DNA of 63,226 nt, counting the filler, from Octopus bimaculoides (Eukaryota), in the NCBI RefSeq assembly GCF_001194135.2. It is 6 parts of 5 records of this genome, joined end to end, with 100 filler letters (N's around TTAATTAATTAA, not from the genome) between each part and the next. Parts side by side here need not be neighbours in the genome. Positions count along the whole stretch, not along the records: positions 33,843 to 40,874 come from NC_068990.1; 5 more parts are not named here. One strand, given 5' to 3'. Numbering within the stretch: position 1 is the first letter of the stretch; each line of letters opens with the position of its first letter. Below the pieces are notes generated by a model. That model was not told the origin of the DNA and did not search any database. It saw nothing but the letters and a program-made list of their open reading frames with translations. A program made the translations under genes and the position numbers. Shown here piece by piece: positions 1-63,226 of this stretch.

Positions 1-41
<41 letters not shown>

Positions 42-606
42 TTACATATTTCTGTTTATAAAAATATTTTACATGCACACACACACACATACATACATAC
101 ATATATACGTACATTCATATAGACATGCATACGTACATGCATACATTAATACACACACTCATGCATACATACATGCAGTCATACTTACAAACTTACATGC
201 ATACATACATACATACGTACATACGTACATGCATACATATATAAATACATACATACGTACCTACATACATACATACCTACATACATACGTACATACATAC
301 ATGCATACATACATAATACCTACATACATACGTACATACATACATTCGTACATACATACCTATATACATACATACCTACATATATACATACGTACATGCA
401 TACATTCGTACGTACAGACAGACATACTGGTCATACGTACTTAATTTCTTAATACACAGCAATATCAATGCTCATGTATATAAATATACGAAACATGGCC
501 TATGGATATATAATCGAGCATTAAACGTGTGCGTATGTGTATCAGTATGTATGTATGCATGTTTGTATGGATGTGTTGTATGTGTGTTGTATGTGTGTTG
601 TATGTA

Positions 607-656
<50 letters not shown>

Positions 657-868
657 TGCATATGCATCCTTGTTTCTATCACTGAGTGTAAATTGCAAAT
701 CTGTTTTTATATATGTATATGCATGTTTTCTTGTAGTAAACTATGTGTGTGTGTCTGTATGTATAGATATACCTATAGATACAAACATACATATATTTAT
801 ATATGTATGTACGTATGTCTATGTTTGTCCATATGTGTGTGTTGTATATGTATCTATATATGTGTATA

Positions 869-920
<52 letters not shown>

Positions 921-960
921 GTATATATGTGTGTATGGGTGTATGTGTGTGTATGTATAT
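1..960. repeat. Compound microsatellite block: (TA)n, degenerate (CATA)n, (TG)n, (CA)n
   Basis: Directly visible simple repeats; they explain the H/T/Y/I- and C/V/M-rich ORFs in the track. Confidence 0.95.
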
Positions 961-2289
961 ATTTACAAGTATACCGCTGTGTACATATGTGGGTGTATAT
1001 TCCAAGAGAAAGTCGAAATCAACAACAGCAACAGCAACAACAACAGCAATAACATCAACAACACATGTAACTGACTACATCAGGAAATTAGAATCTGAAA
1101 ACTATAGGGGTGTCAGCTGTTGGTAACAGTAACCATGGTAACTACTCTTCACCCTTATTATGTTCCACGTGAGGCCCTTAATCATGTCAAGTGATGTGGT
1201 ATATGTTACGGCGGGTGTTTAACGACATGCTACACTGAACGGCATCATTGGAAGGCCGCCGCTCTGTCTGCTGTAGCGCCATGTTGGATGTTACGACGAT
1301 GTCACATATTGTAATATAACACAGGTAAGAGAAGGAAGAGAACGAGGAAGAGGGAGAAGAAGAGGAAGAGGAGGAGAGGCTGAGTGGGTGGACGAGTGAA
1401 GAAGGGCAGTTGTACGTGTAAAGTAGTGACAGTGAGGGAGAGTGACTGTGTGTGTAACAGCGGGAAGTAGTGAGGTTGAATGAGTGAAGTGTGGGCGACT
1501 GAGTGAATGAGAAGAGTTGAGGGAAGGTGAAAGACAGTGAAATGGCGAAGTTTGACATAAAAGTTGTTGTTTGGCTCAAGCTGATGCTGCAGACCTATAG
1601 TCAAATATGTTCCAATTATGACCATCTCGTTGGTTTCCTGTATACAGTAAAGCCAAAAATACGTTGTCCATTCTGTCGTTTTTTTTTTTTATTATGAAAA
1701 TAACAGGGTGTGATTTGAGGGGAGGTTTGAGTTATCGGATTAGAATGATAGCTGTTATGCGAGAAACGGAAATATTTATCCCATATTCCTCTTCCCTCCA
1801 CACTCACAGAATATTATATACTCAAATATACGCAAATATATACACCAGTAGACATAGACATGGATGTATGTACGCTGACATTCACAAACACAAACGTACA
1901 TATATACACACACATTAGCATACAAACACGTATACATAGATATAGGTACACACACATACATCCATAGTCACATACACGCACAAATGCGTATAATAAACAA
2001 ATCTATATGCCTAAGTATACACACACATACACACACTCACACACACACATACACACACACATACACAGTCGCTCACTTTCATACACACAACGGGAACCAT
2101 ATACACACCCACATTATTACAATATAGATTATGCTAGATGGCATCATTGATAGAACGACAACACACACTTTACGAAAACTTCCTACGTTCCAAATCTATG
2201 TGTGACTTTAAACTTTATTCAGTTGTTGGTCCTGGTTCGGGAGTTCCAGGTTTTTTTTTTTAATGAGTGCAGAATCACAGCTAGTTCTA

Positions 2290-3520
2290 CTTTCATTTGG
2301 AGTAGTAGCATATCAGAGTTTGTCTAACTATGTATGTTAAGAGTGGAGCTGGCAGACTCTGCTGAAGAAACCTTCCTGGTTCAATGGAGGGGAAAGCGGC
2401 TGCAGCAACGCATTGTGGAATGCAGAGAGAAAAATGAAACAAGAAAGACATGTTTCTCATTTACTGCATCCGTCTCCATCACAGTCGTTTTGGCGTGGTC
2501 ATACCATTGGATTGAAGATGGTCACAGATGAAACAGTGAGGTTGACAGTACGCAACTTTACTTCACCTTAAACAATCCCTGCGCAAGTCATTCGTCATCC
2601 TCAAGAATGACTAGATGACCCTCGTTGCTCCAAAGGACGAACATGACATTCCAATTTCAAACAGCGCTGACGTCAACTTTCTCTCTTATTTCCGATACAG
2701 GTGAAATAAGTTGCAGCCTCTAGGACCACCTGCTCAGGTCACTAGACATAGATGTGGTGCCCATCAGTGACACTTGAATCTCCGAACAACGAGCCTTCAC
2801 AGCCATTTTCGGTGGATACGAAATGTACACACCTTCAAGTCGAATAAATTTGGGAAATGGAGTTGTTTTGTTGTTTTGGAAGGGTCTAGATTTTACGATA
2901 TAATGACCTTCAACTCAGAAACTAAACTTGTGATCGTGGATGTGAACAATAGCGAAGTGGGTACCTGCATTAAGTTAAACTGCCAAAGTAACTAGATTTC
3001 TTTAGAATTCTGGACGTTTTCTCACAGATGTTCCGCTCTTTAGTAATAGTGGGCAACTGGAATGCTGTTGTGGATGCACGCTTAGATTGTCTGAAATTAG
3101 GCGATAAGAGAGATGAGTGTAAAAGCCTCGCAAAACTGTCCAAAATTTTTTACCAATCTGACAGATACCGACTGGTTTTCTTGAATATGCTAATGTGGAA
3201 ATGGACAAATCGCATCGGGTCATCCAGATCGTATCTAGATAAATTCGAGCTGTAATCTGTAGGCCAGTAGATAAGGGTAGCACTGGTTGTTTACATTTTA
3301 TAATCGTTGGCTAGACGTAACACAAATTTGGGATCTTTACGATCGACCCAAATAGGTAGGCAGGGGCCCGGTTACTTGAAACTGAACGTATCACTCTCTG
3401 CGCTCCTAGCTTACAGAGGCAACATTACCGAAATAGTTAAGTGGTAATTGACGAGAGCAATCGTCAGCAACAAATGACACTTTGCCCCGAAAAAAGTGGA
3501 TTTGCATAAATTAATGTGGT
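2290..3520 (+). mobile_element. Degraded L1/Tx1-like LINE fragment including part of the APE endonuclease domain
   Basis: ORF 3028-3255 reads LVIVGNWNAVVDARLD...WKWTNRIGSSRSYLDK, matching the APE motifs GDxNA and WTW..S.LDR; flanks are frameshifted and stop-rich; boundaries approximate. Confidence 0.65.
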
Positions 3521-3769
3521 TTAATAAGATTATAGCGAGGGAGAAAAACAGAATAGAAAGAAACAGTTAAACCTTAAAGTGGTGGTTTAGGAAAAGTATC
3601 ACTGCCATCATACAGCAAAATAGGCCCTCGACCAATTCTTCAGCGCAAAGCATGAAAGCTGTGCAGTAGGGCTTATGTTTTAAGACAAGTGTGGGTGAAA
3701 ACCGTTGGATGGGCAACATAGCGACAAAGTCACAATTAGGACTTTGGCGGAACACAATGGACATTTGTT

Positions 3770-4500
3770 ATTCGACTTAAAGCAGTGTGTGCAGTTTTTC
3801 AGCAGCACATGGCTTGCGTGTTCGGGATGTGTAGCAGGCCGGAATGCAAGATGAATACCTGTGCCTACCTCGAAGGCCTGCAGGGACTCTCGGCCACAGA
3901 ATGGAGTGTTGCAAAAAGCGGTAGCTGCAACAGCTGTAACAACAACACTAACATCTATATGGATCGCAACATTATGATTAACAACAATAACAAAACCAAC
4001 AGCAAAGCAACTGCCATCGTCACCACCGCTACCATCAACGGAAACATCTACAAAGACATCAAAGACGTAGACAACAAGGGCAACTTTGACAACAGTTACG
4101 ACGAGAAATCCACAAAGAAAATATCTAACGCTCGTGTCGTGGCCAGTGGACAGTACACTCACTCGAAGGAAAAGCCGTCACAATTAAAAATATCAGATGG
4201 ATATCGCTCGAGTGATATCGATTTTACATGAGAAAACTTTGTTCACCGAAAACAGGATCAGTATTTAGAAGTGCAGAAAGCGAAAAATGACTGGAAGAGG
4301 TGTGACCTTCTGTACTGTGCATAACTAGAGGGAATAAACTCGGGAGGGTGGTAACCATATGCAACTGCGAACAGGAAGTTCATAGGACAGCTACAACAAT
4401 CTGCACCTCCTAGCGGTTTGTTTTGATACCGTACTGGGCGTCGTGTGACCAAAGTCAGGGTCAGAAACGAACTTCCTCATAGAAACCAAGCGACCAGAGT
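3770..4500 (+). mobile_element. Possible ORF1 (gag-like) remnant of a Tx1-like LINE
   Basis: Broken zinc-knuckle-like peptide (YLEG...GH.RMEC across frames) followed by a T/N-rich low-complexity stretch; weak resemblance only. Confidence 0.3.
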
Positions 4501-4743
4501 AATGGTCATGTTAGAGGAGCATGGACTCTAGTCCTAGAATAGAGCGGAAATCGTCAATAGAGTCCTAAGTCTTGGTTTCTCCAGTGTATCTGCCTGGCTT
4601 CTATTTCGGAAAGTGCGAGCGCATGCGAGCTGAAACTGCATATATTACATTGGTGGCAAAATAGACCACCTTAAAACATTCTGCCCTACAGTGGAGAGTT
4701 TGAAAGCAGAGCATCACACTGCTCGCAACACAGAATCTGCTGT

Positions 4744-4789
<46 letters not shown>

Positions 4790-5190
4790 GCATCACAACA
4801 CACCAGCACTGACCAATTCCCATCCCCACATTTTCACACCTTCACATCTACATACACACATGCATACGTTAAGATCACCAGCATTCTCTCACACACATGC
4901 ACCTTCGTTTTGGGATCACTACTACTATGTTATCTCCCTTTCTTCTTTACTCTCCTGTGTGACCCTTCTGTCCGGCATTCGCCATGATATATCGCTGACC
5001 ACTACACACCTTTTTTTCTCTCCTTCTTTCTCTCTTTGTTTCTTTCCGTGTTCCTTTCTGTAGAAGTGCGTAGGCTCGAAACGTTAAAGACCTTCTCAAT
5101 TGTCGAGCGTTATACTAATACATCTATTTGTTTTCAACACCACCTGTCTTCGTCTGTTGTCTTCTCTGTGAATTCTCCCTATATATATAT
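4790..5190 (+). mobile_element. Interspersed repeat end resembling a Penelope-like terminal repeat, running into (TA)n
   Basis: 5105-5181 is homologous (reverse complement) to 9007-9089; contains a hammerhead-like motif at 5054-5089; both copies abut (TA)n. Confidence 0.45.
5054..5089 (+). ncRNA. Variant minimal hammerhead-ribozyme-like motif
   Basis: CTTT-CTGTAGA-A-GTGC gtag GCTC-GAAAC-GTT-AAAG: stem I CTTT/AAAG, core CUG(U)AGA, hairpin stem II with one mismatch, palindromic AACGTT. Confidence 0.4.
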
Positions 5191-6089
5191 ATAAGAGCAG
5201 CAGCGTCAACAACTTGAACAACATAACTACATGTTTAGTAATAAGGTATATTTTTGCACTCACAGAAGGATGTAGAAATAAGTCCCCACCACCATTTCAA
5301 TAAGTGAAGCAAGAAGAAATAAGCACAAATTCAGCTGAGCTCTCGTTATGAATGTGAATTTCGTTAACATAAAAGCGTCTGAGTGAGTTATAGTTGAACG
5401 GCTGGCAAAAGAGAAGTAGCATCAATTTTAAGAAGTCCGAAAAATATGCGGTTAATCAGTTAAGATAGGGGATAGACAAACTATGATAGCAATAAATACT
5501 ACAACAAAAACCAACAATCGACACATCAACAACTACCAGAACAACAACCTCAACAAAAACAACAAGGGATAAACCAGCAAGAGCAAAACCAATGACGGAA
5601 ACATCACTTACAACAACAGAAAGAAACAGCAACAAAAAGGGCATAATATAAGGCGACAACAACCATTTCATCCACAAGAGATGGACTAATGACAGCAATC
5701 ATCCGCGGACGGGGCCATTCACCTACACAGTTCTTCGAAAGGAGATTGAGATTTTAAGAGACTCAAAGAGAACATTTTAACCACATTTAAGGGTCTTAAT
5801 ACATGCACCCTCTCCGTAACCCCTTACAAAATTTAAGAAAGCGTTTCTTACAGGATTTACTCAAGATTAGTGATTGCAATCGACTCCCTCTCCTTTTTGT
5901 TTCTTCTCCTCTCAGAATGGCATTTACTGAGGAAGCTATACAAATGCTTACGGACTGAGGGCAGTATGGTTGCAGGGACAGCAGCGAAATCTGGTCAGTA
6001 CGTCTAGATGTAGTGGCCATTAACGAGAGCAGAATTTCTGAAATGCTGTCGTTTATCCCTCGTGAGCAGCAGGATTTACACCACTTCTG

Positions 6090-6180
6090 GCCCTTTATGT
6101 GCTGAGTTCAAATTCCATCACGGTCGACTTTGCTTTTCGTCTTTCTGGGTTGATAAAATAAGTACCAATTGTCTATTGGT
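6090..6180 (+). mobile_element. SINE family B fragment
   Basis: ctgagttcaaattcc..gtcgactttgc..gataaaataagtacca matches the fuller copy at 52932-53160. Confidence 0.7.
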
Positions 6181-6450
6181 ACACACACACACATGCATAT
6201 TTATAAATGTAATTCGACTGGCTCTTTCGCCAAAATTTCAGGCCTTCCTTGTAGAGAGAATTGTTATAGTTAAAGGAGCTAAGTAACTCAATCACATTTA
6301 CTTTTGCGGCAGTGCGCTTATCAAACAGTTTCGGCGAGTAAAATAAAGAATGTGCATGCGTATGTATATGTGTGTGTGCATGTGTATGTATGTGTGTGTG
6401 CATGTGTGCTCGTGTGTGTGTGTAGTACTAAGATTCGGTGTTCAAAATAT

Positions 6451-6481
<31 letters not shown>

Positions 6482-7749
6482 ACATAAACGCACGTGTATA
6501 TGCGTGTGTATTATGTATTATATACATATAAATATATACGCTCGTATACGTGTGTGTGTGTGCGTGCGTTATACATACACACGCACGCGCACTCACGCGC
6601 GCACACACACACACACACACACGCATATATATATATATGCGTGGGCTTATTTATGAATGTGTATAGAACAATATTTCATCCACCACAAACTTTATTCTGG
6701 ATTAGGAAAGTAAAGTTTATAGAAACTGCGCGAGAATAATCGAACACCTTAACGCTTTATCTCCAACCACCTCCAACCCTACCACGACCACCACCACCGC
6801 TGATTATTTTCTTCCCCCCCTTTTCTCCCCTCCTCCTCTTCTTCTGCCCTACAAACATTACTGCCTCCCCCTTCCCTCCTCCTTCTTCGCTCCCCCCCTC
6901 TGTTCGATGCATGTGTGCTCACTTGAATTTGTCAAAGACACTTATTGATTCCTCTCTTACTCTGCCCCACCCTCCACACCACTACCGCCACCACNNNNNN
7001 NNNNNNNNNNNNNNNNNNNNNNNNNNNNNNNNNNNNNNNNNNNNNNNNNNNNNNNNNNNNNNNNNNNNNNNNNNNNNNNNNNNNNNNNNNNNNNNNNNNN
7101 NNNNNNNNNNNNNNNNNNNNNNNNNNNNNNNNNNNNNNNNNNNNNNNNNNNNNNNNNNNNNNNNNNNNNNNNNNNNNNNNNNNNNNNNNNNNNNNNNNNN
7201 NNNNNNNNNNNNNNNNNNNNNNNNNNNNNNNNNNNNNNNNNNNNNNNNNNNNNNNNNNNNNNNNNNNNNNNNNNNNNNNNNNNNNNNNNNNNNNNNNNNN
7301 NNNNNNNNNNNNNNNNNNNNNNNNNNNNNNNNNNNNNNNNNNNNNNNNNNNNNNNNNNNNNNNNNNNNNNNNNNNNNNNNNNNNNNNNNNNNNNNNNNNN
7401 NNNNNNNNNNNNNNNNNNNNNNNNNNNNNNNNNNNNNNNNNNNNNNNNNNNNNNNNNNNNNNNNNNNNNNNNNNNNNNNNNNNNNNNNNNNNNNNNNNNN
7501 NNNNNNNNNNNNNNNNNNNNNNNNNNNNNNNNNNNNNNNNNNNNNNNNNNNNNNNNNNNNNNNNNNNNNNNNNNNNNNNNNNNNNNNNNNNNNNNNNNNN
7601 NNNNNNNNNNNNNNNNNNNNNNNNNNNNNNNNNNNNNNNNNNNNNNNNNNNNNNNNNNNNNNNNNNNNNNNNNNNNNNNNNNNNNNNNNNNNNNNNNNNN
7701 NNNNNNNNNNNNNNNNNNNNNNNNNNNNNNNNNNNNNNNNNNNNNNNNN

Positions 7750-7889
7750 GTGGTGGTGGTGGTAGCGATGCTGATGATGATGATGAGGAAAATGATGATG
7801 ATGATGATAATGAGGATGATGATGACGACGATGACGATGATGATGATGTCGCTGTTGATGAAGTTTTTACGACGTTGTCGATGATGATA

Positions 7890-7975
<86 letters not shown>

Positions 7976-8055
7976 GATGATGGTGGTGATGATGGTGATG
8001 ATGATGATGATGATGATGATGGTGGTGATGATGGTGGTGATGATGACGACGATGA
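7750..8055. repeat. (GGT)/(GAT)n microsatellite
   Basis: Directly visible trinucleotide array next to an N gap. Confidence 0.95.
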
Positions 8056-8443
8056 AGAAAGAGAGAAGAAAAATCAAGAATGCTAGAAAAAATATCTTAA
8101 GATATTGCATTGATATTCAGAATATTGTGGCGTTAGTATGGAGTGGTGGGCATGGGGTGGAGTGGAGTGGAGTGGAGAGGTGTGGTGTAAACGTGGCATT
8201 GTTTATAGCGGGGTAGAGATGGTGTGAAGTATTCAGTGATGTGGTGGAGTAGTGAAGAGGTGGCGAGGCGCAATGAGGGTTGGTTAATTTGTACAACAGC
8301 AGTCGCTGCAAACATAGCCGACTGATTAAGAAGTCCGTTTGGCAATCACAAGGTCCTCGGTTCGATCCCACTCTGAGACGTCTCGGGCGAATGTCTGTTA
8401 CCATCGCCCAGAGTCGACCCAAGCGTTAAAGACTACAAAGGGC

Positions 8444-8771
8444 AAAGACTCCCTTTCGGTCACGAAGGGCCATGGCATTGCACCTAGAAAGTTACCCTCC
8501 AAGGCACAAGTCCAGGCAAAGTTGTTTATGAAAGACCAGCAGTCAACCATTCATACCAACCTCCACTCTCCACACCACCAATGTTATCCAAGGGAAAGGC
8601 AAAGGCCGATACAGCTTGGCACCAGTGACGTCACAACTCATTTCTACAGTTGAATGAACTGGAACGACGTGAAATAAAGTGTCTTAAGTGTCTTGCTCAA
8701 GAACAAAACACACAGCCCAGTCCAGGAATCGAACTGCGTGTCCGACGCTCTACCCACGAAGCCCTGCGCTT
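8444..8771 (-). mobile_element. tRNA-derived SINE family C, near full length
   Basis: Reverse-complement match to the copy at 31895-32220 (gaggg taactttctagg tgcaat; cactggtgccaag; cttgagcaagacac). Confidence 0.85.
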
Positions 8772-8805
8772 GGACTGTACCTCTTAAATAGAAGTAAATA
8801 CTTGA

Positions 8806-8941
8806 CGTGACTGTTTGGTAAGAAGCCTTCTTCCCAACAACAAGGCCCCGGGTTCAGTCCCACTGCGTGGCACTATGGTCAAGTGTCATCTTCTATAGCC
8901 CCATGCTGACCACAGCTTTGTGAGTGGATTTGGTAGGTGGA
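8806..8941 (+). mobile_element. SINE family A, 5' part (tRNA-like head)
   Basis: ccgggttcagtcccactgcgtggcac...ttgtgagtggatttggtag matches the head of 18578-18900. Confidence 0.8.
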
Positions 8942-8960
8942 CATTTTAATTTTGTCGTGC

Positions 8961-9006
<46 letters not shown>

Positions 9007-9008
<2 letters not shown>

Positions 9009-9089
9009 GAGAATATACAAAAAATAACAACAGACGAGGACAGGTGGTGTAAATAACAAAAGTATATATTAGTATGACGCTCGGGAATA
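9007..9089 (-). mobile_element. Fragment of the repeat family at 4790-5190
   Basis: gggagaat..acaacagacga.gacaggtggtgt..tattagtat.acgctcg aligns to the reverse complement of 5105-5181. Confidence 0.7.
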
Positions 9090-9111
9090 TATATATATAT
9101 ATATTGTTTTA

Positions 9112-9360
9112 TTCTTTTACTGGCTTCAGTCATTTGACTGCGGCCATGCTGGAGCACCGCCTTTACTCAAACAAATCGACCCCAGGACTTATTCTTTATA
9201 AGCCTAGTACTTATTCTATCGGAGTTTTTACGTTCCTGTAATTAGCGGTTCGGCAAAAGACACCGATAGAATAAGTACTAGGCTTACAAAGAATAAATTG
9301 TGGGGTCGATTTGTTCTACTAAAGGCGGTGCTCCTGCAAATCACTGAAATAAATGAAAGA
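9112..9360. repeat. Two inverted SINE-A 3' tails forming a foldback
   Basis: Arms 9151-9222 and 9263-9334 are reverse complements with 65/72 identity by manual alignment; 40-bp spacer. Confidence 0.9.
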
Positions 9361-9547
9361 ATCAAGGAATATATACATATATACATTCTGGTGTTTTTGC
9401 TGAGATTTTTCTTGAGAACACACTCTTCGTGGTAATGGTGATTTTTAAATCTTCGGATTTTTTTTCCTGATATTTGCTAGACCACTGGTTTAAATTGATG
9501 TTAATTGATTGATATCAATTTCTATCTTCATTATTTAATTTAAATTA

Positions 9548-10180
9548 TATATATATATGATGATGGCCGTCCACTCGTGACCGAGGAAGACCATTGCTGA
9601 CCTTCAGGAACATTGTGCACTCTAGGACTAACTTATATTTTGCATTTGCGGCTCCGTTAGTGGCTAATGAGCCCTGCTCTTGACAAACATACACAACTGC
9701 AAACATTGCAGACCAAGCTTTCCCCATTCACTATACGAGCCGTGCGCTTTCACGCAGCTCACGTAAGTTCTTCATGCTGGATACGGGCTCTCTCAAAAGT
9801 GTCGATCCCCTCCTTAACCTGCTTCCTCCATCTATGACGATGACAGGCATTGTTCTCCCAGTCAGTGTCCTGCATATTACAGGCCTTTAATGAGGACTTG
9901 ACACAGTCCTGAAATTGCAGCCTTGGTTTCTGCCGGAGTCTCCTTCCATTCACAAGTTCTCCATATAGAATCTACTTAGGAATCCTGCTGTCCTTCATTC
10001 TAATAAGGTATCCAGTCCAATGTAACCGCTGCTTGTGCACCATTGCCTCAGTTCTCAAGATATCAGCTGTCCTCAGGACCTGTGTGTCTGGAAATTTTGA
10101 GGTCCAGCCAGCATTGAGAATGTGTCTGAGAGATCTCTTATGAAAGCGTTCAAGGACCCTTAGCTGACGTTTGTACAGTT
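9548..10180 (-). mobile_element. RTE-clade LINE, 5'-truncated 3' end
   Basis: Translates to ...LERFHKRSLRHIL...QRLHWTGYLIRM...ILYGE.NGRRLRQKPRLQFQDCVKSSLK...WENNACHRHRWRKQVKEG, the typical RTE/BovB-like C-terminus; ends in a CAT/TA tail. Confidence 0.85.
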
Positions 10181-10764
10181 TGTACGACCTCTGCTCAATA
10201 TATGCACTTTTTTTGCTATATATATATGGTAAGTGAAAGACTGAAGATGGAATATACGAGAATTTATATATTATATATGTATATGTGTATGTAAATGTGT
10301 GTGTGTGTTTTTGTGTGGAGGGGAGTTTGGGTGTGTGGGTGTGTGGATGTTCCTGTGTTTATCGCCGACACTTTTTTCATAGACTGACACAGATCGTGAA
10401 AGGTGTATCGTGGAACTGAGGCCTTCACATACCAAGTCGTATTTACGGTATTAAGTATTTAGTATTTTCGTCTCTTTTTGCATGTGTTGGATGTTGCTTT
10501 GTATTTTTGTAGTTAACTGTGTTTTACTGTGGAGAGATTGAGAAACCTGCGTCGGTCAGCATAACCCATCGATATATCTATTGAACTATTTTTACAATAT
10601 TGTTGTTTATTTCTGGTGGCTAAATATGGTTTCTGTAATTGCTCTGTGCGTCGTTTTGCCGCTTGTCTTTTTATTGTTTTTTTATGTCTGCTGTGAATGT
10701 TGTGGAAATGTTCTGCTATGTAACTCCGAGTACTTTTGTGTTTATCTTGTTCAGTCAGGCTCGT

Positions 10765-12035
10765 AGGTGATTTAAGTACATGGTTCTCCTGGGATATTTT
10801 CTGGATTTTACTGACATCCCATTTTTATCATACTTAGGTCATCCACAATAACAAGAACAGTTTTCGCTTCATCTTTTGTATTTCAATTTCCAGGTCCTTA
10901 TATTTACTTAATTTGTCAAATTCCTTTACAGATATATTTTTATCAGTGTGATCACTTACATCTATTACTCTTCAATTATTTTCTTTGCTGCCTTTAGTAA
11001 TTATGTCTAGTCGATTATTCTGAATCGTTCTGTCGGTGTTGATTGGAAAATCCCAGAGGTTAGTGACATTTTTACCTCCAACGACTGGCTCAGGATGATG
11101 TCCATACCAGTAAGCAGGAGTGCTGATTTTGTAGTATATTTACATATTTTCCAATGTAAATACAGTACTATCCTATCGTGCCGATTTTTGTATTCGTTTG
11201 GTGTCAGCACAAGACATCCCGAGACGAGATGGTCTATTGTTTCGTCAACTGTATCACAGAATTTGCATTTAGGGTCAGAACCGTTTTGAAGAACATTAAC
11301 CTGGTAGTTTTTTTGTAAGAAAGCTTTGATCTTGTGCATCCAATATGAAACCTTCAGTCTCTGCTTTCAGTCCTGAACTTCTCAGCCACTGATGAGTTGT
11401 TGCTTGGTCTACATCAGCATTTCGGCTTCGACGTATATAATGTCCACGCAGAGGCTTCTGGCTCCACCCCTCCTCAATCTGTTTCTGCCCGTTCTTTTTT
11501 TCAGTCTGCTTGATCCGTTTTGCTTGTTTGGTGGCAGTGATTTCAGGTTTTTCATCTAATTCAGAGTTAATGCCAAGTTCCCTTGAGAATTTGCAAGCTT
11601 CCTTGACAATGGAATGTGATTTTTTTTGCTGCTTTCGCGTTTGTCCACAAACCGCAGAATCCACTTCTCTGTACTAGATAAGTACCTGTTCATTGCTATT
11701 GTGGAGGTCTTATTGCACAGTTCCTCCATTACTTCTAGTTAGGTACAGACAATCAACATCTGCTTTTGGGTGGTGCGTGTTCTTAGATGCTGGTAGTTTT
11801 CTTGTCTTCCTGTCCAGGCATTGAGTTCTGTAAGATTCCAGTTAATGATGTTAAAACTGCATTGGACTACTGGAAGTGCGGAGGGGGTGGGGGTTAAAGG
11901 CTTCGAGTTGAGTTCAGTTTTTAGTATGAGTCTTACTCTCCTGTAATACTCCTTTCGTATTTTTTCCTTTTTACCATCTCCTTCGTTTATCCCCAGGTGT
12001 TTATAATTTTCTTGTGGGTCAAGCTCCTTGATGGT
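10765..12035 (-). mobile_element. R4/Dong-type (RLE endonuclease) non-LTR retrotransposon fragment
   Basis: THQWLRSSGLKAETEGFILDAQDQS, CCHC finger KCKFCDTVDETIDHLVSGC, YKNRHD, and SVKEFDKLSKYKDLEIEI; frameshifted. Confidence 0.9.
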
Positions 12036-12049
12036 AGCGTCGGTATCTA

Positions 12050-12054
12050 ATTCA

Positions 12055-12102
<48 letters not shown>

Positions 12103-12220
12103 GTTGTTGTTGTTTTTTTTTTCTTCTTTCTTCAAATTTTCTTCCATTTCTCGCCGAGTGTTTTCCGTACACCTAGGGCAGAGAAACTCATTGTATGCAT
12201 TCCAATGAGTTTCTTTGCCC

Positions 12221-12310
<90 letters not shown>

Positions 12311-12493
12311 TATTATTTTAAACTTTTAATCAGCATGTTTGTTACAATCACTTGCCGAGACACACCCAGCGTCCTGGGCCGAGTGAAAGATAAGAGATGT
12401 TACAGTTTGACTGAAAGCTTGGGGAGGGGTGGTGGTAGGGGCAGTAACGAAATATCTTCATGTAGTACAACAAATACATTTAAATGGATTGGG

Positions 12494-12551
<58 letters not shown>

Positions 12552-12570
12552 CATCATCATCATCATCACA
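12050..12570. repeat. Several (ATT)n and (CAT)n arrays
   Basis: Directly visible at about 12052-12100, 12221-12320 and 12500-12570. Confidence 0.9.
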
Positions 12571-12626
12571 TTCTTTAGATGTTTTATGCTGAGTTTCTTG
12601 ATGGAAGCCATTAAGATATTCTTTAA

Positions 12627-12830
12627 TTCTTTTATTTGTTTCAATCATTTGACTGCAGCCATGCTGGAACACCGCCTTTAGTCAAACAAATCGACCCCAG
12701 CACTTATTCTTTGCAAGCCTAGTACTTATTCTATCGGTGTCTTTTGCCGAACCGCTAAGTTACGGGGACGTAAACACACCAGCATCGGTTGTCAAGCGAT
12801 GGTGTGGGGACAAACACAGACATGCAAACA

Positions 12831-12872
<42 letters not shown>

Positions 12873-13052
12873 TATACATATATATATACGACGAGCTTCT
12901 TTCGGTTTCCGTCTACCACATCCACTCACAAGGCTTTGGTCGGCCCGAGGCTATGGTAGAAGACACTTGACCAAGGTGCCACGCAGTGGGACTGAACCCG
13001 GAACCATGTGGTTGGTAAGCAAGCCACTTACTACACAGCCACTCCTGCGCCT
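12627..13052 (-). mobile_element. tRNA-derived SINE family A, full length with internal (CA)/(TA) microsatellite
   Basis: Head aggcgcaggagtggctgtgtagt (A box) and ggttcagtccc (B box); tail ggcggtgttccagcatggctgcagtcaaatgattgaaac; matches 16021-16461 and 18578-18900. Confidence 0.92.
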
Positions 13053-13104
13053 ACGTATGTAGAAGCTTTTTATGTTTGATTCGTTGTTTTTCATTTGTTT
13101 TTGA

Positions 13105-13310
13105 TTTGTTTTACTTGTTTCAATCATGGGACACCATCTTGAAAGGCTTATTCGAATAAACCGCCTCAATACTTACTTTAAGTTTGGTACATATTCTATC
13201 AGCACCGTTATTGCCGAAGCGCTAAGTTACTGGGGTGCAAACAAACGGACACTTCTTGTCAAGCGATCTGAGAGGGACAATGACAAATACGATGATGCAC
13301 GTATATATAA

Positions 13311-13349
<39 letters not shown>

Positions 13350-13522
13350 GTATATACACTCATACGTATTTACATTCATACATACAGACACTCACATATA
13401 TAACAGGTTTCCACACAGTTTTCATCTGCTAAATTCATTTGGTTGGCTCGGGCTATTGTCAAAGGTGCCGTGCTACAGATCTGAACCCGAAACTTCTTGA
13501 ATACACAGCCATGTCTGCGCCC
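13105..13522 (-). mobile_element. SINE family A, older degraded copy
   Basis: Head ggcgcagacatggctgtgt, central aacttagcgcttcggcaat and an internal (TA)n align to family A. Confidence 0.75.
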
Positions 13523-13536
13523 ATTTAAAGTTTATT

Positions 13537-13622
13537 CTTACAGCATCTAGGTTTCCCAAGTGGACATTCATAGAACTAGGCTCAGACGAGAACCAGTGTA
13601 TCAAAGGTGATACGGCCGTTAT
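13537..13622 (-). pseudogene. 5S rRNA pseudogene with internal deletion
   Basis: Minus strand acggccgtatcacctttgatacactggttctcgtctga...gcctagtt...cacttgggaaacctagatgctgtaag matches both ends of 5S rRNA and the copy at 45660; the box A region is missing. Confidence 0.75.
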
Positions 13623-14049
13623 TGTGTAAGTATGTTGCGTTGGTACTTGACAGTTGATGACAGAAGAGCCGCACAAATTGTTCACTAAGTAGTTGTAGCA
13701 GAAGGGTACCGAAACAGAACACGGTATCTGAAGAAGAGTTGCCTTGGTAAGGTATATATGTGTGCTGGTCTGCGTTGTTTAGGATATACAGGGAGTTCAG
13801 TTGTGTTGCTATTGTCACAGTGCTTCTTTGCATGGTTAAATTGGAGATGCTTTCTTTCTGTGTGCCTATTTCATACAAGCATTGATCATAGATCCAACGG
13901 CGATATTATTTATTAGTTGAAGATTTCTATTAATGAAAAAATGTATCAATTAAATGAATCAAGATGTACTTTATGGGTTTTATTGTATCTAATTACAAAG
14001 TTTTATTTTAAATATTCTTTCATACTTTTTATTATTCTGGCTGCAACAA

Positions 14050-14470
14050 GTAATACTATAGTTCCATTCTCGATTTTAAGAATTCGTCTATAAAGTCACA
14101 TGGCACTAATATATGTTATGTTCCATTTTAATGAGGTCTTTTGATACCATATTCATCTGTTCTATTCTAAAGACAAGATTGAATTGGCTCATATCATATT
14201 CTTTGCCTGTTTTTTTTTCTTTTTGTATTATTTTATTTAAATGTTTCTTTTGCATATATTACATTGAATTCGTTCCGGCATTGTTCTATAATTTGGTCAA
14301 CTAATTTATTTGAAAAGCCTTTAATAACAAGCTTGCGTTTTTTACCAAGAGTTTCTTTGTTTTGTAATTCCTCTGTGGGAGAGAATCTAAAGACCGTTCT
14401 GGTAAATGGTATAAAAACCGAAGTGTTATATCGAAACAGACCCAGATATAATCAGAAGACTACGAGCGTT
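14050..14470 (-). mobile_element. Possible Penelope-like RT C-terminal remnant
   Basis: RTVFRFSPTEELQNKETLGKKRKLVIKGFSNKLVDQII resembles the RA.RICS..E...E...L..NGYP...I region of Penelope-like RTs; stops present. Confidence 0.35.
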
Positions 14471-14688
14471 GCATCTAATAATAAACTAAAACTGATAATG
14501 TAGTTTTAAATAAAAGATGACAATCTAAAGATTTGAATCGACAATAACACACCATGTGCTTCTAAACAGATGGATAATGAGTTTTTTTTAATTATTATAT
14601 CAAATAATATTATTTAACAATGTAATATAGAATATATGTGTAGAATACTATATAGAATATTATAATATTGATAACAGTATAGGATATC

Positions 14689-15070
14689 GTGGCACTCCGT
14701 CGTTTACGACGACGAGGGTCACAGTTGATTCGATCAACGAAACAGCTTGCTCGTGAAATTAACGTGCAAGTGGCTGAGCACTCCACAGACACGTGTACCC
14801 TTAACGTAGTCCTAGCGGGAGATTCAGCGTGACATAGAGTGTGATAAGGCCGACCCTTTGAAATACATGTACAACAGAAACAGGAGGAAAGAGTGAGAGA
14901 AAGTTGTGGTGAAAGAGTACAGCAGGGTTCGCCACCATCCCCTGCCGGAGCCTCGTGGAGCTTTAGGTGTTTTCGCTCAATAAACACTCACAACGCCCGG
15001 CCTGGGAATCGAAACCGCGATCCTACGACCGCGAGCCCACTGTCCCATCCACTGGCACATTGTGCCTCCA
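14689..15070 (-). mobile_element. tRNA-derived SINE family D, near full length
   Basis: Minus strand starts tggaggcacaatgtgccagtggatggg...ggtttcgattcccaggccgggcg (A/B boxes), followed by a CpG-rich body; single copy in the window. Confidence 0.7.
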
Positions 15071-16020
15071 CAGTATTGGATATAACAATGCACTATAATA
15101 ATAATAATAATAATCATAATCATAATAATAATAATAATAATAATAAAATCCGTTCCTGCCNNNNNNNNNNNNNNNNNNNNNNNNNNNNNNNNNNNNNNNN
15201 NNNNNNNNNNNNNNNNNNNNNNNNNNNNNNNNNNNNNNNNNNNNNNNNNNNNNNNNNNNNNNNNNNNNNNNNNNNNNNNNNNNNNNNNNNNNNNNNNNNN
15301 NNNNNNNNNNNNNNNNNNNNNNNNNNNNNNNNNNNNNNNNNNNNNNNNNNNNNNNNNNNNNNNNNNNNNNNNNNNNNNNNNNNNNNNNNNNNNNNNNNNN
15401 NNNNNNNNNNNNNNNNNNNNNNNNNNNNNNNNNNNNNNNNNNNNNNNNNNNNNNNNNNNNNNNNNNNNNNNNNNNNNNNNNNNNNNNNNNNNNNNNNNNN
15501 NNNNNNNNNNNNNNNNNNNNNNNNNNNNNNNNNNNNNNNNNNNNNNNNNNNNNNNNNNNNNNNNNNNNNNNNNNNNNNNNNNNNNNNNNNNNNNNNNNNN
15601 NNNNNNNNNNNNNNNNNNNNNNNNNNNNNNNNNNNNNNNNNNNNNNNNNNNNNNNNNNNNNNNNNNNNNNNNNNNNNNNNNNNNNNNNNNNNNNNNNNNN
15701 NNNNNNNNNNNNNNNNNNNNNNNNNNNNNNNNNNNNNNNNNNNNNNNNNNNNNNNNNNNNNNNNNNNNNNNNNNNNNNNNNNNNNNNNNNNNNNNNGTTT
15801 GGTTTTCAATTTGAGTCGCTGAGCTTCCGTTGCATTTGTTTACCATTTTAGGAGAGAGAGAGAAAGAGAGAGAGAGAGAGACTGGGAGAGAAAATGAATG
15901 ACTGACGATTCGACCCAGTATAATATTTGACTGTGTGTGCGCAGGCACATCGACTGAAGAGAGTGCAGATGACATAGAGACGAGAATAATGTTGAATATA
16001 TCTATCTATCTATCTATCAC

Positions 16021-16461
16021 TTATTTCAGTCGTTACACTGAGGCCATACTGGGGCACGCCTTGATGTATTTTTAGTCGAATGAATCGACCCCTGACCTTA
16101 TTATTTTTTGTTAAGCTTGGTACATATGTTATCGGTTTCCTCGTGGCAAACCGCTAAGTTATGGGGAAGTAAACACGCCAACACCGGTTGTCAAACGGTT
16201 GTGAGGGAAGAAACACAGACACGTAGACATATATACGCACGCGCACACACGCATACACAAACACACATATATACACACACGCACATATATATATATTCGA
16301 CAGGCTTCGTTCAGTTTCCGTCTACCATATCCACTCACAAGGCTTTGGTCGGCCCGAGTCTATAGTAGAAGACACTTGCCCAAGGTGCCACGCAGTGGGA
16401 CTGAACCTAGAACCATGCGGTTGGAAAGCAAACTTCTTACCACATAGCCACACCAGCGCCT
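16021..16461 (-). mobile_element. SINE family A, full length
   Basis: Aligns along its length with 12627-13052. Confidence 0.9.
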
Positions 16462-16708
16462 TGCATACATTTGTGTATATATTTCTGTGTGTATATGATT
16501 CACAGACAAGTGTATATATTGTGTAAATTACACCAAGTACTTTGGTTGTTTATCTCTGACCCAATCAAAGGAATCCCAGCGATGACCATCCATGACTAGT
16601 GCTCTTATTTTTCTAAGACGTTAGGTTATTAGGCTGCTATTTCTCGCAGGCCTCCTACTCATAAAACTGGACCATCAGTATTCTTTTCTATTCTCTTGGA
16701 GGAGAGGA

Positions 16709-16878
16709 CCAGTCGATTAGATCGACCCAGAACGTAACTGGTACTTAATTTGTCGATCCTGAAAGGATGAAAGGCAAAGTCGACCTCGGCGGAATTTGAA
16801 CTCGGAACGTAAAGACAGACGAAATTCGGCGAAGCATTTCTCCCGGCGTGCTAACGATTCTGCCAGCTCGTCGCCTTA
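16709..16878 (-). mobile_element. SINE family B
   Basis: Reverse complement of taaggcgacgagctggcagaatcgttagc...gagttcaaattccgccgaggtcgactttgcc. Confidence 0.9.
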
Positions 16879-17897
16879 GAAATTTTTAACTAGATCGCTT
16901 GTAATTTCTGGAAGAGAATTGAAACCACCACCTATGTGTTGTATTACTACTTCTGGACACCCATGCCTACTGGGCCACCGGGGCAGCAACACTGGACCAT
17001 CAATATTATACAGTTTCAGTGGCCAACATGCAAATCAGAGAACGAGAACTGACAGTAAAAGTCATCCGCTGGTACATCCCTTTGAGAGTGGACACCACAC
17101 CAACCCCATTGCTCCACTGGACAATACCCTGTCACTGAATATTTATGTCCCTTTCTAAACAATTATTATGATGCGTGACCTAGTCACTTACATCAATAAT
17201 ACATGACCTACGAGTGAATGGAATGTAGGACTGGCGAGAACTCACAAACCCCTGATGTATATCGCTAATTAACATAATACTGCAAAATAAGAATATTTAA
17301 AAAAAACAAACAAAACAAGCATTAGTTGATTAATGCATATGATATAAACATAGATATATACATTTACATATACATACGTACATACATATATATTCATGCA
17401 TATGCGCACAGATACGTATACACTCACATGCATTCTACACACGCAACTTCGTATGTAAGAAGTTTGTTCAGTGACCGTGAAACAAATGATCGTGGAATCA
17501 TCTGAAGAGACAGCTATTTATGCAAGGGAATATGTTTGTGTAGGCAGTGGTGTTGTGGTGTTAGTAGGTGTAGCGGTGGTAGTATTAGTAGTGTTAATAA
17601 TGGTGTTGATGGTATATATTAGTTATNNNNNNNNNNNNNNNNNNNNNNNNNNNNNNNNNNNNNNNNNNNNNNNNNNNNNNNNNNNNNNNNNNNNNNNNNN
17701 NNNNNNNNNNNNNNNNNNNNNNNNNNNNNNNNNNNNNNNNNNNNNNNNNNNNNNNNNNNNNNNNNNNNNNNNNNNNNNNNNNNNNNNNNNNNNNNNNNNN
17801 NNNNNNNNNNNNNNNNNNNNNNNNNNNNNNNNNNNNNNNNNNNNNNNNNNNNNNNNNNNNNNNNNNNNNNNNNNNNNNNNNNNNNNNNNNNNNNNNN

Positions 17898-18187
17898 CAC
17901 ACAGAGGGGAAAAACAAGAACAGACAAAAGGATTAAGTCGATTACATCGACCCCTGTGCGTAACTGGTACTTAATTTATCGACCCCGAAAGAATGAAAGG
18001 CAAAGTCGACCTCGGCGGAATTTGAACTCAGAACGTAACGGCAGACGAAAAAGCATTTCGCCCGGCGTGCTAACGTTTCTGCCAGCTCGCCGCCTTAACT
18101 GGCACTTATTTCATCGACCTCGAACGGACTAGAGACAAAGTCGACCTCGGAGGAATTTGAACTCAGAACGCAGCGGTAGACGAAATT
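17898..18187 (-). mobile_element. Two adjacent SINE family B copies (17898-18097 and partial 18098-18187)
   Basis: The aaagtcgacctcgg.ggaatttgaactcagaacg core occurs twice in tandem. Confidence 0.88.
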
Positions 18188-18270
18188 GTTGTTGCTTGTT
18201 TCTTCTCGAGCCATGCCTGGCTCGCAATGCATTGTCCCAAAATTTGAAATCAGTATTACTACTAACACTA

Positions 18271-18438
18271 AAGCAGTGAGCTCGCAGCGTCGTTTGCATG
18301 CCGGACAAAATGCTTAGCGGCATTTCGTCCGTCTTTACATTTTGAGGTCAAATTCCGACGAGGTCGTCTTTGTCTTTTATTCTTTCGGGGTCGATAATAT
18401 AAATACAGTTGAGTACTGGGGTCGGTGTAATCGCTCTA
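18271..18438 (+). mobile_element. SINE family B
   Basis: aagcagtgagctcgcag...aaatgcttagcggcatttcg...ggggtcgata; inverted relative to the neighbouring copies. Confidence 0.85.
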
Positions 18439-18577
18439 CACCGCTGATTAACCTGATAAATATTACTGCAGAATCACACTCACAACAAAAACGGGATATT
18501 CAGTTCTCGAATGCCTTTGATCCAATTTGTTCTCGATCAAAGGAGAAATGAGAGTAAATAATAATAACTACATCAAT

Positions 18578-18900
18578 AGGCGCAGGAGTGGCTGTGTGGT
18601 AAGTAGATTGCTTACCAATCACATGGTTCTGGGTTCAGTCCCACTGCGTGACACCTTGAGCAAGTGTCTTCTACTATAGCCTCAGGCCAACCAAAGACTT
18701 GTGAGTGGATTAGGTAGACGGAAACGGAAAGAAGCCTGTCGTATATATGTANNNNNNNNNNAGCGGTTCGGCAAAAGAGACCAATAGAATAAGTACTAGG
18801 CTTCCAAAGAATAAGTCCTGGGGTCGATTTGCTTGACTAAAGGCGGTGCTCCAGCATGGCCGCAGTCAAATGACTGAAACAAGTAAAAGAGTAAAAGAGA
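18578..18900 (+). mobile_element. SINE family A, full length (10-N gap at the internal microsatellite)
   Basis: aggcgcaggagtggctgtgtggtaag...aaggcggtgctccagcatggccgcagtcaaatgactgaaacaagtaaaaga. Confidence 0.92.
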
Positions 18901-19200
18901 GAGTCACAACATGTTTAGAAACATACACTACTACGATAAGTCACTCTACCGTACATATACAAGAGTTTCTGTGAAAATCCATCCTCCAACATTCTACCCC
19001 CACTCTCACATGAATCGACTGCTTCTGTGTCCCATCTATTTCCAGCTCCTACGACATCTTCTACTTCTCTGAATTATGTGTACATAAGCATTATATTCCT
19101 ACATCTGGTATGCAAGAAACCCATCAGGGTTCGTGAAACTTCGTCCTTCTTATATTGCTTTTACTGTTCATTGTATTTACCCAACACTGCATCACACACG

Positions 19201-19251
<51 letters not shown>

Positions 19252-19351
19252 NNNNNNNNNNNNNNNNNNNNNNNNNNNNNNNNNNNNNNNNNNNNTTAAT
19301 TAATTAANNNNNNNNNNNNNNNNNNNNNNNNNNNNNNNNNNNNNNNNNNNN
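19252..19351. other. Artificial scaffold linker: 44 N + TTAATTAATTAA + 44 N
   Basis: Identical 100-bp construct at 19252, 33743, 40875, 55313 and 61867; the 12-mer carries stop codons in all six frames. Confidence 0.95.
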
Positions 19352-19382
19352 CACCACCACCACCACCACCACCACCACCACC

Positions 19383-19414
<32 letters not shown>

Positions 19415-19906
19415 CACTAACAGCAAGAACAACAACAACTGCTACTATCGCCACTACACCAACGCCACTATACTACCACTGTCACCACTACCACCAACAC
19501 CACTACTACTACCACCACCACCACCACAACTACCACTTAGACAACAACCAACACCAACACTAAAACTACTATGAAAGCCAATACAACCACCACCACCACC
19601 ACCACCACCACCGTCGCCACTACTACTACTACTACTACTACTGAACGTCTTACTAATGTCTATACCACTTCGTTCTCTCATAGCTATATCTCTTGCACCA
19701 ACAAGTAAAACCGAGGTGGTGTTTCCAGCGCCGCCAAATACCGTCGATAAATAACAGACAGACATTAATGCAAGCCGAATGCGATGGTGTATCTCCTCCT
19801 TTACGCGCTTCACACGAGATTGTCTAGCTTTAGAAATAGCACCGAAATAAAACCTCCCCTCAAATACCACATCCGACCGAGCCTCATTAAAACCATAATG
19901 ACGATA

Positions 19907-19947
<41 letters not shown>

Positions 19948-20117
19948 AATAATGATAATGATAATAATAATAATTATAATCCGGGAAGAGGAGACATGTA
20001 ATGTAATTAAGATTGTATTATTTTATGTCAGAAATTAAAGATGGCTCGGATGCGTTCTTTCATGTTTAGGTTATCTCCAATCACGGCTGATCCAAAGACT
20101 AAACAGCAACAACAACA

Positions 20118-20950
<833 letters not shown>

Positions 20951-20976
20951 CTACTACCACCACCACCATGCTGCTG

Positions 20977-21018
<42 letters not shown>

Positions 21019-21967
21019 ACATCAGCACCACCACCACCACCACCACCACCACCACTACAACTACTACTACTACTACTATTACTACTACTACTACTACTAT
21101 TACTACTACTACTATTACTACTACTATTACTACTACTACTACTACTACTATTACTACTACTACTATTACTACTACTACTATAGCTATTACTACTACTACT
21201 ATTACTACTACTTCTACTACCACCAGGACCACCACCACTACACCTACTACTACTGCCACTACAATCACCACCACCATCATCATCACTATCACCAAAGTCA
21301 CCACCACCACCTCTACCACCACCATTATCACCACCACCACCACCACCACCACCACCACCANNNNNNNNNNNNNNNNNNNNNNNNNNNNNNNNNNNNNNNN
21401 NNNNNNNNNNNNNNNNNNNNNNNNNNNNNNNNNNNNNNNNNNNNNNNNNNNNNNNNNNNNNNNNNNNNNNNNNNNNNNNNNNNNNNNNNNNNNNNNNNNN
21501 NNNNNNNNNNNNNNNNNNNNNNNNNNNNNNNNNNNNNNNNNNNNNNNNNNNNNNNNNNNNNNNNNNNNNNNNNNNNNNNNNNNNNNNNNNNNNNNNNNNN
21601 NNNNNNNNNNNNNNNNNNNNNNNNNNNNNNNNNNNNNNNNNNNNNNNNNNNNNNNNNNNNNNNNNNNNNNNNNNNNNNNNNNNNNNNNNNNNNNNNNNNN
21701 NNNNNNNNNNNNNNNNNNNNNNNNNNNNNNNNNNNNNNNNNNNNNNNNNNNNNNNNNNNNNNNNNNNNNNNNNNNNNNNNNNNNNNNNNNNNNNNNNNNN
21801 NNNNNNNNNNNNNNNNNNNNNNNNNNNNNNNNNNNNNNNNNNNNNNNNNNNNNNNNNNNNNNNNNNNNNNNNNNNNNNNNNNNNNNNNNNNNNNNNNNNN
21901 NNNNNNNNNNNNNNNNNNNNNNNNNNNNNNNNNNNNNNNNNNNNNNNNNNNNNNNNNNNNNNNNNNN

Positions 21968-22032
<65 letters not shown>

Positions 22033-22470
22033 TCATTGTATGAAAAGGACACAGCAGACTATGCCCTGGTTTGGAAGGTCACGGTTGGAATGCATTTCAT
22101 TACCCCACTCTATCGCCGAATGTCTGGTAAACTGACACATTGCATTTGTTGTCCAAGATACACTATGCCGGAAATAAAGTCGAAATGACCCTAACTGGAA
22201 TACTCTTGATCCACAGATAAGCATGATCAGGCTAATCTGGGATCAAACAATAACAACAACAACAGCAACAGCAACTGTTTGTATTAGTATTGCTTACACT
22301 ACATACAACTCTATACGAGCTAGCAGTACTCACGCCTATACTTACGCCTGTACCGTCTGCATGGACACCTTGAATACACGTTAGTATTAGCCAGGTCTGT
22401 CTAAAGTTAGTGAGAGAACCATGCCAAATATAAAATTTACACCTAGTTCAAATGGTAATTGACCTAAAGC

Positions 22471-23900
22471 GAGATGTGAAACATAAGCGCCATTTCAACT
22501 GGTAATGTGAAATGTAGGCCAGTTGCCCAATTTCACTTGGTAATAGACCCACAACTTGTGTGAAATCTGTGCTTCATTCTATTTCAATTGTGATTTTTTT
22601 TTTTTATTGTCAGATGTGAAATATAAGCGCCATGTCAACTGGTAATGTGAAATATAGACCAGTTGCCCAATTTCACTTGGTAATAGACCCACAACTTGTG
22701 TGAAATCTGTGCTTCATTCTATTTCAATTGTGAGTTTGNNNNNNNNNNNNNNNNNNNNNNNNNNNNNNNNNNNNNNNNNNNNNNNNNNNNNNNNNNNNNN
22801 NNNNNNNNNNNNNNNNNNNNNNNNNNNNNNNNNNNNNNNNNNNNNNNNNNNNNNNNNNNNNNNNNNNNNNNNNNNNNNNNNNNNNNNNNNNNNNNNNNNN
22901 NNNNNNNNNNNNNNNNNNNNNNNNNNNNNNNNNNNNNNNNNNNNNNNNNNNNNNNNNNNNNNNNNNNNNNNNNNNNNNNNNNNNNNNNNNNNNNNNNNNN
23001 NNNNNNNNNNNNNNNNNNNNNNNNNNNNNNNNNNNNNNNNNNNNNNNNNNNNTATAGACCAGTTGCCCAATTTCACTTGGTAATAGACCCACAACTTGTG
23101 TGAAATCTGTGCTTCATTCTATTTCAATTGTGAGTTTTTTTTTGTCAGATGTGAAATATAAGCGCCATTTCAACTGGTAATGTGAAATATAGACCAGTTG
23201 CCCAATTTCACTTGGTAATAGACCCACAACTTGTGTGAAATCTGTGCTTCATTCTATTTCAATTGTGAGTTTGTTTGTTTTTTTGTCAGATGTGAAATAT
23301 AAGCGCCATTTCAACTGGTAATGTGAAACGTAGCCCAGTACCCCAATTTCAGTTAGTAATAAACCCAAAACTTACGTGAAATCTTTGTTATGATCCATCG
23401 CTGTTGTTAAAAAGCCCTGTTTAGCCAAATGTGAAATGTAAGCTCCATTTCAACTGGTGCTATGAAATGTAGCCCAGTTCCCCCAATTACGGTTGGTAAC
23501 AGACCCCAAACTTGCGTGAAATCTATGCTTCATTCCATTTCACTTGTTAACAGGTTTATCGCCAGATGTGAAATGTAAGCAGCATTTCAACTATTAATGT
23601 GAAATGCAGCCCAGTTCCCCAATTCCAGTTGGTAATAAACTCACAACACACACGAAATCTTTGCCATCCTCCATCACTGTCGTTATTAGGCATTTTTAAA
23701 AAGCCAAATGTGAAATGTAAGCACCACTTCAACTGGTAATAAGCGTGAGATATGAAATTTAACCCCCTCCACTATTTCAGTTGATAATAATCCGAAGGCA
23801 GGCGTTAAAATCTAGTGAAAAGTTTAGGTCAAATGTGAAATCTAAGCTCTATTTCAATTGGCAATATGCCCAAGCCAGATGTGAAATCTGTGTCCCATTT
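22471..23900 (+). repeat. Tandem array of ~140-bp units (about 10 copies, interrupted by an N gap)
   Basis: The anchor (g/c)a(g/a)atgtgaaa recurs at 22471, 22611, 23146, 23287, 23426, 23563, 23705 and 23830; spacings between adjacent sequenced units are 125-142 bp. Confidence 0.92.
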
Positions 23901-24072
23901 CAATTGGTCACAAATCTGAACTGGAGATGAATCACGGTTCCCAGTTCAAACTGTTCATTAATCATTTTGATAATCAGTGCAAAATAAATAGATACATGTA
24001 CAGATGTGTGTGTGTATAAGCATGTAGATACATGCATACATACATTTATATATATGTGTGTATATGTATATA

Positions 24073-24124
<52 letters not shown>

Positions 24125-25478
24125 TGCATGTATGTATGTATGTATGTATACACCATAAAGAAGAATGGAGAGTTATACTTGTACATCTTCAAAAATTATT
24201 TATTGCAGTATTATTTCCATTAAATTCCAATCCGACACGTGTTTCTGCTCGATAACTGTCGTAGTGTCCTTTGATGTAGAATTTATGTGTATTTGGTTGA
24301 TATATTTCCAGTATTTTCGTTATATATATATNNNNNNNNNNNNNNNNNNNNNNNNNNNNNNNNNNNNNNNNNNNNNNNNNNNNNNNNNNNNNNNNNNNNN
24401 NNNNNNNNNNNNNNNNNNNNNNNNNNNNNNNNNNNNNNNNNNNNNNNNNNNNNNNNNNNNNNNNNNNNNNNNNNNNNNNNNNNNNNNNNNNNNNNNNNNN
24501 NNNNNNNNNNNNNNNNNNNNNNNNNNNNNNNNNNNNNNNNNNNNNNNNNNNNNNNNNNNNNNNNNNNNNNNNNNNNNNNNNNNNNNNNNNNNNNNNNNNN
24601 NNNNNNNNNNNNNNNNNNNNNNNNNNNNNNNNNNNNNNNNNNNNNNNNNNNNNNNNNNNNNNNNNNNNNNNNNNNNNNNNNNNNNNNNNNNNNNNNNNNN
24701 NNNNNNNNNNNNNNNNNNNNNNNNNNNNNNNNNNNNNNNNNNNNNNNNNNNNNNNNNNNNNNNNNNNNNNNNNNNNNNNNNNNNNNNNNNNNNNNNNNNN
24801 NNNNNNNNNNNNNNNNNNNNNNNNNNNNNNNNNNNNNNNNGATGTCATCAAATACCCCTCCCCCACACGGATACACACAGGTCTCTCTCAGGGCGGAGGT
24901 GAGGTATGGTGAGAGGAGAAGCCTTTAAAATTGTAGGTCATACCAACTAGCCGATTCGGGCCACCCCCACATCTCTTCTTCTTCTTCTTCTTCTTCTTCT
25001 TCTTCTTCTTCTTCTTCTTCTTCTTCTTCTTCTTCTTCTTCTTCGTCTTCTTCTTCTGCCGCTGTTGTTGCAGCTGCAACTGGGTACAATTACAACAAAA
25101 ACATCAACTACTACTACTACTAAGTAGCCATTAGGGTAGAAAAGAAACGACGGTTCAGAAGAATTAACGCGATTGTCGTCCATACTAACAACTATTCCAT
25201 CAGCGAACACAAAACGATACCAGAGTTCTCACACCACCTGTGCCTACTGGCACCCATTCCTGCAAGCTATGCCAGGAATAGTTGTTATGTCTCTCTCAAA
25301 TCACGCACTTTGCTGTCTTAAAATGAAGGACATTTTAGGATATATTAGAAGATACACAACGTCTGCAAAAATAGATAGATAGATAGATAGACAGACAGAC
25401 ACACAGACAGATAGATAGATAGACAGACACAGATAGATATATAGACACACACGCACACACACACACAGACAGACAGAC

Positions 25479-25509
<31 letters not shown>

Positions 25510-25512
25510 CAC

Positions 25513-25558
<46 letters not shown>

Positions 25559-25920
25559 GCAGATAGATAGACAGACAGATAGACAGACAGATAGATAGGT
25601 GTGATGTACACGGATGGGACGTGTTTGATCATTTGATTGTAAGTCTGATTTAAAAAGGGGTTAAACAACATCCCCCCCCCAAAAAAAACAGTTGTAGTAA
25701 TTTTACAAGCTGTTAGAAATAGTAGCCAAATCCCTCCCAAATCACACTTCATGTAGTGTAGTCCTACATACACTATGTTGCTATGGTTGAAGAAAACGAA
25801 ATATTACATGATGGTCATAGGTGGAACGCTTATGACCATAGGTCTGTTCTGCGGTGTGATGGTTTAAGAGCACAACAAAGGTATCATCATTATTACCATC
25901 ATCATCACCACCACCAGGAC

Positions 25921-25979
<59 letters not shown>

Positions 25980-26121
25980 CGTCCACTACCACTACGACAA
26001 CGACGACGACGACGACGACGACCACCACCACCACCACCACCATCACCATCATCATGACCACCACCATCATCATCGCCACCATCATCATTATGACAACCAC
26101 CACCACCACCACCACCACCAC

Positions 26122-26177
<56 letters not shown>

Positions 26178-26194
26178 GTTATTAGTATTTGTGT

Positions 26195-26300
26195 CAGTGG
26201 TTCCCAACCTGTGGCCCGCAAAGGTAGTCCTGGGGGTCCGTGGGAAAAAACTCATTTGAATAAAAGGGGTCCTTGGTAGTGGAAAAGTTGGGAACCACTG
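26195..26300. mobile_element. hAT (Charlie-like) MITE, 106 bp
   Basis: Perfect 14-bp TIRs CAGTGGTTCCCAAC/GTTGGGAACCACTG; flanking 8-mers atttgtgt and atttttat match 6/8 (decayed TSD). Confidence 0.85.
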
Positions 26301-26361
26301 ATTTTTATGATAACGGTCACCGTGGATACATTACATACATACATACATACATACATACATG

Positions 26362-26395
<34 letters not shown>

Positions 26396-27316
26396 NNNNN
26401 NNNNNNNNNNNNNNNNNNNNNNNNNNNNNNNNNNNNNNNNNNNNNNNNNNNNNNNNNNNNNNNNNNNNNNNNNNNNNNNNNNNNNNNNNNNNNNNNNNNN
26501 NNNNNNNNNNNNNNNNNNNNNNNNNNNNNNNNNNNNNNNNNNNNNNNNNNNNNNNNNNNNNNNNNNNNNNNNNNNNNNNNNNNNNNNNNNNNNNNNNNNN
26601 NNNNNNNNNNNNNNNNNNNNNNNNNNNNNNNNNNNNNNNNNNNNNNNNNNNNNNNNNNNNNNNNNNNNNNNNNNNNNNNNNNNNNNNNNNNNNNNNNNNN
26701 NNNNNNNNNNNNNNNNNNNNNNNNNNNNNTCGTCTGGCCGTAAAGCCTTTTCTGTTTGTTTTCCTGTCTTGTTTTTTGTCCGCCACTACATTCCTCCATG
26801 GCAAGGTTTAATTTGTGTATACAAATTTAATTTGCGGTCCATGGGAAGAGCCGTTTTAACGATGCGTCCTGCCCAGCTCTTCGAAACGCCGGTGTTAAAA
26901 CGGGGGTAGCTGATGAAGAAGAATGTTCTCTATGTGGCTTGTGTGTTTTCTCGTCTACGTTTTGTTTGCAATGTCCTGTACCCAGATATGCACCTATACA
27001 TACAGGTGGATGTCGGTATGCACATACCTGTACGTAGATATGCATATACTCATTTACTTTTGTTTATATATATATATATATTTTTTATATATATACTGTA
27101 CTTTCACATTTACCACTGTCACTATCAGTAACGCTTGACAACAGCACCACTACAACAACCACCCATGCCACTGGATGGTAACAGTACAGCTTCCACTATT
27201 TCCACTATCAATACCCCCTCCATTGCCAATACCATCGTCTATGTATGTATGTATGTGTGTATGTGTGTGTATGTGTGTGAGCCTGTCTATTTGTCTACTA
27301 TCTATCTATCTATCTA

Positions 27317-27353
<37 letters not shown>

Positions 27354-27369
27354 GTCTCTCTCTGTCTGT

Positions 27370-27445
<76 letters not shown>

Positions 27446-38124: not shown

Positions 38125-38373
38125 CTTTAATCTTCAAAGTAAATTCTGGAGAGCAATGATTTCTGTCTCAAAAAGTCCAAGATAAATCTTTTTCAGTGAT
38201 ATTTTGAATTGAAAGAGATGAAACGTTCTTAGTATGGCTAACTTCATGGCTGCCATTCCTATCACAAGTCCAGTCACATTCGAGATTATAATACTTGTTT
38301 CTCCAGACAATAATTCTTTCCATATTTGGCACTTCGATATGAAGGGTTGTGTTCCCTCCAAACACAGCTGGTC
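38125..38373 (-). CDS. Internal exon encoding an Ig-like ectodomain, with an in-frame TGA at 38170-38168
   Basis: Acceptor ctatttacttcag|GA and donor AAAG|gtaagg; 249 bp, phase 1-1. Peptide GPAVFGGNTTLHIEVPNMERIIVWRNKYYNLECDWTCDRNGSHEVSHTKNVSSLSIQNITEKDLSWTF*DRNHCSPEFTLKIK, with four N-glycosylation sequons. Confidence 0.65.
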
Positions 38374-39097
38374 CTGAAGTAAATAGATAAATCAATATCA
38401 TTGATTTCTTTCAGGGATTTTTTCATCATCATCACTACATATGGCTGTATTCATTTGGAAGCAAAATTACCACATATTACTCCTCACCATTTCCTTTCCA
38501 CTACTACTTACTCCCCCACCGCCACCCTCTGCCAGAACAACTTTTTCCCTTATTTCCATTATCCTTTCCCACACTATTTTCACTGATCACATCCTCTCTG
38601 TGCCTTCTCTCTCCTCAGCCATACTTCATCTTAACCCCTCAAGCGTTTGCTGTGATTCTCAACACCCTCTCATAGCCACCCTTATGTACCCTCCTCTACA
38701 TCTACCTCCCCACCACTCTTGCATCTACAACATCCCCCTGCCTTCTCTCTCTCACCTTTGCCCCCCCCCACTCATCAACTGCACCTCCATCCTTGTTCAT
38801 CACTCACTGTATTCACCTCTGCCTACATCTCTCTTATCACACTACCCCCTCCCTTTTCACTTCCCCTGATCTATTGTCTACCTGTCACTACCATTTTTAT
38901 CTTCTTCCTAGCCACTCCCATCTACCTTCACACCTGTGCTCTTGTCTCTGTCATATTTTAGCCTTTCAACACACCTGATATAAAGCCACCCACCTCTCTC
39001 CTACTCTCTTCCTTCAAGTGATATTTTTATTTTTCCTTTCGTCCTTCCAATTACTTGATAACTTCATCAGTGGTGATGCCATGAAAATATCATATGG

Positions 39098-39495
39098 CAC
39101 TCTCTCTCTAAATTGGTGTAAGGAAGGGCATTGAAATGTAGAAACCACGCCAAAGCAGACACTGAAGCCTGACATAGTCCTGGGACTTGTGGTATCCTGT
39201 CAAAACATCCAACTTATGCCAGCATGGAATGTGGATGCTAAATGACGTTGATGATGATGAATATCATAACCACAATCACAATTATTATGACTGTCATAGT
39301 CCTAGTTGCAGGAGCGATGAGAAAATGCATCCTGTACACTCTGTGAAATGGTTGGCATTATGGAAGATAATCAGCCATAGAAACCATGCCAAAGCAAATA
39401 TTGGCGTTTGACACAGTCCTGCAGCTTGTTGGATCCTTTATAATTGTCCAAGTCATGCCAGCATGGAAGGAGGTCATTAAATGGTGATGGTTGTG
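39098..39495 (+). mobile_element. Two SINE family E 3' fragments (39098-39265, 39322-39495)
   Basis: Both contain tagaaacca.gccaaagca and atgccagcatggaa followed by GAT/GGT tails. Confidence 0.7.
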
Positions 39496-40269
39496 GTTGG
39501 TGCTCCTTAAAAGGAAATCGAGCGGATTGGAAAAAGTTTAAAAAAAAACCGAGTGAGAAAAAACTTTGAGAGAAAGAAATAAATAGGAAACAGAACCGAA
39601 AAGACAGCGTTTAGTTTAAAAGGAGAAAAAGGTTTGTAAATCCATTTACCATTTTGGAAAATTTTGTAATTTTTTGCAATTGTTAAATCTGTAAAAGATG
39701 GAAACAAAACTTTTTGAGTTTTCAGATTTTACCTTTGATCAATAGGATTCATTACTGTTTAAATTACAATATTTAAATAAAAATAATAATTAACACATGT
39801 CAATATAATTACATATCATATAAAGTGGCAGTTTGAGTGAAGATGTTGAACATGTGGTTGAATGCCTTCACAGAATCCAAAGAAATTGGTAAGGGTCTGT
39901 GTTGGCAAGACTATATTGAATGGAAAGAGTACAGTGAAATTGTCATGGAGAGTAGAAAATCCAACTTTTCAGAGAGAGTCCTTCAACAGGAAGAAGTCGA
40001 CAGGAGTGAGATTAAAAACAACCAGTTTTTGTCTAGCTTAGAGATGTAAAACTCTGCTGTATTTCTTTTCATTTTAGTTTTGCCAACTTTTCCCCGAAGA
40101 CAGAATGTCTAAAACTTTGGATTTTCTGCTCACTATGGAAATGTCTGTAAAAACTCTACTCCCTCTCTGTTGATTTGCGTATGTGTGTGTGTGTGTGCAA
40201 TGTAAGTGTACATGTGCGCCAGATTAGACTGTTGGAAAAGAAAAATTCCTAACATTGGGCTACAACAAG

Positions 40270-40400
40270 TGAATGTAGATGCCAAGAACCCTCCTAAGTA
40301 TCCTAGCTGTCCCTAATAACACTGTTTTCTTAAGCTCTACTAAACTGGGTTTTATGCCTATTTTCTCTATCCATCTGTTCAAATCTTAAGGGAAAGTTCG
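40270..40400 (-). mobile_element. R4/Dong-type 3' end fragment
   Basis: DLNRWIEKIGIKPSLVELKKTVLLGTARILRRVLGI, the conserved C-terminal LLGTARILR motif. Confidence 0.7.
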
Positions 40401-40404
40401 TCAT

Positions 40405-40874
40405 GCACCTATAACTACTGGAATGTATTTATCGACCCAAACAAGGGGGTCATTATAAGGAGCTTTAGGCTCATCACACTGCTCAATGCAGAGTTGAAGA
40501 TTTTGGCCAAGGTGCTAGCCAAGAGATTGGCGCTTGTCATGGGCAAACTGATCAGCAAGGTGCAGACATGCGCCATGCCGACCAGGTCTATCCACGACAA
40601 TCTCCATCTCATGCGCTACATCATAGAGAGGGTGGGTAACGAAGCTGGCGCGGGTGGTGCTTTGATCAATTTAGATCAGTCTAAAGCCTTTGATAGGGTC
40701 GACCATCGATACCTGGCAGCTGGCTTCGGTCCGGTCTTCCATGGGTGGATAGCTGCTTTATACAGCGGCATCTGCTCGGTCATACGGGTGAACGGTCATC
40801 TATCGGAACCGTTCAACATCTCGCATTTGGTTCGCCAAGGATGTCCTCTCTCCTCCCTTCTGTATGTATTGACT
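40405..40874 (+). mobile_element. L1/Tx1-like reverse transcriptase fragment
   Basis: FRLITLLNAELKILAKVLAKRL...LINLDQSKAFDRVDH...VRQGCPLSSLLY; cut by a scaffold linker. Confidence 0.92.
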
Positions 40875-40974
40875 NNNNNNNNNNNNNNNNNNNNNNNNNN
40901 NNNNNNNNNNNNNNNNNNTTAATTAATTAANNNNNNNNNNNNNNNNNNNNNNNNNNNNNNNNNNNNNNNNNNNN
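40875..40974. other. Artificial scaffold linker
   Basis: 44 N + TTAATTAATTAA + 44 N. Confidence 0.95.
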
Positions 40975-42616
40975 TATATATATATATATATATATATGCA
41001 CATTGACACATAGACTTATGTATATATATATAATTGAAGAAATTGGAGTCACCAAGAAGGGGTACGATTGAACATTTATTTTTTAATCATTACAATTATT
41101 TCGACGCAACGTAGTTCTCTGGGTGTGCAGGTACTTGATTATGCAACTGTTTCCCTGCATCATGAGATCTAGTTGTGTTACACATACACACACACACATA
41201 TCATGTGGATGTATTTTTGCCTCAATTCTTTGCCTACAGACTTTACTAATGCCTCAGATTTCTTTCGTTTCTTCATGGTTAACAAAGTTTTCATAATGGA
41301 TATTGACCTCTTAATCCATTTACTCTGATTCTCACACCACCACCACCATCGGTCCTGTTACACACTGGGTTTCCTTGATTCTGGTTGAGAAATACGTTAA
41401 AGGCATACACCTGTCAGTGGAATATTCAGCCAATTAATTACACGTTAATTCCATGATCAGATGCTTCTGTTGGTCGAACAACTGACACCTCTTCGTCGAA
41501 TATAACGGAGATCCATTCATTTACTATAAGCATCGACGACATATTGATTCGAATTTTAGATTGCCAGCAGAATTCCTGAAATAGATGTTGACAAGAGGTT
41601 TCAATGTCGACACTCATGCAACGATATGAATATGAGTGATTAGAAAATCGTTCAATGCGAGATATAAACTGTCAACTGAAAAGTTCAGGAGGACTCTTAA
41701 TGGACGATAGTAAAATAGATTAATATATATCAATATAACTAATACTAATATAGAAATGAAAATATTCATCCCTCATTCTTTCTCTCACTATCTCTCTCAC
41801 TCTCTCTCTCTCCCACTCTCACTCGCTCTTTATATATATATNNNNNNNNNNNNNNNNNNNNNNNNNNNNNNNNNNNNNNNNNNNNNNNNNNNNNNNNNNN
41901 NNNNNNNNNNNNNNNNNNNNNNNNNNNNNNNNNNNNNNNNNNNNNNNNNNNNNNNNNNNNNNNNNNNNNNNNNNNNNNNNNNNNNNNNNNNNNNNNNNNN
42001 NNNNNNNNNNNNNNNNNNNNNNNNNNNNNNNNNNNNNNNNNNNNNNNNNNNNNNNNNNNNNNNNNNNNNNNNNNNNNNNNNNNNNNNNNNNNNNNNNNNN
42101 NNNNNNNNNNNNNNNNNNNNNNNNNNNNNNNNNNNNNNNNNNNNNNNNNNNNNNNNNNNNNNNNNNNNNNNNNNNNNNNNNNNNNNNNNNNNNNNNNNNN
42201 NNNNNNNNNNNNNNNNNNNNNNNNNNNNNNNNNNNNNNNNNNNNNNNNNNNNNNNNNNNNNNNNNNNNNNNNNNNNNNNNNNNNNNNNNNNNNNNNNNNN
42301 NNNNNNNNNNNNNNNNNNNNNNNNNNNNNNNNNNNNNNNNNNNNNNNNNNNNNNNNNNNNNNNNNNTTGATAATTTACGGAGAAAGACTGTTAAGCATCT
42401 ATACATAAAATTTGACTGAAATTTATGAGTGAGCTTCTGGTTCCATTGGATGTCCATGGAGCCATGTTAGCGTTGATATGTGCGCTCGATTCTAGCCTGG
42501 GTAAGCTCACCGTTGTTCAGATAATGTCACTTTAATCAAGGTATATATATTATTAAAATGATACATTATTGCATAATTATTATTACTGTGTGTGTGTGTG
42601 TGTGTGCGTGTGTAAA

Positions 42617-42850
42617 AACAACTACTTGACAGAAATGGGCATCAAAACTTTCCCTCACCATTGCTAGATTTCAGACCCTGTGATCATTGGTTGTTACTCA
42701 AACTGGAGGGAACCTCAGAGTAAGTCATTTAGAAGATGAAGGAGGCTGTGACAATGGTCATGGACACCTTCAATTAAGAGGACATTCAAGGGGCCTTCAT
42801 GATGTGGCTGGAGCGTCACAGCAACTGCATGGAAGTCAGAGGATGCTACC
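42617..42850 (+). mobile_element. Mariner transposase C-terminal remnant
   Basis: Across frames: NNYLTEMGIKTFPH, DFRPCDHWLLLKL (decayed YSPDLAPCDF.LF), KMKEAVTMVMDTFN*EDIQGAFMMWLERHSNCMEVRGCY. Confidence 0.8.
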
Positions 42851-43904
42851 GCATGTCGGAAGTTTTCAGACTCTTTCAGGAGCGACATTTATTTCAAAGA
42901 AGTGCAAAACTATAATCTCCTTCAATGTAGGATCACCTGACTCCACTGCACTTATTGTAGCGCTGTGTNNNNNNNNNNNNNNNNNNNNNNNNNNNNNNNN
43001 NNNNNNNNNNNNNNNNNNNNNNNNNNNNNNNNNNNNNNNNNNNNNNNNNNNNNNNNNNNNNNNNNNNNNNNNNNNNNNNNNNNNNNNNNNNNNNNNNNNN
43101 NNNNNNNNNNNNNNNNNNNNNNNNNNNNNNNNNNNNNNNNNNNNNNNNNNNNNNNNNNNNNNNNNNNNNNNNNNNNNNNNNNNNNNNNNNNNNNNNNNNN
43201 NNNNNNNNNNNNNNNNNNNNNNNNNNNNNNNNNNNNNNNNNNNNNNNNNNNNNNNNNNNNNNNNNNNNNNNNNNNNNNNNNNNNNNNNNNNNNNNNNNNN
43301 NNNNNNNNNNNNNNNNNNNNNNNNNNNNNNNNNNNNNNNNNNNNNNNNNNNNNNNNNNNNNNNNNNNNNNNNNNNNNNNNNNNNNNNNNNNNNNNNNNNN
43401 NNNNNNNNNNNNNNNNNNNNNNNNNNNNNNNNATATATATATATATTTATATATATATATGTATGTATGTATGTATACACGGATGCATATTAGTGAGATC
43501 TACAAACACAAGCATACATATCAGACGCGCATATTCAACACCGTTAACTTTAATTACATGGTGATGTGTCATCTTTATAACATTTTAATAGTCAATTCTT
43601 CAACTCCGTTTCCTAATTCCATTATAAGCCGTGCAATTGTGTCTAAATTATGAACTATGTCACCAGAAGGTATAATGGATGTTAATCACTCTCTGCTGTT
43701 AAGATCTGAACCCAATTGTTCATACTTGAAATTCTGGCTGTTGCTTACTCTTCTTTTATTGTTACCCGATTGTTACTCCATTGTTATATCTGCTTCCGGG
43801 TAGGGCAACCAAGCGTTGTCTCTTCCCACATGCAACACATACCTTATGAGAACCTAACAGATATATGCCAATGTGATACGTATTCTTTTCTAATTTTGTT
43901 GTTG

Positions 43905-44232
43905 TTAAAGTGGTGAGCTGGCCGGATCATTAGCGCATCGGACAAATACTTCGCAGCATTTCTGTCACCTCTTATCATTCTGACTTTGACTTTTCATTCT
44001 TTTGGGGTCGATAAAATATGTACCATTTAAGCACTGGTGGTAGATGTAATCCGATAATTCCTCCCCCAAAATTTCCAGGGCTTGTGCTTATAGGAGAAAA
44101 AAATTATTCAGAAGGTGGATAGCTAGCAGAATCGTCACCACGTCAGACAAAATGCTTAGCAGTATTTTTCCCCGCTTCCCACGTTCTAAGTTCAAATTCG
44201 GTCGTGGTTGACGTTGCTTTCGGGGTCTATAA
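43905..44232 (+). mobile_element. Two degraded SINE family B copies
   Basis: Heads aaagtggtgagctggccgg (43905) and aaggtggatagctagcagaatcg (44111), each with the ggggtc.ata core. Confidence 0.7.
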
Positions 44233-44537
44233 AGTGATTTCAAAGTGAGGGTGAGAGAGTGTGTGTAAGAGAGATACAGAGAGAGAGACAGACAGACAGA
44301 ATTAACAGAAGAGGTGCAGGATGAGTGCATATACTAGGCATGAGGGTAAGCAATGAGTAAAGGAAAGTGATACAAAACTTTAGCGCAATGATAGAATCAG
44401 TGAGACAAAGGAGGAGGAGGAGGAGGAGGAGGAGGAGGGAAGGAGAGAAGGAAAATAAGGAAAAGCGTAATGATGATGATGATGATGGCGGTAGTGGTGG
44501 GGGTTGGGGTGGGGGTGTTGTTGTTGGTGGTGGTGGC

Positions 44538-44589
<52 letters not shown>

Positions 44590-44976
44590 NNNNNNNNNNN
44601 NNNNNNNNNNNNNNNNNNNNNNNNNNNNNNNNNNNNNNNNNNNNNNNNNNNNNNNNNNNNNNNNNNNNNNNNNNNNNNNNNNNNNNNNNNNNNNNNNNNN
44701 NNNNNNNNNNNNNNNNNNNNNNNNNNNNNNNNNNNNNNNNNNNNNNNNNNNNNNNNNNNNNNNNNNNNNNNNNNNNNNNNNNNNNNNNNNNNNNNNNNNN
44801 NNNNNNNNNNNNNNNNNNNNNNNNNNNNNNNNNNNNNNNNNNNNNNNNNNNNNNNNNNNNNNNNNNNNNNNNNNNNNNNNNNNNNNNNNNNNNNNNNNNN
44901 NNNNNNNNNNNNNNNNNNNNNNNNNNNNNNNNNNNNNNNNNNNNNNNNNNNNNNNNNNNNNNNNNNNNNNNNNNNN

Positions 44977-45071
<95 letters not shown>

Positions 45072-45229
45072 GTATCGATGTATGTATGTCATTATTCAGT
45101 TTTTTTTCATTTCAGGATTACTTGCCAATAGAGATTTAGAGATGATTTATAACCGAGATCCAAGACTTCTTCATTGGAATTTCAGCATCAACAGACTGTT
45201 TATGTATGTATGTATGTATGTATGTATGT

Positions 45230-45445
45230 ATGTGTGCAGATTTGTATGTTTTGTTTTAAGTATGTCTTCTCATGCATAGACTTGCATGTCTAGACATGCT
45301 CATATATACTTAAATGGTAAACACTGGGAAATCTTTACAGATTTTTACAGTTCCAGTAATGGCTTGGCTTTCACCTTTCTTGTTTTGTGAGGCCTAATAC
45401 CTCAAGATTGGTATTTAGGCAGTGTCTTACATATCCCAGTGCCTC
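45230..45445 (-). mobile_element. 3' end of the (CATA)n-associated R4/Dong-type family
   Basis: Aligns to 30640-30885 (gtgtgcagatttgta.gttttg...tctagacatgctcatatata...tttacagatttttacagttccagt). Confidence 0.85.
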
Positions 45446-45467
45446 AGTAATTACCTCTCTCTCTCTC

Positions 45468-45505
<38 letters not shown>

Positions 45506-45579
45506 NNNNNNNNNNNNNNNNNNNNNNNNNNNNNNNNNNNNNNNNNNNNNNNNNNNNNNNNNNNNNNNNNNNNNNNNNN

Positions 45580-45621
<42 letters not shown>

Positions 45622-45659
45622 GTGTGTATGTGTGTGTGTGTGTGCGTGCGTGTGTGTGT

Positions 45660-45762
45660 ATTACGGCCATATCACGTTGATTGCATCCGAAGTTAAGCAA
45701 CGTTGAGTCTAGTTAGTACTTAGATGGGTGACCGCTTGGGAAACCTAAGTGCTGTAAGCATC
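45660..45762 (+). pseudogene. 5S rRNA pseudogene with an internal deletion of about 18 nt
   Basis: ttacggccatatcacgttga...cgaagttaagcaacgttgagtctagttagtacttagatgggtgaccgcttgggaaacctaagtgctgtaagc; box A and box C are present; helix I ttacggc/gctgtaa pairs. Confidence 0.9.
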
Positions 45763-45784
45763 TCACGCTTGTTACCATTATTAG

Positions 45785-45845
45785 AAAGGCGGTGCTCCAG
45801 CATGGCCCCAGTCCCTGGCTGAAACCAATAAAAGAATGAATAAGA
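45785..45845 (+). mobile_element. SINE family A 3' tail fragment
   Basis: aaaggcggtgctccagcatggccccagtc...ctgaaaccaataaaagaat. Confidence 0.8.
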
Positions 45846-46341
45846 ATATATATATAATTACTCACATACATACAAACATACAAACAGCATTTCAACAAAT
45901 TATATATACAAATGTCTGTGACCTCAATTCTTTTGCAATATGTCTAATTTCAAACTCTTTCGACACAGTTTACATACGTTTTTGTATTCACATACAAACT
46001 TATACATACATACATACATACATACATACATACATACATACATACATACAGATACATACGCACACACACGCACACGCACACGCACACACACACACATAGA
46101 TACAACCATGTATCTCAGTCATCTGTTATGTTGACATATTTTGCTAGAATTTGTATTTCGTGTTGACATTCTTTGTAATTAATATTTCCTGCTCAAATTC
46201 CAAAGAACAGTCAGCCGACGTTTATGTTCCTGGGATTACAGAACTGGTGTGTCATTGAATGTATGATGATAAACAGACAGACAGATATATAGATAGAAAG
46301 CCAGACAGACGGCCAATTGTGCATGCGTGCATGTATACACG

Positions 46342-46382
<41 letters not shown>

Positions 46383-47089
46383 GTGTGTGTGTATGTCTGT
46401 ATGCCTTTTATTTTCTATAAAATTCAACTATATATATATATATATAAACACATACATACTACATATATGTATATAGATGGCTGAGATAATTATGAATCGA
46501 TAAATAGATAGATAAATAGATGGACAGACAGACATGTATATACTTGTACAAACATATGTATGTATGTGTATTATGTATGTATGTATGTATGTATGTATAA
46601 CAAGATATGCAGGAAAAAAGAAAATATTAAGACTAACTGAGCATTAATAATATATATAAATGTATAAGTTTGTTGAGAAACCAATTTTTTTTTTTGTTCC
46701 AATTCTTTGTCTCCTATATTTCTTTCTAAGCTGTTCTCATTTCAACATGAAATACCATACATAACTTTTTGCTTCTGCAACAGTAAATCTTTCAATCTTT
46801 CTGGTTTACATTTTCTTAGCTGATTTAATTAATTACTTATTTATTTTTCAGAAAAGAAATTATTCTTATTGAAACCCAGGCTATCTAAAATTGCAATATA
46901 ATTCTTCAGAAAAAAAACAGACTAGTTAGCAAGAAGCATCTTTCTCTTGCCTCATCTCCACTACTACGACCAATGATAAATATGTCACCATTGCGACTGC
47001 GTCTAAGACGACGACGACAACAAGTTTGTTAAGGAGTATATTCTGTTCCTTCTTAAACTCCCATTTTGTCGTGTAGTTTTGCAACAACC

Positions 47090-48327
47090 TAGTATGACTC
47101 CATTTTGACTAGTTAATGGTGTTACATTCCTACTTCCAAAAAATGAAGAAACAAATGAACCCCCAAATTATCGACCCATAACCTGCTTAATAACAATGTA
47201 TAAAATACTAACATCTGTCTTGACTGAATATACCTAAAGTTTTTTTAATAGAAAGGATGTAAACGTGATTCCTATGGTTGTAAAGATCAGCTAATCGTCA
47301 ATTAGAGGATCTTGGAAGATTGTCACAAACGACACAAAAGCTTGTTGATAGCTTGGATAGACTAAACAAATCTTTTGATAGTCTACCATATAGCTGGATT
47401 AAGAAATGTCTGGGAATGTATAAAATAGCACCTACTCTGCGAAACTTCTTGCCTGTAAGTATGCGATCATGGAGAACCACACTGACTTTGAACAGTGACA
47501 ATGAATCTCTAAATGCTGGAGATGTAAGAATTTCATGTGGCATTTTCCAGGATGACTCTCTATCACCACTCCTCTTTTGTCTAGCCTTAATGCCTCTCTC
47601 GAAATTGCTCGATGATGTACAATACGTCAATAAAATATTTGATAAAAATATAAATCATCTCATTTACAAGAATGATTTAAAGCTTTTTGTAAAAAATGAT
47701 CAACAACTACAGGGCTTACTAGCGATTGTTAAACAATTCAGTGATGATAAGAGGATGCAATTTGGCCTCGATAAATGTGCAAAAGCTACCTTTATCAAAG
47801 GAAAAATGACAGAAACATTCATCGTTAATCTTGACCAGCATAATACCATAAAGGAGTTAAAACCAGTGGAGAGCTACAAAAACCTAGGGGTATTTGAAGG
47901 TAATGGAATCAAACATTCAGTGATGAGGGAAAGGATCAGAAGAGAATGTTATCGCTGGGTAAGGGCAATACTCAAGACAGAACTGAATGCAAGAAACAGG
48001 ATGGATGCGATCAATATTTTAGCCATACTGGTCGTGACTTACAATTTCCATATCATTAACTGGTCAATTACTGAAATATGTAATCTTGACAGAAAACTAC
48101 GAAAATTGTTGACAATGCATAGAATGCACCACCCTAAGGCAGATATAGAACGACTTTACCAGCCAAGAAAAGAAGATGGCTGTGGACTTTTACAACTGGA
48201 ATTAAAAATGAAGATTGCCACAATTGGCCTAAACACCTACCTGAAAAACTTTGATGACTGGATGTTAAAACTTGTCTTAAAGCATGAAAACAAGAAAGCA
48301 TCATACTCAGTAACAAAACAGGCAAAG
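47090..48327 (+). mobile_element. R4/Dong-type reverse transcriptase region, inactive
   Basis: NYRPITCL, KSFDSLPYSW, GIFQDDSLSPLLF (QGD altered), HLIYKNDLKL (YxDD altered), MHHPKADIERLYQPRK. Confidence 0.92.
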
Positions 48328-48974
48328 GCACCCATCTCTCAAGTACTTTTGTTTTTCCAATCTCTTCCAAGTTGTAGGAAATTGTCGTATACGTTACTCT
48401 AATTCAGAAGCAATATCTCAAACAGCTGTGCGTGGATTGGCTTCGACGAAGACTCTTAGTTGATCGTTGTGAACATCCGATGGCCGACCACTACGCTTAT
48501 CATCTTCAAGACTCTCGTCACCGCTACGAAATTTCTTGAGCTACCATTGTGCTGTACGTCCATTAGTGGTCCTTTGGCCAAACGCATCGTTGATATCGCG
48601 ATCTGTTTCAGCAGCTTTTCGGCCTAGCTTGAACTGGAATAAGAAAATTGTGCGAATTTGCTTTTTGTCCATGTTGTATTCAACGTTCCGGAAAAAAATG
48701 GCCTAATTATTCAAAAAGANNNNNNNNNNCGGCCTAGCTTGAACTGGAATAAGAAAATTGTGCGAATTTGCTTTTTGTCCATGTTGTATTCAACGTTCCG
48801 GAAAAAAATGGCCTAATTATTCAAAAAGAAAAAGAGTAACACGATTAGATTGAACAAAAAACGGGCTTTAAAATTATATATAAAGTCAAAGTAATTTAAC
48901 GAAAATTAATTTGAAAATGCATCATTTAAAACCAAAATTAAAAATTCCGCAAGAACTTTCTTGACAACCTAATA
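48328..48974 (-). mobile_element. Mariner (Hsmar1/SETMAR-like) element, 5' half with TIR
   Basis: TA-TTAGGTTGTCAAGAAAGTTCTTGCGG TIR at 48974-48947; ATG at 48672 gives MDKKQIRTIFLFQFKLGRKAAETDRDINDAFG...KFRSGDESLEDDKRSGRPS...EIGKTKVLERWVP. Confidence 0.92.
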
Positions 48975-49029
48975 GAATATAAGATAAGTAAACAAGTAGT
49001 AATTTTTAAGTCATAAAATTAAAATATTA

Positions 49030-49248
49030 TCTATTGAAAGAAAGCTTGATAATATTGTCTGTCTAAAGAAAGCTAAATAGAAAAAGAAGGTAATTATAAA
49101 TATTTACAAATGCTTGCCGATACAGTGATGTTTGTAAATATTTATAAATGAAGAATTTTGCAAAGGCGGTGAAGTTTGTCTTCAAGATCTTTTTCCGTTT
49201 TTGGCGGTAAAGAGAGAGAGAATAAAAGAAAGAGAGAGAGACAAGGAA

Positions 49249-49279
<31 letters not shown>

Positions 49280-49396
49280 GATAAAGAACGCGTAGACGTC
49301 GATGGAAAAAAAATAATAAGTCTCCGTGTGTATACCGTTAATGTAATCTTGTGTAATTTTGGACTATGTATGGTTACGTATAGAAAACAAACTAAT

Positions 49397-49481
<85 letters not shown>

Positions 49482-50126
49482 TATACTGATTTGTTTTGAA
49501 GTTTGTGTTCTGCTGTATTAAATATACTCATCCATCTGTCGTGGAGAATGAATCAGGCAGAAGGTGGCGGTTAGCCAGAGAGAGACAAAGGCGAAGAACA
49601 GCCAATCTCACCCAGGAAGAACTGGACACAAGAAGATTAAACAATACTTTAAGGTTATTAAATCAATCACAAGAAGTGAGACAAGAGAGACGAGCGCAAG
49701 CGCAAGAAGACAGGCTCGAAGACGTTAAAATTAAAAGGAGCACCTAATTGCACAAAGGAGAGATATTCAAAGAGAGAGAGAGAGAGCAGCAGAAAAGCGC
49801 CAAGATGAAACAGAAGAGCAAGCGGCAGTGAGGAGAGACTATCTAAGAATGAGAGCATCGCAAAAGTGACAAGACGAAACGGAAGAGGGAGCAGCAGAAA
49901 AGAGAGAAATCGAAAGAGAGAGAGAGAACATCGAGGAGAAGAATGGAAGAATAATGGTTAATACTGAAGCGGACCATCCAAAACAAGGCGAACTCATTGC
50001 TGGCAGGGTTTTCACTAGAAACGTAGTGTTGAAGCAATTACTGAGATAAAGGTTGTAAGGATTTTATTTTAATTTTATTTTCCGTATCATTTTCATGCCG
50101 TCATTTCTGACGGCACAGGTATACTA

Positions 50127-50127
<1 letters not shown>
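49030..50127 (+). mobile_element. Non-autonomous Helitron, about 1.1 kb
   Basis: A|TCTATT 5' end; 8-bp hairpin TGCCGTCA-tttc-TGACGGCA (50096-50115) followed 8 nt later by CTAG|T; internal remnants of charged RQDETEEQ-type repeats. Confidence 0.8.

Positions 50128-50218
<91 letters not shown>

Positions 50219-63226: not shown

What the first reader, a model, noticed from the sequence alone, without database searches (positions are those of the whole stretch)
38168..38170. In-frame TGA at the Ig F-strand cysteine position of an otherwise intact exon: selenocysteine, editing-rescued stop, or secreted/membrane switch
Seen: the exon reads ...SSLSIQNITEKDLSWTF-TGA-DRNHCSPEFTLKIK and stays open after the stop, through a canonical donor and in frame into the TM exon. 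The TGA is residue 7 counting from the Asp, as the Cys is in the Ig motif D-x-x-x-Y-x-C, and another Cys follows five residues later. Established: UGA encodes Sec when a SECIS is present; A-to-I editing turns UGA into UGI, read as Trp; coleoid cephalopods recode very heavily by ADAR. Inference, four options: (a) an Ig-like selenoprotein; (b) an editing or readthrough switch between a secreted ectodomain and a membrane receptor, noting that the stop lies only 43 nt upstream of the last junction, inside the distance that escapes EJC-type NMD in mammals; (c) a nonsense allele or pseudogene; (d) a base-call error. Against (a): I saw no SECIS by eye. Against (b): the 5' neighbour G is disfavoured by ADAR.
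Basis: partly seen in the sequence, partly recalled or inferred. Interest (0 to 1): 0.8.

Follow-up and report, generated by a model that had tools for sequence, protein, structure and literature searches.

The report
Premature stop in octopus Ig-like gene
One T-to-A change has turned a cysteine codon into a stop codon in the last Ig-like exon of an uncharacterised, octopus-only membrane-protein gene. It looks like an ordinary knocked-out copy or null allele, not selenocysteine or RNA-editing recoding.

Summary
On the minus strand, a 249-nt phase 1-1 exon (38373-38125) with good splice sites has an in-frame TGA at 38170-38168. The frame stays open into a transmembrane exon (36847-36666).

The syntenic Octopus bimaculoides gene LOC106871836 has TGT (Cys) at that codon, so the stop is a single derived T>A change.

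The exon encodes one domain of a family found here only in octopods (O. bimaculoides, O. sinensis, O. vulgaris, Argonauta hians). Members are small type-I membrane proteins, all unnamed. An AlphaFold2 model (pLDDT 95) matches I-set and V-type Ig domains.

In sequence register the stop sits at the canonical F-strand Cys. However, the B-strand partner is never Cys in 36 domains. The column holds 12 different residues, and where it is Cys it co-occurs with a Cys five residues later.

No SECIS-like element was found. The TGA is not in a dominant RNA duplex and has the 5' G that ADAR disfavours. The truncated product would lack the G strand and the membrane anchor, so it is not a clean secreted form.

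Most likely this is a recent nonsense substitution: a null allele or young pseudogene in a fast-evolving family. Reads and RNA-seq are needed to rule out a base-call error, exon skipping or rescue by editing or readthrough.

The parts
39650..39688 (-). 39-nt linker mini-exon (phase 1-1) encoding (D)LTIAKNYKIFQN-G, with AG acceptor at 39690-39689 and GT donor at 39649-39648
   Evidence: Sequence. tblastn of P0001 residues 65-80 hits 39695-39648. Orthologous mini-exon at L001 11282-11329.
38125..38373 (-). Ig-like domain exon (249 nt, phase 1-1), the membrane-proximal domain of the gene
   Evidence: 94% nt identity to the O. bimaculoides exon; family HMM E=1.4e-36; AF2 model of the orthologous domain with pLDDT 95 and Ig-fold matches at TMq 0.66-0.75.
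38168..38170 (-). In-frame TGA. The orthologue has TGT (Cys, family position 67), so this is a T>A change at the third codon base (window position 38168 on the minus strand).
   Evidence: Alignment A1; residue counts for the column.
38125..38167 (-). 14 codons plus 1 base after the stop (DRNHCSPEFTLKIK): the F-G loop and G strand, still open. They differ from O. bimaculoides by one synonymous and one non-synonymous change.
36666..36847 (-). Transmembrane plus short cytoplasmic-tail exon (last coding exon), in frame with the Ig exon, stop TAA at 36668-36666
   Evidence: Homologous to the TM exon of paralogues P0006, P0004 and P0016 and to the TM part of the older O. bimaculoides model P0030.
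36463..36588 (-). Second, diverged tandem copy of the TM exon (SSIPIYAIVIPSIIVLVAFLSTAFFVNWIKTCIIHDPPDVV*). The nearest AG would put it out of frame with the Ig exon.
   Evidence: Direct repeat D3, spacing 245 nt, 86% identity; tblastn; sequence.

Best explanation
The window carries the 3' part of a gene from an octopod-restricted family of small type-I membrane proteins. These are built from tandem, exon-sized Ig-like (I-set-like) domains, a TM exon and a short tail. In this copy a single germline substitution, TGT (Cys) to TGA, created a premature stop in the membrane-proximal Ig exon. Translation of the normally spliced mRNA would end after ...DLSWTF. The product would lack the F-G loop, the G strand, the TM helix and the tail, so it would have an incomplete last Ig domain and would probably not fold. 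The locus is therefore most likely a loss-of-function allele or a young pseudogene, as expected in a fast-evolving, tandemly duplicating receptor-like family. Shown here: the stop, the exon structure, the orthologous Cys codon, the family and its fold, and the absence of a SECIS-like element. Inferred: that the change is real in the germline, that it is recent, and that the truncated product is non-functional.
For: Synteny with O. bimaculoides LGKD02011600.1 holds across 10573-15400 of L001 at 83-92% nt identity. The codon there is TGT. Seven of the other 35 domains in the alignment (eight of 36 counting the window row entered with Cys), including the closest membrane-proximal ones, have Cys at this column together with Cys at +5. 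The other domains carry 11 other residues there, so Cys is ancestral for this subtype and TGA is derived. The exon is as diverged as its introns (6.4% vs 5.3% substitutions), and pN/pS is 0.37, so purifying selection is weak at best. There are no other lesions: splice sites are intact and the exon has 0 indels against about 3 expected from the intron rate, which fits a recent event. No SECIS was found. The TGA is not in a dominant duplex and its 5' neighbour is G. DSSP on the AF2 model puts position 67 at the end of the F strand, with the G strand after it, so truncation breaks the domain. The family is lineage-specific and has many partial or variable models, typical of birth-and-death evolution.
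Against: Everything after the stop is still open and spliceable (14 codons plus a 60-codon TM exon). pN/pS below 1 and the lack of indels mean the exon was under some constraint until recently. A functional bypass or a sequencing error would leave the same picture. I could not inspect reads, RNA-seq or a second individual. The species of the window is unknown, and domain 1 and the 5' end lie outside the piece. The O. bimaculoides model itself starts at an internal Met, and I found no signal-peptide exon within 10 kb upstream, so the functional state of the locus is uncertain even in the species with Cys.
Confidence: 0.77

Rival explanations
1. Base-call or assembly error: the true codon is TGT/TGC and the gene is intact.
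For: It is a single base. Nothing else in the three exons of the piece is broken. The orthologue has TGT.
Against: Inference only. Substitution errors in polished assemblies are far rarer than the real divergence seen here, 16 differences in 249 nt against O. bimaculoides. The site is not in a homopolymer longer than the TTTTT just before it, and the change is a substitution, not an indel.
Confidence: 0.08
2. The nonsense exon is skipped. Because the exon is symmetric (phase 1-1, 249 nt), joining the mini-exon (ends ...AAT G) to the TM exon (AT GAG...) keeps the frame. The locus could then still make a shorter receptor with one Ig domain fewer.
For: Exon phases were read directly from the sequence. 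The number of recognisable domains differs between the family models recovered (one to four), and O. sinensis LOC115225115 has at least twelve numbered isoforms (X8-X12 seen here, 442 and 455 aa).
Against: No transcript evidence. Both splice sites of the exon are strong. Nothing suggests that this exon is alternative in O. bimaculoides (P0001 and P0030 both include it).
Confidence: 0.08
3. Recoding at the RNA or translation level. Either ADAR edits UGA to UGI (read as Trp), or near-cognate readthrough occurs, restoring a full-length membrane protein. This would give a regulated switch between truncated and anchored forms.
For: Coleoids edit heavily, and stop-loss editing (UAG>UGG) is handled explicitly in coleoid editome pipelines (PMC8382921). 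The exon plus proximal intron folds better than shuffles (z=-2.4). The frame is open downstream. The stop is 43 nt from the last junction.
Against: The 5' neighbour is G. The only substantial duplex, 38299-38331 with 38079-38111, lies about 130 nt upstream of the TGA. The A at 38168 has no dominant partner (best-partner probability 0.24-0.68, changing with context). UGA-G is not a known leaky context (general knowledge). The truncated form ends inside the Ig domain, so it is not a sensible secreted isoform. The orthologue simply encodes Cys, not Trp.
Confidence: 0.05
4. The UGA encodes selenocysteine, making this an Ig-like selenoprotein.
For: UGA aligned with Cys in a homologue is the classical Sec/Cys signature. 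A second Cys lies five residues on.
Against: No SECIS family matched at E<=10 anywhere in the piece on either strand. A loose SECIS-core and helix scan of 3373 nt downstream found 0 candidates, against a random expectation of 0.67. The column is hypervariable in the family (12 residues) and is not a redox motif. A one-species Cys>Sec switch would need a pre-existing SECIS.
Confidence: 0.01

Closest known systems
Octopus bimaculoides LOC106871836 (XP_014774040.2 = P0001; older version XP_014774040.1 = P0030), 'uncharacterized protein'
   Same: Syntenic orthologue. It has the same mini-exon, the same Ig-like exon (94% nt, 88% aa identity) with the same splice sites, and TM-exon copies downstream.
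   Different: It has TGT (Cys) where the window has TGA. It has four tandem TM-exon copies against two in the window, and the first copy abuts an assembly gap. The current RefSeq model therefore reads through the donor (…EIKGKEITSANNNNNNSF*), while the older model splices into TM copy 2. It lacks the LINE fragment that the window has upstream.
Octopod-specific family of unnamed Ig-like type-I membrane proteins (e.g. O. vulgaris CAI9744053.1 = P0006; O. sinensis LOC115225115, LOC115229017, LOC115225463; O. bimaculoides LOC106867739; Argonauta hians GAB1602944.1)
   Same: Domain signature: W22, E30-C31, C35, W64, F66, D68. Exon-sized domains are separated by '..YKI.Q.G' linkers, followed by a TM exon beginning '..G(T)SIP..' and a short tail with 'PPY.W'. 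P0006 has the same domain-2 type (FCDxxxCS) spliced to the same kind of TM exon.
   Different: Other members are open at this column. Most domains use a C24-C61 pair instead of C67-C72.
I-set immunoglobulin domains (titin, obscurin, twitchin, IgLON/neurotrimin)
   Same: The predicted fold matches: Foldseek probability 1.00, TMq up to 0.75, rmsd 2.0-2.6 Å for obscurin and titin I-set domains. Weak sequence matches go to Pfam I-set and titin.
   Different: Below Pfam's gathering score (best 23.6 vs 23.7 bits in a relative; no hit for the window protein). There is no canonical B-F disulfide: B-strand position 11 is I/T/V/A in 36 of 36 domains. There is an extra invariant C31-x3-C35 pair.
Eukaryotic selenoprotein genes with Cys-containing homologues
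   Same: In-frame UGA opposite Cys in an orthologue.
   Different: No SECIS detected. The residue is not conserved or catalytic, and the UGA is seen in one sequence only.
ADAR stop-loss recoding in coleoids (UAG>UGG, treated in PMC8382921)
   Same: It would turn a stop into Trp and extend the ORF, and the host lineage edits heavily.
   Different: Here the codon is UGA with a 5' G, with no supporting duplex at the site and no RNA data.

Membership tests
Selenoprotein gene | In-frame UGA aligned with Cys (or Sec) in homologues | tested here: met
   TGA vs TGT in the O. bimaculoides orthologue.
Selenoprotein gene | SECIS element in the 3' UTR | tested here: not met
   No SECIS family in Rfam 15 at E<=10 across 33843-40874 on both strands. 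0 candidates in a loose core and helix scan of 34795-38167 on the minus strand. Caveat: an N gap at about 34220-34780 and sequence beyond the piece were not searchable.
Selenoprotein gene | Sec/Cys site is a conserved functional (redox) residue | tested here: not met
   The column holds 12 different residues in 36 domains and is Cys in only 8.
ADAR recoding site | Edited A lies in a stable double-stranded RNA stretch | tested here: inconclusive
   The A at 38168 is predicted paired, but the best partner has probability of only 0.24-0.68 and changes with context. The only long duplex is 38299-38331 with 38079-38111, away from the site.
ADAR recoding site | Favourable 5' neighbour (not G) | tested here: not met
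   The codon is U-G-A, so the 5' neighbour is G.
ADAR recoding site | A in the genome, G in the cDNA | not testable with these tools
   No RNA-seq access. An exact look-up of the truncated ORF in public assemblies found nothing.
Immunoglobulin superfamily domain (I-set-like) | Greek-key beta-sandwich fold | tested here: met
   AF2 model of the orthologous domain with a 35-sequence family alignment: pLDDT 95.1, pTM 0.84. All 50 listed PDB hits except one unidentified entry (7wso_C, 'membrane protein G') are Ig domains, TMq 0.55-0.75.
Immunoglobulin superfamily domain (I-set-like) | Reaches Pfam's gathering score for an Ig family | tested here: not met
   The window protein has no Ig hit at E<=10. 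Relatives reach I-set E=5e-5 to 0.05, at best 23.6 bits against a 23.7-bit cut-off.
Immunoglobulin superfamily domain (I-set-like) | Canonical B-strand/F-strand disulfide | tested here: not met
   B-strand position 11 is never Cys (I26/T6/V3/A1). The F-strand Cys occurs in only 8 of 36 domains and co-occurs with C72.
Octopod Ig-like type-I membrane protein family (unnamed) | Domain matches the family profile and carries W22, C31, C35, W64, D68 | tested here: met
   HMM E=1.4e-36; alignment A2.
Octopod Ig-like type-I membrane protein family (unnamed) | Family-type TM/tail exon downstream, in frame | tested here: met
   36847-36666 is homologous to the TM exons of P0006, P0004, P0016 and P0030.
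Pseudogene / null allele | Disabling change relative to an intact orthologue | tested here: met
   TGT>TGA.
Pseudogene / null allele | Relaxed constraint or further lesions | tested here: inconclusive
   pN/pS is 0.37 and exon divergence (6.4%) is at least that of the intron (5.3%). But there are 0 indels against about 3 expected, and no second lesion.
Pseudogene / null allele | Loss of expression or of full-length protein | not testable with these tools

The most novel reading that the evidence does not exclude
The UGA is bypassed on purpose, by ADAR editing to UGG or by programmed readthrough. One octopus gene would then produce either nothing or a truncated product, or a membrane-anchored Ig-like receptor, depending on editing activity. 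That would be a stop-codon editing switch in a lineage-specific receptor family.
Probability: 0.04. Interest if true: 0.7.

Novelty: new member of a known kind. Interest (0 to 1): 0.17.

Why it matters
As a nonsense codon it matters little: it is one more disabled or null copy in a fast-turnover gene family, and mainly useful to genome annotators. The context is more interesting. The exon belongs to an unnamed family found here only in octopods. Its members are small Ig-like membrane proteins with a non-canonical cysteine pattern, exon-sized shuffled domains and tandem arrays of alternative TM exons. That layout resembles rapidly evolving recognition or immune-type receptors. If the stop were shown to be edited or read through, it would be a rare example of a stop-codon recoding switch in cephalopods.

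Tried and rejected
- An exact look-up of the truncated ORF (MILIY…SWTF) in public assemblies, meant as an independent sighting of the TGA, found nothing on record.
- A literature search for six LOC identifiers of the family returned no paper.
- My first strict SECIS pattern scan gave 0 hits in both real and random sequence, so it was uninformative. I replaced it with a looser one.
I modelled the 90%-identical O. bimaculoides domain instead.
- A search for a signal-peptide exon within 10 kb upstream in the O. bimaculoides locus gave only low-complexity matches.
- I looked for an alternative in-frame donor upstream of the TGA. The only phase-1 candidates are AAT|GTGACT at 38278, which would delete most of the domain, and a weaker CTT|GTGATA at 38266. 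I rejected both.
- The word-indexed protein search found no annotated O. sinensis or O. vulgaris orthologue. Its recall is visibly incomplete, because searches did not return P0001 itself. I do not use this absence as evidence.
- The weak hits P0027 and P0029 are a JGI/IMG protein named 'gliding motility-associated-like' and unnamed ENA proteins. They appear non-octopod, and I treat them as unrelated Ig-like repeats.

Full report
**Observation.** Reading the minus strand, the exon runs from 38373, just after the AG at 38375-38374, to 38125, just before GTAAGG. It is 249 nt long with phase 1 at both ends. It translates as PAVFGGNTTLHIEVPNMERIIVWRNKYYNLECDWTCDRNGSHEVSHTKNVSSLSIQNITEKDLSWTF*DRNHCSPEFTLKIK. 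The TGA is at 38170-38168, 43 nt before the donor. The donor AAG|GTAAGG is the best in the exon, matching 8 of 9 consensus positions. With the carried-over G, the exon beginning at 36847 behind a pyrimidine-rich tract and CAG reads DEEAGTSIPIYAIVIPSILDLVAILFIIFSVIFKWPPYIWIRTRVIQCVCHGKYQNPPEA*.

**Is it a real gene?** A protein search with the spliced conceptual product returned Octopus bimaculoides 'uncharacterized protein LOC106871836' (P0001, 88% identity, E=4e-55). I fetched its genomic locus as L001 (LGKD02011600.1). It is collinear with the window piece over about 5 kb at 83-92% nucleotide identity, so the two loci are orthologous and come from different Octopus species. P0001 also identifies a 39-nt linker mini-exon in the window at 39688-39650. 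The first Ig-like exon of the gene lies outside the piece. In the window, a LINE reverse-transcriptase fragment at 40494-40874 on the plus strand occupies the place where collinearity ends.

**The codon.** In the exon alignment O. bimaculoides has TGT where the window has TGA. This is one of 16 substitutions in 249 nt, and the exon has no indels.

**The family.** An exhaustive HMMER search of 1.84 billion representative proteins found 29 proteins at E<=0.001, and 24 at E<=1e-10.
- Every named member I looked up comes from O. bimaculoides, O. sinensis, O. vulgaris or Argonauta hians, and all are 'uncharacterized' or 'hypothetical'. The two weakest hits are a JGI/IMG 'gliding motility-associated-like' protein and unnamed ENA proteins.
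- Members have a signal peptide and one to four domains of about 81 aa, separated by '..YKI.Q.G' linkers. A TM segment and a short tail follow.
- The O. vulgaris paralogue P0006 and the older O. bimaculoides model P0030 both splice a domain of the window's type directly to a TM exon homologous to 36847-36666.
- The current O. bimaculoides model instead reads through the donor (…EIKGKEITSANNNNNNSF*). In that assembly the first TM copy abuts a run of N, which probably explains the difference.

**Fold and the 'Ig cysteine'.**
- Pfam gives no Ig hit for the window protein. Seven of ten relatives give sub-threshold I-set matches, the best being 23.6 bits against a 23.7-bit cut-off.
- I built an AlphaFold2 model of the O. 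bimaculoides domain, which is 90% identical to the window's, using a 35-sequence family alignment. It is confident: pLDDT 95.1, pTM 0.84.
- All but one of its 50 listed PDB matches are Ig domains: titin and obscurin I-set, IgLON, twitchin and antibody V domains, at TMq 0.55-0.75. The domain is therefore Ig-like.
- In sequence register the stop falls on the canonical F-strand Cys. The Pfam I-set matches place family position 61 on the profile's Asp 67, and a weak titin alignment puts position 67 on the titin Cys.
- The canonical disulfide does not exist in this family. B-strand position 11 is I, T, V or A in 36 of 36 domains. Position 67 holds 12 different residues (C8, E8, D5, Y5 and others). 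Cys67 co-occurs with Cys72: 7 domains have both, 1 has C67 only and 3 have C72 only. Most other domains carry a C24/C61 pair, and C31 and C35 are (nearly) invariant.
- I therefore read the lost Cys as half of a subtype-specific F-G hairpin disulfide, not the Ig core disulfide.

**Selenocysteine.** A UGA opposite Cys in an orthologue is the classical Sec signature, so I tested for a SECIS.
- Rfam 15 at E<=10 over the whole piece on both strands returned no SECIS family.
- A loose scan of my own for RUGA…AA…GA with two helices found 0 candidates over the 3373 nt downstream of the stop. Markov-random sequence gives 0.67 on average.
- The column is also hypervariable, so Sec is very unlikely.
- One caveat remains: the N gap at about 34220-34780 and anything beyond the piece could not be searched.

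**Editing or readthrough.**
- The exon plus proximal intron folds somewhat better than shuffled sequence (z=-2.4). That signal comes from a 33-nt, 79% complementary pairing between exon 38299-38331 and intron 38079-38111, about 130 nt upstream of the TGA.
- The A at 38168 has no dominant partner. Its best-partner probability is 0.24-0.68 and changes with the context folded. Its 5' neighbour is G.
- Stop-loss editing is recognised in coleoid editomes as UAG>UGG (PMC8382921), so it cannot be dismissed in principle. Nothing here argues for it.
- The truncated protein would end at the last residue of the F strand and lack the G strand (DSSP). It would be a broken domain, not a tidy secreted ectodomain.

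**Selection.**
- Nei-Gojobori counts for the exon are pN=0.046 and pS=0.124, a ratio of 0.37.
- Substitution divergence is 6.4% in the exon and 5.3% in 1310 aligned intron positions of the same BLAST segment.
- The introns carry 16 indel events, about 12 per kb, and the exon carries none where about 3 would be expected.
- So the exon evolves fast and shows only weak signs of constraint. It carries no second lesion. That fits a recent nonsense substitution, whether fixed or still segregating.

**Alternatives that keep the gene alive.** The exon is symmetric, so skipping it would join the mini-exon to the TM exon in frame. The family models recovered differ in how many domains they contain. I found no acceptable in-frame cryptic donor upstream of the stop.

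**Verdict.** The in-frame TGA is real in this sequence. It is best explained as a derived TGT>TGA nonsense substitution in the membrane-proximal Ig-like exon of an octopod-specific receptor-like gene, giving a null allele or young pseudogene (confidence about 0.77). The remaining probability is divided as follows:

| Alternative | Confidence |
|---|---|
| Base-call error | about 0.08 |
| Exon skipping | about 0.08 |
| Rescue by editing or readthrough | about 0.05 |
| Selenocysteine | about 0.01 |

Reads, population data and RNA-seq would settle it.

Noticed in passing
window 36463-36588 (-) and L001 14556-15319: The TM/tail exon is tandemly repeated: two copies in the window (245-nt spacing, 86% identity) and four in O. 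bimaculoides. Three of the four O. bimaculoides copies and both window copies still end in a stop in the TM-like frame. They could be alternative 3' exons or a minisatellite-like exon array.
   Followed up: partly
window 37562-37676 (intron between the Ig and TM exons): A near-perfect 53-bp hairpin (-77 kcal/mol, z=-15.6) made of two inverted copies of what looks to me like a tRNA/SINE-derived sequence (ARAGORN called no tRNA in the piece). It is present at the syntenic site in O. bimaculoides (about 95% identical, no compensatory changes). It gives sub-threshold Rfam hits to plant miRNA precursors, which are probably chance. It could be an ADAR substrate or a hairpin-RNA source.
   Followed up: partly
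window 38299-38331 and 38079-38111: A 33-nt exon-intron complementarity (79%) pairs the B-C part of the Ig exon with the start of the downstream intron. It resembles an editing-site complementary sequence, but it does not cover the TGA.
   Followed up: partly
window 40494-40874 (+): A reverse-transcriptase (RVT_1, E=2.7e-12) fragment of a LINE-like element, antisense to the gene and cut by the piece edge. It is absent from the orthologous O. bimaculoides intron, where collinearity stops at window 40432.
   Followed up: partly
window 35483-35522 and 37867-37906: A 40-nt inverted repeat, 98% complementary and 2.3 kb apart, brackets both TM-exon copies. Each arm adjoins repeat-like sequence: the 37867-37906 arm borders the element at 37922-38026, which recurs elsewhere in L001.
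   Followed up: partly
window 36789-36791 (-): The predicted TM helix contains an Asp (…SILDLVAIL…). Paralogues have Glu or Gly at or near this place (P0016 SILEFVAIL, P0004 LCLENII). A charged TM residue is typical of receptors that pair with signalling adaptors. This is speculative.
   Followed up: no
L001 9938-10210 and 14300-14555: The O. bimaculoides RefSeq model of the orthologue starts at a Met inside Ig domain 1, although the exon continues upstream as …VVFGGSATLSISIPNM. Its 3' end is affected by an assembly gap. No signal-peptide exon was found within 10 kb upstream.
   Followed up: partly
window 38440-38960: A roughly 500-nt purine-rich (minus strand) low-complexity tract lies in the intron just upstream of the Ig exon, with GC skew down to -0.67 on the plus strand. 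It produces long spurious plus-strand ORFs.
   Followed up: no
window about 34220-34780: A run of N (assembly gap) inside the piece, in the region that could still belong to the 3' UTR. It limits the SECIS search.
   Followed up: no
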